A DNA stretch of 33,807 nucleotides from sequence record NC_049457.1, one strand, 5' to 3'. This DNA is from Escherichia phage vB_EcoM-12474III. The position numbers were made by a program, and so were the translations under genes. The notes under the pieces were generated by a model. The model did not search any database, had not been told where the DNA came from, and saw only the letters and a list, made by a program, of their open reading frames with translations. Of the stretch, positions 1 through 33,807 are shown in pieces. The stretch's first letter is position 1. Each line of letters opens with the position of its first letter.

Positions 1-127
1 GGGGAAATACTTGTCCGCCAGTAGCTGACGCCCCACAATCACCACAAGGTCAGGGTCTTCCTGATACCACGGCTCAATCAGGTTGTTGGTCGCATCCATC
101 ACCAGTGCGTCAAGGCTGGCATAATCA
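1..127. repeat. Terminal redundancy: 1-127 is identical to 33681-33807 (circular-permutation overlap)
   Basis: Read directly: both copies begin ggggaaatacttgtccgccagtagctgacg and end caaggctggcataatca; the capsid ORF reads seamlessly across the junction. Confidence 0.95.
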
Positions 128-741
128 CCGCCCTTACCCACGCGGATGACCTCAGATGTGGTGTGCCCTTCCTCGTCAGTGACCTTGCTCATCACGCGCG
201 CCGGTGCTTCATTGCGGTATTTCTGCAGCCAGCCGACCGCCACATCCTGCAGCATCGGATTACTGCTGCGGTCAGAGGTTTCGGCACGCTTCACGCCGTT
301 AAAACCGGCCATGATGAAATCAAGGGACTGGCGTTTGATAATGGCGTTACGGATACGGAGCTGGAAATCCTGATAACGCGCCCACAGGTCCAGCGTTTTG
401 TAGCGGATATAAAAATCGAAGTTAATCTGGTCGCATTCGTACTTGTTTGACGCCAGCTTCGAGAAGTCCTTCGGCTGACGCTCGGTGCCACCGGCGGTGT
501 CGGTGGTGCTGGCGATGGAGCCGGTGACACCAATACCAATTTTTTCCCCTTTCATTTCGCTGACCGGCACAATGTTGATGCGGGTCAGAAAATCAGAGGA
601 CTCCTGCATGGTGTTCATCAGGGTCTGAGTGACCGACGGTTCAACGGTGAATTTTTTCGACACATCACCGGCGTCGATGCCGTTCAGTTCGGCAACACGG
701 GACAGGTAGGCATTAAATTTAAAGCGGGTTTCCTGGCGCAT
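1..741 (-). CDS. N: Major capsid protein gpN, N-terminal part (ATG at 741..739; ORF runs off the window start and continues at the window end)
   Basis: Manual translation from 741 downward gives MRQETRFKFNAYLSRVAELNGIDAGDVSKKF..., matching my recollection of P2 gpN; the combined length with the 3' part is 357 aa. Confidence 0.9.
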   Translation of the reverse strand, partial: MRQETRFKFNAYLSRVAELNGIDAGDVSKKFTVEPSVTQTLMNTMQESSDFLTRINIVPVSEMKGEKIGIGVTGSIASTTDTAGGTERQPKDFSKLASNKYECDQINFDFYIRYKTLDLWARYQDFQLRIRNAIIKRQSLDFIMAGFNGVKRAETSDRSSNPMLQDVAVGWLQKYRNEAPARVMSKVTDEEGHTTSEVIRVGKGGDYASLDALVMDATNNLIEPWYQEDPDLVVIVGRQLLADKYFP

Positions 742-799
742 AGTTTTTCCTGAAATTAAGGGTTAATCGTGAAGGTTTTCCCGGACTGACTGACGCCGG

Positions 800-1654
800 T
801 CAGCAGTTCGTCATCAGGGCGTCACCGCCACCACCGGTGGCCTTGCTGCGGCGCTGCTGGGTCAGACTTTCGGTGTTGTCGAGACTGTTTTTCAGGCGGG
901 TGAATGCCTGGCTGGTTTCATCCGCCCTGTCAGTCACCTCCTGCTTAAGTGCGGAAAAGGCGGTTTCCATCTCAGCGAGGCGCTGCTCAGTGGCGCTCAG
1001 TTTTTCCTGCACATGTTCAGCAACAGCGGTCACCGCTTCATGCACGTCATTCAGACGGGCGTCATCGCTGGCCTGTTTGCGGCCAAAAATGGATTTCACC
1101 TTTTCGGTCAGGGCGGTGAACACGGTTTCAGGCAGGTCTTCAAATTCCAGCTCAACGGGCGTTGCCACTGAAATAAGGTTCTCAGGGCTTAATTTGAAGC
1201 GGTTCAGGGGGTTGTGTTTTGCCGTGCGGCAGAATTCCAGGTATTCCGTACCGAGGCTTGCCGGGTCATCGGTGACGGCCAGCCCCACCAGATAACATTT
1301 GCCGGTGTTGGCAAAGTTCGGCTGAATTTCCATTGAGGTATAGACCTTCTGCGCGGCCTTGTTCATCGCGATAAGGTCATCGGTCGGGGTGATTTTCGCA
1401 AACAGCGCCCATTTGCCTTTCAGCGCCGAATCATCGTCAATCTTTTCGGCCTTCAGTTCGGCCACATCGCCATAACGCTTAAAAATACCGTCAGGCAGGA
1501 TGCCGCGCAGATGTTCCAGGTTAATGCGGCAACCATAGACTCGCGGGTCAAAGGTTTCGGCCATTTCCTGAATATCCTGCGCACTGATGACACGCCCGTC
1601 ACAGGTGTCACCTTCAACGCCGATACGAAAGAATTTTGAGACTTTTTTTGCCAT
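800..1654 (-). CDS. O: Capsid scaffolding protein gpO
   Basis: ORF-track protein from MAKKVSKFFRIGVEGDTCDGRVI... is 284 aa from the ATG at 1654, the same length and start as P2 gpO as I recall it. Confidence 0.9.
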   Translation of the reverse strand: MAKKVSKFFRIGVEGDTCDGRVISAQDIQEMAETFDPRVYGCRINLEHLRGILPDGIFKRYGDVAELKAEKIDDDSALKGKWALFAKITPTDDLIAMNKAAQKVYTSMEIQPNFANTGKCYLVGLAVTDDPASLGTEYLEFCRTAKHNPLNRFKLSPENLISVATPVELEFEDLPETVFTALTEKVKSIFGRKQASDDARLNDVHEAVTAVAEHVQEKLSATEQRLAEMETAFSALKQEVTDRADETSQAFTRLKNSLDNTESLTQQRRSKATGGGGDALMTNC

Positions 1655-1827
1655 TGTCAGGAGTCCTGAATAGTGATTAGAGGAGTCACATGTCGGCATC
1701 AGTTTCCCGACGATGCGCATCCTCCGCCATCAGTCCCGGATGGCTTATCACTGACACAACAGCACCTTAGCGAATCGCGGGACGCGACTCAGTAGCCTTG
1801 CCGTGTATTCATCACGGCGAGGTATTC

Positions 1828-3600
1828 ATGACCATCACCACAGACACCACTCTTTTACACGACCCGCGTCGTCAGGCGGCGCTGCTGTACTGGCAGGGGT
1901 TTTCCGTGCCGCAGATTGCCGCCATGTTGCAGATGAAACGCCCGACGGTGCAGAGCTGGAAACAGCGCGACGGCTGGGACAGCGTTGCCCCCATCAGCCG
2001 TGTCGAAATGAGTCTGGAAGCGCGGCTGACCCAGCTCATCATCAAACCGCAGAAAACCGGCGGTGACTTCAAGGAAATTGACCTGCTGGGACGCCAGATT
2101 GAACGACTGGCACGGGTAAACCGTTACAGTCAGACCGGCAACGAGGCAGACCTTAATCCGAACGTCGCTAACCGCAACAAAGGCGGGCGGCGCAAACCGA
2201 AAAAGAATTTTTTCAGTGACGAGGCCATCGAAAAGCTGGAGCAGATTTTCTTTGAGCAGTCTTTCGAATATCAGCTGCACTGGTATCGCGCCGGGCTTGA
2301 GCACCGCATCCGCGATATCCTGAAATCCCGCCAGATTGGCGCGACGTTTTATTTTTCCCGCGAGGCGCTGCTGCGCGCCCTGAAAACCGGCCATAACCAG
2401 ATTTTTCTGTCGGCCAGTAAAACGCAGGCGTATGTGTTCCGCGAATACATCATCGCCTTTGCCCGTCTGGTTGACGTTGACCTGACCGGTGACCCGATTG
2501 TCCTGGGCAATAACGGTGCAAAACTGATTTTTCTCGGCACCAACTCCAACACCGCACAGAGCCATAACGGCGACCTGTACGTCGATGAGATTTTCTGGAT
2601 CCCGAATTTTCAGGTACTGCGTAAGGTAGCATCAGGTATGGCCTCACAGAGTCACCTGCGTTCGACCTATTTCTCCACCCCGTCCACGCTGGCGCACGAC
2701 GCCTACCCGTTCTGGTCGGGTGAACTGTATAACCGGGGACGCGCCAGCGCCGCCGAACGCGTGGAAATCGACGTCAGTCATAACGCCCTTGCCGGTGGGC
2801 TTCTCTGTGCGGACGGCCAGTGGCGACAGATTGTCACCATTGAGGACGCCCTGAAAGGTGGCTGCACGCTGTTCGACATTGAGCAGCTCAAACGCGAAAA
2901 CAGCGCCGACGATTTTAAAAACCTGTTCATGTGTGAATTTGTTGACGACAAGGCGTCGGTGTTCCCGTTCGAGGAGCTGCAACGCTGCATGGTCGACACG
3001 CTGGAAGAATGGGAAGACTATGCACCCTTTGCCGCCAATCCGTTCGGCTCCCGCCCGGTATGGATTGGTTACGACCCGTCACACCGTGGCGACAGCGCCG
3101 GATGCGTGGTGCTGGCACCGCCGGTGGTGGCCGGTGGCAAATTCAGAATACTTGAGCGTCACCAGTGGAAAGGCATGGACTTTGCCACCCAGGCTGAATC
3201 CATCCGCAAACTCACCGAAAAATATAACGTCGAATACATCGGTATTGATGCCACCGGCCTCGGTGTCGGCGTGTTCCAGCTCGTGCGCTCGTTCTATCCC
3301 GCCGCGCGCGACATCCGCTACACGCCGGAAATGAAAACCGCAATGGTGCTCAAGGCAAAAGACGTTATCCGCCGTGGCTGTCTGGAATATGACGTCAGCG
3401 CCACCGACATCACCAGCTCGTTTATGGCTATCCGCAAGACCATGACCAGCAGCGGACGCAGCGCCACCTATGAGGCCAGCCGCAGCGAGGAAGCCAGCCA
3501 CGCCGACCTCGCCTGGGCGACCATGCACGCCCTGTTAAATGAGCCACTCACCGCCGGTATCAGCACCCCGCTGACATCCACCATTCTGGAGTTTTACTGA
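1828..3600 (+). CDS. P: Terminase ATPase (large) subunit gpP
   Basis: MTITTDTTLLHDPRRQAALLYWQGFSVPQIAAM... (590 aa from the ATG at 1828) matches P2 gpP; divergent from O as in P2. Confidence 0.92.
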   Translation: MTITTDTTLLHDPRRQAALLYWQGFSVPQIAAMLQMKRPTVQSWKQRDGWDSVAPISRVEMSLEARLTQLIIKPQKTGGDFKEIDLLGRQIERLARVNRYSQTGNEADLNPNVANRNKGGRRKPKKNFFSDEAIEKLEQIFFEQSFEYQLHWYRAGLEHRIRDILKSRQIGATFYFSREALLRALKTGHNQIFLSASKTQAYVFREYIIAFARLVDVDLTGDPIVLGNNGAKLIFLGTNSNTAQSHNGDLYVDEIFWIPNFQVLRKVASGMASQSHLRSTYFSTPSTLAHDAYPFWSGELYNRGRASAAERVEIDVSHNALAGGLLCADGQWRQIVTIEDALKGGCTLFDIEQLKRENSADDFKNLFMCEFVDDKASVFPFEELQRCMVDTLEEWEDYAPFAANPFGSRPVWIGYDPSHRGDSAGCVVLAPPVVAGGKFRILERHQWKGMDFATQAESIRKLTEKYNVEYIGIDATGLGVGVFQLVRSFYPAARDIRYTPEMKTAMVLKAKDVIRRGCLEYDVSATDITSSFMAIRKTMTSSGRSATYEASRSEEASHADLAWATMHALLNEPLTAGISTPLTSTILEFY

Positions 3601-4634
3601 TGAGCAAGAAAAAAGGGAAAACACCGCAACCTGCGGCAAAAAAAATGACCGCCAGCGCCCCGAAAATGGAGGCATTCACCTTTGGTGAGCCGGTGCCGGT
3701 ACTCGACCGCCGTGACATTCTGGATTACGTCGAGTGCATCAGTAACGGCAGATGGTATGAGCCGCCGGTCAGCTTTACCGGTCTGGCAAAAAGCCTGCGT
3801 GCTGCCGTACATCACAGCTCACCGATTTACGTCAAACGTAATATTCTGGCCTCGACATTTATCCCGCATCCGTGGCTTTCCCAGCAGGATTTCAGCCGCT
3901 TTGTGCTGGATTTTCTGGTGTTCGGTAATGCGTTTCTGGAAAAGCGTTACAGCACTACCGGTAAGGTCATCAGACTGGAAACCTCACCGGCGAAATATAC
4001 CCGTCGTGGCGTGGAAGAGGATGTTTACTGGTGGGTGCCGTCCTTCAACGAGCCGACAGCCTTCGCGCCCGGCTCCGTGTTTCATCTGCTGGAGCCGGAT
4101 ATTAATCAGGAGCTGTACGGCCTGCCGGAATATCTCAGCGCCCTTAACTCTGCCTGGCTGAATGAGTCGGCCACGCTGTTCCGCCGCAAGTATTACGAAA
4201 ACGGCGCTCATGCCGGATATATCATGTACGTCACTGATGCCGTGCAGGATCGCAACGATATCGAAATGCTCCGCGAAAACATGGTGAAGTCGAAAGGCCG
4301 CAACAACTTTAAAAATCTGTTTCTCTATGCCCCACAGGGGAAAGCCGACGGCATCAAAATTATCCCGCTCAGTGAAGTGGCAACGAAGGACGATTTTTTT
4401 AATATCAAAAAAGCCAGCGCCGCTGACCTGCTGGACGCGCACCGCATCCCCTTTCAGTTGATGGGCGGCAAGCCGGAGAACGTCGGGTCACTGGGCGATA
4501 TTGAGAAAGTGGCAAAGGTCTTTGTCCGCAATGAGCTTATCCCGTTACAGGATAGGATCCGCGAGATAAACGGCTGGCTCGGTCAGGAGGTCATCCGCTT
4601 TAAAAACTACTCACTGGACACTGACAACGGCTGA
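3600..4634 (+). CDS. Q: Portal protein gpQ
   Basis: 344-aa ORF MSKKKGKTPQPAAKKMTASAPKMEAFTFGEP...; same length as P2 gpQ; its start overlaps the P stop (TGATG). Confidence 0.92.
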   Translation: MSKKKGKTPQPAAKKMTASAPKMEAFTFGEPVPVLDRRDILDYVECISNGRWYEPPVSFTGLAKSLRAAVHHSSPIYVKRNILASTFIPHPWLSQQDFSRFVLDFLVFGNAFLEKRYSTTGKVIRLETSPAKYTRRGVEEDVYWWVPSFNEPTAFAPGSVFHLLEPDINQELYGLPEYLSALNSAWLNESATLFRRKYYENGAHAGYIMYVTDAVQDRNDIEMLRENMVKSKGRNNFKNLFLYAPQGKADGIKIIPLSEVATKDDFFNIKKASAADLLDAHRIPFQLMGGKPENVGSLGDIEKVAKVFVRNELIPLQDRIREINGWLGQEVIRFKNYSLDTDNG

Positions 4635-4639
4635 ACATC

Positions 4640-4662
4640 GCCGCCTGCGGGCGGCTTTTTTA
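4640..4662 (+). terminator. Rho-independent terminator after P-Q
   Basis: GC stem gccgcc-tgcg-ggcggc followed by TTTTTT, immediately 3' of the Q stop. Confidence 0.8.
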
Positions 4663-4803
4663 TATCCCGTCATCACGCCCTCACACGCTCACCACCGCAC
4701 AAAACACCCCGCAGAGACACCAATGCCCCGGCGCACAATCTAAACGCCGTCACGACGCGCTCAGACGCTGAAAAAATAAAATCCGCACCACCGCCAGCGC
4801 GCA

Positions 4804-4822
4804 GTGCTTTCCCGCCTCGCCC
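4804..4822. other. cos: cos cohesive-end site (19 nt)
   Basis: Minus strand reads GGGCGAGGCGGGAAAGCAC, near-identical to the P2 cohesive end as I recall it (GGCGAGGCGGGGAAAGCAC); it lies about 170 bp beyond the Q stop, as in P2. Confidence 0.7.
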
Positions 4823-5008
4823 GCCCGCTTCATGGGTCGGTTTTAATGCAGTTGCATAACATATTATTCATAGCACCACTGTGAGTTTATGGCTTCATTT
4901 TAGCGAGTTACTTACGCATGCATTTTAATGCACATAATTGCAGTTCTAGCCTACGTTTAACTCCAGTGTTAATCTTTGCATATCACCATATCTAATGAGA
5001 TTAGAGTT

Positions 5009-6127
5009 ATGACAGAAAGCCTTGATTACATCGACCTCAATAAACTTGAGCTTGATACAAAAAATCCACGTCTTCCTGAAGGTGTTGAACGTACCCCAGA
5101 AGCAATGCTAAATCATATAGCTCTAACAACCTCTATTGAAGACTTGATGAATGCAATCGCAGAAAATGGATTTTTTCCTGGCGAGCCTCTTATTGCGGTT
5201 AAAGAGGGAGATAAGTACACCGTTGTGGAAGGCAACCGTCGCTTAACGGCAGTTAAACTTATTCATAACCCATATGAGTGCGACAGACCCAGCTCCCGGA
5301 TGATAGAAATCGCCGAAAGCGCTAAAGATAAACTAGGTACACTAGAAAAATTACCAGTGATCGTTAGAGATACCAGAGCTGAAATTTTACCTTATTTGGG
5401 TTTCAGACATATCACTGGTGTCAAACAATGGGAACCTCTATCGAAGGCTCGTTATATCGAGCAACTTTTTGGGCTCACCTCCCCAAACTCACCGACTAAT
5501 GATCGATATCATCAGGTTGCTCGTGCAATTGGTAGCAGAAAAGATCATATCAAGAGAAATCTAGATGCTTTAGCCGTTTATAAAGTAATGGAGAGCAATA
5601 ACTTTTATGATATTGATGGATTAGATGAAGAATCGATCAAGTTTTCAATTTTATCTACAGCCTTAGCTGACGAGAAAATTGGATTGTTTGTTGGCGTCTC
5701 AGAAAAAGACGAATATGGTGATATTACATCCAATGATGTAATAATTCACCCACATCATATAAATAGAGAAAATACCAGAGAACTTACACTATGGCTTTAT
5801 AAAAAGGATGATTCCGGGAAAACAAAGGTTGGAGAGTCCCGAAATTTACGCCTATTATCTTCTGTTATTGATAACCCCAAGGCTTTAACGTCCTTTAGAA
5901 ACGGGGCTGACCTTAAGGTTGCGTATCAGTTAACTGAAGACTTAAAACAAGATTTCATGACGTTACTTTATAAAGCTGAATCTGCATTAATTGAAGCGGC
6001 TGGAATTGTTGCAACCATTGATTACAATCCTGAAGCATTGGAAGTTGCAAGACGCCTAAGTCAAAATGTCAAACTTATTGGTAATACAATTAAAGCCAAA
6101 AAGGTTTCTGACGATGAAGATTTTTAA
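5009..6127 (+). CDS. ParB/Srx-fold (ParB N-terminal nuclease-like) domain protein, cargo gene
   Basis: N-terminus carries ParB-type motifs DTKNPR (aa 16-21) and VVEGNRRLTAV (aa 72-82, the GxRR box); ATG at 5009 follows a GAG-rich RBS; AT-rich relative to the core; overlaps the start of the next gene. Confidence 0.6.
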   Translation: MTESLDYIDLNKLELDTKNPRLPEGVERTPEAMLNHIALTTSIEDLMNAIAENGFFPGEPLIAVKEGDKYTVVEGNRRLTAVKLIHNPYECDRPSSRMIEIAESAKDKLGTLEKLPVIVRDTRAEILPYLGFRHITGVKQWEPLSKARYIEQLFGLTSPNSPTNDRYHQVARAIGSRKDHIKRNLDALAVYKVMESNNFYDIDGLDEESIKFSILSTALADEKIGLFVGVSEKDEYGDITSNDVIIHPHHINRENTRELTLWLYKKDDSGKTKVGESRNLRLLSSVIDNPKALTSFRNGADLKVAYQLTEDLKQDFMTLLYKAESALIEAAGIVATIDYNPEALEVARRLSQNVKLIGNTIKAKKVSDDEDF

Positions 6128-7106
6128 AATCGGAGACATTCATCCTAGTGTTCCTCATCTTTTTGCAGACCTTGCAGAACTTGCTACGGTTATAAATTAT
6201 TCTGGTCGTTATGATCTACATAAAAATGACCTCATAACAATAAGAACTCAAAGTAACACAAGTGTGGATGATATTGATCAAGAATATCAAGAAGATGAAA
6301 ATGAAGGCTGCGATGCTGAACGCAATGACCGTTTAGAAAGACAAGTTGAAGATGTCTGGACGCAACTCGATTTTAGACAAAATTTTCTCAAGGATATTTA
6401 TCCATTTATTATTAATGGTGACTTTATTTCATTGAAAGAAAACCTCACTGAGATACAAAGAATATATATTTTCTTACTCGCATGCTCGAGGTTACGTTCT
6501 TTCACAAAGGCTAGGCAAGGAATAATACAGTTTTGGGCAAAAAATTTTGCTGTCGTAAGTAAATTTTGTGCAACAGCACTACTCCCAGCACACTCAACTG
6601 TACGAGTATTTGACGCAAACTCAGATGACAGGCGAAAATATTATGGTACTGATTTAAGAAAAGCCTTGAAAAGGCTAGGAAAAGACTTAGCTGTTCCTTA
6701 TATTAATGAGCAAGAGTGCGAAAGAGCTGATCCGAGAGGTGATGGTGGTTTTGATATAGTTGCAACTATAGAATTTGAAGATAAATTAAGTAGTAACTTT
6801 GCCTTTTTAGGTCAATGTGGAGCCCAAGAAAGAGATTGGCCCAAAAAAACACTTGAAGCCCACTCATTGAAACTACGAACATATTTTCAAGTGCATTTTG
6901 ACATACCAACTCTAATGTTTACCCCCGTATTCTATCGAAACTCAGATGGTCAATGGGTAGACAATAGCCCTTGCGCTGGAGTATTGATCATTGACAGAGC
7001 AAGGATATTACAGCTTTTAAAAAAGACAAACCATTGCCCTAAAATAGTTTCAGAACAATGGTTTCTTGATTTCGAACAAATTATCAATGATCTTAAGGTC
7101 GAATAA
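6114..7106 (+). CDS. Hypothetical protein with a possible PD-(D/E)xK nuclease motif; operon partner of the ParB-fold gene
   Basis: ATG at 6114 overlaps the upstream gene end (6127); protein contains RGDGGFDIVATIEFEDK (aa 208-224), reminiscent of the Mrr-type GDGGxD ... ExK catalytic signature; AT-rich. Confidence 0.5.
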   Translation: MKIFKIGDIHPSVPHLFADLAELATVINYSGRYDLHKNDLITIRTQSNTSVDDIDQEYQEDENEGCDAERNDRLERQVEDVWTQLDFRQNFLKDIYPFIINGDFISLKENLTEIQRIYIFLLACSRLRSFTKARQGIIQFWAKNFAVVSKFCATALLPAHSTVRVFDANSDDRRKYYGTDLRKALKRLGKDLAVPYINEQECERADPRGDGGFDIVATIEFEDKLSSNFAFLGQCGAQERDWPKKTLEAHSLKLRTYFQVHFDIPTLMFTPVFYRNSDGQWVDNSPCAGVLIIDRARILQLLKKTNHCPKIVSEQWFLDFEQIINDLKVE

Positions 7107-8045
7107 CTAATCCCAAATATCTGGAAGAGATTTAGCAACCGCCTCAAATAAAGGAGGCGGAACAGCATTGCCAACTACTGTATACTTCATATTAATAGAA
7201 GCCCGTTCAGTTTCTGGAAAAATTAGGTCTCCAAAACCCTGTAAAATAGCGGCCTCTCGATAACTAAACCTACGAGCTGGTGCATCCGAAGTAAATTGCC
7301 ACTTATCTGGACCCAATTTTTCTAATGTTGGACTTATTGGATGTAGAGGCATATGTCTAGGATTTGCAACAATTGTTTTAGATATCTGATCCCAATCTTG
7401 CCGACGGTTGCGCGATAGATAATACCAATGAAAATCGGCATCATAAAACTCACCAATAGGCCAAACAGGCATATGACCAATAGCATCACGAATTGTTGAA
7501 TATGGTTTCAAGCCATCACCATGTGTTGGTTTTGGAAATTTGTATGTAATACCATAGTCTTTTCGTATTCCTACGATAAAGATTCTCTTCCTATCTTGTG
7601 ATACGCCATAGTGGGACGCATTCAGAATTTGCGAGCTTACTGTATAACCTGCTTCTTCGAAAACTTTGAATTGATCCTTTAACAAATGTTCAAAGTTACG
7701 CCTTACCATTCCAGAAACATTCTCTACAATGAATGCTTTTGGCTTAATCTTTCTCAAAGCACGAGCAAACTCTAAATATAGAGTATTAATCTTTCTATCT
7801 GCCTTCCTTGCTCCACCCTGGCTAAATCCCTGGCAAGGATAGCATCCGATAAGCAATTCGGCAGAAGGGAACGATTGGAGTCCTGAAATATCGCCCAATA
7901 TGTAATCAGTTTCAGGATGGTTTTCTAAGTAAACGTCCCTTGCATAAGGCAAAATATCGTTTGCCATCAGCACATTGAACCCTGCTCTCAAAACTCCCGC
8001 ATCAGAACCACCACATCCAGAAAAAAGTGAAACTACAGTTGGCAT
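7107..8045 (-). CDS. DNA (cytosine-5)-methyltransferase
   Basis: Canonical C5-MTase motifs: FSGCGG (motif I, aa 8-13), PCQGFS (motif IV, aa 70-75), ENV (motif VI, aa 108-110), a QDRKR motif (VIII-like) and a C-terminal GNAVPPPL; convergent with, and abutting, the 6114..7106 gene. Confidence 0.88.
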   Translation of the reverse strand: MPTVVSLFSGCGGSDAGVLRAGFNVLMANDILPYARDVYLENHPETDYILGDISGLQSFPSAELLIGCYPCQGFSQGGARKADRKINTLYLEFARALRKIKPKAFIVENVSGMVRRNFEHLLKDQFKVFEEAGYTVSSQILNASHYGVSQDRKRIFIVGIRKDYGITYKFPKPTHGDGLKPYSTIRDAIGHMPVWPIGEFYDADFHWYYLSRNRRQDWDQISKTIVANPRHMPLHPISPTLEKLGPDKWQFTSDAPARRFSYREAAILQGFGDLIFPETERASINMKYTVVGNAVPPPLFEAVAKSLPDIWD

Positions 8046-8257
8046 CGCCCCTCCTAAAAACCGACCGCGTATTATAGCGAAACCACCCCTTGGGAAAAGC
8101 TAGATTTCGCCAAGTTTTGATATTCTCATGTTTTAGTAGTTGTGGCCATCTTTAACGAGAGAAAGATGAAATTGAGTTCTCATTAATTTTCAATAGGTTT
8201 AATTGTAAACACAGCAGGAATCAAAGCTAACACGTCGCTACGCTCATTGTTCAACCC

Positions 8258-8290
8258 CGCCATCTCTGAAAACAAGTTTCAGAAATGGCG
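8258..8290. promoter_or_regulatory. Imperfect palindrome upstream of the methyltransferase gene
   Basis: cgccatctctgaaa-acaag-tttcagaaatggcg, 13/14 complementary arms; sits in an AT-rich spacer about 210 bp upstream of the MTase start. Confidence 0.35.
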
Positions 8291-8296
8291 AGTATA

Positions 8297-8542
8297 CTAC
8301 ATCCTATGCGGTAGTTTCTTAGGCATGTTTGCTGGTCGAAATACCTCAATTTTCTGTCTACTGATATCGTTAAACCGTCTGTAATTATCCCGGACCATTT
8401 CGGCACACCCGACCAGCTCATCAGGCGTCAGATTTTCGTTGACCATAATCTGCTGTAGACGGTGGACAATGGCCATCAGCTTGATATTTTTAGTTTTATG
8501 CTGCGGTATCTCGCCTGGTATTCTGTGCATTATCCAAGCCAC
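8297..8542 (-). CDS. Small hypothetical protein (81 aa; start uncertain, possibly 8476)
   Basis: ORF only; occupies the position of the small post-A ORFs in P2-like phages. Confidence 0.4.
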   Translation of the reverse strand: MAWIMHRIPGEIPQHKTKNIKLMAIVHRLQQIMVNENLTPDELVGCAEMVRDNYRRFNDISRQKIEVFRPANMPKKLPHRM

Positions 8543-8982
8543 CCGTTTTGCTGTGCACGCTCCATCTGTTCATCTGAATAGTTCCATGCTCCATCCGTGG
8601 CAACCATTGCCCCGCCAGACACCCCCGTCTCTGGTTCATACATAACAGCAAGGCCGAGCTGATGCATAATTTCATGATTAATTCTGAATACCAGGCCACG
8701 CTCACTAAGTTCTTTCCAGTTCACAATCTCATATGCGCTTGTATTAAGCAGCTCAATACTTAGCAAGACATAATCTTCCAGCCAGTCTGACAGGTCAGTA
8801 ACATCTGTTATCCGGGCTTCAACCTTTCGCCCCGTAAACACACCCTGTACCCATTCATGCAAAATCAGCGTATCCCCGCGCTCATAATTACGGTCATTTT
8901 TCCGAAACTCTGCACGTTTCTTTCCTTCCAGCACAAGGTCGAAATATTTTGCGTGCAGCTTTACCTCGTGAATTTTTGCCAT
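8530..8982 (-). CDS. ASCH/DUF3850-like protein with a C-terminal HExxH motif
   Basis: MAKIHEVKLHAKYFDLVLEGKKRAEFRKNDRNYERGDTLILHEW... resembles PUA-like ASCH/DUF3850 domains; C-terminal part contains HEIMH followed by YEPE; ATG at 8982 overlaps the end of A. Confidence 0.6.
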   Translation of the reverse strand: MAKIHEVKLHAKYFDLVLEGKKRAEFRKNDRNYERGDTLILHEWVQGVFTGRKVEARITDVTDLSDWLEDYVLLSIELLNTSAYEIVNWKELSERGLVFRINHEIMHQLGLAVMYEPETGVSGGAMVATDGAWNYSDEQMERAQQNGWLG

Positions 8983-11267
8983 GATGTCCACTCCATTACT
9001 GTTGAGAATCCCGGCCACACATCAGCGACCAGATACGTGAATTTTTTTCCGTCATAATTTACGGTTGCTCCACGCGCCAGCGCCTCAAGTTCCCATCGCT
9101 GAGGCCAGATGCCGTTCTGAGCAAGGTCAACACGGATACGGGTAATTTGCATACGCTCCGACCGGGTCAGCCTGGCCGATGGCGCTATTTCATTCGGTTT
9201 TAACGGGCTTCCGTTTCTTTGCTGACGGTTTGGTGTTCTCAGGCCGTGTTTTAATGCGCCCCTGAGCGCCCTCACGACCTCCGGGTCATTCCATTCGATA
9301 ACACCGTCATCAACCAGATTAAGCACGGCTGCGGCGCGCTCAGAAGGTGTGGGAGCCGGTAACGAAGTATCACCACCGGTGAGCTTTCCACAGTTATTGA
9401 CAGGACTCCGAGGCGCGGCGATGCCGCTTTTTAAAGTCAAAGGCTCAACGACCGGCACTTTCGGAACAATGCGCCAGTCCGTCGTTCTGGTGATATGAAT
9501 ATGACGCGCGCCGAGATGCGGCGCGTAAATGCCGACCACTCTCTCGACTTCTTCCTCGTACTCGTTAACTTCATCCGACGGACTACGGGCGACCCTGACA
9601 GTCTGACAATCGCGCGGGACATTTGCCCCACCCTGCGCGCTGATATACAGCGCAAAATCACCACTGTCTGCGGCGGCGCGTGCAGCCTCGACGCGCTCGT
9701 CAAACTCATCAGCAATGCTGACGCCGCGAGGCAATTTGCGTAGTTCACGGTAAGCCCCCATTGTCGGCAGGCCAACCGTTTTAAATTGCGGAATGCGCCA
9801 CGTTGACGCCCATGCGGTAACAGCCGCGGCAGTATCTTTCAGCGGTCTGCCGGTATCGTTATCGAGCTGCCCATCCAGTGCATAGCCGTCGATATTTTTT
9901 GAGATGTATTTCGCGATATACCCCGCAGCACCGCCCCGATTAAGATGTTTTGCCTGAAAACGGTTTCGCGCGGCTCCTCTTTCGTCGCCATCCTCTTTGA
10001 GCGCATAGCGACGCATGATTTCAATAATCTGGTTACGCTGGCGTGGATTACAAAAAAGCATCATATGCCAGTGCGGCGTTCCGTCGTGGTGTGGCTCAAC
10101 GACACGCAAACCGTAGGCCTGTAAATCATTATCCTTGAATGCCGTGCGCATCAGGCTCCAGATACGGCAGAGATAACGCTGCGCATCCTTTGGATTAAAT
10201 GCCTCATGGTTCCAGCCGTGATTAAGCTGGACGGTTTTACTTTCGCCTTTTCCGACCTGACGTGTCGGGTGATACTTTGACGGCGCGGTCAGCGTGATAA
10301 ACATCCCCACATCACCCTCTGCGGCGGCGTAACGCTCAATACCGGCAATGGTGTTCATCAGCTCCATCCGGCGAATTTCAGGATTAGAAATACTGCCCAT
10401 CACCTTACTGATAAGGTCGATGCGTTCGCCGGTTTCCCTGTTTTCAAGGTCACACGATTTAAGAAATTCCAGATTTGCCTGGCGGCGTGCACGTACATCA
10501 CGAATGGCATGTTTACTGGCATAAGGAGAACGGTCTTTATTCACCGCCCCGACAGCAATCAGTAACGCCTCATGCCAGCGCATACGCTGGCCTTTAAGCT
10601 GATGAGCCCACCACTCATCGTTAAACAGACGGGCAATGGCAGAATATGCCTGCCTCGTGGTCATCTGCCCTTTACGGTATTTTTTCCAGTAGAGAGGGGA
10701 AATATTGAAAGCTCGTGCAGCGCCAGCAACATGACCATACAGGTGAGCCTGCGCCTCATCCGTAAACAGCGATTCTTTCTCGCCATGCGCATCCACCCAG
10801 GCATCGCTGAGTTCCTCATACATCATGAAAAGCTGCGATGAGATACGGGCGGCAAATTTTTTCAGCTCCTTGTCATTCATTCCCGGCAGGCGCGCATAGT
10901 GGTCACGCTCTGCCAGAAACAGTAACGACGCGTCGGTGTTCATTTCATGGCGCTGATTCACACGCTCAATGCGCGGCCATAAACGACGCTGAAAAGTGGA
11001 TGTGAGAAAATAAAACCCGTGCACCGGGCTTTTATTGCGCCGGATGTAGTCATAGCGTGAAGTAAACAGCGAGCGCAAAAAGTAAGGCAGGCGGTTAATC
11101 GTGGATAAAACACCTTGCACCTGACGCATCTCGTCACGTGTAAGGGGTCTTTCGCGCCCGACAGCCTCGCGTGGCGCGTTCCATGCATAAGCACCGGTAA
11201 ACGCCTTACCGGTGCCTGCGGCAAATGCTGACGGAGGGACAAAACGCCCGGAGGCTTTAACGGCCAT
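8961..11267 (-). CDS. A: Rolling-circle replication initiator endonuclease gpA
   Basis: Long ORF; from MAVKASGRFVPPSAFAAGTGK... it matches P2 gpA as I recall it (about 761 aa); start chosen at that Met. Confidence 0.9.
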   Translation of the reverse strand: MAVKASGRFVPPSAFAAGTGKAFTGAYAWNAPREAVGRERPLTRDEMRQVQGVLSTINRLPYFLRSLFTSRYDYIRRNKSPVHGFYFLTSTFQRRLWPRIERVNQRHEMNTDASLLFLAERDHYARLPGMNDKELKKFAARISSQLFMMYEELSDAWVDAHGEKESLFTDEAQAHLYGHVAGAARAFNISPLYWKKYRKGQMTTRQAYSAIARLFNDEWWAHQLKGQRMRWHEALLIAVGAVNKDRSPYASKHAIRDVRARRQANLEFLKSCDLENRETGERIDLISKVMGSISNPEIRRMELMNTIAGIERYAAAEGDVGMFITLTAPSKYHPTRQVGKGESKTVQLNHGWNHEAFNPKDAQRYLCRIWSLMRTAFKDNDLQAYGLRVVEPHHDGTPHWHMMLFCNPRQRNQIIEIMRRYALKEDGDERGAARNRFQAKHLNRGGAAGYIAKYISKNIDGYALDGQLDNDTGRPLKDTAAAVTAWASTWRIPQFKTVGLPTMGAYRELRKLPRGVSIADEFDERVEAARAAADSGDFALYISAQGGANVPRDCQTVRVARSPSDEVNEYEEEVERVVGIYAPHLGARHIHITRTTDWRIVPKVPVVEPLTLKSGIAAPRSPVNNCGKLTGGDTSLPAPTPSERAAAVLNLVDDGVIEWNDPEVVRALRGALKHGLRTPNRQQRNGSPLKPNEIAPSARLTRSERMQITRIRVDLAQNGIWPQRWELEALARGATVNYDGKKFTYLVADVWPGFSTVMEWTSWQKFTR

Positions 11268-11532
11268 ATGAGCCAAAAGCCTCTGAACAACGCTTGCTGA
11301 GTTGCTCAACCTGCGCGTTTAAATCAGCAAAAGACTTTGCGCTTCCGGTCAGAATATCGTGATGCATCAGGCCGGAAACGAGCTGGCTTAATTTCGGGTA
11401 ATAACCAACCACTGCCAGCCATTCCTGACCGACGTTTTTACCGCTTTCCGCTCTCTTTTTCTCGTGGAGAATAAACTGAAAGCTGTCACTGGTAACGACA
11501 TAACGTTCGCCAATTTCAATACGAATACTCAT
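11257..11532 (-). CDS. Hypothetical protein, P2 orf83-like by position
   Basis: 91-aa ORF directly upstream of and overlapping A, as in P2. Confidence 0.6.
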   Translation of the reverse strand: MSIRIEIGERYVVTSDSFQFILHEKKRAESGKNVGQEWLAVVGYYPKLSQLVSGLMHHDILTGSAKSFADLNAQVEQLSKRCSEAFGSYGR

Positions 11533-11753
11533 GCCGTTCTCCGGTAATGTTTGTTTTTTGCTTCAAAGACTGACTGACAGGAAACACAACGCGTGGCTGA
11601 CGGATAAGCCGCACGACGGGCAGCAGGTATTGGCGCGTCACACTCTTCGCAAACCAGCGCAGAAGCACCGCAATGTTTTACCCTTGCCGCGTTAATCTGG
11701 CGCTCCAGTAATTCAGCCTGTTGTTCCTGAATAAAATCTACGTTGTCCGGCAT
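11529..11753 (-). CDS. DksA/TraR-type C4 zinc-finger protein (P2 orf82-like)
   Basis: CEECDAPIP ... CVSCQ four-cysteine spacing typical of the TraR/DksA family; conserved position. Confidence 0.7.
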   Translation of the reverse strand: MPDNVDFIQEQQAELLERQINAARVKHCGASALVCEECDAPIPAARRAAYPSATRCVSCQSVFEAKNKHYRRTA

Positions 11754-11755
11754 TA

Positions 11756-12058
11756 TCAGCTCCTTTTATCGTTAAGTTTCCTGGATACATCAGCGCAATA
11801 ACTGGCAAGTTCTGTCGTTAATTTTGTCAGTTCATCCACGGAGGAAATTTGCTTGTGGAATACAGCGCGTTTAACAAGTAAATTGACCACATCAGACAGG
11901 AGGTTTAATTCATTCTGATAAATCGCGATAACAGATTCAGTTATGTCGCGTTTTTCTTTATCAAGACAAAGTTGAATAAGAGACAAATCGCCATTTTTCA
12001 TAACGGCGATTTTTAAGGCGTTATTCAGTAATACAACTGAATGAGAACAGGACATCAA
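11756..12058 (-). CDS. Hypothetical protein (P2 orf81-like by position)
   Basis: 100-aa ORF, translationally coupled to its neighbours. Confidence 0.55.
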
Positions 12059-12279
12059 AGCACCTCCCCGCGAGACAATCCGATATTGTGAAATTTTTCC
12101 GACTCCTGACTGAGCAGCTCGACTATCTCCACGCGGGATAACTCCGCCTTTGTGATGTGGCGAATCATGGCATCAAGATGAGAAGAAAAGCGCGTCGCCG
12201 CGTCGGCCTGTGCTTCGGTTCTGGCCTGTTGCAGCAGTAATGCGTATTTACCGCACTGATTTTCAGAAACTGTATGCAT
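12055..12279 (-). CDS. Hypothetical protein (P2 orf80-like by position)
   Basis: 74-aa ORF between B and orf81. Confidence 0.55.
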
Positions 12280-12342
12280 GACTTTCTCCAGGCAAAAAGA
12301 TGCCCCGCACGATTAAGTGCGTTAAAAACTCTGGTTAATTAC

Positions 12343-12849
12343 TTAATGCAGATATTGCTCTGGTTTTACCGACGTCAGAATTGTCGGTGCATATTCAAAC
12401 AGACTGAATAATTCACGTAATGCACGGAATAAAGCATCACGCCAGTAACATGACTCTTCATTAATTCGCCAGTATGGCTGATTGAATTCTTTTTCTGTCA
12501 ATCCCGCATGCATAAATAAAGTGCGACGCTGACTGACTGTTAAAAAACTAATATATGCATACTCACTCGCGCCAACCTGACGACGTTTTGAGAATGCCCC
12601 ACGCAATTCATCAATTGCACATACCAGTCGTTCACGTTCGACGTCGTTCATTTCTTCAAAACGCATCGTTGCGTGACGCTGTTTTAACTGCGCATGAAAG
12701 CAAACCGTTAGCCGTTCGCGCTCCATCATCTGATTATAATAATCACATGTATCCTGCCAGCGAGGAACGGCAAGATGCTTACCAATTATCCGGCGCATAG
12801 CTGCTGGCTGTTTTTCAACGAGATTGAGCGTCATCACTGTCATTTCCAT
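12343..12849 (-). CDS. B: Replication protein gpB (helicase-loader-like)
   Basis: MTVMTLNLVEKQPAAMRRIIGKHLAVPRWQDTCDYYNQ... matches P2 gpB as I recall it. Confidence 0.85.
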   Translation of the reverse strand: MEMTVMTLNLVEKQPAAMRRIIGKHLAVPRWQDTCDYYNQMMERERLTVCFHAQLKQRHATMRFEEMNDVERERLVCAIDELRGAFSKRRQVGASEYAYISFLTVSQRRTLFMHAGLTEKEFNQPYWRINEESCYWRDALFRALRELFSLFEYAPTILTSVKPEQYLH

Positions 12850-13010
12850 ACCCTCCGGCTTTTCAGAAAGGTCAGAGCCTTTTTTAACGGACTCTGTTTT
12901 TTGGTGCGGATAATGATTCCCTTACGCCCCTTACCGTGGGTGATGGTGAAGTCAATCGCCCTGGGGCTTTCGTTACGCAGTAACTGAGCAATATAACGCG
13001 GTTCACTCAT
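12840..13010 (-). CDS. Small protein, P2 orf78-like
   Basis: MSEPRYIAQLLRNESPRAIDFTITHGKGRKG...; between cox and B, as in P2. Confidence 0.6.
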   Translation of the reverse strand: MSEPRYIAQLLRNESPRAIDFTITHGKGRKGIIIRTKKQSPLKKALTFLKSRRVWK

Positions 13011-13012
13011 AA

Positions 13013-13285
13013 TCACAACCCCATCCACAAAAGCCATGCATCACGCTGTTCAACTGGTCGGTTATAAAACGCCTCTCGTACAGCGCGATTAAACTCTGGA
13101 ATGAAAACCCACTTCTCACCGACACGAGCGTTCGGCTTACTTGGATCACGAAGCTCAATAACTGGCAATTTATTCTCTTTTACCATCTTGACTACAGCCG
13201 TTTCTGGCTTACCAAGTAACTCTGCAAACTTAACCGTATGTACCGCATCAATCGGGTACTGAATCACATAGTCATTGACTTCCAT
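13013..13285 (-). CDS. cox: Cox (early-promoter repressor and excision directionality factor)
   Basis: 90-aa ORF divergent from C; conserved ...KLPVI...W...GL architecture of P2 Cox but clearly divergent sequence. Confidence 0.75.
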   Translation of the reverse strand: MEVNDYVIQYPIDAVHTVKFAELLGKPETAVVKMVKENKLPVIELRDPSKPNARVGEKWVFIPEFNRAVREAFYNRPVEQRDAWLLWMGL

Positions 13286-13437
13286 TGATTAGCCCTTTTT
13301 GCTTTCGTGTTACCCTTATTAGATCCAGTCCCTTCTAGGTCGCCCCTGTCCTTTCTAGGGACTGGCTAACACACTCAAAAGGTCACCAATACACAACCTT
13401 TTGACGGGAATATAAGTCACCAATAGGTTACTGTCAA
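13286..13437. promoter_or_regulatory. Divergent early promoter/operator region (Pe/Pc equivalent) between cox and C
   Basis: Intergenic region between divergent cox and C; contains direct repeats cccttctagg / cctttctagg and inverted arms ccagtccct ... agggactgg at 13325..13365. Confidence 0.6.
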
Positions 13438-13731
13438 ATGCAGACATTCGAAAAACTGAAAGCGATTAGGAAAGCAGAAGGCTTAACACAGGCGAAATTC
13501 AGCGAAATTAGCGGGATAGCTCTAGGAACAGTCAAAAATTACGAAAGTGGGCATAAAGACCCTGGTCTCAGCATCGTTATGCGAGTCACAAATACGCCTT
13601 TATTTAAAAAATATACGCTCTGGTTAATGACTGGTGATACGTCACCACAAGCTGGTCAGATCGCGCCGGCTCTCGCACACATTGGGCAAAAACCAACAGA
13701 ATCAGACCACTCCGAAAAACAGACTGGTTAA
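13438..13731 (+). CDS. C: Immunity repressor C
   Basis: 97-aa ORF; C-terminal ...KYTLWLMTGD...GQIAPALAHIGQ... resembles P2 C; the N-terminus is divergent. Confidence 0.8.
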   Translation: MQTFEKLKAIRKAEGLTQAKFSEISGIALGTVKNYESGHKDPGLSIVMRVTNTPLFKKYTLWLMTGDTSPQAGQIAPALAHIGQKPTESDHSEKQTG

Positions 13732-13800
13732 CACTCTATAAACATTACATTTTCACTATTTGTTACCAAGATGGTGAATACAGCGTCAGAGGGCTTTCTT

Positions 13801-14781
13801 ATGTCAATTAAGAAGCTCGATGATGGACGCTATGAAGTGGACATTAGACCTCGCGGTCGCGACGGAAAACGCATCCGCAGGAAATTTGAAAGAAAAGCTG
13901 AGGCTGTAGCATTTGAGCGATACACAATCGCCTACGCCAGCCAGAAAGAATGGGCAGGTCAGCGAGCAGATCGCAGAACTTTGAGTGAGTTGCTGGACAT
14001 CTGGTGGAAATATCACGGGCAAAACCACGAGCATGGAACAAAAGAGTTTAATCATCTGCTCAAAACCATCAGCGGCATAGGTGATATACCAGTGAGCCGG
14101 ATGAGCAAAAGAGCTTTGATGGATTATCGTTCCATGCGACTACGTGATGGTATCAGTGCCGCAACGATAAACCGTGACATGTACCGATTATCCGGCATGT
14201 TCACAAAATTAATTCAATTGGATGAATTTTCCGGGCAACACCCAATTCACGGACTGCCGCCACTGGCGGAGGCCAACCCTGAAATGACGTTCCTGGAAAA
14301 AGCAGAAATCGAAAAACTGTTAAATGTTTTGGATGGTGATGACTTACTTGTCGCACTTTTATGTCTGAGCACTGGAGGAAGATGGACGGAAGTTGCCACG
14401 CTAAAACCAGCACAGATTACAAATTGCAGGGTTACCTTCCTGAAAACCAAAAACGGTAAAAAGCGAACCGTGCCGATTTCTGAGGAACTGGAGAAAAAAG
14501 TTAAAGAGGAGGCCAGCGCTAAATTATTCAAAGTTGATTATGAGAAGTTTTGCGGGATTTTACGCAGAGTGAAGCCAGATATACCACCCAATCAGGCAAC
14601 CCACATCCTGCGGCATACATTCGCAAGCCATTTCATGATGAATGGGGGCAATATAATCGCACTGCAACAGATTCTGGGACATGCGAGCATTCAGCAGACG
14701 ATGGCCTATGCGCACCTTGCGCCTGACTACCTGCAAAATGCCGTCGCACTGAATCCTCTAAAAGGCGGAGTGACGTTATAA
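13801..14781 (+). CDS. int: Tyrosine integrase
   Basis: MSIKKLDDGRYEVDIRP... (P2 Int-like N-terminus); C-terminal HILRHTFASHFMMNGG ... LGH ... MAYAHL tyrosine-recombinase motifs. Confidence 0.9.
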   Translation: MSIKKLDDGRYEVDIRPRGRDGKRIRRKFERKAEAVAFERYTIAYASQKEWAGQRADRRTLSELLDIWWKYHGQNHEHGTKEFNHLLKTISGIGDIPVSRMSKRALMDYRSMRLRDGISAATINRDMYRLSGMFTKLIQLDEFSGQHPIHGLPPLAEANPEMTFLEKAEIEKLLNVLDGDDLLVALLCLSTGGRWTEVATLKPAQITNCRVTFLKTKNGKKRTVPISEELEKKVKEEASAKLFKVDYEKFCGILRRVKPDIPPNQATHILRHTFASHFMMNGGNIIALQQILGHASIQQTMAYAHLAPDYLQNAVALNPLKGGVTL

Positions 14782-14795
14782 ATTTCCCTTCTGAG

Positions 14796-15050
14796 TGTCC
14801 ACATAGTGTCCACACTCTCAGAACTTTGTAGCCCTTCCAGTCCCTTATAGGTTTTCTTAAGTTACTGTTTTCTTACGGAAACCGATGTAAGTGATTGATA
14901 AAAAAAACCCCCACATCATGTGGGGGAAGACAGGGATGGTGTCACAAAAAAGCACCTAACCTGATGATATAAATGGATTTATGTCAACCACTGTCCACAT
15001 AGCGTCCACATCGACCATAAATAAGCCCCTCGACTGAGGGGCTATTTTTG
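14796..15050. other. attP: attP region: Int arm-type sites flanking a probable core
   Basis: TGTCCACATAGTGTCCACA (14796..14814) and TGTCCACATAGCGTCCACA (14992..15010) are tandem copies of the reverse complement of TGTGGACA, which I recall as the P2 Int arm-site motif; the probable core is the A-run plus hairpin at about 14898..14930. Confidence 0.55.
14900..14926 (-). terminator. Rho-independent terminator downstream of ogr (likely overlapping the attP core)
   Basis: Minus strand reads stem cccccacatgatgtggggg followed by eight T. Confidence 0.7.
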
Positions 15051-15053
15051 TGA

Positions 15054-15272
15054 TCACATCCACATAATTTGCTGCCCTGACGGCAACGGGTGCGGCCTCA
15101 CGGCGTGGACTTCTCCCGGCTTCACGATGTATCTCTGTACCGACTCATAAGTGATGAACGTGGCGCTGCAATTCACGTTCTGGCACTGGTGATAACGCTC
15201 TTTTGTCGTGTCAGTGATATAGCGGCTTGTACGCGCATGTGCGGCATGCTGGCATAAAGGACAATGAAACAT
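15054..15272 (-). CDS. ogr: Late-gene transcriptional activator Ogr (zinc finger)
   Basis: MFHCPLCQHAAHARTSRYITDTTKERYHQCQNVNCSATF... has the C-X2-C-X22-C-X4-C pattern and matches P2 Ogr (72 aa); RBS GGAAGAGG upstream of the ATG at 15272. Confidence 0.88.
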   Translation of the reverse strand: MFHCPLCQHAAHARTSRYITDTTKERYHQCQNVNCSATFITYESVQRYIVKPGEVHAVRPHPLPSGQQIMWM

Positions 15273-15352
15273 CGCGAGCACCTCTTCCGGTTTTGTTAAT
15301 GGTGCCATTTTATTTAATTTATCCTTATAAAACAAACAGATAAAACTAAACA

Positions 15353-16516
15353 TTAATCATCATCTTCTGTTTCGTACTCCACATCAGAAAGCCTGACCTC
15401 AAGCTCTAAGGACGTCGTGAAGCCGCTATTATTCAGAAAATGTGTCACCTTAGTGATTGTCCAGTCCTGCTCGTCTATGACGCGCTTAAAGCCTGACACT
15501 CTGACCGGTGTTTCCGTGTAAATATCAGCACGACCAGTGGCCAGGCTGATGGAGAACTCCGCAACGCCCCGTTGCAGTTTATCCCACTTCGCCTGAGCGG
15601 CACGCATGGCCTGCGCTTTTGTGGCATATACCGTAGTCAGGGCAAAAACGTTGTCAGCTTCACCTGCCATGTATTCACCTTCGCGCGCTTCCGGTGCTTT
15701 TGGCGCTTTCTTCTGCGTGACCGGTTTCGCTTTCGGGTGCTCCAGTGCGCGCAGGTGTTTCTCTTTCTTTTTGCGTTTCAGTTTTACCTTCTGCTTTTGC
15801 GGCTTCGGGTCTTTGGTGTGTAACCACTTTGCCGTTACGCCGGTGTAAGCTCCACGGTCAGCAATCGCAAAATGATGACGGTCGCCGTCGCTGCGGGTGA
15901 TGGTAATCTGCGGGATTTTTTTACCGCTGGCCGTCACCCCCTGCCCCACTTTGAGAAACAGCAGTTTTCCCATTTTTACCGACACCTCACCGCCGTTGCG
16001 TTCAGCAAGGCGGGTCAGGAATTTTGCATCAGACTCCTGTGACTGGTCGATGTGCGGGATTTTAATTCCGGCCAGTGACGGAGCGACACTGGCTTCCAGC
16101 CTGTTACGGGAGGCTATCGCCTCAACAATCGCACCGAGCGTGGTGTCATGCCAGGAGCCTTCACGGCGGGAATTGAGCGTCCCGCGAAAATCTGCACTCC
16201 TGGCGCGGATGGTGACCACATCCGGCGCGCCCCGGTGTTCAACCTCATCAACGGTAAATTTCCCTTTGCATACCAGGGCAAAACCTTTCCAGCCGATATA
16301 CACCGTCAGGACAGCGCCACGAACCGGCAGCCCGACCTGCCCGTCGGCATCGTTCAGTTCAATATCAAGCTGGTCAGCCTCAAAGCCCCGGTTATCCGTC
16401 AGGGTCATGCTCATCAGACGGTCGCTGATATTGCCGGTAATATCCCTGCTGTCGAGCATCAGCATGTAATCCGGCGTCAGCGTACTGCCTGCATCAAATG
16501 TCAGCGCATCCAGCAT
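15353..16516 (-). CDS. D: Tail protein gpD
   Basis: 387-aa ORF, the same length and position as P2 gpD. Confidence 0.85.
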   Translation of the reverse strand: MLDALTFDAGSTLTPDYMLMLDSRDITGNISDRLMSMTLTDNRGFEADQLDIELNDADGQVGLPVRGAVLTVYIGWKGFALVCKGKFTVDEVEHRGAPDVVTIRARSADFRGTLNSRREGSWHDTTLGAIVEAIASRNRLEASVAPSLAGIKIPHIDQSQESDAKFLTRLAERNGGEVSVKMGKLLFLKVGQGVTASGKKIPQITITRSDGDRHHFAIADRGAYTGVTAKWLHTKDPKPQKQKVKLKRKKKEKHLRALEHPKAKPVTQKKAPKAPEAREGEYMAGEADNVFALTTVYATKAQAMRAAQAKWDKLQRGVAEFSISLATGRADIYTETPVRVSGFKRVIDEQDWTITKVTHFLNNSGFTTSLELEVRLSDVEYETEDDD

Positions 16517-16995
16517 TATCCCGCCTCCGTCATACCCGTGAATTTAGTCGCTATACTGCCAGCCTTACCGATGAGCGATTCCGCCTGTTTACCGATATCG
16601 CCATAAAGCGCGGCCAGTGATTCATCAACGCGGGTGAGCGACAGCGTAAAATCAATTTTTCGGGGTGTGCCGTCTGCAAAGAAAATACTCCCTGTTTCAC
16701 TCACCTTACTGATGACATACATGCCGTAAATCATGCCGGTGCCATCCAGCAACGGCCACGCCCGACCTTCCTCTGCCATCAGCCTGAGCGTGGTCATCGT
16801 CAGCTTGCCGCCGGTCAGTTCGGGATAAAGCACACCGGCCAGCGTGATGTTTTCCTCACCCACACCGAGAAATTGAAAGGCATCCCGTTTGCCGATACGG
16901 GAATTTGACGGCCAGCGATAATCTGATTCACGCTGCATGGTCTGGTGTGGCAGCGTCTGGCGCATAAAAACAAACATACCTAACGCGAGCATCAT
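16516..16995 (-). CDS. U: Tail protein gpU
   Basis: 159-aa ORF between T and D, matching P2 gpU length. Confidence 0.85.
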   Translation of the reverse strand: MMLALGMFVFMRQTLPHQTMQRESDYRWPSNSRIGKRDAFQFLGVGEENITLAGVLYPELTGGKLTMTTLRLMAEEGRAWPLLDGTGMIYGMYVISKVSETGSIFFADGTPRKIDFTLSLTRVDESLAALYGDIGKQAESLIGKAGSIATKFTGMTEAG

Positions 16996-17009
16996 TTTTC
17001 GTCACCTCC

Positions 17010-19457
17010 TTAACCGTCATGCATCATGCTGGCACGGGCGCGCGCACGTTTATCCCGCTCGTATTTTTCGAGCGCATCCTGTAACTGGCGGTCAAGCTGT
17101 GTCCCCGGCGCAGTACCACCCGTCAGGCTGATGTGATATTCGTTTTTACTCTGGTCCACATAAGAGCGGCCAGCCGGTGCCGTGACCGGCTGATAAGCCT
17201 GATAGCCTGCATAAGAGCTGGTCGCCGGAATATAACCACCGCTGCCATACGTGGCGGCTTGAGTTCTGGCGGCGGTCTGGTCAAGTGTGTCTGACTCTTT
17301 GTTGATAACACCGAGTTTTTCCAGTACCCAGTCAATACCGCTGCGCAGTTTGTTGAACGCATTAAGCGGCAGCATCAACGCGTCAGCCAGTGCCTGCCCG
17401 AACATGACGCCCGTGTCACGGCAACGGTTCAGGGTGTCCTGGGTGGCTTTAACCGGGGCAATCAGGTTTTTAAACCACTGCCACGCGGCCTGTAACTTTT
17501 CGCCCAGCCAGTCAAACACCGGTTTAAGTGGCGTGAACAGTTCCCCCACCGGCGCAAATGCCGCTTTCAGCCCTTCAACCACACCGCCGAAGAATGCGCT
17601 GACAGGCTCCCAGTATTTACGGATAAGCAACGCCCCGGCGACAATGGCGGCCACCACGGCCACAACCGGCCAGCTAATCGCCCCGATGGCCGTCATAACA
17701 GCACTGCCAACCGTCGTGAAGATTGCCCCCATTGCGCCTGCTGCCGCGATGATGGCATTGATGCCGGTGATAACCGGCCAGGCTATGAGGCCAATGGCAC
17801 CGATGACACCAGTCAGCGCCAGTGCACCACCGACAATGATGCCGATGGTTGACGCCAGTGATTTGTTTTTCTGTATCCAGCCGTCGAGTTTTAACACATA
17901 CTTTGTGGCCGTCTGCGTGAGCTTACGCAGTGCGCCTTCCTGCTGGTCAAACAGGTCAGTCCCCACCGCCTCATAAGCGGACTGAAACTCCTTAAAGTCA
18001 CCGCCGAGGTTGTCCTGCATGATATTTACCAGCTCGGCAGTCTTCCCGTCTGAGGCTTTAAACGCAGCGGTCAGTTTGTCCAGCTTTCCGGTTGAGGCGG
18101 CAGTCATCAGCACGGCGGCGGCTGAGCTGGCCTCCTCCCCGAAAATGGTTTTCATGTATTCAGCCTGCTGGGCAGTACCGAGCCGGTTTTTCTCAAAACT
18201 GGCCTGCATTTCTTTCAGAATGGTAAATACTGGTCGGGTATTCCCCTTACTGTCTGAGGTTTTCACGCCAAGCTCTTTGAGTGCATCCCATGCTTTTCCC
18301 GTCGGTGCCTGCAGGCGACTTAACACGGCACGGCTTCCCGTCCCCGCCATTGAACCGGTAATTTTTGCATCATGCAGCGCCCCGACCATTGCGGCGGTTT
18401 CTTCAATGCTGACACCGGCATTTTTTGCCACAGGTGCGGCATAGGTCAGCGCATCGCTCATGCCGTCAAAATCGGCGGCGGTTTTGTTCATCGTCATGGA
18501 GAGAACATCCCCGATATGAGCGACCTTATCGTTTGAAAGCTGAAAGGCGGATTTCATCCCCATCAGCAGGGCGGCGTTTTCTTCCATCGTGCGGCGGTTC
18601 GCCAGCGCCATGTTCAGCGTGACCGGCGTTGCCGCCTGAATGGCATCAACATCCCCACCGGCTTTCGCAATGATAATCTGTGCACCGGCCGCATCATCCG
18701 CCGAGGCGGCGGTATTGTCGCCGAGCTGGCGCGCCTGTTTGCGTAGTGCGGCCATTTCGGTGGAGTCTTTTGCCACTCCGAGCACAGCCTGTAATTCTGA
18801 GTTTTTCTGCGCAAACTCATAACCGGGCATCAGCAGCTTAACTCCGGCCATCGTTCCCGCCGCCGCAATCCCCACACCGGCAGCGCCCACCGAGGCCATA
18901 TTTCCGGCCAGTTCTTTTCCTGCCTGATAACGCTGTTTGACTGCGTTAAGTTTTGCCTGTTGCGCACTGACACGCGCCAGCGCATCACGCTGACGGTTAA
19001 GCTGTACGGTGGTTTCACTGATACGGCTTTTCAGTCCCTGCTCATCATGTGCAAGATTGCGGGTATTAATTCCCACAGCGGCCAGTTCCCGCTGCTGGCG
19101 TTTAACGGAATCCGTCAGGCGGTTATATTTCGCCTGTAAGTCCTCCGCCGCACGCTTTGCGGATTCCAGCACTTTCGCCTGAGCACGGGTCGGACGTTCG
19201 GTGTTTTTAAACTGTGTGGCAAGTGCTTCGGCTTCCTGCCGTGCCTTTTCAAGTGCATGACCAGTCACGGCAAGCTGTGCGCTGGTCTTGCGAAATCCCT
19301 CAATACGGGATGCGTGACCATTCAGCTCGCGCAGTGATTTTTGTGTTTCCCGGATATCCCCCGACAGCGACTTACTCGCTGTGCGGATGGATTTAAACGG
19401 GCGGGATGCCTGGTCAACAGCCCTGAGCAATACCTGTAATTTTACATTGTTACTCAT
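17010..19457 (-). CDS. T: Tail tape measure protein gpT
   Basis: 815-aa ORF (same as P2 gpT); coiled-coil N-terminus and Gly/Ala-rich hydrophobic central segment. Confidence 0.9.
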   Translation of the reverse strand: MSNNVKLQVLLRAVDQASRPFKSIRTASKSLSGDIRETQKSLRELNGHASRIEGFRKTSAQLAVTGHALEKARQEAEALATQFKNTERPTRAQAKVLESAKRAAEDLQAKYNRLTDSVKRQQRELAAVGINTRNLAHDEQGLKSRISETTVQLNRQRDALARVSAQQAKLNAVKQRYQAGKELAGNMASVGAAGVGIAAAGTMAGVKLLMPGYEFAQKNSELQAVLGVAKDSTEMAALRKQARQLGDNTAASADDAAGAQIIIAKAGGDVDAIQAATPVTLNMALANRRTMEENAALLMGMKSAFQLSNDKVAHIGDVLSMTMNKTAADFDGMSDALTYAAPVAKNAGVSIEETAAMVGALHDAKITGSMAGTGSRAVLSRLQAPTGKAWDALKELGVKTSDSKGNTRPVFTILKEMQASFEKNRLGTAQQAEYMKTIFGEEASSAAAVLMTAASTGKLDKLTAAFKASDGKTAELVNIMQDNLGGDFKEFQSAYEAVGTDLFDQQEGALRKLTQTATKYVLKLDGWIQKNKSLASTIGIIVGGALALTGVIGAIGLIAWPVITGINAIIAAAGAMGAIFTTVGSAVMTAIGAISWPVVAVVAAIVAGALLIRKYWEPVSAFFGGVVEGLKAAFAPVGELFTPLKPVFDWLGEKLQAAWQWFKNLIAPVKATQDTLNRCRDTGVMFGQALADALMLPLNAFNKLRSGIDWVLEKLGVINKESDTLDQTAARTQAATYGSGGYIPATSSYAGYQAYQPVTAPAGRSYVDQSKNEYHISLTGGTAPGTQLDRQLQDALEKYERDKRARARASMMHDG

Positions 19458-19877
19458 TCGTGTTTCCGCTTCGCCGGAGCGCCTTTTCGCGCCATGTGAT
19501 GAGTTCGGTCAGGCTCATGGGATACAGTTCTGATGGCGGCCAGTGAAATATCACTGCCACATCCGCCATCAGGTCATCGACCGAGAGATTTTTCGGAAAC
19601 GTCACTGCACCGAGTTCGGCGACAAAAAACCGACCACCTTACCGGCCAGCGCCACAAGGTCAGGCAGTTCCAGCGCGGCGACTTCCTGCTCGGTCAGCAT
19701 CGGTGCCGTCATGCGCGGCAGCACCTTAATCAGTGCATCGACTTCGGAGTTCGCGACCGCAGCCAGACTGACACCGCGCAGCGTCCCGGCATTAGGTTTC
19801 ATCAGCGTGACCTGTTCGATAACCTGCTCACCACGCTTGACCGGATTGTCCAGGGTAATCACATTTTCTTTGTTCAT
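19450..19877 (-). CDS. E': gpE+E' programmed -1 frameshift product
   Basis: Slippery heptamer T TTT TTG at 19629..19623 (minus sense); the -1 frame continues ...VAELGAVTFPKNLSVDDLMAD...REKALRRSGNTNE to a TAA at 19452..19450, overlapping the T start. Confidence 0.75.
19602..19877 (-). CDS. E: Tail assembly chaperone gpE
   Basis: 91-aa ORF MNKENVITLDNPVKRGEQVIEQVTLMKPNAGTLRGV..., matching P2 gpE. Confidence 0.85.
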   Translation of the reverse strand: MNKENVITLDNPVKRGEQVIEQVTLMKPNAGTLRGVSLAAVANSEVDALIKVLPRMTAPMLTEQEVAALELPDLVALAGKVVGFLSPNSVQ

Positions 19878-19933
19878 GGTTTTCTCACTTCTGAATCAGG
19901 GTTAACCGGTCAGCCTGGCTGACCGGATGAAAA

Positions 19934-20452
19934 TCACAGGCCGATATTGCGGCGGTGTTGCTCCAGCCGGTCGACGCCGTTCACCTTCTCAATCATGTTG
20001 ATGGTGTCGATTTCGACCAGCTCCTTACCGTCCATCGTCAGCCGGAAATAGGTGCAGACCACGGAGATTTTCGACTCGGTATCTTCTCCCTGTTTCCCCT
20101 CGCCGGTGTCGATTTCTTTCTGACGTCCACGCATGACCACCTCGACGGCCACCGTTTCGCCGGTATCGTCGCGCTGGTAAGAACCTGCAAAACGAATCGG
20201 TACGGCATCCACACCGGTTGCGGCGTAAAGCTCCCAGATAACCGAATCCGGGAAGCCACCGAGCGACCACTCCATTGACAGCGCATCGTCATCAAGGCCG
20301 AGGTCTACCGGTGCGCTGCCATTCATCCCCGCACCGCGATAGTTTTCGAGCTTACGGGTCAGTTTTGGCAGCGTGACGGACTTCGCGACGCCCTGATAGC
20401 TGTAGCCGTTCAGAAAGACGTTCATTAACTTGAGTTTGCGCGGCATTGCCAT
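19934..20452 (-). CDS. FII: Tail tube protein gpFII
   Basis: 172-aa ORF, P2 FII length and position. Confidence 0.88.
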   Translation of the reverse strand: MAMPRKLKLMNVFLNGYSYQGVAKSVTLPKLTRKLENYRGAGMNGSAPVDLGLDDDALSMEWSLGGFPDSVIWELYAATGVDAVPIRFAGSYQRDDTGETVAVEVVMRGRQKEIDTGEGKQGEDTESKISVVCTYFRLTMDGKELVEIDTINMIEKVNGVDRLEQHRRNIGL

Positions 20453-20464
20453 CGGTCAGGCTCC

Positions 20465-21655
20465 TTAATTGCTGTTAACCGAGGTGACCAGATTTGCCAG
20501 GTATTTATCGGTAATACGCTGGCGCAGGGTCAGGTTTTCAAGAGGAGGTACCGGTGTATAGTCGTAGTCGATATACAGTTTTCCGGCCTTGAGGGTTTCC
20601 GCATCGTTGGATTCTTCGCTGAACCAGCAGGTCGCATCCACGATATAGCCGTTTGTTTTCAGCTCACGGAATTTGGCATTGATGCCGTCAACGATGTCGC
20701 GAATCAGCGTTGCGGTGATGGGCTTGTCCACCGCCCACATGTGCGCCTCAGCCATCGTGTCGGCCAGCACCTGCGCGGTGCGGGTGTAGTTTTCAAAGAG
20801 GAACAGCTGGTCATCAGAGCAGGTACGGTTACCCCAGAAGCGGAAACCGTCGCGGCGAATCAGCGTAGTGACGCCTGACTCGTTAAGCAGGTCAGCATCG
20901 GTGCCGGACTCCTGCAAATCCCAGAATACAGATGCGCTGATGCCGGTAACACCGTTCACCCCGACATTGGACAGCGTTTTATGCCAGCCCTGCTCCTGGT
21001 CGATTTTGGCACGCAGCCCCAGTGCACGGGCGGTTGCATACGCGGTGGCGGTGATACTGGTGACCGTATCCCATGCGAGGAAATCCGGCCAGATGACCAT
21101 CAGCTCACGCTGGCTGAAATTCTGGCGGTAAGCTTTCACCTCGGAAATGGTTTTACAGCCCCATGCGCTGATATACCCGAAAGCGCGCAACTTCTGACAG
21201 ACTGATGCCAGTGCAACCGCCACCTCTTTGGTGTCCAGTCCCGGCACACCGAGAATACGCGGTTTAACACCGGTAACCGACTCCGCCGCCAGCAGGGCTT
21301 TCAGTCCGGTGTACTGACCGTTTTCGTCGGTGGTGCCGATGATATTGGAAACAGTCTGCGCAAGTTTCGTTTCTTCGTCGTCGCCGGTGCCGTCTTCCAC
21401 ACGCACGACTACGGTGACCGGTTTTGACTGGTCAGCGATGGCCTGCAACGACGCCGCCAGCGTGCCTTTTTTACCGGCCTTTGCAATTGCGCTCTGCACA
21501 TTGGTAATCAGCACCGGTTTATTGAGGGGGAAGATTTCCGCATCCGCATCGCTGGCCGTGCAGACCATGCCAACAATGGCGGTGGATACGGTGGAAATGA
21601 CGCGGGTGCCGTCGTTAATCTCCAGCACCTGCACGCCGTGATGATAGTCACTCAT
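20465..21655 (-). CDS. FI: Contractile tail sheath protein gpFI
   Basis: 396-aa ORF MSDYHHGVQVLEINDGTRVISTVSTAIVGMVCTASDADAE..., matching P2 FI. Confidence 0.92.
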   Translation of the reverse strand: MSDYHHGVQVLEINDGTRVISTVSTAIVGMVCTASDADAEIFPLNKPVLITNVQSAIAKAGKKGTLAASLQAIADQSKPVTVVVRVEDGTGDDEETKLAQTVSNIIGTTDENGQYTGLKALLAAESVTGVKPRILGVPGLDTKEVAVALASVCQKLRAFGYISAWGCKTISEVKAYRQNFSQRELMVIWPDFLAWDTVTSITATAYATARALGLRAKIDQEQGWHKTLSNVGVNGVTGISASVFWDLQESGTDADLLNESGVTTLIRRDGFRFWGNRTCSDDQLFLFENYTRTAQVLADTMAEAHMWAVDKPITATLIRDIVDGINAKFRELKTNGYIVDATCWFSEESNDAETLKAGKLYIDYDYTPVPPLENLTLRQRITDKYLANLVTSVNSN

Positions 21656-21749
21656 CCGTTTAACTCCGTGGTTAATGGGTGCAACTATTTTCTGTTGTGC
21701 AGAGCATAAGACGCTATTTGACCTGACTGGTCAGTGGATGAAACAACAG

Positions 21750-21779
21750 ATTAAAGAAAAGGCGGGCAACTCGCCCGCC
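21750..21779 (-). terminator. GC-rich hairpin with T-tract (minus-strand sense) between cargo gene 2 and FI
   Basis: Minus strand: ggcgggc-gagtt-gcccgcc followed by TTTTCTTTAAT. Confidence 0.55.
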
Positions 21780-21973
21780 CGTCCTGATTTGTACTCACTC
21801 ATTTTTCAACTGACAATTTACATAGCCCAAACGCTATCAAATCTGACAGCCTATTTTGAGCGAAAAGCAGACATTAGCATCCTTCTTATAGAAAAGGTAA
21901 ACCTGCTTCTATTTGTTAATCAATAGAGAGTAAGTCACAATGGCAGATACGAATATCGGCTGGAGAAATTAAA

Positions 21974-23056
21974 TTGAAACCAGAGCAAATGAAAAACAGG
22001 GAAGAATTAACTAGCTTTGCAACGAAACTTGCTACTCAAATCAAGATGCAAACCAGCAGCAATTTAAATGATCTTTCTACAGCCCAAGAGAGCTCGCTAT
22101 TGCCTCTAATCAATCATGCCTGGGGAGAGCAGTTTGAGGATATGAATAGGATATCCCAAAACTACCCTGGTCTCGACTATGTGCAACCGGGAAAGCGCTT
22201 AGGTTTGCAAATGACTGCCACTGCAAGAAAGGTTAAGTATCAGAAAACATTAGACAAACTTCGAAATAATGAGAAGTTAAAGGGTAAGTTTGACGAGATT
22301 TGGTTTTTCGTCCTCACGGCTGAACGCCTACCTGATAACGTACGTGAACACCCTGACGATTTTCAGTGCAAATATTTCACATTGTACGACCTAGTCGAAA
22401 AGGTAATGGGACAGACTTTAGAATTTCAGCGTGATTTTTTGACCCTTGCCCGGAAAGAATACTCGGATTATTTCTCTCCTGGGGACGTTGCTTTCAATCA
22501 GGGGTATTGTGTATCAGAAAACAAGCCGATCCCCTTTGACTTGAGTCTTTTCAACGCGTTAATTCATACTAATGAATGGTTTGATGATGTTGACGAAGGT
22601 GAGCAGATCGTATATGAATTTCTAGAACTTTTTAAAAATAGACTGCGTCAATGCACTTTATCTGCTAGAAATCTTTTAAGCAAAATTATCAGTGAGATAA
22701 ATATACCGAAGAGTACAAGCACGAAAATCGAGTTTCCTGAAAAGCAACTTTTCGGGCCACTAATGATTGACGATACAAACTATCAATCTTTTTCAAAAGA
22801 CCTTGATGATTTGTTCGAGATGAGTCTTATTGAACGATGGGACAATTATGTTGGAATGTACTATAAGGGTGATGATGCATATATCAAAAATGAACGTATG
22901 ATCAGCGTGTCATTTCCAAAGATTGAACCCGAAATGAATCTGTATGCGGCGTTATATATCTTTTATGAAAAAAATCATGATATTGCAAAACTTGTGAACG
23001 CAATTGAAAATAGTGATTTTTCTCTGCTCGCTGACAGCACTTGCCAAAATAATTAG
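21974..23056 (+). CDS. Hypothetical 360-aa protein, AT-rich cargo between FI and G (start TTG at 21974 with GGAG 8 nt upstream; alternative ATG at 21989)
   Basis: Long ORF on the strand opposite to all flanking late genes; visibly AT-rich codon usage; no transmembrane segments; no family recognised. Confidence 0.7.
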   Translation: MKPEQMKNREELTSFATKLATQIKMQTSSNLNDLSTAQESSLLPLINHAWGEQFEDMNRISQNYPGLDYVQPGKRLGLQMTATARKVKYQKTLDKLRNNEKLKGKFDEIWFFVLTAERLPDNVREHPDDFQCKYFTLYDLVEKVMGQTLEFQRDFLTLARKEYSDYFSPGDVAFNQGYCVSENKPIPFDLSLFNALIHTNEWFDDVDEGEQIVYEFLELFKNRLRQCTLSARNLLSKIISEINIPKSTSTKIEFPEKQLFGPLMIDDTNYQSFSKDLDDLFEMSLIERWDNYVGMYYKGDDAYIKNERMISVSFPKIEPEMNLYAALYIFYEKNHDIAKLVNAIENSDFSLLADSTCQNN

Positions 23057-23307
23057 TTAGTAAAAGGATGCATTTATGCTCTTAGTTACTCACTCTGTTG
23101 AATTTATTTTAAGTTATTAATATAGATATGGGCTTATATATCTTTAATAGAAATGACTAGCGTGAAAAATATGGGGCTAACTGGTCTGCCTCTCTTTTGA
23201 CCAAGACAATTTGCTGGAAAACTTCCGCTCTTGGCACAGAGCGGACTGTCAGATTAGACTTTACTCTGTGCCATAGATATGTAAGCTCCCACCAGAGCTC
23301 ATACAAC

Positions 23308-23835
23308 TTACTGCGGCATTTCCGGCCATTCAGGATTTGCAGGATCCACACGACTGACCAGAACACTGTAGCGTTCCCATGCTTCCAGTCGGCTGCGTTC
23401 CTCCTCTGTTGCCATATTCAGCCTGACAGCGCGCTCCAGCAGCAAAATCACGGATTCAGCTTCGGAAAGTAAAGTTGCCTTTTGTGATTCTGCCAGTTGA
23501 TGCTGTTCGTCTGCCGTATAAATCCGCTTAATCACGGCACCATCCTTAAACATCCATTTACCTGAGTCATCAGCACGTCGGTTGGCGGTAATATCAGGAA
23601 CCTCGACAACGCTAAAACCTTCAGGGTTAAGCGTTGAAGCATCTCTGGTGATGCCGACAATTATATTATTCTCGTCGTAAACAATCTTTATCGTGTCTTC
23701 CTGAAAATTACTTACTTCCTCATACCAGTTTTTTCCGTCTTCAGACCATAACCAGACAACATCAAAATTTTTTGTCAGTTGATATTGGGCAACAGTTTTG
23801 GGATTACCCGCAGTAATATTTTTTAAATGCTGCAT
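23308..23835 (-). CDS. G: Tail fiber assembly protein gpG
   Basis: 175-aa ORF, matching P2 gpG length and position downstream of H. Confidence 0.85.
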
Positions 23836-23838
23836 AAA

Positions 23839-25767
23839 TTACACCTGTGCGACGTTATACCATGTGCCATTAATGTATTTTTGTATTGGTCTGAATACTG
23901 CGGGGTCATCACCATCGACTTCACCGACAATACCAAGCCCTGTAATTACATGGCCTGATTTTTCATACATCACACCTTTTTGCATAGTCTGAACAACACG
24001 TGTGCCCAGGCGAATATCTCGTACATAGCGAGAATCCGATTCAGCTTTGGTATATGCACCAACATCTCCCGCAGAGGGTTTGCGGGTTGTGGTGTAAAAC
24101 TCTGACCAGTTAGCCTCAAATCCATAACCATCACGTGCTGAACGATAAAAAATACCGCCGTTCTTATAATTCACACGGAACTGTACGGCAGGGCAACTCC
24201 CCGCATTCATATTGAAGTGGAGGATTAATGTCGATGCACCGCTGATATCTGCATCATAAACACCGCTATTCCAGTTCCAGCCAACAGCTTTATCATTTGC
24301 AACCCTGCTTCCTGTTTGCCCTAAAGCAAATGCAGGCTGCTGGTTTTTCGTGTTGTAGTCTCGTCGCCAGCCGGGGGCATAAGCATCACCATGATTAATA
24401 TAAGTGAATTGAGCGTTAGTGGTGCCGCCTCCGGTAGAAGTGCTTGGTGTTGTTACACGGATGGTCATGGCACCTTTATTACCCATAACCTCAATAACGC
24501 AACCTGCAAGATGAATAGTTCCACAGCCAGTATCGGTAATAATTTTATTATTGCCGTATGACCATGAACATTTGCACATCCAGTACGGATGATTAAATGC
24601 ACCACGGGAATCCAGCCATTCAATAAACTGAGCGGTTGTCCAGTTTCCGGCTTCAGTGCTCAAAGCGCCGCTATAAGCACGACAGGCACCGATATTTTTC
24701 GTGAAGGTATCCTTTCCCGGAATATCCGCACCGTTCTGATCTTTCTGAAGACGTTTTTCAGCATTGTCATAGGCAGACTTCACTGCTTTTGGTGTTGCGG
24801 CCAGCGTTTCAGAATCACTGTTGGCGGCGCTACTGAGCTGAACAAGACCTTTCCGCGCCGTGGTGGCGTCCTGTGCAGTGTATTTCCCGTTAGCAAGGTC
24901 ATACGCGGCCTTTACCGCCTTTGGCGTTGCCGCAAGCGTTTCAGAATCGCTGTTGGTGACGCTACTGAGCTGGACAAGACCTTTTCGCGCTGTGGTGGCG
25001 TCCTGTGCGGTATATTTCCCGTTAGCAAGGTCATATGCTGCTTTTACCGCTTTTGGTGTTGCGGCAAGCGTTTCAGACGTGCTGTTGGTGGCACTACTGA
25101 GCTGGACAAGACCTTTTCGCGCTGTGGTAGCGTCCTGTGCGGTATATTTCCCGTTAGCCAGGTCATATGCGGCCTTAACCGCTTTCGGCGTTGCAGCCAG
25201 TGTTTCAGACGTGCTGTTGGTCGCACTGCTTAACTGAGTAAAACCTTTTGCGGTCAGCGAGGCGTCCGGGTGACGTCGTGACTGTTCATGTTCTGCAATT
25301 TTGTCATCAACGTAATCCTGCGTCGCCATCACCGTTGTGGTGTCAATGGTCAGCTCCACTGAGGTCACACTGCTGACGATGATGACCATGCGACAGGTCT
25401 GCGAACGCCCTGAGCCTTCGGCAAGAGCTGGCTTATAACTTTCGGCCATGTTCGCCACGGCAATTAATGTTCCCGCATCATCGTACAGGCCAAGCTCACG
25501 CATCCAGAAACCGCCCACCTCCGGCGGAATAACCAGCTCTGCGATAATATAATTACTGTTTCGTTTGTCCTGGCTGATTTTGTTCAGCGCATGTCGCCAG
25601 ACTTCATGGATAAGCCCGGTCTGTCCGGCATCCGGGACAGGCAATTTACCACCGCCATCCCCGACGGCCATCGTGGTAATGTTGACCTTCCGCCCTCCCG
25701 GCGCGGTTGCCGCTGCCAGCTTTGCTGCACCGGCAGTGGTGATAACGGTTCTGAATTTTGTGCTCAT
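23839..25767 (-). CDS. H: Tail fiber protein gpH
   Basis: 642-aa ORF; N-terminus MSTKFRTVITTAGAAKLAAATAPGGRKVNITTMAVGDGGG... is P2 H-like; contains internal 44-aa tandem repeats. Confidence 0.9.
   Translation of the reverse strand: MSTKFRTVITTAGAAKLAAATAPGGRKVNITTMAVGDGGGKLPVPDAGQTGLIHEVWRHALNKISQDKRNSNYIIAELVIPPEVGGFWMRELGLYDDAGTLIAVANMAESYKPALAEGSGRSQTCRMVIIVSSVTSVELTIDTTTVMATQDYVDDKIAEHEQSRRHPDASLTAKGFTQLSSATNSTSETLAATPKAVKAAYDLANGKYTAQDATTARKGLVQLSSATNSTSETLAATPKAVKAAYDLANGKYTAQDATTARKGLVQLSSVTNSDSETLAATPKAVKAAYDLANGKYTAQDATTARKGLVQLSSAANSDSETLAATPKAVKSAYDNAEKRLQKDQNGADIPGKDTFTKNIGACRAYSGALSTEAGNWTTAQFIEWLDSRGAFNHPYWMCKCSWSYGNNKIITDTGCGTIHLAGCVIEVMGNKGAMTIRVTTPSTSTGGGTTNAQFTYINHGDAYAPGWRRDYNTKNQQPAFALGQTGSRVANDKAVGWNWNSGVYDADISGASTLILHFNMNAGSCPAVQFRVNYKNGGIFYRSARDGYGFEANWSEFYTTTRKPSAGDVGAYTKAESDSRYVRDIRLGTRVVQTMQKGVMYEKSGHVITGLGIVGEVDGDDPAVFRPIQKYINGTWYNVAQV
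24760..25250. repeat. Tandem 132-bp coding repeat (about 3.7 copies) inside tail fiber gene H
   Basis: gttagcaagg / gttagccagg landmarks recur at 24889, 25021 and 25153 (period 132); the protein repeats KGLVQLSSATNSTSETLAATPKAVKAAYDLANGKYTAQDATTAR. Confidence 0.9.
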
Positions 25768-25777
25768 TATTCCTCAC

Positions 25778-26308
25778 TTATCCGGGGTAAACCGTAATTA
25801 CATCGCCGTCATAAGCCACACCACCGGCGAACAGGTAGCCGGGAATGTCCCGGGTAATGTTCAGGCCAATAAGGTGGCGGCTTGCAGGTTTGGCATCAGC
25901 AATCAGCCGTTCCATTTCCTGATACATTGCCTCTGTGATGCCACTTTCCAGTACACCAATATCAAGCCGGAAGGTGCCCGGCGGGTCACTGGTTTCCCAC
26001 CACTCCGTCACGTTGATGAGATAGCCGAGCGGCTCCACCACACGCCGGATTGCACCTATAGTGCCTTTATGACAGTGGATGAAATAGGCATCGCGGATAA
26101 CGGCGCGTTTTGTCGCTTCCGGCCACTTTTCATCCCACCTGTCGACCGAAAACGCCCACGCCAGCCACGGCAGCAGATTTGCCGGACAGGTGTCCGGGTT
26201 CCACAGCTCACGAATACTGACCGGCGTTTTTTCAATTTCCGCACAGGCTTTTGCGGCGGCGACCTCAAGCGGTGATGAGCCGGTCGGCAGCAGTCGCGAA
26301 TCACTCAT
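25778..26308 (-). CDS. I: Baseplate protein gpI
   Basis: 176-aa ORF, P2 gpI length; overlaps the J stop. Confidence 0.88.
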   Translation of the reverse strand: MSDSRLLPTGSSPLEVAAAKACAEIEKTPVSIRELWNPDTCPANLLPWLAWAFSVDRWDEKWPEATKRAVIRDAYFIHCHKGTIGAIRRVVEPLGYLINVTEWWETSDPPGTFRLDIGVLESGITEAMYQEMERLIADAKPASRHLIGLNITRDIPGYLFAGGVAYDGDVITVYPG

Positions 26309-27209
26309 CCGAGCCTCCGGTCACGACGCGGTATTCGGTACAGAAAGACGCCTGCGTACTGTTGAGCACGATGTCGGCCAGTGGTGCTGCCAGTTCGACA
26401 CGCTGCACACCTTCCACATGCAAAGCGGCATAAATGGCAGACAGACGGATGTCGCGCCCCAGCCGGTGCTGTGCCGTGATATACGCTTCCAGTTTTTTCA
26501 CGGCGGCAGCGCGGATGGGTTCGCTTTCGGGACCAGGGTAAAGGTAAAGCGTGGCGTTTATCTGGTATTCAACGATGGCGGCAGACTGCACGGTCACGCG
26601 GTCGGCCACCGGCCTGACGTCCTCACCATTAAGGGCGTTACGCACCACGGCCAGCAGGTCTTCGGATGCAACACCGTTATTTTCACGTGACAGCACAGAG
26701 ATGGTGACGCAGGCCGGAGACGGACTGGTGACAGAGATATCCGCGACACGCCCGTCGGCACTGCGACCATGATACTGATAGGCACCCACCGACCCGGCGA
26801 CGCTTAAGCCCTCAAACGCCTGCTGAATACGCAGACGATAATCGGTGTCAGACTCCATCACTGCCGGTGTCGGCGGAATGGTCGAATCATCTGCCGGGGT
26901 GATAGTCAGGCGCGTGGTGTTGTAATTGGCACCAATCACATCAAGGTCATTACCGGCTGCACAGGCCAGCATCACCGCCCGTGCAGCCTCATTCACACGC
27001 TGACGCCAGATAAGCTCACGATAAGCATTTTCCTCCAGCAGTTTGACGAGAGGCTCGGATTCCAGCGTCAGGGTACGGGCGACCGCCTCCTGCTGGTCTT
27101 CCGGGTAAAGGGAAATCAGTGTCGCCTTGCGTTCGGTGAGAATGGTTTCAAAGTCCAGCTCCTCGACCACATCCGGTGCGGGTAGCTGGTTCAGGTCGAT
27201 AATCGGCAT
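26301..27209 (-). CDS. J: Baseplate protein gpJ
   Basis: 302-aa ORF, P2 gpJ length. Confidence 0.88.
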   Translation of the reverse strand: MPIIDLNQLPAPDVVEELDFETILTERKATLISLYPEDQQEAVARTLTLESEPLVKLLEENAYRELIWRQRVNEAARAVMLACAAGNDLDVIGANYNTTRLTITPADDSTIPPTPAVMESDTDYRLRIQQAFEGLSVAGSVGAYQYHGRSADGRVADISVTSPSPACVTISVLSRENNGVASEDLLAVVRNALNGEDVRPVADRVTVQSAAIVEYQINATLYLYPGPESEPIRAAAVKKLEAYITAQHRLGRDIRLSAIYAALHVEGVQRVELAAPLADIVLNSTQASFCTEYRVVTGGSDE

Positions 27210-27213
27210 GGTT

Positions 27214-27561
27214 TCAACTCACAGGGATGGTTAACGAAAGTGGCTGGCCGGTGTCGTTGTGCTGGCCGGTCAACGTGACCGTCATTCGCCCGTCAAAGCT
27301 GCGCGCCGTGGTGACGGATGACAGGGTGACGCGGGGTTCCCATTTCAGCACTGCCATGTAACAGGCGACCTTAATCTGCAACTCAAGCGCCGGGGTCTGC
27401 GGCTGGTCAATCATTGATGCCAGCAACGAGCCGTAATCACGACGCATCACCCGTGAGCCGACCGGCGTGCGCAGGATATCGCCGATACTCTGGCTGATAT
27501 GCTCAAGGTCAGTGACAGTCAGGCCATTACTGCGATTCATTCCGAGATAACGCGCTGTCAT
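27214..27561 (-). CDS. W: Baseplate protein gpW
   Basis: 115-aa ORF, P2 gpW length; ATGA overlap with V. Confidence 0.88.
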   Translation of the reverse strand: MTARYLGMNRSNGLTVTDLEHISQSIGDILRTPVGSRVMRRDYGSLLASMIDQPQTPALELQIKVACYMAVLKWEPRVTLSSVTTARSFDGRMTVTLTGQHNDTGQPLSLTIPVS

Positions 27562-28193
27562 AAAGGACTCCCGGTTGTGCCGCCGCTGTCGCCGGGGTGT
27601 TTGTGGGTATGCAGTACCTTACCGTTTGATGAGAGTTCACCGCCGGTGTGTTCAATGTTGCCGCGCATCGTCCCGCCCTTCTGTACTTCCAGCGTGCCGG
27701 TAATCAGCCTGTTGGTGCAGACCACCTCCGGTGTGTCCAGGGTGACGCGGGTTGATGCTTTCACCATGACCACCGGCACCGTGGCAGTAACAGAATCAGA
27801 AGCCGTCACGCTGGCCGTTTTAATTCCGCTTGCCGTGAGTGCACTGGTTTCGGGTTCATATTCAATCACCGCCCCGTCAGGGAAACGGATATGCAGGGCA
27901 TCCGCCGACGCAGACGGCGCGGGGTTATCGCCGGAATAAATCCCCGGCAGAACGAACGCCGTGTCGAGTTCACCGCCCACGGCCAGAATCAGCACCTGCT
28001 CCCCCACGGAAGGTGCCCACCATGTGCGCGAACGACCGGCACGATGGGTCAGCCACTGAAGCCAGTCAGTGCACATGCCGCCGGTCTGCACACGGCAGCG
28101 ACCGGCGTTAAGGTCGGTTTCGACGATAATGCCGGTGCGAATCATGTTGCGCAGTGCGCGCGCGAGTTCCTGAATATTTGCGAGAGTGTTCAT
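27558..28193 (-). CDS. V: Baseplate spike protein gpV
   Basis: MNTLANIQELARALRNMIRTGIIVETDLNAGRCRVQTGG... from the ATG at 28193; 211 aa, as in P2 gpV. Confidence 0.9.
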   Translation of the reverse strand: MNTLANIQELARALRNMIRTGIIVETDLNAGRCRVQTGGMCTDWLQWLTHRAGRSRTWWAPSVGEQVLILAVGGELDTAFVLPGIYSGDNPAPSASADALHIRFPDGAVIEYEPETSALTASGIKTASVTASDSVTATVPVVMVKASTRVTLDTPEVVCTNRLITGTLEVQKGGTMRGNIEHTGGELSSNGKVLHTHKHPGDSGGTTGSPL

Positions 28194-28276
28194 GCATGTG
28201 AGATTGCACAATATATAAAAGTTATGCTATCTGGATTCATTTGTAGAACTACCAGACAACATTCAAGGAGAGCGTA

Positions 28277-29062
28277 ATGGTCAGCTATAATGTGACTAAT
28301 GTGTGGGGGCTAATCGTTTTTTTCCTTTGTAGCTTTGCAGTATTAGCATTTTTTAGCTTTGGTAAAAGTAACCTTATGAGGCTTATTGCACATTATTTCA
28401 ATTTTGGATATTCAGACAAAAAATTAAAAAGACTTGACCGCGAGTGGCGCGACATTCAACTATTTAAAATAATTAACGGAATCAATGTATCAGGCATTGA
28501 AAATGTGAGAATGATACAGCAGGGACTGATTGATGGAAAACTAAAAACATCGTATTTTTTCCTTACTCGCATCTGGGGTGACATAACAAAACCACCACAC
28601 ATAATTAAAACAATAATTGTAATTCTGGCCAGTATTTTTTACATTCTCCTCGCATGTTATATACACAACAAACAATCCGCTATAGTAAGAGATGCCATAG
28701 GCATACCATATAAAAATATGATGTACTATGTTTATAGTGACAAAGTTCTTTTATCCTTCAACAATAAAACAGTTGAATTCAATAAAACTTATAGCCTTGC
28801 CGATTGCAAGAGGCTACGAAACGTATTTATAAAAGACACACTTCCTGAGATCGCCTGCAATAAGCTCTTACAGCTAAACGAGGAGGACTCCGAATGGTTA
28901 AGTCAGGAGATTAAAGATAATAACAGCCAAAAAAAAGCATTATTAATAATATCCCTCATCTATTTCATTTCAGGTCTGGTTATATTCCTGTCATATACAA
29001 AATTCCTTTACGCCAATAAGAAGGTTGTAGAATACAAAGCATCAAATAAAAATCACTCATAA
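28277..29062 (+). CDS. Predicted membrane protein (261 aa), AT-rich cargo between V and S
   Basis: ATG at 28277 with an AGGAG RBS 6 nt upstream; three hydrophobic helix-like segments (aa about 10-30, 115-135, 225-245); strongly AT-rich; strand opposite to the flanking late genes. Confidence 0.75.
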   Translation: MVSYNVTNVWGLIVFFLCSFAVLAFFSFGKSNLMRLIAHYFNFGYSDKKLKRLDREWRDIQLFKIINGINVSGIENVRMIQQGLIDGKLKTSYFFLTRIWGDITKPPHIIKTIIVILASIFYILLACYIHNKQSAIVRDAIGIPYKNMMYYVYSDKVLLSFNNKTVEFNKTYSLADCKRLRNVFIKDTLPEIACNKLLQLNEEDSEWLSQEIKDNNSQKKALLIISLIYFISGLVIFLSYTKFLYANKKVVEYKASNKNHS

Positions 29063-29068
29063 ACCTCT

Positions 29069-29103
29069 AAACATTGAGCGACCAGCATGGCCGCTCAATG
29101 TTT
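29069..29103. terminator. Perfect 12-bp-stem hairpin between the convergent cargo gene and S (possible bidirectional terminator)
   Basis: aaacattgagcg-(11 nt loop)-cgctcaatgttt; located between the stop of 28277..29062 (+) and the stop of S (-). Confidence 0.5.
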
Positions 29104-29133
29104 AATTGCGCATCAGCCTCTGCCTGGATAAAA

Positions 29134-29586
29134 CTAACGCTCAAGGTGAGCCAGGATAATCTCTTCAATCATCTGCACATCCTCACCGGTAAAGCCGAGC
29201 AGAGGACGCGCCGGATAATCAATTTTCTTACCGTTTTTCCGGGTTTCTTCCGACAGACCGAACTGATGCACACTGGCGATTTTCGGCGACTTCCCGCCGT
29301 AAAATTCCATTGATGCCTGTTCCGGGCTGGCGCGGATATGCAAAAAACGACTGGTGATAAGTTTCGCAAACATTTTTCGCTTAACACGACCGGTCTTTTT
29401 TCTGGCGCTCTGCTGCTGGCGTGGCGCGTAGGGTGTGCCGTCCGGGGCTTTCTGTGCCATCACCCGACGCTGCTGACTCTGACGCAGACGTTTCGCCAGT
29501 TCGGCGCTCAGTCGCCGACGCCCTGACGGTGACAGCGATTCAATAAGTCCCGCCAGCCGGTCTTCAAAACGCTTAAACTCATTCAT
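29134..29586 (-). CDS. S: Tail completion protein gpS
   Basis: 150-aa ORF, P2 gpS length and position. Confidence 0.88.
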   Translation of the reverse strand: MNEFKRFEDRLAGLIESLSPSGRRRLSAELAKRLRQSQQRRVMAQKAPDGTPYAPRQQQSARKKTGRVKRKMFAKLITSRFLHIRASPEQASMEFYGGKSPKIASVHQFGLSEETRKNGKKIDYPARPLLGFTGEDVQMIEEIILAHLER

Positions 29587-30046
29587 CCCACTTGCTCACC
29601 AGTTCGCCATTGATATAAAGCTCCATCGGGCGGGTGGCCGGCTCCGGCGGCGTGGGTTCCGGGATATTCTTCACATGCAGCGCGCCGTCCACCTCACTGA
29701 CCAGCGTGCGCTCGGTCAGCATCAGGCTGATGCTGATATCAAAGCTGCTGTCATTGTTGATGTCTGCATAAAACGTGAAGCCCTTTTTCTGACCTTCGTC
29801 AGTGGTCATGATGTCGGGCTGATTTTCCCGCAGCCACGCCAGCACCGGCACGATGAGCAGGTCAAAATCACCGGTAAAGTCGGTCACAATGACATTGAGC
29901 GTGTAACGCTTTTCGAATGACAGCGACGTCGCCAGTGTGGAGGCAATACTCCCGTTATCCACGAATATCCGCAGCATATCGGGGTTAGTTTTCAGCACCG
30001 TGACGGCATCAGTCAGCGCCCTGCGCAGGCTGTCGGGTTTGAGCAT
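29579..30046 (-). CDS. R: Tail completion protein gpR
   Basis: 155-aa ORF, P2 gpR length and position. Confidence 0.88.
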   Translation of the reverse strand: MLKPDSLRRALTDAVTVLKTNPDMLRIFVDNGSIASTLATSLSFEKRYTLNVIVTDFTGDFDLLIVPVLAWLRENQPDIMTTDEGQKKGFTFYADINNDSSFDISISLMLTERTLVSEVDGALHVKNIPEPTPPEPATRPMELYINGELVSKWDE

Positions 30047-30299
30047 CGTTTTCGTCCTGACAGTGTTTAATCATTTTTACCTGGCTGGCACAGCGCGCCA
30101 GCGCGTTCTCAAGCTGCCGGATATCGGCACTTAAATCACCGTTCGTCTGCGGGTCGCTGCCCGGCATCGGGCAAAGACTCACTTTCGGGCAGGCGTTGTG
30201 GACAATCACTGGCATCGGTGCAGGCGGGGCGCTGGTGCAACCGGCGCACAGCATCAGGCAGGTCAGCGCCGTACCAGCGGCGAAAATCTTCGTTTTCAT
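30009..30299 (-). CDS. lysC: LysC, outer-membrane lipoprotein spanin (Rz1-like), embedded out of frame in lysB and overlapping R
   Basis: 96-aa ORF with signal peptide and lipobox (LMLCAGC); Pro-rich mature region; overlaps the 3' end of lysB in another frame. Confidence 0.75.
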   Translation of the reverse strand: MKTKIFAAGTALTCLMLCAGCTSAPPAPMPVIVHNACPKVSLCPMPGSDPQTNGDLSADIRQLENALARCASQVKMIKHCQDENDAQTRQPAQGAD

Positions 30300-30579
30300 T
30301 CAGTAACCTCGTGATGGTTTTCTCGCGCTGTGCTTCACGTTTCGCGGCGTTCTCCAGCTCCTGACGCAGTGCCACCTGCGCCAGCTCGTTTTTGTCTGCC
30401 CTGGTAAGGGCAACATGAAGCTGGTTTTTCAGCATGGTGATGGTCGTCTGCTGTTCACTGGCGACGTTGTTCGCCCTGTCCAGCGAGGCGCGCAGGCTGG
30501 CGTTTTCATGCTTCGCCAGAAACAGCCCCGCCACCGCCAGCGATAACAACACGACCAGCACAATCATCAGCTTTGACAT
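30136..30579 (-). CDS. lysB: LysB, inner-membrane spanin (Rz-like)
   Basis: N-terminal transmembrane segment MSKLMIVLVVLLSLAVAGLFLA followed by a coiled-coil-like region; conserved position. Confidence 0.85.
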   Translation of the reverse strand: MSKLMIVLVVLLSLAVAGLFLAKHENASLRASLDRANNVASEQQTTITMLKNQLHVALTRADKNELAQVALRQELENAAKREAQREKTITRLLNENEDFRRWYGADLPDAVRRLHQRPACTDASDCPQRLPESESLPDAGQRPADER

Positions 30580-30992
30580 GGTTCCCGCCCCTCAAAACGC
30601 TGACGGCAGGCTTTACGTATCAGCCGGAAGAACACCGACGCCACAAGATAAATCAGCGCGGTAAAAATCCACCCGGCAGCGACCAGCGCGATAAACGTCG
30701 CCACCATCACCACCAGAGCCGCCGCCCGTCTGCGCCACCGCACCGGCTGCAAAAACAGCGACGTGACAATCTTCACGGCCAGCGATTCCGGCGGCAGCTC
30801 CCGCCCGTAGCGTTCCAGCACATACTCAGTGGCATACACGCCGACACCACCGGCAACCACACAGATAACCGTCGCCAGAATCGCCCAGGTGGCGACAAAA
30901 CTGACGGCCACGCTCTGCGGGTAAATCAGGGACAGTGCCAGCATCAGCGCCAGCGACACGTTCAGCATCAGTGAAAGGGATAATTTCTTCAT
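30567..30992 (-). CDS. lysA: LysA (membrane protein, lysis timing)
   Basis: 141-aa multi-hydrophobic-segment ORF between K and lysB, as in P2. Confidence 0.85.
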   Translation of the reverse strand: MKKLSLSLMLNVSLALMLALSLIYPQSVAVSFVATWAILATVICVVAGGVGVYATEYVLERYGRELPPESLAVKIVTSLFLQPVRWRRRAAALVVMVATFIALVAAGWIFTALIYLVASVFFRLIRKACRQRFEGREPCQS

Positions 30993-31006
30993 GGTGTTTA
31001 CTCCGT

Positions 31007-31504
31007 TTAAGCCGGTACGCCGCCAGCGGTACGCCAGACGGTGACCAGTTTTTCCAGTGAATGCTCACGCTGACCGTAACCGGCACCCGGCAGGGACGCC
31101 CAGATATTGCGACAGCGTGAAATGGCGCGCTCAATGCGTCCCGCCCGGATGTCATCCAGCGCACCGCGTTCGCGGATCAACTGAATGGCAAGTCTGTCCT
31201 GTGACAACGGACTGAAATCCGGCAGGGCAAGCTGTTTGCGGTAATGCGGCCAGAACAGGTAAAGCTGCTGATAGCGACCGGAGGCCGTGGATTTTTCACC
31301 GCGACGGTTAAACACCTTCGCCGGTCGGCCATGTGCGAACGGGTGGTCACTGTAGTCGGTGAAAATTTCCGGCTTCCCGTCCAGTCCGGTGACTATCACG
31401 TCATAGCCCCGGTTTTTCGTCAGCGGATGGTTTGCCGTCCCTTCGGACACGGCCAGCATGTCGAGAAAGGCGGCGATATTCTGATGCGTGTTAATAACCG
31501 GCAT
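31007..31504 (-). CDS. K: Endolysin gpK
   Basis: 165-aa ORF MPVINTHQNIAAFLDMLAVSEGTANHPLTKNRGYDV..., matching P2 gpK. Confidence 0.9.
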   Translation of the reverse strand: MPVINTHQNIAAFLDMLAVSEGTANHPLTKNRGYDVIVTGLDGKPEIFTDYSDHPFAHGRPAKVFNRRGEKSTASGRYQQLYLFWPHYRKQLALPDFSPLSQDRLAIQLIRERGALDDIRAGRIERAISRCRNIWASLPGAGYGQREHSLEKLVTVWRTAGGVPA

Positions 31505-31785
31505 TACGGTTTCCCCCTGCCCTTAAAGCGGCGCTGAATGGCAATCTCAATCACCTGATAACCGGCGATACCCAGCATGGAGCCGATACCGCACACCGCA
31601 GGCAGTGACAGGTCAGGAAACTGCACCAGAACAACACCGGCAACCATCGAGACAAAACCACCGAGCAACATGCGCCCGATAAACAGACGCGGGGTGATGG
31701 GTTCACCACCGGCAAGCACCTTGCCGACAACAATCAGCACCCCAATCATGAAAAGCGACAGGACGCTTTTTTCTTCTGCTGTCAT
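31504..31785 (-). CDS. Y: Holin gpY
   Basis: 93-aa ORF with hydrophobic segments and a charged C-terminus; P2 gpY length. Confidence 0.88.
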   Translation of the reverse strand: MTAEEKSVLSLFMIGVLIVVGKVLAGGEPITPRLFIGRMLLGGFVSMVAGVVLVQFPDLSLPAVCGIGSMLGIAGYQVIEIAIQRRFKGRGKP

Positions 31786-31788
31786 GCG

Positions 31789-31992
31789 TTACTCCCACAG
31801 ATTGACAGTTTCAGCCACGGGCGCGGTCTGAACGTCGGGCAGTTCGACGGCGGTGCCGTGTGGCAGCACCGCACCCAGTTCAGCCAGTCCCGGATTTGCG
31901 GCGAGCACGGTCTCAACCACGCCCTCAGTGCGCCCGTAATACCGGACACAAATGGCGTCGAGCGTGTCGCCCTGTAGCGCAAAGGTCTTCAT
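31789..31992 (-). CDS. X: Tail protein gpX
   Basis: MKTFALQGDTLDAICVRYYGRTEGVVETVLAANPGLAELG... (67 aa); the ATG at 31992 overlaps the L stop (ATGA). Confidence 0.85.
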   Translation of the reverse strand: MKTFALQGDTLDAICVRYYGRTEGVVETVLAANPGLAELGAVLPHGTAVELPDVQTAPVAETVNLWE

Positions 31993-32501
31993 CAGATTTG
32001 ACTCACGATGCAGCGCGGCTTGTCCTGGATACGCGCCACCGCCCAGCGCATATCCCGCCACAGTTCATCAATGGTGCTGTCAATGCTGTCAGCCTTCTTG
32101 TCGCCTTTCGCACTGGCATCCACACCGCGATAACGCTCATAAAGCGACGCGGTCGCCATCGCACACACGGCGCGCTCGTAGTAAAAAACTTTGATACTTT
32201 CACCGTCGATGTCGTCCGCCGGAACGTCCGCCAGACGCGTAAAACCGGCGGCAATTTTCTGTTCGCGGTACTCGTACAGCTCCGCATTTGTTTCCGCCAT
32301 GCCTGACTTGATGGCCTCACGCAGACGGGCGGGGGCGACGGTCTGCTCAAGGCGCATACGTTCCCGGACGCGCTTCGGGTCGATATCGGGAAAAAAGAAC
32401 GTGTTTTTAATCACCGGCTCGTCGCCTGCCGGTTGCGGGATGACCACCGTACCCTCACCGGACACGGGAGCCTCCTTTCGCGGAATAATCAACGTCATCA
32501 T
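31992..32501 (-). CDS. L: Head completion protein gpL
   Basis: MMTLIIPRKEAPVSGEGTVVIPQPAGDEP... 169 aa from the ATG at 32501, matching P2 gpL. Confidence 0.85.
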   Translation of the reverse strand: MMTLIIPRKEAPVSGEGTVVIPQPAGDEPVIKNTFFFPDIDPKRVRERMRLEQTVAPARLREAIKSGMAETNAELYEYREQKIAAGFTRLADVPADDIDGESIKVFYYERAVCAMATASLYERYRGVDASAKGDKKADSIDSTIDELWRDMRWAVARIQDKPRCIVSQI

Positions 32502-32600
32502 GACTACCTCTGAAAAGTCGGGCGGTGGACGCCGGTACAGTGTCAGGTGATTCACCCTCACTGACCGGCGTGCCGCCCTGGCGCGGGGCGCATTCGGTTG

Positions 32601-33344
32601 TTAACTGGCTTTCTTTTTCGGGCGTCCACGTTTTGCCGGTGTCACGCTCCGGATCTTACGCGGGGCGCGGGTGGCCGCTTTTGGCTGCGGCTCCGGCTTC
32701 GGTTTCAGTTCCCGCTCCAGTCGTTCAATCTCTTTTTTGACGCCTGCCTGACAGTCGAGCTGTGTCGCACGTTGCAGGTGCGCCAGCGCACCGGCGGCAT
32801 CACCACCGTCACGCAGAAACAGACCGGTGATTTTGTGCAGCTTTGCGCGCACTTCATCAGGCATGTCAGCCGTGGCGGTCAGTTCAAGGGTCTCCGTCAG
32901 CAGGCGGATATCCACAGATTCACCGGCAGCGTGAGCGCGCATGGCCGCGAGTGCGACCTCCTCGGTGAACATGTACGGCGGGGTGCGGCGGTGTTTACCC
33001 GGCATGGTCAGACCGTACTTCAGGGCATAACGGGCAATCTCCAGCGCACCGGCAATATCGCCGGTATCCAGACGCCACAGCATGACCGTCATCAGAATGT
33101 CATCCTGTGCACCTTTGCCCTGCTCCAGCACGCCGTTCACCCACGGCAACCAGAACGGCAGCAGTTCGCGTTTTTTCGCGGCCTTCAGCTCTTTTGAATA
33201 AATCGCTTTCAGTGTGCGCTGGTCTGCGGCGAGCTTAACCAGCATCTGCTCATAGACAGTTGCATGTCGCAGCGGGGCGGCTTCCCGCTGCGCGGTCATC
33301 GCTGCCGAGACCCGCATCATGTGGCGCTGTGCGGGACTCGTCAT
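32601..33344 (-). CDS. M: Terminase endonuclease (small) subunit gpM
   Basis: 247-aa ORF MTSPAQRHMMRVSAAMTAQREAAPLRHATVYEQ..., matching P2 gpM. Confidence 0.9.
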   Translation of the reverse strand: MTSPAQRHMMRVSAAMTAQREAAPLRHATVYEQMLVKLAADQRTLKAIYSKELKAAKKRELLPFWLPWVNGVLEQGKGAQDDILMTVMLWRLDTGDIAGALEIARYALKYGLTMPGKHRRTPPYMFTEEVALAAMRAHAAGESVDIRLLTETLELTATADMPDEVRAKLHKITGLFLRDGGDAAGALAHLQRATQLDCQAGVKKEIERLERELKPKPEPQPKAATRAPRKIRSVTPAKRGRPKKKAS

Positions 33345-33347
33345 CGG

Positions 33348-33807
33348 TTACGCTCCCGGCTCTGCGGTCGCCTTAGCCGGTGTGGAGAAATCACCGACCT
33401 TAATTTTTTCCACCAGGCAACCGGCGGCGTAGTCTTCCACCACGTAATCAATGTTCATTGACTCGTAGTTCTCCACGCGGTCGAGTTTCGGGTTTTCCTC
33501 AATCACGCGGCGATGGCTGTCATCCATGTAGTAGATGGACAGGTTTTCCAGCTTCGTGATGAGCATCGCATCCGCCGGGAAGTACGGGACGCGTACCGCT
33601 GGCAGGTTGCCGATGCGTTTCTGGCTGATGATGACGTCAGCGGCCAGCATTTCGCTGTTGTCCTGCTCCTTGTTAACGATGGGGAAATACTTGTCCGCCA
33701 GTAGCTGACGCCCCACAATCACCACAAGGTCAGGGTCTTCCTGATACCACGGCTCAATCAGGTTGTTGGTCGCATCCATCACCAGTGCGTCAAGGCTGGC
33801 ATAATCA
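33348..33807 (-). CDS. N: Major capsid protein gpN, C-terminal part (5' end runs off the window end; continuous with 1..741 on the circular map)
   Basis: ...MDATNNLIEPWYQEDPDLVVIVGRQLLADKYFPIVNKEQDNSEMLAADVII... reads continuously from the 1..741 segment through the 127-bp redundancy. Confidence 0.9.
   Translation of the reverse strand, partial: DYASLDALVMDATNNLIEPWYQEDPDLVVIVGRQLLADKYFPIVNKEQDNSEMLAADVIISQKRIGNLPAVRVPYFPADAMLITKLENLSIYYMDDSHRRVIEENPKLDRVENYESMNIDYVVEDYAAGCLVEKIKVGDFSTPAKATAEPGA

Follow-up and report, generated by a model that had tools for sequence, protein, structure and literature searches.

A SMEK-domain protein gene as antisense cargo in the Z/fun slot of a P2-like Escherichia phage, a candidate single-protein anti-phage nuclease

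What does a gene do that lies amid the tail genes of a P2-like phage and is read against all of them? In the analyzed stretch of Escherichia phage vB_EcoM-12474III (NC_049457.1; 33,807 nucleotides, here called the window), all late genes around a 360-aa open reading frame (ORF) are located on the minus strand, and this ORF runs antisense to FI and G (Table 1). A sequence-only reading had described it as AT-rich cargo in the slot where P2 carries Z/fun and had put it forward as an exclusion or abortive-infection gene. The ORF listing of the window confirmed the antisense ORF with its TTG start, and the GC profile confirmed the compositional claim, with 0.34-0.43 in the insert versus 0.53-0.60 in the flanks. 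The placement was borne out as well, as P2 carries an unrelated 299-aa ORF (Z/fun) at the equivalent slot and the G-FI position with fun has been reported as a second P2 defense hotspot (PMC9519451).

Table 1. Features of the cassette and its flanks, by position in the window.
Feature	Coordinates	Strand	Basis or remark
FI tail sheath gene, left backbone flank	20465..21655	-	396-aa ORF; annotated tail sheath in RefSeq and MK907236
Intergenic backbone upstream of FI, conserved with P2 up to the point where similarity stops	21656..21876	.	Alignment
Terminator-like GC hairpin with T-run, backbone feature	21760..21780	-	Scan: 9 pairs, 7 GC
Left arm of imperfect inverted repeat bracketing the Z-region cassette	21837..21871	.	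Repeat search
Low-GC cargo cassette (promoter, RBS, gene, 3' UTR), replacing Z/fun	21877..23221 (~1.35 kb)	+	Alignments to P2 and P2-EC31; GC profile
Candidate sigma-70 promoter TTGTTA-N17-CACAAT	21913..21941	+	Conservation among five loci
Shine-Dalgarno GGAG, 8 nt 5' of TTG	21962..21965	+	Sequence; conserved across loci
CDS, SMEK-domain protein, 360 aa	21974..23056	+	RefSeq WP_021578884.1; dN/dS 0.15-0.29
SMEK_N / Mrr-like PD-(D/E)xK nuclease domain, aa 1-165	21974..22468	+	Pfam, NCBIfam, PDB profile and fold matches
E39 codon	22088-22090	+	Invariant residue
D68 codon	22175-22177	+	Invariant residue
Q79 codon	22208-22210	+	Invariant residue
T81 codon	22214-22216	+	Invariant residue
K88 codon	22235-22237	+	Invariant residue
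Flexible linker, aa 169-182	22478..22519	+	AF2 pLDDT <50; length variable in alignment
Acidic helical and winged-helix-like domain, aa 183-360, family-specific	22520..23053	+	
Right arm of inverted repeat	23224..23258	.	Repeat search, alignment
G tail-fiber assembly gene, right backbone flank	23308..23835	-	ORF listing, RefSeq

The backbone upstream of FI shares 91-96% identity with P2, P2-EC31 and other Peduovirus genomes. The cargo shares its position between G and FI, the conserved backbone junctions and the flanking inverted repeats with P2 Z/fun, the PD systems (Vassallo et al. 2022) and P2-EC31 ORF1. The two repeat arms are 35 nt long and 71% complementary; as their 9-nt seed is at chance level when taken alone, the case for them rests on their symmetrical position and their conservation. 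The annotation of P2-EC31 (AJ512677) carries equivalent repeats, and within the right arm, shortly downstream of G, there is a hairpin, CCGCTCT-N6-AGAGCGG (23225-23244). The comparison with equivalent P2-like loci that had been suggested revealed a shared slot with unrelated cargo: BLASTP detected no homology to P2 fun(Z) (best E 7.9), and the Z-region ORF1 of P2-EC31, although of similar length (362 aa), is likewise unrelated. In P2, moreover, the Z/fun ORF is read from the strand of FI and G, which makes antisense orientation a peculiarity of the SMEK cargo. The Z slot of other P2-like phages holds many unrelated genes, and the cassette was present in 21 of 998 E. coli genomes with the same flanks, corresponding to about 2% of the P2-like Z loci in E. 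coli.

Pairwise comparison of homologs gave dN/dS values in the same low range for both protein halves, which argues that the ORF is a real gene under purifying selection rather than a chance ORF. The proposed TTG start with its good ribosome-binding site held up: RefSeq/PGAP call the identical start codon, and TTG and the following residues K/E-P-E-Q are kept in four homologous loci. The alternative Met6 is absent from the Morganella homolog, which supports the TTG start. The GGAG is kept across five loci, but reads GGAT in Kpn_IncF. Farther upstream, an alignment of five loci from phage, chromosome and plasmids displayed the conserved pattern TTG(T/A)TA-N16/17-(A/C)A(T/C/A)AAT. A consensus promoter scan of the leader gave no match, as this candidate lies below the scan threshold; judged by its conservation across loci, the promoter probably travels with the gene. 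The minus-strand hairpin that had been read as a terminator insulating the cargo from FI does exist, but its sequence is common to P2 and P2-EC31 and thus belongs to the backbone; transcription of the cargo gene leads away from FI, so the cargo transcript is not terminated by this hairpin. An 83-aa ORF (21675..21926) was not taken as a gene, lying mostly within the conserved P2 backbone, and neither was the ATG at 21940 taken as a gene start, as it overlaps the candidate -10 box. Searches of the intergenic regions found no Rfam families and no tRNAs.

The view that the protein holds no nameable motif had to be given up, as its N-terminal half revealed a SMEK_N (Mrr-like) nuclease domain, after which RefSeq already names the protein. 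Matches were obtained with Pfam PF21941 (SMEK_N; E 1.6e-19, 70.6 bits against a cut-off of 27), NCBIfam NF033859 (E 1.9e-24, 85.3 bits against a threshold of 30) and PDB 26bh, the Mrr domain of Kordia jejudonensis (KjMrr; E 8.5e-13 over aa 7-121). With the curated thresholds passed, this half is assigned to the SMEK_N family by profile. A match to phage families of structural or housekeeping type had been named as evidence against an exclusion role; none was found. Five residues, E39, D68, Q79, T81 and K88, do not vary among 12 diverse sequences, one of them an unrelated SMEK protein of an IncX1 plasmid, and align with the E/D/QxT/K positions of that protein and of KjMrr. In the putative active site, E lies in helix 2 and D in strand 2, with QxT in strand 3 and K in the helix that follows. 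The QxT...K arrangement departs from the canonical (D/E)xK motif, and catalytic competence is presumed on the strength of conservation within the family.

The AF2 secondary structure (H36-50, E69-71, E76-81, H86-98, E108-113, E131-136) provides the alpha-beta-beta-beta-alpha-beta core of restriction endonuclease-like folds, with modest fold scores. Fold matches comprised MspJI (probability 0.85), AspBHI, viral Mrr-type restriction endonucleases, FAN1, AF1548, EcoT38I and NucS; a Foldseek search against the PDB gave no significant match (best E 0.06), and similarity to Mrr_cat was undetectable by Pfam in the N-terminal domain. Among the Pfam candidates set aside, AbiJ_NTD4 stayed below the threshold (E at least 0.09) and mapped to aa 110-165 inside the nuclease domain, while Rep3_N WH1, TriTu and NCH2 were below threshold or inconsistent, as was a PDB sequence match to the ubiquilin UBA domain (E 0.83).

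The C-terminal domain (aa 183-360) matches no Pfam family, and curated libraries contain no model of it; when 1.84 billion proteins were searched exhaustively, only 12 clusters with this domain emerged, all of the same architecture. It is acidic in all family members (pI 4.2-5.7, net charge -6 to -19), and this acidity extends to the would-be recognition helix (helix 3) and the wing. Because of this strong acidity, a protein-binding or regulatory role appears more plausible than DNA binding. Pfam and profile searches of the protein detected no SRA, YTH, ASCH or other known modified-base reader, and a profile search with the C-domain retrieved no APAZ proteins. The AF2 model built from a 20-sequence alignment reached a pLDDT of 83.6, against 54.8 with 11 close homologs only, and predicts the arrangement of the two domains without confidence (pTM 0.51).

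Homologs are single genes whose sites include a P2-like prophage, conjugative plasmids, the ends of prophages and islands of defense genes. A Morganella P2-like prophage carries its copy in the same G-FI slot. Elsewhere, the neighbors are Gabija and AbiJ at one locus and nSTAND3, RnlAB and CHAT at another; one homolog adjoins AbiH at a prophage end and one adjoins PDC-S31 (DUF2971) in Serratia. The homologs on Klebsiella IncF plasmids lie amid metabolic genes, a context that is not defense-like, and a remnant of the P2 left repeat 5' of the Klebsiella plasmid copy shows movement of the cassette from replicon to replicon. The homolog loci examined share no partner gene, and a PIWI gene is absent from all 12 of them. 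A conserved two-gene system was considered and dismissed, since a 353-aa downstream ORF in Acinetobacter and the Serratia DUF2971/PDC-S31 gene are not mutually homologous. Word-based protein searches with the full-length and the N-domain profile turned up nothing beyond fragments and members of the same clade. In the literature we found no mention of WP_021578884 or of a stand-alone SMEK defense protein, and the paper on the isolation of the phage holds no functional data.

SMEK domains are known from multi-component defense systems. In short prokaryotic Argonautes (pAgos), SMEK is an interchangeable effector in the position of TIR, SIR2, HNH or DREN, and the SMEK associated with KjAgo shows weak collateral DNase activity (PMC10810196, PMC12205087). 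The nuclease domain of this SMEK-APAZ protein is homologous to that of the cargo, with the same E...D...QxT...K positions; however, the cargo is devoid of APAZ and of a pAgo gene, having FI and G as neighbors instead, and its C-terminal domain is unrelated and family-specific. The defense-profile search that had been suggested yielded one partial result and no full-length model: the sole PADLOC v2 match was to the nuclease part of Aga_REase-PNTD1-PNTD2 (E 4e-18, profile positions 3-113 of 463), no homolog extends beyond position 171, and no PD- or PDC- model was matched, which sets the cargo apart from the systems described for this slot. Short Lamassu LmuA employs the same type of effector (PMC12663957), likewise at the N-terminus of a sensor-coupled protein, but neither this locus nor the homolog loci have LmuB (SMC-like) or LmuC neighbors, and PADLOC gave no LmuA match. 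A close parallel on a mobile element is the IncX1-plasmid protein WP_000902514.1 (307 aa), also a stand-alone SMEK_N protein. Its N-terminal domain aligns with that of the cargo (hhalign probability 96%), while the remainder, a helical C-terminal half, is unrelated, indicating that SMEK_N is fused in a modular fashion to different C-terminal domains.

A single-protein defense nuclease is the most likely function of the gene, with a Type IV-like restriction enzyme as the main rival. An exclusion role is supported because the nuclease effector is known from defense systems, no partner gene is conserved, the candidate promoter and the ribosome-binding site are the gene's own and conserved, and homologs reside in defense islands, at prophage ends and on plasmids. 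In its full form, to which we give about an even chance, this explanation takes the cassette as an autonomously expressed moron in the Z/fun hotspot, encoding a single-protein anti-phage nuclease that is gated by its C-domain and has an abortive or collateral outcome. Nuclease activity, trigger, gating and outcome are what we infer: the N-terminal SMEK domain, an Mrr-like PD-(D/E)xK fold, would be the DNA-cutting effector, and the acidic helical, winged-helix-like domain would serve as sensor or regulator, keeping the nuclease silent in the lysogen. On infection by another phage, the C-domain would release the nuclease, the probable means being binding of a phage component, oligomerization or both, and the released enzyme would degrade DNA indiscriminately. 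Of the original proposal, autonomous cargo with a likely part in phage exclusion stands, but of the two mechanisms still in play, abortive infection is only one. A more far-reaching version, which we regard as possible yet doubtful, sees the protein as founding an undescribed family of single-protein defenses, of which it would be a phage-borne member. SMEK nucleases, hitherto not known in any role other than that of output module in Argonaute and Lamassu systems, would here work autonomously, gated by a new acidic winged-helix-like domain that serves either as a sensor of phage proteins or as a DNA-mimicking autoinhibitor.

The other mechanism is that of a modification-dependent restriction endonuclease of Type IV, in which the C-domain or the nuclease domain itself would read modified phage DNA; cleavage would be direct, the cell would survive, and as unmodified or host-pattern DNA would be spared, no immunity partner would be needed. 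The nearest folds of the nuclease domain, those of MspJI, AspBHI and Mrr-type enzymes, point in this direction, AspBHI also being the nearest characterized homolog of SMEK (bioRxiv preprint 10.1101/2023.06.08.544223), and, like these enzymes, the cargo is a single polypeptide without a methyltransferase partner. In the cargo, however, the nuclease comes first, at the N-terminus, which reverses the domain order; no SRA-like or basic winged-helix reader was detected, and the acidity of its C-domain throughout the family, helix 3 and wing included, is atypical for a DNA reader. In addition, SMEK acts in known systems as a triggered collateral effector, and the phage itself encodes a C5-cytosine methyltransferase, which constrains a methyl-dependent specificity but does not exclude it. 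Altogether, we consider a Type IV-like enzyme unlikely. The gene could also serve the mobile element as such, as a nuclease against plasmids or prophages, an addiction or stabilization toxin, a recombination or homing-type endonuclease spreading into the Z locus, or an anti-defense factor. PD-(D/E)xK homing endonucleases do exist, and the occurrence on conjugative plasmids and prophages, the inverted repeats around the cassette and the repeat remnant in Klebsiella would all agree with such a role. Yet the many unrelated genes in the Z slot are more readily explained by swapping at a hotspot than by a single homing endonuclease, the gene occupies few of the E. coli Z loci, there is no antitoxin-like partner ORF, and several distant homologs are found within defense islands, making a service to the element quite improbable. 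We regard it as very improbable that the fold is inactive, the protein acting as a lysogenic-conversion factor, regulator or scaffold or having no selectable role in this host. The QxT in place of (D/E)xK and the weak nuclease activity of the KjAgo-associated SMEK would speak for it, but the E/D/Q/T/K positions are strictly conserved in divergent members, both domains are under purifying selection, and the candidate promoter and the ribosome-binding site are conserved.

Among the reservoirs of E. coli immunity, P2-like prophages are a major one, and their G-FI (Z/fun) hotspot is far less explored than the old/tin hotspot. The cargo found here joins a nuclease effector well known from multi-component systems to a rare C-terminal domain. 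If the protein is active, it would offer a minimal one-protein model for the restraint and triggering of SMEK effectors and add a new sensor domain to the defense repertoire. In the O145:H28 lineage of Shiga-toxin E. coli the gene is fixed in the prophage, so it may shape the phage susceptibility of this pathogen.

The 360-aa open reading frame (ORF) between the tail genes FI and G of this P2-like Peduovirus lies antisense to the late genes around it, all of which are on the minus strand, and the insert that holds it has a GC content of 0.34–0.43 vs 0.53–0.60 in the surrounding DNA. The region 21656-23307 is 100% identical in Escherichia phages vB_EcoM-12474II, IV, and V and in a prophage of E. 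coli O145:H28. Coordinates and strands agree with the sequence-only reading, and so does its proposal of a TTG start with a ribosome-binding site: GGAG lies 8 nt upstream, PGAP calls the same TTG, and four further homolog loci keep it. From the upstream stop at 21917 as far as this codon, no ATG, GTG, or TTG lies in frame, and the alternative start Met6 is Lys in the Morganella homolog. Because the start codon is conserved and pairwise dN/dS among five loci is 0.15–0.29, alike in both protein halves, the ORF is a genuine gene under purifying selection.

Features of the window and of homolog loci (positions are those of the sequence named)
Feature	Sequence	Position	Strand	Remark
SMEK gene (360-aa ORF)	window	21974..23056	+	between FI and G
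Tail sheath FI	window	20465..21655	-	left neighbour of SMEK gene
Tail-fibre assembly G	window	23308..23835	-	right neighbour of SMEK gene
Candidate promoter TTGTTA-N17-CACAAT	window	21913-21941		cross-locus conservation
Cargo limits	window	~21877 and ~23221		alignment to P2 and P2-EC31
Imperfect inverted repeat	window	21837-21871 / 23224-23258
Terminator-like hairpin	window	21780-21760	-	backbone
38-nt direct repeat, 71% identity	window	22934-22971 and 23116-23153		coding 3' end and 3' UTR
Three cargo genes	window	5009-8045		portal Q to replication gene A
261-aa cargo gene	window	28277-29062	+	spike V to tail-completion genes
Tail fibre H	window	23839-25767	-
SMEK gene neighbourhood	Enterobacter kobei chromosome	5178-10593
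SMEK gene neighbourhood	Acinetobacter pittii prophage end	2821-8056
WP_000902514.1 gene	IncX1 plasmids	4938-5861
Left-junction and inverted-repeat remnant	K. pneumoniae IncF plasmid NZ_CP124695	~6880-6925
GC hairpin	Morganella prophage	~7120-7160		3' of homolog

The encoded protein had been thought to contain no nameable motif, which did not hold. Its N-terminal domain matches Pfam SMEK_N (PF21941) with E 1.6e-19 and 70.6 bits, far over the cut-off of 27, as well as NCBIfam NF033859 (E 1.9e-24), and the nuclease portion alone (profile positions 3-113 of 463) of PADLOC Aga_REase-PNTD1-PNTD2; a profile of the family also finds the solved Mrr domain of the Kordia jejudonensis Mrr-APAZ pAgo (PDB 26bh, E 8.5e-13, residues 7-121). 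Eight residues (D33, E39, N47, F54, D68, Q79, T81, and K88) are invariant in 12 diverse sequences, including an IncX1-plasmid SMEK protein with an unrelated C-terminal half. An AF2 model from a 20-sequence alignment (pLDDT 83.6) predicts two domains with a disordered linker (residues 169-182) between them, the first with the secondary-structure order of a restriction-endonuclease fold. Structural matches of this domain are modest, namely MspJI (Foldseek probability 0.85), AspBHI, FAN1, AF1548, EcoT38I, NucS, and viral Mrr-type restriction endonucleases (best E 5.5e-3). By score, active-site residues, and fold, the protein belongs to the SMEK_N/Mrr-like nuclease domain family.

For the C-terminal domain, the sequence families of Pfam, NCBIfam, PADLOC, and PDB gave no match, and in PHROGs the whole protein falls into phrog_36490, a group without known function. 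The domain is acidic throughout the family (pI 4.2–5.7, net charge -6 to -19), as is its would-be recognition helix (YQSFSKDLDDLFE in the window protein), and the few residues that never vary are mostly hydrophobic, together with R232, N194, and a D348-F-S motif. A module for protein binding, oligomerisation, or autoinhibition would fit this pattern better than a DNA reader would.

SMEK is known as a swappable effector module, occupying in short pAgo systems a slot otherwise held by TIR, SIR2, HNH, or DREN; in Kordia, the heterodimer of SMEK-APAZ and pAgo has a weak collateral activity that cuts both dsDNA and ssDNA (PMC10810196, PMC12205087), and in short Lamassu, SMEK is among the effector domains that LmuA can carry at its N-terminus (PMC12663957). 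In both kinds of system the nuclease is silent until the sensor part signals invading DNA. Neither our protein nor its neighbouring genes revealed APAZ, pAgo, LmuB, or LmuC, in whose place the family-specific C-domain stands; since these defining partners are missing, we reject membership in either system. PADLOC v2 fitted the protein to no system, and no paper testing WP_021578884.1 or any stand-alone SMEK protein was found.

From the established domain identity, conservation, and context, we infer nuclease activity, trigger, and phenotype, and give an even chance to the reading we favour, a single-protein defence nuclease whose C-domain would detect a phage cue and unleash indiscriminate DNA cleavage by the N-terminal domain, so that infection would end abortively. 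Its chief competitor is a restriction enzyme of Type IV-like, modification-dependent kind. The affinity of the catalytic domain to MspJI, AspBHI, and Mrr and the architecture without a partner gene speak for it; the acidic C-domain and the lack of a known modified-base reader speak against it, and we regard it as unlikely. A role in serving the mobile element, by plasmid or prophage competition, addiction, or homing, appears still more doubtful, and an inactive or non-enzymatic protein would be quite surprising.

An exhaustive HMMER search of 1.84 billion representative proteins with the C-domain profile gave only 12 clusters, with named members from Escherichia, Klebsiella, Enterobacter, Citrobacter, Morganella, Serratia, Rahnella, Acinetobacter, and Pseudomonas. 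Full-length members (345–362 aa) all share the SMEK_N plus C-domain architecture, and the named ones are annotated solely as "SMEK domain-containing protein" or "hypothetical". Homologs reside antisense in the same G-FI slot of a Morganella P2-like prophage, on K. pneumoniae IncF conjugative plasmids, on a Rep3 plasmid-like contig with Mrr_cat and Dam genes, at prophage ends beside SRAP, umuDC, AbiH, and integrase, in one island with AbiJ_NTD3 and a Gabija-like pair (OLD-TOPRIM ATPase, UvrD helicase), in another with nSTAND3, RnlA/RnlB, DUF5677, CHAT, and an AAA_15 ATPase, and next to a DUF2971 gene matching PADLOC candidate PDC-S31. No neighbour is conserved across these loci; therefore, the family acts as a single-gene unit, bearing out the earlier notion of a single-gene cargo. 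A neighbourhood of a SRAP-domain gene and an umuD/umuC-like pair recurs as cargo setting in Enterobacter kobei and Acinetobacter pittii. A different stand-alone SMEK_N protein (WP_000902514.1, 307 aa), with an unrelated, helical C-terminal half, is widespread in E. coli and Salmonella on ~40-kb conjugative plasmids of type IncX1, where its gene adjoins a plasmid topoisomerase gene and two genes for HEPN-domain proteins.

When the window is aligned to P2 and to the P2-EC31 "Z-region" record, the cargo limits fall just within the arms of an imperfect inverted repeat, whose counterparts in AJ512677 are annotated as left and right inverted repeats. The slot carries in P2 an unrelated 299-aa ORF oriented like FI and G, and in P2-EC31 a different unrelated 362-aa ORF; kinship with P2 fun(Z) is rejected. 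This position has been described as a second defence-enriched locus of P2-like phages, holding fun and three experimentally selected systems (Vassallo et al., PMC9519451). Our cargo is present in only 21 of 998 complete E. coli genomes sharing the flanking sequence; all copies show 99% identity or more, and almost all come from O145 strains. The minus-strand terminator described as insulating the cargo from FI is a real hairpin, but it sits in backbone shared with P2 and is therefore no cargo feature. The direct repeat shared by the coding 3' end and the 3' UTR is probably fortuitous or a scar of recombination.

Every locus with the gene (E. coli phage, Morganella prophage, Enterobacter chromosome, Citrobacter plasmid-like contig, and Klebsiella IncF plasmid) keeps a conserved stretch of about 110 nt before the TTG, including GGAG and a candidate promoter, TTG(T/A)TA-N16/17-(A/C)A(T/C/A)AAT, which is below the consensus-scan threshold and hence deduced from conservation only. 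This conservation argues that the gene moves together with its own candidate expression signals. Upstream of the homolog on K. pneumoniae plasmid NZ_CP124695 we observed a vestige of the left junction of the P2 Z locus with its inverted repeat (TTTGAGCGAAGAGCGGACATTAGCATC), which suggests that the cassette passed between a P2-like phage and the plasmid, carrying part of the repeat. Directly 3' of the Morganella homolog, a tight GC hairpin between A- and T-runs (AAAGGGGCAGGGCCCCTTTT) is a candidate bidirectional terminator; an equally clear one 3' of the gene was not found in the window.

The window holds further cargo. At the old/tin position, the other hotspot of P2, the ~150 N-terminal residues of a 372-aa protein match PADLOC PD-Lambda-5_A (E 7.5e-23) and PDC-M38A; an overlapping 330-aa ORF without match and a convergent C5-cytosine DNA methyltransferase gene (PF00145, E 3.7e-62) accompany it, and the three may jointly form an R-M-like or PD-Lambda-5-like system. 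Another antisense single gene, at the P2 orf30 position, encodes a protein without match in Pfam and PADLOC, and translated tail fibre H displays a ~44-aa unit (TAQDATTARKGLVQLSSATNSTSETLAATPKAVKAAYDLANGKY) four times in tandem.

The domain call is not new, because RefSeq already labels the protein "SMEK domain-containing protein". As a defence candidate it is well-founded but unvalidated. New at the family level are a rare stand-alone, predicted SMEK nuclease with a previously undescribed acidic winged-helix-like C-domain, its autonomous mobility with its own candidate promoter, and its repeated residence in phage and defence hotspots.

What the first reader, a model, noticed from the sequence alone, without database searches (positions are those of the whole stretch)
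24760..25250. 132-bp in-frame tandem repeats in tail fiber gene H
About 3.7 near-identical copies of a 44-aa unit form part of the fiber shaft. The differences between copies are few and mostly synonymous or conservative, suggesting recent expansion. Copy-number change by recombination would alter fiber length without a frameshift. The segment after the repeats differs from the P2 H C-terminus as I recall it and is probably the receptor-binding domain.
Basis: seen in the sequence. Interest (0 to 1): 0.45.

Follow-up and report, generated by a model that had tools for sequence, protein, structure and literature searches.

The report
Variable 44-residue repeats in P2-type tail fibre
The tail-fibre gene of this P2-like coliphage carries four in-frame copies of a known 44-amino-acid fibre repeat, and relatives carry one to six, so recombination changes copy number; this is a real but ordinary feature.

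Summary
A 132-bp repeat (TRF 24766-25221, 3.5 copies, 88% match) lies in frame on the minus strand, inside the 642-aa P2-type tail-fibre gene H (23839..25767). It encodes four 44-aa units, each a match to Pfam PF03406, the "phage tail fibre repeat".

The window is almost certainly the published phage vB_EcoM-12474III. Its H gene is 100% identical to those of sibling isolates II, IV and V.

Copy number does vary among relatives:
- P2 itself has 2 units.
- H proteins about 99% identical at both ends have 2, 3 or 4 units.
- Other close relatives have 5 or 6, and other Enterobacterales have 1-4.
- Two E. coli O145 prophages, otherwise identical, differ by an exact 264-bp (two-unit) in-frame deletion. 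Its crossover lies in a 12-nt identity at the codons for the conserved SETL residues.

"Recent expansion" is not supported. Synonymous divergence between units (dS 0.41-1.1) far exceeds that between the collar domains of different E. coli P2-like phages (0.02-0.07). The units are old and under purifying selection. Units 2 and 3 share 25 polymorphic sites and have no fixed difference, which indicates ongoing exchange between them.

The post-repeat segment is a Mu/P1 S'-type receptor-binding region (PDB 8ju3), but the last 65 aa are P2-like. This is a known kind of feature and of low novelty.

The parts
23839..25767 (-). Tail-fibre gene H (642 aa), P2 type. It is 100% identical to the H genes of phages vB_EcoM-12474II, IV and V.
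   Evidence: ORF; Pfam PF12571, 4x PF03406 and PF12604; megablast identity; aa 1-251 are 95.6% identical to P2 gpH.
25315..25767 (-). N-terminal 'tail-collar fibre' domain (aa 1-151), the presumed baseplate-attachment end.
   Evidence: PF12571, E 1.9e-58. It is the only part that AF2 modelled with confidence.
25132..25263 (-). Repeat unit 1 (aa 169-212). It has an edge-specific head, ASLTAKGF.
   Evidence: Across 27 alleles it shows 9 fixed differences from unit 2.
25000..25131 (-). Repeat unit 2 (aa 213-256), an internal unit.
   Evidence: It is 89% identical in DNA to unit 3. Units 2 and 3 share 25 polymorphic sites and have no fixed difference.
24868..24999 (-). Repeat unit 3 (aa 257-300), an internal unit.
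24736..24867 (-). Repeat unit 4 (aa 301-344). It has the unit core followed by a Mu-S-like linker tail, SAYDNAEKRLQKDQ.
   Evidence: It aligns to Mu S aa 112-155.
24037..24735 (-). Mu/P1 S'-type distal fibre and receptor-binding region (aa 345-577). It starts at the NGADIPGKDTFTKNIGA junction.
   Evidence: phmmer against PDB 8ju3: aa 334-640 against chain 177-486, domain E 7.8e-150, with the strong part ending near aa 574. About 90% DNA identity to P1 Sv'. No similarity to P2 gpH. GC falls to 0.42-0.46 in the 3' part of H, 23401-24600.
23839..24036 (-). P2-like C-terminal tip (aa 578-642, plus the stop codon).
   Evidence: 80% identical to P2 gpH aa 605-669. It also aligns to the Mu S C-terminus in 5yvq.
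23308..23835 (-). Tail-fibre assembly gene G (175 aa).
   Evidence: PF02413 Caudo_TAP, E 2e-33; 89% identical to P2 gpG.
25778..26308 (-). Baseplate gene I, immediately upstream of H (synteny marker).
   Evidence: PF09684 Tail_P2_I, E 6e-56.

Best explanation
What it is: the 528-bp array encodes four tandem copies of the known 44-residue 'phage tail fibre repeat' (Pfam PF03406). They lie between the baseplate-binding collar domain and the receptor-binding end of a P2-type tail fibre.

How it works: the units are old and kept alike at protein level by purifying selection. Because their DNA is still 60-89% alike, and identical over short stretches at the conserved SETLAATPKAVK core, misaligned homologous recombination or replication slippage between units adds or removes whole 132-bp units. 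This never breaks the reading frame. The same process causes gene conversion between the internal units.

Result: a family of fibres with 1-6 units on otherwise the same protein.

Shown here: the array, its family membership, copy-number polymorphism, one clean deletion event, and the signature of exchange between units.

Inferred only: that each unit adds a fixed increment of length or flexibility to the proximal shaft of the trimeric fibre, and that this affects adsorption.
For: - The array and its reading frame.
- Four PF03406 matches (260 bits) between PF12571 and a gp37_C/S'-like C-terminal region.
- Copy number in three independent samples: 120 close homologues have 2-6 units (2:7, 3:36, 4:47, 5:26, 6:4). 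75 complete H ORFs (73 from IMG/VR, with collar 98% or more identical to the window's, plus the two O145 prophage loci) have 2:16, 3:2, 4:45, 5:12. 75 H genes from other species have 1:35, 2:20, 3:16, 4:4. Spacing is 44 aa starting at aa 168-172, apart from the N-terminally truncated partial proteins and three outliers.
- Proteins of 642, 598 and 554 aa are 99% identical at both ends and carry 4, 3 and 2 units.
- E. coli O145 RM9154-C1 and RM9872 differ by 1 base in each 4-kb flank. Their H genes differ only by an exact 264-bp in-frame deletion, with the crossover within nt 690-701.
- Across 27 alleles, units 2 and 3 share 25 polymorphic sites and have 0 fixed differences, while the edge units have 9-35 fixed differences. 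One allele (L024) has two 100% identical internal units.
- Both 2-unit and 4-unit fibres work: P2 has 2 units, and the 12474 phages form plaques (PMC6834657).
Against: - No structure of the unit exists. The AF2 monomer model has pLDDT below 50 across the repeats. The only PDB chains containing a unit are Mu S and S', and whether that stretch is ordered could not be checked. The 'shaft length' step is therefore untested.
- Within each C-terminal type the modal copy number is stable: 2 for the P2 type, 4 for the S' type, 5 for the DKRLFLRNIG type. The three sibling isolates have the same array as the window. Change is therefore infrequent, and no functional consequence has been shown.
- The 2-unit O145 strains may stem from a single event.
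Confidence: 0.8

Rival explanations
1. The main significance of the repeats is as a recombination adaptor. Conserved repeat and linker DNA, shared by fibre genes of unrelated phages (P2, Mu, P1, lambdoid Stf), provides homology for swapping receptor-binding modules, and copy-number change is a by-product. This reading does not exclude the best explanation.
For: - The H query matches 2310 of 5426 complete E. coli genomes. Among the listed hits, those confined to nt 532-858 (the repeat region) fall in lambdoid 'prophage tail fiber N-terminal domain' proteins at 84-85% identity.
- H alleles with the same collar carry at least four different C-terminal types. These diverge either inside a unit after KAVK (P2) or just after the NGADIP linker.
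- The window's H is a three-part mosaic of P2, Mu/P1 S' and P2 segments, and GC drops in the 3' part of H.
Against: - A single unit plus the linker would suffice as an adaptor, so this does not explain arrays of 4-6 units.
- Identity to lambdoid repeats (84-88%) is lower than among P2-type arrays, so no recent exchange with them is evident.
Confidence: 0.35
2. One reading: a young, recently expanded and rapidly changing array, in effect a contingency locus for fibre length.
For: - Protein-level near-identity of units 1-3.
- Copy-number variants exist.
- One allele has two identical internal units.
Against: - dS between the window's units is 0.41-1.1, against 0.02-0.07 between collar domains of different P2-like coliphages.
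- The same 4-unit array is found base for base in three sibling phages and four IMG/VR contigs, and the H gene of a Vietnamese E. coli chromosome is 99.9% identical over its full length.
- Modal copy number is stable within each fibre type.
Confidence: 0.05
3. The units are not passive spacers. They are small globular knobs that themselves bind something, such as a surface glycan or another virion protein, so copy number tunes avidity rather than length.
For: - In rotary-shadowing EM of the prophage fibre protein EPclB, the PF03406 (Pf2) region was interpreted as a globular body between two stalks (PMC3368898).
- There is strong purifying selection on every unit (dN/dS about 0.1 among units 1-3).
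Against: - No binding data exist.
- The unit sequence is nearly the same in fibres with quite different receptors (P2, Mu G+ and Mu G- types), which argues against a role in specificity.
Confidence: 0.1
4. Assembly artefact: the copy number in the window is wrong because short reads cannot resolve a 528-bp repeat.
For: Many database H proteins are 'partial', with several ending at or near the repeat array, so assemblies do break around this gene.
Against: - The units differ by 10% or more in DNA, which is enough for unique assembly.
- An identical array occurs in three independently assembled sibling genomes and four IMG/VR contigs, and a complete E. coli chromosome carries an H gene 99.9% identical over its full length.
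Confidence: 0.02

Closest known systems
Bacteriophage P2 tail-fibre protein gpH (NC_001895, 669 aa) with its assembly protein gpG
   Same: - The gene order is I-H-G.
- aa 1-251 are 95.6% identical, covering the collar and the first two units.
- The last 65 aa are 80% identical.
- G is 89% identical.
   Different: - P2 has 2 units and the window has 4.
- The region between the repeats and the tip (window aa 345-577, P2 aa 252-604) shares no detectable similarity between the two.
- The 12474 phage plates on an E. coli C derivative and on MC1061, but not on W3110, JM109, DH5alpha or the ATCC 11303 strain.
Mu G(-) fibre S' and P1 C(-) fibre S' (PDB 8ju3; P1 Sv')
   Same: - aa 334-640 align to the S' part of 8ju3 with domain E 7.8e-150. 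The strong part of that alignment ends near aa 574.
- H nt 1016-1718 are 90% identical in DNA to P1 Sv'.
- Mu S also has one PF03406 unit and the NGADIP linker (aa 112-173).
   Different: - There is no invertible segment, no invertase and no alternative S/U cassette next to H. A single G gene is followed by a SMEK-domain gene and then the sheath gene.
- The N-terminus is the P2 collar, not Mu Sc.
- Mu has one unit and the window has four.
- The extreme C-terminus is of the P2 / Mu S type rather than the S' type.
Pfam PF03406 Phage_fiber_2, the 'phage tail fibre repeat' (called Pf2 in E. coli prophage collagen-like fibre proteins)
   Same: Each of the four units matches the family model end to end. 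The best stretch covers profile positions 1-41 of 42.
   Different: Nothing defining differs. A 2021 modelling study treated the family as lacking an experimental structure and obtained only a poor homology model for it (PMC8078820). My PDB profile search found a unit only in the Mu S chains.
fiAA91-ss and other Peduovirus H alleles
   Same: They have the same collar and repeat architecture. fiAA91-ss matches H nt 1-1680 at 90.5% identity.
   Different: - The fiAA91-ss match spans 132 bp less than the query, so I infer 3 units from span alone.
- Other alleles carry 2, 4 or 5 units with other C-terminal modules.

Membership tests
Pfam PF03406 Phage_fiber_2 (phage tail fibre repeat) | A match to the family HMM above the curated gathering score. 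| tested here: met
   260.5 bits against a cut-off of 22, with 4 stretches.
Pfam PF03406 Phage_fiber_2 (phage tail fibre repeat) | Tandem units of about 40-44 residues within a tail-fibre protein. | tested here: met
   The units start at aa 169, 213, 257 and 301, an exact 44-aa spacing. The host protein has a tail-collar N-terminal domain and sits between genes I and G.
Pfam PF03406 Phage_fiber_2 (phage tail fibre repeat) | The three-dimensional fold of the unit in the trimer. | not testable with these tools
   The AF2 monomer has pLDDT below 50 over aa 145-383. Only the Mu S chains in the PDB carry a unit, and the ordered residues are not visible to me.
P2-type (Peduovirus) tail fibre gpH | An N-terminal collar domain homologous to P2 gpH. 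| tested here: met
   aa 1-251 are 95.6% identical to P2 gpH; PF12571, E 1.9e-58.
P2-type (Peduovirus) tail fibre gpH | The baseplate I - H - G (assembly protein) gene order in a P2-like late operon. | tested here: met
   Tail_P2_I lies upstream and Caudo_TAP downstream. The same order is annotated in P2 and in related prophages.
P2-type (Peduovirus) tail fibre gpH | The same receptor-binding region as P2 gpH. | tested here: not met
   There is no BLASTP match between window aa 345-577 and P2 gpH. The protein is a P2-type fibre with a foreign central module.
Mu/P1 invertible-segment fibre S/S' | A distal fibre region homologous to S'. | tested here: met
   8ju3 domain E 7.8e-150 over aa 334-640; 90% DNA identity to P1 Sv'.
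Mu/P1 invertible-segment fibre S/S' | An invertible DNA segment with a Gin/Cin invertase and an alternative Sv/U cassette. | tested here: not met
   Downstream of H there is one G gene, then a SMEK-domain gene, then the sheath gene. No second cassette or recombinase is annotated in the equivalent prophages. Homology to P1 Sv' starts 640 nt inside Sv', not at cix. I did not run a dedicated search for invertase recognition sites.
Hypermutable contingency locus (repeat-mediated phase variation) | High-frequency length change, usually in short units, that switches expression. | tested here: not met
   The unit is 132 bp and always in frame. The array is identical in three sibling isolates, and the modal copy number is stable within each fibre type. 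The rate within a lysate was not measurable here.

The most novel reading that the evidence does not exclude
Copy number is not neutral. It is matched to the receptor-binding module: 2 units with the P2-type tip, 4 with the S'-type, 5 with the DKRLFLRNIG type. On this reading, unequal recombination in the array is the way P2-like phages re-tune fibre reach after acquiring a new tip. The raised synonymous diversity of the units (pi at third codon positions 0.11-0.20, against 0.047 in the collar) would then reflect continual conversion and exchange between units, and perhaps with fibre genes of co-resident prophages.
Probability: 0.15. Interest if true: 0.5.

Novelty: new member of a known kind. 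Interest (0 to 1): 0.25.

Why it matters
The practical value exceeds the conceptual value.

- P2 and P4 particles and R-type pyocins are being re-targeted by swapping fibre tips (PMC9942202). Natural, functional H proteins carry anywhere from 1 to 6 repeat units with clean in-frame junctions. This offers a ready-made way to vary the region between the collar and the tip, and a natural fusion point at the NGADIP linker.
- The repeat array is also a caution for annotation and assembly. In the GenBank records of the three sibling phages the gene is annotated only as 'hypothetical protein', and many database H proteins are listed as 'partial'.
- Biologically, this is a tidy, directly documented case of concerted evolution and unequal recombination inside a phage structural gene. 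It does not reveal a new mechanism.

Tried and rejected
- AlphaFold2 on full-length H with an 18-sequence alignment gave mean pLDDT 38.8, with only the collar confident. I therefore ran no fold search, since matches would be meaningless. A trimer cannot be modelled with the tool.
- A PDB sequence and profile search for a solved repeat unit found only the Mu S / S' chains. The papers on those structures (North 2019; Mori 2024) are not held, so I cannot say whether the unit is ordered in them.
- Literature searches for a prior description of copy-number variation in P2 H found none in the held library. The source paper for the 12474 phages never mentions the tail fibre. The classic subscription-journal papers (Haggard-Ljungquist 1992; Sandmeier 1994; cited from my own knowledge) could not be read, so prior description cannot be excluded.
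- I checked whether homology to P1 Sv' begins at the cix crossover site, which would point to descent from an invertible segment. It does not: it begins about 640 nt inside Sv'.
- I tested for a gene-conversion signature in the 25 repeat-region differences between the window and the O145 allele. At only 11 of 25 sites do both alleles occur at the same offset in other units, which is suggestive on its own but not decisive. The population-level test of shared polymorphism is the stronger evidence.
- I rejected the assembly-artefact and contingency-locus readings (see the rival explanations).

Full report
**1. The observation**

Tandem Repeats Finder reports one strong array in the window. It lies at 24766..25221 with period 132, 3.5 copies, 88% matches, no indels and score 667. 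All other arrays score 45 or less.

The array lies on the minus strand, inside a 642-aa ORF at 23839..25767. In coding register it gives four 44-aa units: aa 169-212, 213-256, 257-300 and 301-344, at window 25263..24736.

Units 1-3 share 36-42 of 44 residues. Unit 4 keeps the core (…GLVQLSSA.NS.SETLAATPKAVK) and ends in a linker (SAYDNAEKRLQKDQ). DNA identity between units is lower: 89% for unit 2 v 3, 76-80% for 1 v 2 and 1 v 3, and 60-72% for pairs with unit 4.

"Near-identical" holds for the protein but not for the DNA.

**2. What the gene is**

Pfam finds three elements in the protein:
- the P2 "tail-collar fibre" N-terminal domain (PF12571, aa 1-151);
- four PF03406 "phage tail fibre repeat" matches (260 bits against a cut-off of 22);
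- a weak gp37_C match (aa 485-579).

The neighbouring genes are a P2 I-type baseplate gene upstream and a Caudo_TAP assembly gene downstream.

The H gene is 100% identical over its full length to the H genes of Escherichia phages vB_EcoM-12474II, IV and V. The paper describing those phages gives genome sizes of 33,688-33,807 bp for four sibling isolates from one blood sample (PMC6834657). Isolates II, IV and V are 33,688, 33,731 and 33,714 bp. The 33,807-base window is therefore almost certainly vB_EcoM-12474III (inference). That paper never mentions the tail fibre, and GenBank annotates the gene as hypothetical.

**3. Comparison with P2**

P2 gpH (669 aa) has two units, at aa 169-212 and 213-251. 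Against P2 gpH, the window protein compares as follows:
- aa 1-251 are 95.6% identical;
- aa 345-577 have no detectable similarity;
- the last 65 residues are 80% identical;
- G is 89% identical to P2 G.

The foreign middle part matches the solved Mu G(-) fibre. The match to PDB 8ju3 has domain E 7.8e-150 over aa 334-640. H nt 1016-1718 are about 90% identical in DNA to P1 Sv'. The last repeat unit plus the linker aligns to Mu S aa 99-173.

H is therefore a mosaic with four parts:
- a P2 collar and repeats;
- a Mu-like last unit and linker;
- an S'-type receptor-binding region;
- a P2-like tip paired with a P2-like assembly protein.

GC content drops from about 0.53 over the 5' half of H to 0.42-0.46 in the 3' part of H (23401-24600) and in G.

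The published host range is growth on an E. coli C derivative and on MC1061, but not on W3110, JM109, DH5alpha or the ATCC 11303 strain. From my own knowledge of Mu G(-) and P1 C(-) tropism, which was not tested here, this is what an S'-type tip would suggest.

**4. Copy number among relatives**

Three independent samples agree.
- Among the 120 best protein homologues of the collar-plus-repeat part, units number 2 (7), 3 (36), 4 (47), 5 (26) and 6 (4).
- Among 75 complete H ORFs (73 from IMG/VR contigs, with a collar 98% or more identical to the window's, plus the two O145 prophage loci fetched earlier), the counts are 2 (16), 3 (2), 4 (45) and 5 (12).
- Among 75 complete H genes from one genome per species across Enterobacterales, the counts are 1 (35; for example Xenorhabdus, Serratia, Symbiopectobacterium), 2 (20), 3 (16) and 4 (4).

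The spacing is 44 aa and the array begins at aa 168-172 in nearly all of these. The exceptions are the N-terminally truncated partial proteins and three outliers.

Proteins of 642, 598 and 554 aa are 99% identical to each other at both ends and differ only in having 4, 3 or 2 units.

Copy number tracks the C-terminal type:
- the P2-type tip goes with 2 units in all 15 cases;
- the S'-type tip is mostly 4, with single 2-unit and 5-unit ORFs in that sample;
- the DKRLFLRNIG type is mostly 5;
- the DKERFLSNIN / DKGRFLSNIN types have 4 in every full-length ORF.

In addition, 3-unit and 6-unit S'-type proteins appear in the protein sample. The association could reflect common descent or functional matching, and I cannot separate the two.

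**5. A documented event**

Complete E. coli O145 genomes carry this prophage with an H span of either 1929 bp or 1665 bp. I compared RM9154-C1 (L001) with RM9872 (L002). Each 4-kb flank differs at one base. The H genes differ only by an exact 264-bp, two-unit, in-frame deletion with no other mismatch. The crossover is confined to nt 690-701 of H. In the window sequence the corresponding stretch is TCTGAAACGCT, which encodes the conserved S-E-T-L residues (read).

**6. Age and dynamics**

Nei-Gojobori dS between the window's units is 0.41 (unit 2 v 3) to about 1.1 (1 v 4), and dN/dS is roughly 0.1 among units 1-3. By contrast, dS between the window's collar domain and those of other E. coli P2-like H genes is 0.02-0.07. 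The units are therefore much older than the divergence of these phages, and "recent expansion" is not supported.

The array is nevertheless not static.
- 82 H genes (the window plus 81 loci) hold 61 different arrays.
- Nucleotide diversity is 2-4 times higher in the units than in the collar, and is concentrated at third codon positions.
- Identity between internal units ranges from 84% to 100% among alleles.
- Across 27 distinct four-unit alleles, units 2 and 3 share 25 polymorphic sites and have no fixed difference. Unit 1 v 2, 3 v 4 and 1 v 4 have 9, 21 and 35 fixed differences.

This is the classic picture of a tandem array in which internal units exchange by conversion or unequal crossover while edge units diverge.

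**7. What the units do physically**

This step remains inferred. By domain order the units lie between the attachment domain and the binding end, that is, in the proximal shaft.
- In a prophage collagen-like fibre protein, the PF03406 region looked globular by rotary shadowing (PMC3368898).
- A 2021 modelling study treated the family as lacking an experimental structure (PMC8078820).
- My AF2 monomer model was unusable over the repeats.
- No PDB chain other than Mu S carries a unit.

**8. Verdict**

The feature is real. It is a four-unit allele of a known repeat family, in a known gene, of an already deposited phage. Its view of the C-terminal region is right for the middle part and incomplete for the tip. 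Novelty is low: this is a new member of a known kind. The copy-number survey and the O145 deletion are modest new documentation.

Noticed in passing
window 21974..23056 (+): A 360-aa SMEK-domain ORF lies between G and the sheath gene, where P2 carries fun(Z). It has low GC (0.38-0.43), a Pfam PF21941 match (E 1.6e-19) and an N-terminal PADLOC match to Aga_REase-PNTD1-PNTD2 (E 4e-18). It is a candidate lysogenic-conversion or defence gene in a known P2 variable spot. The same gene is annotated in the O145 and VE-V10-F prophages.
   Followed up: partly
window ~4800..8400: A low-GC island (0.35-0.43) holds three ORFs. 7107..8045(-) is a C5 cytosine DNA methyltransferase (PF00145, E 4e-62). 4976..6127(+) has an N-terminus like PD-Lambda-5_A (E 8e-23). 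6066..7106(+) has no family match. This may be a restriction-modification or defence cassette. The related VE-V10-F prophage has a DUF7380 gene at this position instead.
   Followed up: partly
window 4820..4848 (+): The source paper reports one 29-bp sequence as both attL and attR. It occurs only once in the window, at the edge of the low-GC island.
   Followed up: no
window 28277..29062 (+): A 261-aa ORF has very low GC (0.33) and no Pfam or PADLOC match. It lies on the opposite strand from the flanking late genes, next to baseplate gene V. It is conserved as a 'hypothetical protein' in the related prophages.
   Followed up: partly
L164 (E. coli VE-V10-F, NZ_AP027971) 13596..16634 and 9560..10581: The chromosome carrying the closest H gene (99.9% identical over its full length) holds a decayed prophage. 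An ISEc12 element interrupts the virion morphogenesis gene, and the terminase, capsid and tail regions are truncated. The H gene is nevertheless intact.
   Followed up: no
protein hits P0001-P0120: A large share of database H proteins are annotated 'partial', and several end at or near the repeat array. One example is P0001 (404 aa, 358 member sequences). This suggests that assemblies often break in or near this gene, so copy numbers taken from draft genomes need care.
   Followed up: no
L024 (IMGVR_UViG_3300045988_127872) H gene, units 2 and 3: The two internal units are 100% identical in DNA. In the other alleles the figure is 84-98%. This looks like a very recent duplication or conversion event.
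   Followed up: no

Follow-up and report, generated by a model that had tools for sequence, protein, structure and literature searches.

What does an AT-rich gene do between two conserved late genes of a P2-like phage, on the strand opposite to both, and has it been met there before? The question is raised by segment 28194-29133 of Escherichia phage vB_EcoM-12474III (NC_049457.1), whose whole stretch of 33,807 nucleotides was analysed and is called the window below. A preliminary description, made from the sequence without database searches, presented the segment as a cargo insertion encoding a membrane protein, at a junction not known as a cargo site in P2-like phages.

Identity of the gene between V and S

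The variable segment lies exactly between the start codon of gene V and the stop codon of gene S. Gene V (27558-28193, − strand) encodes the baseplate spike (Pfam Phage_base_V and Phage_spike; P2 annotation by 97% DNA identity). According to the P2 annotation, the segment is bounded on the left by the V ATG at 28193; ORF calling extends the V frame to a TTG at 28211. The right edge is the stop codon of gene S (29134-29586, − strand), i.e., the tail completion gene (Pfam Phage_tail_S, E = 1e-43; P2 annotation). From left to right, the segment contains an 83-bp intergenic region (28194-28276), which holds the V-operon late promoter and an Ogr site in the P2 record, then the orf30 coding sequence (28277-29062, + strand; ATG start, 261 codons plus stop; ORF list, PHROG 2407 and P2 Orf30 match), and an inverted repeat (29068-29104), a putative bidirectional intrinsic terminator according to folding and to the P2 record. 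No RNA family was found anywhere in the window with Rfam.

All elements of the preliminary description are recovered here, at the positions given. The AT-rich ORF of 261 codons on the opposite strand is present, and is oriented against both flanking late operons. Its GC content is 0.336 (GC3 0.355), versus 0.60 for V, 0.54 for S and 0.51 for the whole window; the lowest-GC bin of the window is 28201-28800 (0.332). The strong ribosome-binding site corresponds to a Shine-Dalgarno motif AAGGAG (28265-28270, + strand), read from the sequence 6 nt 5' of the ATG. The junction does sit at an operon boundary, i.e., between the O-operon terminator and the V-operon promoter of the P2 annotation.

Sequence comparison makes it essentially certain that this gene is orf30 of P2. 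The V-orf30-S DNA is 100% identical to that of vB_EcoM-12474II and 97% identical to that of P2. The protein has 95.4% amino acid identity with P2 Orf30 (AAD03281.1) over all 261 residues (tblastn, AF063097), and the 12 amino acid changes are all located after residue 100. PHROG 2407 is matched with an E-value of 1e-147, residues 1-261 corresponding to profile positions 1-261. The position between V and S, the opposite strand, the flanking promoter and the terminator are all as in P2. The segment consists of orf30 of a P2-type phage, flanked by the V late promoter and the terminator of the O operon. The other two AT-rich islands of the vB_EcoM-12474-type phage contain genes different from those of P2.

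Variable insertions at the V|S junction have already been published (PMC2771037, PMC3091744, PMC6823313, PMC13366799): orf30 has been described as an insertion between S and V that is missing in Wphi and L-413C, and whose place is taken by different ORFs in phiCTX, R18C and P2-like phages of Burkholderia. Since the gene is P2 orf30 and its slot is known from the literature to vary, the junction cannot be called an unrecognised cargo site. The observation is thus real and already known: it concerns a long-annotated membrane-protein gene of P2, marked "nonessential" in the P2 record. For the most part, a textbook feature of P2 has been found again, since both the gene and its variable site were published years ago. 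The literature was searched for a phenotype of orf30 and for its accession numbers, and no paper or experiment linking the gene to a phenotype was found. The present work adds (i) the definition of the family; (ii) the constancy of its slot; (iii) its persistence in decayed prophages; (iv) the absence of a known defence relative or relative of solved structure.

Transcription signals around orf30

In the V-orf30 intergenic stretch, where the window and P2 are identical, the P2 record marks a "transcription start site for V operon" and an "activator binding site; activation of pV promoter", the latter being the Ogr site at about 28235-28262. The same layout is found at distant loci, the V ATG and an ACAAC motif being separated by about 70 nt, and AAGGAG-type or AAAGGA-type sites also precede the orf30 homologues. 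A P2-type module carrying its own V promoter was considered and rejected, since the same 70-nt layout ending in ACAAC occurs in all loci.

A promoter scan found no convincing, consensus-like sigma-70 promoter 5' of orf30; weak candidates can be picked out by eye (e.g., TTCATG-17-TATATA). The orf30 ATG is located 14 nt from the pV activator site and about 28 nt from the centre of that site. The start is too near for an Ogr-activated promoter of the usual geometry. Together with the lack of a convincing sigma-70 site, this distance makes the expression of orf30 in a lysogen an assumption. P2 prophages are induced neither by UV nor by mitomycin.

The hairpin reported behind orf30 is present as well (29068-29104) and is a strong one, with 13 perfect pairs followed by one mismatch and 3 further pairs. 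Its free energy is −21.3 kcal/mol for the + strand RNA and −26.8 kcal/mol for the − strand RNA (z-scores −5.7 and −5.9, respectively), and 0 of 200 shuffled sequences folded equally well. In the P2 record it is the "putative rho-independent terminator for O operon", an operon which ends with S. It also lies just 3' of the orf30 stop codon and is common to orf30 and the O operon. It has no clear U tract, and since the stem is not followed by a run of T it was missed by a simple terminator scan.

Occupancy of the junction and selection on orf30

Among the 1579 complete E. coli genomes having a V..S region, 458 contain orf30. In about 60% of the P2-like prophages of E. coli no gene seems to occupy the junction, and a 1327-bp empty-site span was found in most of the sampled prophages devoid of orf30. 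In E. coli, the slot contains orf30, one of three alternative single genes, or nothing. An invariant junction would have spoken against the cargo idea; the junction is variable. V and S are only 66 bp apart in the viable phage L-413C, and orf30 is missing in other isolated phages too. Since most junctions appear empty and viable phages lack the gene, orf30 is dispensable for phage growth. It has several features of a moron, i.e., location between genes that are adjacent in relatives, deviant base composition and a terminator (the hairpin). No match on plasmids was obtained with tblastn. With PADLOC, a negligible match (E = 0.04) was the only one to a defence model for the genes sharing the slot elsewhere and the three alternative genes of E. 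coli.

A dispensable AT-rich gene may be a decaying or non-functional ORF carried along in foreign DNA. The lack of a detected promoter would agree with this, as would two of the 18 E. coli copies sampled, one frameshifted (L028) and one interrupted by IS2 (H35). On the contrary, dN/dS among five orf30 alleles ranges from 0.25 to 0.52 and is below 1 in every pair. The values exceed those of the flanking genes. Homologues are full-length and keep their length down to 14-20% identity; three hydrophobic segments are found in 47 of the 52 family members and two cysteines in 49. The dN/dS values and this conservation of length, hydrophobic segments and cysteines show that orf30 is a real, selected coding gene. 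With 52 full-length homologues of conserved motifs and topology, a strong ribosome-binding site and copies that remain intact while their neighbours decay, the decaying ORF is a scarcely credible explanation.

Predicted topology and fold of Orf30

The three hydrophobic segments announced in the preliminary description are seen as Kyte-Doolittle peaks of 2.4-2.6 at residues 9-27, 109-127 and 221-239, and Orf30 is predicted to be a membrane protein with three transmembrane (TM) segments. The net charges are 0 for the N-terminal tail, +7 for loop 1, +1 for loop 2 and +4 for the C-terminal tail. On the basis of hydropathy, the positive-inside charge bias and the AlphaFold2 helices, the N-terminus is predicted to be outside, loop 29-107 cytoplasmic, loop 131-219 periplasmic and the C-terminus inside. 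Both C177 and C194 fall within the predicted periplasmic loop. Conservation is highest in loop 1, with a mean identity of 28% to distant members versus 15% in loop 2. The protein would combine a helical loop of about 80 residues, cytoplasmic and conserved, and a periplasmic alpha/beta loop of about 90 residues that is more variable. The TM helices have no polar lining.

The second AlphaFold2 model, obtained with 38 sequences, has a pLDDT of 82.9. The best Foldseek matches of this protein in the PDB are claudin/TARP-type chains with an E-value of 0.1 and TM-scores of 0.13-0.20, values at which a claudin/TARP-type fold is rejected. The best E-value in BFVD was 0.29, and a profile search of the PDB sequences returned nothing meaningful.

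Distribution of the family and retention outside intact phages

A word-indexed homology search with the single protein returned only five clusters; the wider family was obtained by an exhaustive profile search. Its members have about 250-270 residues, and three TM segments are predicted for nearly all of them. In distant P2-like phages of several genera, relatives with as little as about 20% identity are found in this V|S slot, with unchanged orientation and invariably with an AT-rich composition. For the IMG/VR relatives that were measured, all 12 are AT-rich (GC 0.34-0.36 versus 0.50-0.59 for the flanks). Because relatives of about 20% identity are found in this one slot in distant phages, orf30 seems to have resided in the slot for a long time, with frequent loss or replacement. 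The term cargo insertion is right as far as it describes an AT-rich, opposite-strand and dispensable accessory gene, and is too simple in view of the same relatives.

Eighteen of the 52 members gave weak matches to the uncharacterised Pfam family DUF6216 (PF19723), with a best E-value of 8.7e-7. The three alignments shown individually are in register over about 180-200 residues between proteins of similar length (about 270 residues), and score 16.9-18.1 bits, i.e., under the gathering cut-off of 27.3 bits. For Orf30 of the window itself, Pfam gave no DUF6216 match at E-values up to 1. This suggests a remote relationship of the Orf30 family to DUF6216, at the level of distant homology only. The only paper found that mentions DUF6216 is unrelated.

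The family is also found outside intact phages. The gene is intact in decayed P2 remnants in which V, S or R is fragmentary, in Serratia (L021-L023) and in E. coli B (L038). The intact copy of the laboratory strains E. coli B/BL21 has the accession WP_000490543.1. A homologue in Enterobacter occupies one fixed chromosomal locus, with no phage genes within 5-6 kb, adjoining an ECF sigma factor and a Dsb gene cluster. No sensor partner gene was found alongside, the gene standing alone in Enterobacter and in most V|S slots.

These data bear on two explanations. In the first one, Orf30 is a useful, non-essential helper in the lytic cycle or infection of its own phage, e.g., in tail or baseplate assembly, in the timing of lysis or in protecting the infected cell. 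The family is indeed locked to V|S beside a late promoter in several genera, like core or semi-core phage genes, and P2 has other non-essential membrane genes, lysA and lysB, that modulate lysis. However, orf30 is transcribed against both late operons from a start that is too close to the activator site, it is absent from the empty junctions described above, including those of viable isolated phages, and it is kept where the phage is dead. Such a helper role is improbable. Intact copies in decayed remnants and a fixed chromosomal gene in Enterobacter argue that the host, and not the lytic cycle, benefits from the gene.

In the second one, this benefit has nothing to do with phages, i.e., Orf30 would be a lysogenic conversion protein of envelope physiology, e.g., in stress tolerance, signalling, colonisation or resistance to colicins or tailocins. 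The survival of the gene after prophage decay and its Enterobacter location agree with it, as do the two conserved cysteines in the predicted periplasmic domain, the absence of a defence-family signal (see below) and the existence of P2-like hotspots with non-defence cargo such as cytolethal distending toxin. Nevertheless, positive evidence is lacking for any given activity, and the link to one slot and one lineage, together with a divergence faster than that of the flanks (dN/dS), is more typical of conflict genes. A role of this kind is unlikely, though less so than the lytic one.

Searches for defence or exclusion relatives

Orf30 of the window has no match in Pfam or NCBIfam, and none at E-values up to 1 among the defence models of PADLOC-DB v2. 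No PADLOC match recurred among the 52 relatives. The alignment of the family profile with known exclusion proteins by hhalign gave probabilities of 0.4% for SieA of P22, 0.3% for RexB of lambda and 0.1% for SieB of lambda. By sequence or by fold, no known defence or exclusion protein and no protein of solved structure was found to be related to Orf30.

One database label deserves attention: in UniRef, the Enterobacter homologue (P0072) bears the name [quoted passage not shown]. It would fit an abortive-infection membrane effector of SLATT or RexB type, which would stay idle, sense an infection, oligomerise or open, depolarise the membrane and kill the cell before the phage cycle is completed. 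A hydrophobic multi-TM protein encoded by a prophage accessory gene is compatible with such an effector, and the PADLOC model RTasSLATT weakly matched one of the 52 members (E = 0.0025). Like Orf30, SLATT proteins are membrane-embedded helical proteins of conflict-type loci. The SLATT identity was not reproduced, however: no SLATT model was matched by the 52 members searched against Pfam or the 11 searched against NCBIfam, and a single RTasSLATT match in 52 is near chance. Moreover, SLATT has two TM helices and Orf30 three; SLATT has a nucleotide-signalling or reverse-transcriptase partner gene, and no such sensor partner lies beside orf30 in any locus examined; the TM helices lack a polar lining; and the RexB probability is negligible. 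It is thus quite unlikely that Orf30 is such an effector, a little more so than for lysogenic conversion.

Proposed function

The preliminary description mentioned superinfection exclusion or abortive infection as usual functions of such membrane proteins, and the idea is plausible. An anti-phage function of any kind is given slightly less than an even chance. The favoured form of it is exclusion. In the prophage, orf30 would be transcribed in the direction opposite to that of the late operons. The protein would be inserted in the inner membrane, where it would shield the lysogen from other phages by blocking genome entry at the inner membrane or in the periplasm, in the manner of SieA of P22. 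The variable periplasmic domain would meet the incoming injection machinery; the conserved cytoplasmic loop would serve as a common anchoring or effector contact. P2 DNA can enter P2 lysogens, since double lysogens form; self-exclusion by Orf30 is thus unlikely. In this precise form, i.e., a prophage-expressed inner-membrane protein with a SieA-like entry block, the proposal is tentative and rather doubtful.

Taken at the level of the family, Orf30 may be the founder of an unrecognised exclusion family of single proteins with three TM segments in the inner membrane, a distant branch of DUF6216 tied to V|S across Enterobacterales and domesticated in Enterobacter; this is possible, at somewhat less than an even chance. 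The fixed slot at about 20% identity, the survival in dead prophages, the Enterobacter and E. coli B copies and the absence of a solved fold make the function directly testable.

Comparison with known systems

SieA of P22 is a three-TM inner-membrane prophage protein that causes superinfection exclusion by blocking DNA injection (PMC10883804). SieA and Orf30 are both encoded by single prophage genes and predicted to be inner-membrane proteins with three TM segments, their most conserved part is predicted to be cytoplasmic and both families diverge to less than 30% identity. Like orf30, sieA is on the strand opposite to the adjacent virion-gene operon (convergent). They differ in size, SieA having 162-164 residues versus 261 for Orf30 with its two large loops. 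There is no detectable sequence relationship between them, and an exclusion phenotype is known for SieA and not for Orf30.

The V|S slot is absent from the defence hotspots listed in recent surveys of P2-like phages. In E. coli this slot is far less diverse than the gpA-portal (old/tin) hotspot, for which hundreds of arrangements are reported. orf30 shares presence/absence and replacement polymorphism with old, tin and fun(Z) and with the two well-studied P2 hotspots.

The closest comparison is within P2 itself. Its other three AT-rich non-essential genes, old, tin and fun, are all phage-exclusion genes, and this is in part why exclusion is favoured for Orf30. Like orf30, old, tin and fun(Z) are AT-rich, non-essential, presumably acquired horizontally and located between conserved genes; unlike orf30, they have a demonstrated anti-phage activity. 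Classical work gave exclusion phenotypes for old, tin and fun and, to our knowledge, none for orf30, which is thus the only one of the four without a phenotype. The other three each opened research on phage defence. If exclusion by Orf30 were shown, a new membrane-protein family would be added to the known exclusion proteins, and orf30 would be the fourth anti-phage gene of P2, beside old, tin and fun.

Identity of the gene and status of its site

The interval 28194-29133 runs exactly from the start codon of gene V (baseplate spike; 27558-28193, minus strand) to the stop codon of gene S (tail completion; minus strand, stop at 29134, the right border). A mechanical ORF list extends the V frame to a TTG at 28211, which would overlap the interval; this start was rejected, the annotated one in P2, conserved among P2-type copies, being the ATG at 28193. 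The interval contains an ORF of 261 aa (28277-29062, plus strand, ATG start), with the ribosome-binding site AAGGAG on the same strand 6 nt upstream. Its GC content is 0.336 (GC3 0.355) vs. 0.60 for V, 0.54 for S and 0.51 for the whole window, of which 28201-28800 is the lowest-GC bin (600-nt bins). The stem of the hairpin at 29068-29104 is formed by 13 perfect pairs and, after one mismatch, three further pairs; the free energy is -21.3 kcal/mol for the plus-strand RNA and -26.8 for the minus-strand RNA (z-scores -5.7 and -5.9; 0 of 200 shuffles fold equally well). The AT-rich ORF with a strong RBS and the perfect-stem hairpin after it, as reported in the preliminary description, are thus confirmed.

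Over 2.2 kb, the ORF and its flanks show 100% identity to Escherichia phages vB_EcoM-12474II, IV and V and 97.3% identity to bacteriophage P2. The P2 record annotates the ORF as 'orf30, Orf30, nonessential' and the hairpin as 'putative rho-independent terminator for O operon'. At the protein level, identity to P2 Orf30 is 95.4%, and PHROG 2407 (unknown function) is matched over the full length (E 1e-147). Close relatives were found in 19 phage isolates, each of P2 type; none was found in a plasmid search.

The junction had been described as not being a recognised cargo site, which is wrong. The orf30 locus, TO (the old/tin site of P2) and Z (the fun site) are the three places where P2-like phages often carry non-P2 genes, predicted to be horizontally acquired (PMC3091744). 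Phage R18C has a 741-bp ORF at the orf30 site instead (PMC6823313) and Burkholderia phage AB4 a DNA methylase (PMC13366799). Recent defence-hotspot papers focus on the gpA-portal and Z/fun hotspots and leave the V-S slot undiscussed. The window gene is thus already known as P2 orf30, and the variability of its site is published; of the three places this slot has received the least study, and what remains of interest is the function of orf30.

Two other AT-rich islands were observed in the window. The first (4800-8400, GC 0.35-0.43) is at the TO position; its cargo is not old/tin, its full match is found only in three vB_EcoM-12474 phages, and part of it matches a Wphi region with the mth DNA methyltransferase. 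The second (21600-24000, GC 0.38-0.43) is at the Z/fun slot, at the end of the tail-fibre genes, and is unlike P2 and L-413C: these two align to only about half of the query, with an identity of about 92%.

Predicted topology and structure

Hydropathy peaks of 2.4-2.6 at residues 9-27, 109-127 and 221-239 (19-residue windows) bear out the three hydrophobic helix-like segments. The N-tail has a net charge of 0, loop 1 (residues 29-107) of +7, loop 2 (131-219) of +1 and the C-tail of +4. Upon the positive-inside rule, Orf30 is predicted to be a three-TM membrane protein with the N-terminus outside, loop 1 in the cytoplasm, loop 2 in the periplasm and the C-terminus inside; the conserved cysteine pair of loop 2 (C177, C194; both kept in 49 of 52 family members) fits such a placement. 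In the AlphaFold2 model (38 sequences; pLDDT 82.9, pTM 0.65), the TM helices are long, loop 1 is helical and loop 2 is made of a four-stranded sheet plus helices. No similar structure was found in PDB or BFVD; the top Foldseek matches, claudin/TARP chains, were rejected as no fold match (TM-scores 0.13-0.20).

The Orf30 family

A single-protein query of a word-indexed database gave five clusters only. A profile search of 1.84 billion representatives gave 44 proteins, about 23 of them full length (250-271 aa), and members in Yersinia, Serratia, Gibbsiella, Buttiauxella and Enterobacter were obtained in subsequent searches. In the alignment of 52 sequences, identity to Orf30 is 14-36% and exactly three hydrophobic regions are present at aligned positions in 47 members. 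An independent tblastn of a Yersinia member vs. P2 gave 24-26% identity over 91% of the length (E 1e-7). Loop 1 is best conserved, with a mean identity to distant members of 28% (15% for loop 2, 10-18% for the TM helices), and carries the motif D-x-Q-L-F-R-x-x-N-G-I-N-V-(x4)-D-A-x-x-I-(x5)-G-x-L.

In a small sample of five E. coli alleles, dN/dS of orf30 is 0.25-0.52, i.e., below 1 yet above V (0.08-0.29) and most S pairs (0-0.38); both loops are the most constrained parts (about 0.3). That orf30 is non-functional is hardly credible.

Weak matches to Pfam DUF6216 were obtained from 18 of the 52 members (best E 8.7e-7), in register in the three alignments shown individually, and none from the window protein itself. 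The family is read as a putative distant homologue of DUF6216, likewise uncharacterised. UniRef names the Enterobacter member a SLATT-domain protein; this label was not reproduced with Pfam or NCBIfam, and the PADLOC RTasSLATT model matched only one of the 52 members (E = 0.0025). No homology of Orf30 to any defence or exclusion protein was found.

Genomic context

All members placed in phage DNA occupy the V-S interval and are oriented divergently to V and convergently to S: in Gibbsiella (L007), in Serratia nevei (L008), for the Yersinia-type subfamily on twelve IMG/VR contigs (L009-L020), and on three metagenomic or ENA contigs (L035-L037). The proteins at these loci are only about 20% identical to Orf30. 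At the 12 IMG/VR loci measured, gene GC is 0.34-0.36 vs. 0.50-0.59 for the surrounding phage DNA. This low value, shared with the window gene whatever the GC of the phage and despite about 20% identity, may reflect repeated acquisition or selection for AT-richness.

The gene also persists where the phage does not. In Serratia rubidaea and S. odorifera it is intact, with only fragments of V, S, R and D left. The copy in laboratory E. coli B is likewise intact, next to an S that is truncated and fused to a portal gene, also truncated; public B/BL21/REL606 data could therefore show whether it is expressed. In strain B-LamR (L038, NZ_CP115179, 4778-6549) the intact gene (WP_000490543.1) is in a defective P2-like prophage, with an 'ABC-three component system' just past the truncated portal gene. 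The Enterobacter gene stands alone at a single fixed position in the chromosome, between an ECF-sigma factor/DsbD-DsbC cluster and a chemoreceptor/sucrose operon (L024, L025, L032-L034); it was seen on more than 100 contigs, and no phage gene was found within 5-6 kb.

The «cargo insertion» of the preliminary description holds for an accessory AT-rich gene in the slot, but not for a one-off insertion, since relatives of about 20% identity share the slot and intact copies remain in dead prophages. The family is a long-term resident of the V-S slot, often lost and outliving the phage; this constancy of position, together with survival after phage decay, is the main new result. Retention after phage loss is the signature of a gene serving the lysogen. 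A lysogenic conversion factor unrelated to phages would also be such a gene, and this is a possibility of rather low probability.

Extra genes next to the orf30-type one were observed in the slot at L007 (8877-10214, a 445-aa DUF4062 protein), L018 (2965-3899, two ORFs, one being DUF7480) and L035 (5875-6377, two small ORFs); none matched PADLOC models.

Occupancy of the slot in E. coli

The V..S region is present in 1579 of 5426 complete E. coli genomes and orf30 in 458. In an evenly spaced sample (n=60 hits), most copies devoid of orf30 span exactly 1327 bp, i.e., the empty state of L-413C with a V-S gap of 66 bp. Three other single genes, all AT-rich (GC 0.33-0.36), occur: a 247-aa soluble protein (18 genomes), a 347-aa two-TM protein (60 genomes) and, on the late-gene strand, the R18C type of 246 aa with an HNH-like CxxC...H...CxxC pattern (77 genomes); their placement in the slot was checked in one index copy each. 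None matched PADLOC defence models. One orf30 allele is annotated as frameshifted (L028, 778-1562) and one slot contains an IS2 element (H35, NZ_CP173472); orf30 is therefore occasionally inactivated.

Proposed role of Orf30

It is shown or predicted that orf30 is dispensable, is under purifying selection, is oriented against both late operons and is kept after prophage decay. The gene would be expressed from the prophage; a lytic-cycle accessory is an improbable alternative. No clear promoter was found upstream. According to the P2 record, transcription of the V operon starts in the 83-bp gap between V and orf30 (28194-28276), which is identical in the window and P2 and also contains an 'activator binding site; activation of pV promoter'. 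An ACAAC motif, the distal end of this site in P2, is about 70 nt from the V ATG in all upstream regions compared (window, L007, L008, L009, L013, L015). The orf30-type gene starts 17 nt past it in P2 and about 50 nt elsewhere (range 17-55), so a promoter of orf30, if there is one, has to overlap the pV activator site. This overlap suggests, as a speculation, reciprocal expression: orf30 would be on in the lysogen and off once the activator Ogr switches on V.

No phenotype of orf30 is reported in the literature. Of the AT-rich non-essential P2 genes, the remaining three (old, tin and fun) are all exclusion genes. Orf30 may shield the cell from other phages at the envelope. The favoured mechanism, tentatively, is a block of genome entry, because blocking entry is what prophage membrane proteins that are encoded by a single gene and have a periplasmic domain typically do; an abortive-infection membrane effector is unlikely, and some other role takes what probability remains. 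The negative results on phenotype, homology and promoter count against the whole proposal, as does the entry of P2 DNA into P2 lysogens, which makes P2 an unlikely target. On the family-level evidence, a host-protective, probably anti-phage, membrane role is a reasonable and easily tested hypothesis. The entry block would have a close architectural parallel in SieA of phage P22, which resembles Orf30 as predicted in that: (i) it has three TM helices in the inner membrane; (ii) its conserved motif is cytoplasmic; (iii) its sequence types share less than 30% identity; (iv) its gene is convergent with a virion operon.

What the first reader, a model, noticed from the sequence alone, without database searches (positions are those of the whole stretch)
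30009..30299. Embedded lipoprotein spanin gene (lysC) out of frame within lysB and overlapping R
The 96-aa ORF has a lipobox signal and a proline-rich mature region and lies entirely in an alternative frame of lysB and R. It is the P2-type Rz1 equivalent and is easily missed by annotation pipelines.
Basis: partly seen in the sequence, partly recalled or inferred. Interest (0 to 1): 0.25.

Follow-up and report, generated by a model that had tools for sequence, protein, structure and literature searches.

The report
P2 lysC outer-membrane spanin gene
This is the already well-known lysC gene of a P2-like phage, a small outer-membrane lipoprotein that works with LysB to break the host's outer membrane at the end of infection; it is ordinary, and the only useful point is that databases often annotate its start codon wrongly.

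Summary
The 96-codon ORF at 30009..30299 (minus strand) is real. It is 96% identical to bacteriophage P2 LysC and 100% identical to a public "outer membrane lipoprotein Rz1" call. It scores far above cut-off for NCBIfam NF038368 and Pfam PF23793. The window is a whole P2-like Peduovirus genome.

The geometry is not "embedded":
- lysC starts in the +1 frame of lysB and shares 164 nt with it.
- It then runs 89 nt on its own.
- It ends 38 nt inside tail gene R.
This is the textbook "overlapped" spanin architecture, and it was found in all 77 related loci analysed.

The lipobox cysteine is Cys21 (LCAG|C). The -1 and -2 residues are valid, but -3 is Cys, so consensus and PROSITE patterns fail, as already noted for P2 LysC. 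That odd Cys is forced by the co-encoded LysB motif AVRRLH.

The single-coding stretch shows purifying selection only in the lysC frame (pN/pS 0.30 against 1.5-1.8).

Annotation is inconsistent. The same DNA is called as 96 aa, as 81 aa (RefSeq, without signal peptide) and as 52 aa. Comparative data support the 96-aa start.

Already known; low interest.

The parts
30009..30299 (-). lysC CDS, 96 aa: o-spanin (outer-membrane lipoprotein precursor), Rz1 equivalent
   Evidence: ORF; NF038368 128.9 bits and PF23793 62.3 bits; 96% identical to P2 LysC; 100% identical to the 'Phage outer membrane lipoprotein Rz1' call in LR595869
30307..30310 (-). GAGG Shine-Dalgarno for lysC, 7-nt spacer to the ATG, lying inside lysB
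   Evidence: Sequence. Kongari 2018 marks the same GAGG for P2 lysC. An SD-like motif is present in 76/78 relatives
30240..30299 (-). Signal peptide, codons 1-20 (MKTKIFAAGTALTCLMLCAG): n-region with net charge +2, hydrophobic h-region, lipobox L-C-A-G
   Evidence: Hydropathy and charge; predicted helix 8-20; an ATG at this position in 78/78 relatives and a 20-aa signal peptide in 75/78
30237..30239 (-). Cys21 codon (TGC): predicted signal peptidase II cleavage and lipidation site; +2 is Thr
   Evidence: Invariant in alignment A4 and in 78/78 loci, always with G/A/S at -1 and Thr at +2. LipoP result reported for P2 LysC
30252..30254 (-). Internal Met16 codon, used as the start in RefSeq/PGAP 81-aa LysC models; probably not the true start
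   Evidence: PGAP CDS of 246 nt on identical DNA. Met16 is absent in 13/78 relatives while Met1 is present in all. 37/120 database representatives have 8 or fewer residues before the Cys
30136..30299 (-). Dual-coding segment: LysC residues 1-55 in the +1 frame of LysB residues 94-147
   Evidence: Frame arithmetic; same arrangement in 77/77 loci, with 140-176 nt overlap; lipobox LCAGCT co-encoded with LysB AVRRLH
30047..30135 (-). lysC-only segment between the lysB stop and the R start (LysC residues about 56-84, core of the C-terminal helix with Cys70 and Cys80)
   Evidence: pN/pS is 0.30 in the lysC frame against 1.46 and 1.81 in the other frames. Stops occur in 0/77 loci in the lysC frame against 39/77 and 74/77
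30009..30046 (-). Overlap of the lysC 3' end (residues 85-96, poorly conserved tail) with the first 12 codons of tail gene R
   Evidence: pN/pS 1.4 in the lysC frame; low conservation
30136..30579 (-). lysB CDS, 147 aa: i-spanin (N-terminal transmembrane helix, periplasmic domain, Cys120 and Cys126). It is 6 aa longer than P2 LysB because the P2 stop TGA is CGA here
   Evidence: TIGR03495 171 bits; alignment with P2 LysB
29579..30046 (-). R, tail completion protein (context; not part of the lysis system)
   Evidence: PF06891 155 bits
30567..30992 (-). lysA homologue (context: lysis cassette)
   Evidence: P2 annotation at the homologous position; NF038378
31007..31504 (-). K endolysin homologue (context: lysis cassette)
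   Evidence: P2 annotation; annotated as endolysin in MK907236

Best explanation
The ORF is lysC of a P2-like (Peduovirus) phage. It encodes the outer-membrane half (o-spanin) of a two-component spanin whose inner-membrane half is LysB.

Shown here:
- The gene is translated in its own frame.
- It begins at the ATG at 30299, inside lysB in the +1 frame, behind its own GAGG ribosome-binding site.
- It ends 38 nt into R.
- It carries a 20-residue signal peptide ending in LCAG|C.

Inferred from established spanin biology (lambda Rz/Rz1; P2 lysB/lysC reported to complement lambda Rz/Rz1 nulls):
- The precursor is exported by Sec, diacylglycerylated on Cys21, cleaved by signal peptidase II and N-acylated.
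- Because +2 is Thr rather than Asp, Lol sorts it to the inner leaflet of the outer membrane.
- The mature 76-residue protein is an extended proline-rich tether (residues 21-55, with the invariant CPxV..CPMPxS motif) followed by one long helix (56-88) carrying Cys70 and Cys80.
- Its C-terminal part binds the periplasmic C-terminus of LysB, forming a bridge across the periplasm that is threaded through the peptidoglycan.
[quoted passage not shown] This removes the last barrier to phage release.

The unusual Cys at lipobox position -3 is most simply a by-product of dual coding. The same bases encode the conserved LysB motif Ala-Val-Arg-Arg-Leu-His.
For: Identity:
- 92/96 identical to P2 LysC.
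- NF038368 128.9 bits against a cut-off of 27, and PF23793 62.3 bits against 27.
- 100% identical protein annotated as outer membrane lipoprotein Rz1 in Peduovirus P22H4.
- PGAP names this locus lysC in 1,604 of 5,426 complete E. coli genomes.

Context:
- The order K, lysA, lysB, lysC, R, S matches P2.
- LysB matches TIGR03495.

Translation:
- In the 89-nt single-coding stretch, pN/pS is 0.30 in the lysC frame against 1.46 and 1.81 in the other frames.
- No stop codon occurs in that frame in 77/77 loci.

Start and signal peptide, over 78 loci from many Enterobacterales genera:
- ATG in 78/78; net positive n-region in 78/78; 20-aa signal peptide in 75/78.
- G/A/S at -1 in 78/78; Thr at +2 in 78/78; SD-like motif in 76/78.

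Structure and residues:
- Cys21, Cys37, Cys43, Cys70 and Cys80 are invariant.
- AlphaFold model: helix 8-20, coil 21-55, helix 56-88 with pLDDT about 80-90.

Literature:
- The Kongari 2018 supplement lists P2 LysC as overlapped, 96 aa, with a 20-aa signal and LCAG|CTS. It notes that LipoP finds cleavage at 20 and that there is no PROSITE hit.
- Lynch 2010 describes the P2 lysC start in the +1 frame of lysB and its stop inside R.

Dual-coding origin of the -3 Cys:
- LysC codons CTG TGC GCC GGT TGC are read as LysB GCT GTG CGC CGG TTG CAC.
- Loci with Val GTC have Ser at -3.
- Loci with Ile in LysB have a canonical LSGC lipobox.
Against: - No experiment here shows lipidation, outer-membrane localisation, LysB binding or lytic function.
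- The lipobox fails the consensus [LVI][ASTVI][GAS]C and PROSITE PS51257 patterns because of Cys at -3.
- No lipoprotein predictor (LipoP or SignalP) could be run on this exact sequence. The LipoP result is taken from a published note on P2 LysC, which differs at 4 residues, none within -9..+8 of the cleavage site.
- The paper with the complementation evidence (Markov et al. 2004) could not be read, so it is cited from memory and through secondary citation.
- The 77 comparison loci were retrieved using two conserved LysC peptides. Conservation at residues 40-48 and 53-61 is therefore inflated by ascertainment.
- The AlphaFold model has only moderate confidence (mean pLDDT 69.5).
Confidence: 0.93

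Rival explanations
1. The true product starts at Met16 (ATG at 30254), giving the 81-aa protein that RefSeq/PGAP annotates. With only 5 residues before Cys21 it would have no signal peptide and would be a cytoplasmic protein, not a lipoprotein.
For: PGAP annotates exactly this on DNA identical to the window (246-nt CDS, WP_237765977.1). 37 of 120 database cluster representatives begin at about this point. Met16 is present in 65/78 relatives.
Against: - Met16 is replaced by Leu or Thr in 13/78 relatives, whereas the upstream ATG is present in 78/78 with an SD-like motif in 76/78.
- The upstream 15 codons always encode a positively charged n-region plus a hydrophobic stretch.
- The NCBIfam LysC model itself aligns from residue 4, so it covers 12 residues upstream of the PGAP start.
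- The P2 GenBank record and the curated spanin database use the 96-aa form.
- An invariant Cys with a small -1 residue makes sense only after a signal peptide.
Confidence: 0.03
2. The ORF is a chance open frame created by the GC-rich lysB and R coding sequences, and is not translated.
For: Alternative-frame ORFs of similar or greater length (112 and 133 aa) occur nearby without known function. 70% of the ORF overlaps other genes, which would conserve its DNA anyway.
Against: - The 89-nt stretch between the lysB stop and the R start has no other coding role.
- That stretch shows pN/pS 0.30 in this frame only. Stops occur in 0/77 loci here, against 39/77 and 74/77 in the other frames.
- There are strong matches to two curated family models.
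- Five Cys residues are invariant.
Confidence: 0.01
3. The lipidated residue is Cys18 (or Cys14) rather than Cys21.
For: The published note on P2 LysC says LipoP finds cleavage sites at both 20 and 17. Cys18 is 90% conserved.
Against: - Cys18 is preceded by Leu17 (99% conserved), which is not an allowed -1 residue for signal peptidase II.
- Cys18 is Ser in 6/78 and Leu in 2/78 relatives, and Cys14 is variable (Tyr, Phe, Ser). Cys21 is invariant, with G/A/S at -1 in 78/78.
- The conservation of Cys18 is explained by the overlapping LysB Val-Arg codons.
Confidence: 0.03
4. LysC is mainly a regulator of lysis timing, as the old P2 record says ('regulation of lysis'; 'affects timing of lysis' for lysA and lysB), rather than a membrane-fusion spanin.
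For: The GenBank AF063097 notes. From memory, the P2 gor alleles in lysC suppress premature lysis on an rpoC mutant (Markov et al. 2004; not readable here).
Against: - The anatomy is that of an o-spanin: lipoprotein signal, Thr at +2, periplasmic Cys residues, and pairing with a type II membrane protein inside a holin-endolysin cassette.
- P2 LysB/LysC is treated as a paradigm two-component spanin in the curated survey.
- The 'timing' phenotype is what spanin defects look like in standard shaken cultures (established knowledge from lambda Rz/Rz1 work).
Confidence: 0.03

Closest known systems
Bacteriophage P2 LysC (AAM83596.1; AF063097 8202..8492)
   Same: Same gene. It is 92/96 aa identical and has the same 96-aa length. 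The residues from -9 to +8 around the cleavage site are identical (LTCLMLCAG|CTSAPPAP). It has the same +1-frame start inside lysB, the same 38-nt overlap with R and the same GAGG ribosome-binding site.
   Different: There are four substitutions: K2R, A11V, M29T and H34P. The overlap with lysB is 164 nt instead of 146 nt. The P2 lysB stop TGA is CGA here, which is synonymous in lysC (Ser48) and lengthens LysB by RPADER.
Lambda Rz1 (o-spanin, embedded architecture)
   Same: Small outer-membrane lipoprotein encoded in the +1 frame of the i-spanin gene. It has a proline-rich region after the lipidated Cys, periplasmic Cys residues and a position in the lysis cassette. The function is reported to be interchangeable with lysB/lysC (from memory of Markov 2004; cited).
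   Different: No Rz1 family hit was obtained, and only LysC families matched. Rz1 is fully embedded in Rz, has a 40-aa mature form with about 25% Pro and a single Cys, and has no predicted helix. LysC is overlapped, has a 76-aa mature form with 12% Pro and four Cys, and has a long predicted C-terminal helix.
LysC of Burkholderia P2-like phages KS14 and KL3, and Fels-2
   Same: Same family and the same overlapped arrangement that extends into R. Signal peptidase II site at 20|21.
   Different: Only 37-49% identical. Their lipoboxes are canonical or near-canonical (LCAC in KS14, LSGC in Fels-2). The overlap with R is only 8 bp.
T4 PseT.3/PseT.2 (separated) and T1 gp11 (unimolecular spanin)
   Same: Same functional class: outer-membrane disruption through a lipoprotein anchored in the outer membrane.
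   Different: Different gene architecture and no sequence similarity. gp11 combines both anchors in one chain.

Membership tests
LysC family (NCBIfam NF038368 P2_Rz1 equivalog; Pfam PF23793) | Score above the curated cut-off of the family model | tested here: met
   128.9 bits against 27, covering profile positions 1-85 of 85. 62.3 bits against 27, covering 1-69 of 69.
LysC family (NCBIfam NF038368 P2_Rz1 equivalog; Pfam PF23793) | Gene starts inside lysB out of frame, is not fully embedded, and lies just upstream of tail gene R | tested here: met
   +1 frame; 164 nt shared with lysB, 89 nt alone, 38 nt shared with R. Same layout in 77/77 relatives.
Two-component spanin, o-spanin component | N-terminal signal peptidase II signal: positively charged n-region, hydrophobic h-region, Cys preceded by a small residue | tested here: met
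   MKTK (+2), 13 hydrophobic residues, then A-G|C21. Conserved in 78/78 relatives.
Two-component spanin, o-spanin component | Match to the consensus lipobox [LVI][ASTVI][GAS]C or PROSITE PS51257 | tested here: not met
   The -3 residue is Cys, so both patterns fail. The same is recorded for P2 LysC itself ('No hit by Prosite'). Non-consensus lipoboxes are documented in o-spanins. This is a failure of the pattern, not of membership.
Two-component spanin, o-spanin component | Outer-membrane sorting: no Asp at +2 | tested here: met
   +2 is Thr in the window and in 78/78 relatives. The sorting rule itself is established knowledge of the E. coli Lol pathway.
Two-component spanin, o-spanin component | [quoted passage not shown] | tested here: met
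   LysB matches TIGR03495 at 171 bits and has the hydrophobic segment LMIVLVVLLSLAVAGLFLA at residues 4-22. K endolysin and lysA lie upstream.
Two-component spanin, o-spanin component | Periplasmic cysteines available for disulfide bonds | tested here: met
   LysC Cys37, 43, 70 and 80 are invariant. LysB Cys120 and Cys126 are 95% conserved. Kongari lists 4 and 2 for P2.
Two-component spanin, o-spanin component | Actual lipidation, outer-membrane location, complex with the i-spanin, and requirement for outer-membrane disruption | not testable with these tools
   Needs wet-lab assays. The evidence for P2 rests on the literature (Markov 2004, not readable here).
Embedded spanin architecture (lambda Rz/Rz1 type) | o-spanin gene wholly contained within the i-spanin gene | tested here: not met
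   lysC extends 127 nt beyond the lysB stop. None of the 77 relatives is embedded.
Overlapped spanin architecture (P2 type) | o-spanin starts within the i-spanin gene and ends beyond it | tested here: met
   P2 is the named example of this class.

The most novel reading that the evidence does not exclude
The near-universal Cys at lipobox position -3 (70/78), together with the frequently retained internal Met16, may be more than a by-product of dual coding. It could reflect a second function. One possibility is alternative processing or lipidation at Cys18 against Cys21 (LipoP reports both sites for P2). Another is a second, signal-less 81-aa isoform initiated at Met16 that stays in the cytoplasm and modulates lysis timing. 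Nothing here excludes low-level use of either. The comparative data make both unnecessary.
Probability: 0.04. Interest if true: 0.35.

Novelty: already known. Interest (0 to 1): 0.08.

Why it matters
Biologically it adds nothing new. P2 lysB/lysC is the textbook example of an overlapped two-component spanin, and this copy is 96% identical to it.

The practical value is for curation.
- The same DNA is deposited with three different lysC models: 96 aa, 81 aa and 52 aa.
- The RefSeq 81-aa model, shared by about a third of database representatives, lacks the signal peptide that the protein needs in order to be a lipoprotein.
- Anyone screening prophages for spanins with lipoprotein predictors will therefore miss these entries.

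The analysis also gives a clean worked example of how dual coding shapes a signal sequence: the non-consensus LCAGC lipobox is dictated by the LysB motif AVRRLH.

Tried and rejected
- Consensus lipobox patterns (DOLOP [LVI][ASTVI][GAS]C, the PROSITE PS51257 core, and [ILMFTV][^REKD][GAS]C) gave no match. I did not take this as refutation. The -1 and -2 residues, the n- and h-regions and the invariance of Cys21 are all valid, and the curated spanin database records the same pattern failure for P2 LysC.
- Reading Markov et al. 2004 (PMC438596) for the experimental evidence failed because the paper is not held.
- The 'putative transcription attenuator' annotated inside P2 lysC corresponds to window 30084-30102. 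The terminator scan found nothing there, and I did not pursue it.
- My first script picked Ser-Cys14 as the lipobox in 34 loci. This was corrected by restricting the distance to the NGDLS motif.
- ORF length as evidence of coding was rejected, because alternative-frame ORFs of 112-133 aa occur nearby.
- The chance-ORF, Met16-start and Cys18-lipidation readings were considered and rejected on comparative grounds.
- No structure-library search was run. The model is a coil plus one helix, so fold matches would be meaningless.

Full report
**What is at the coordinates**

The ORF listing returns a minus-strand ORF at 30009..30299, ATG to TGA, of 96 aa:
MKTKIFAAGTALTCLMLCAGCTSAPPAPMPVIVHNACPKVSLCPMPGSDPQTNGDLSADIRQLENALARCASQVKMIKHCQDENDAQTRQPAQGAD

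A GAGG lies 7 nt upstream of the ATG. The neighbouring minus-strand genes are:
- K endolysin, 31007..31504
- lysA, 30567..30992
- lysB, 30136..30579 (TIGR03495, 171 bits)
- R, 29579..30046 (PF06891)
- S, 29134..29586 (PF05069 / TIGR01635)

The window is a complete P2-like Peduovirus genome. This region is 100% identical to Escherichia phage vB_EcoM-12474II/IV/V and 97% identical to P2. Whole-genome blastn shows that the window is the reverse complement of P2, circularly permuted.

**Identity**

- The protein is 92/96 identical to P2 LysC (AAM83596.1). That gene is annotated at the homologous position of AF063097 (8202..8492).
- It scores 128.9 bits on the NCBIfam equivalog NF038368 'Rz1-like lysis system protein LysC' (cut-off 27). 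It scores 62.3 bits on Pfam PF23793 LysC.
- An identical protein is annotated 'Phage outer membrane lipoprotein Rz1' in Peduovirus P22H4.
- The DNA occurs in 1,604 of 5,426 complete E. coli genomes, where PGAP names it lysC.
- tblastn finds it in 271 phage records, from Escherichia, Yersinia, Klebsiella, Salmonella, Burkholderia and Pseudomonas phages.

**Geometry: overlapped, not embedded**

- The lysC start lies in the +1 frame of lysB.
- 164 nt (30136-30299) are shared with lysB.
- 89 nt (30047-30135) encode LysC only.
- The last 38 nt (30009-30046) overlap the start of R, which is in the third frame.

I retrieved 80 related loci from species-representative genomes and reconstructed lysB, lysC and R in 77 of them.
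- lysC was in the +1 frame of lysB in 77/77.
- The overlap with lysB was 140-176 nt, and the overlap with R was 14-71 nt.
- 62-107 nt were lysC-only.
- None of the 77 was embedded.

This is the 'overlapped' class, for which P2 is the published type example (Kongari et al. 2018, PMC6139136). Lynch et al. 2010 (PMC3091744) describe the same layout.

**Is the frame really translated?**

ORF length alone is not evidence here, because unannotated alternative-frame ORFs of 112 and 133 aa lie nearby. The decisive test is the stretch that encodes nothing else. I used codons 62-84, which also lie outside the two peptide patterns used to retrieve the loci:

| Frame | Pooled pN/pS | Loci with an in-frame stop |
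|---|---|---|
| lysC frame | 0.30 | 0/77 |
| second frame | 1.46 | 39/77 |
| third frame | 1.81 | 74/77 |

Across the gene, constraint shifts between the partners.
- Signal-peptide codons (pN/pS 0.66) overlie the conserved LysB motif ENExxRRWY..LP.AVRRLH.
- The highly conserved LysC motif CPxVSLCPMPGSDPxTNGDLSADIR overlies the less conserved LysB tail.
- The last 12 LysC residues, which overlap R, evolve freely (pN/pS 1.4).

**The lipobox**

Cysteines occur at positions 14, 18, 21, 37, 43, 70 and 80. Cys21 is preceded by Ala-Gly, follows a 13-residue hydrophobic stretch, and sits after an MKTK n-region. Position -3 is Cys18, so the consensus [LVI][ASTVI][GAS]C and the PROSITE PS51257 core pattern do not match.

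This is a known property of P2 LysC. The Kongari et al. supplement lists it as 'ovl', 96 aa, with a 20-aa signal, LCAG | CTS and 4 periplasmic Cys. [quoted passage not shown] No hit by Prosite'. The window and P2 are identical from -9 to +8 around the site.

Comparative data settle which Cys matters.
- Cys21 is invariant. It has G/A/S at -1 and Thr at +2 in 78/78 sequences (77 loci plus the window). With no Asp at +2, the protein is predicted to go to the outer membrane.
- Cys18 is Ser in 6 sequences and Leu in 2.
- Cys14 is freely replaced.
- Leu17 would be an invalid -1 residue for cleavage before Cys18.

The odd -3 Cys is explained by dual coding.
- LysC codons CTG TGC GCC GGT TGC ACC (L C A G C T) are read in the lysB frame as GCT GTG CGC CGG TTG CAC (A V R R L H).
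- Given Val-Arg in LysB, LysC position -3 can only be Cys, Ser, Phe or Tyr.
- Loci with Val GTC have Ser at -3.
- The two loci with Ile in LysB have a canonical LSGC lipobox.

**Which start codon?**

Three gene models exist for this identical DNA:
- 96 aa (P2 GenBank).
- 81 aa, starting at Met16 (RefSeq/PGAP WP_237765977.1).
- 52 aa, starting at Met45 (MK907236).

Of 120 database cluster representatives, 37 have 8 or fewer residues before the lipobox Cys. The evidence favours the 96-aa start.
- The upstream ATG is present in 78/78 relatives. An SD-like motif is present in 76/78, and the n-region is net positive in 78/78.
- Met16 is missing in 13/78.
- The NCBIfam LysC profile itself aligns from residue 4.

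The remark that pipelines mishandle this gene is partly right. It is now usually found, but it is often truncated, and several phage records still lack it (for example L-413C).

**Shape of the protein**

AlphaFold2 was run with a 23-sequence alignment (mean pLDDT 69.5). It gives a helix at 8-20 (signal peptide), no regular structure at 21-55, and one long helix at 56-88 with pLDDT about 80-90.

Proline content is 9/76 (12%) in the mature protein, with 8 of the 9 in the first 30 residues. The protein is thus a proline-rich tether followed by a helix carrying Cys70 and Cys80. This is unlike lambda Rz1, which is 40 aa, about 25% Pro and has one Cys.

**Mechanism**

This part is inferred from established spanin biology: Berry 2008 and 2012 and Rajaure 2015, as cited in PMC6139136, and Markov 2004, which is recalled from memory and was not readable.
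- Sec export is followed by Lgt, LspA and Lnt processing at Cys21 and Lol sorting to the outer membrane.
- The C-terminal part binds the periplasmic C-terminus of the inner-membrane protein LysB.
- Disulfide bonds stabilise the complex.
- After the Y holin and K endolysin remove the peptidoglycan, the complexes drive inner-outer membrane fusion and release the phage.

None of these steps was tested here.

**Minor difference from P2**

The P2 lysB stop TGA is CGA here. The change is synonymous in lysC (AGT to AGC, Ser48). It extends LysB by six residues (RPADER) to 147 aa. The resulting 164-nt overlap was seen in 4 of 77 loci.

**Verdict**

The corrections are:
- The architecture is overlapped, not embedded.
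- The lipobox is non-consensus.
- Only the tether is proline-rich.

The only added value is the start-codon curation issue and the dual-coding explanation of the LCAGC lipobox. Interest is low.

Noticed in passing
window 30252-30299; L003 620-865: RefSeq/PGAP annotates LysC on DNA identical to the window as an 81-aa protein starting at Met16 (MLCAGC...), which has no signal peptide. 37 of 120 database cluster representatives share this truncated start. Comparative data (ATG in 78/78 relatives, Met16 in only 65/78) favour the upstream start.
   Followed up: yes
window 30136-30153: LysB is 147 aa here against 141 aa in P2. The P2 stop TGA is CGA, which is a synonymous change in the overlapping lysC frame, and it adds RPADER to the LysB C-terminus. 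LysB is thought to contact LysC through its C-terminus. The variant is seen in 4 of 77 related loci.
   Followed up: partly
window 4850-8762: The P2 old/tin locus is replaced by different cargo. It holds a 383-aa ORF (4976..6127 +) whose N-terminal 160 aa match PADLOC PD-Lambda-5_A (7.8e-23), with no Pfam hit. Next come a 346-aa ORF (6066..7106 +) with no hit and a C-5 cytosine DNA methyltransferase (7107..8045 -, PF00145). This looks like an anti-phage defence or methylase island at a known P2 variable hotspot.
   Followed up: partly
window 21871-23224: The P2 fun(Z) locus is replaced by a 360-aa ORF (21974..23056 +). It carries an SMEK_N domain (PF21941, 1.6e-19) and a weak PADLOC Aga_REase-PNTD match. 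It is a probable defence cargo gene.
   Followed up: partly
window 28277-29062 (+): An AT-rich 261-aa ORF with predicted membrane segments lies between S and V. It corresponds to the non-essential P2 orf30 and has no Pfam, NCBIfam or PADLOC hit.
   Followed up: partly
window 13011-14965 and 24036-25250: The immunity/integrase region and part of the tail-fibre H gene are strongly diverged from P2 (70-85% identity or no match). The H region contains internal repeats of about 208 bp (24778-25249) that each align to the same P2 segment.
   Followed up: no
window 30084-30102: This position corresponds to the 'putative transcription attenuator' hairpin annotated inside P2 lysC (GCTGGCgcgctgtGCCAGC, within the lysC-only stretch). 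It has no T-run and was not picked up by the terminator scan.
   Followed up: partly
L007, L041, L055, L060, L069 (genome contigs): P2-type lysB-lysC-R loci appear in assemblies labelled Vagococcus, Chryseobacterium, Sporobacter (MAG) and Kocuria. These are implausible hosts for an enterobacterial Peduovirus. Contamination or mis-binning of those assemblies is likely.
   Followed up: no
P0010, P0020, P0097, P0106; L063: Several database 'LysC' entries of 139-168 aa are LysB-LysC fusions, with a LysB N-terminus running into the LysC frame. They are presumably frameshift errors or pseudogenes in those assemblies.
   Followed up: no
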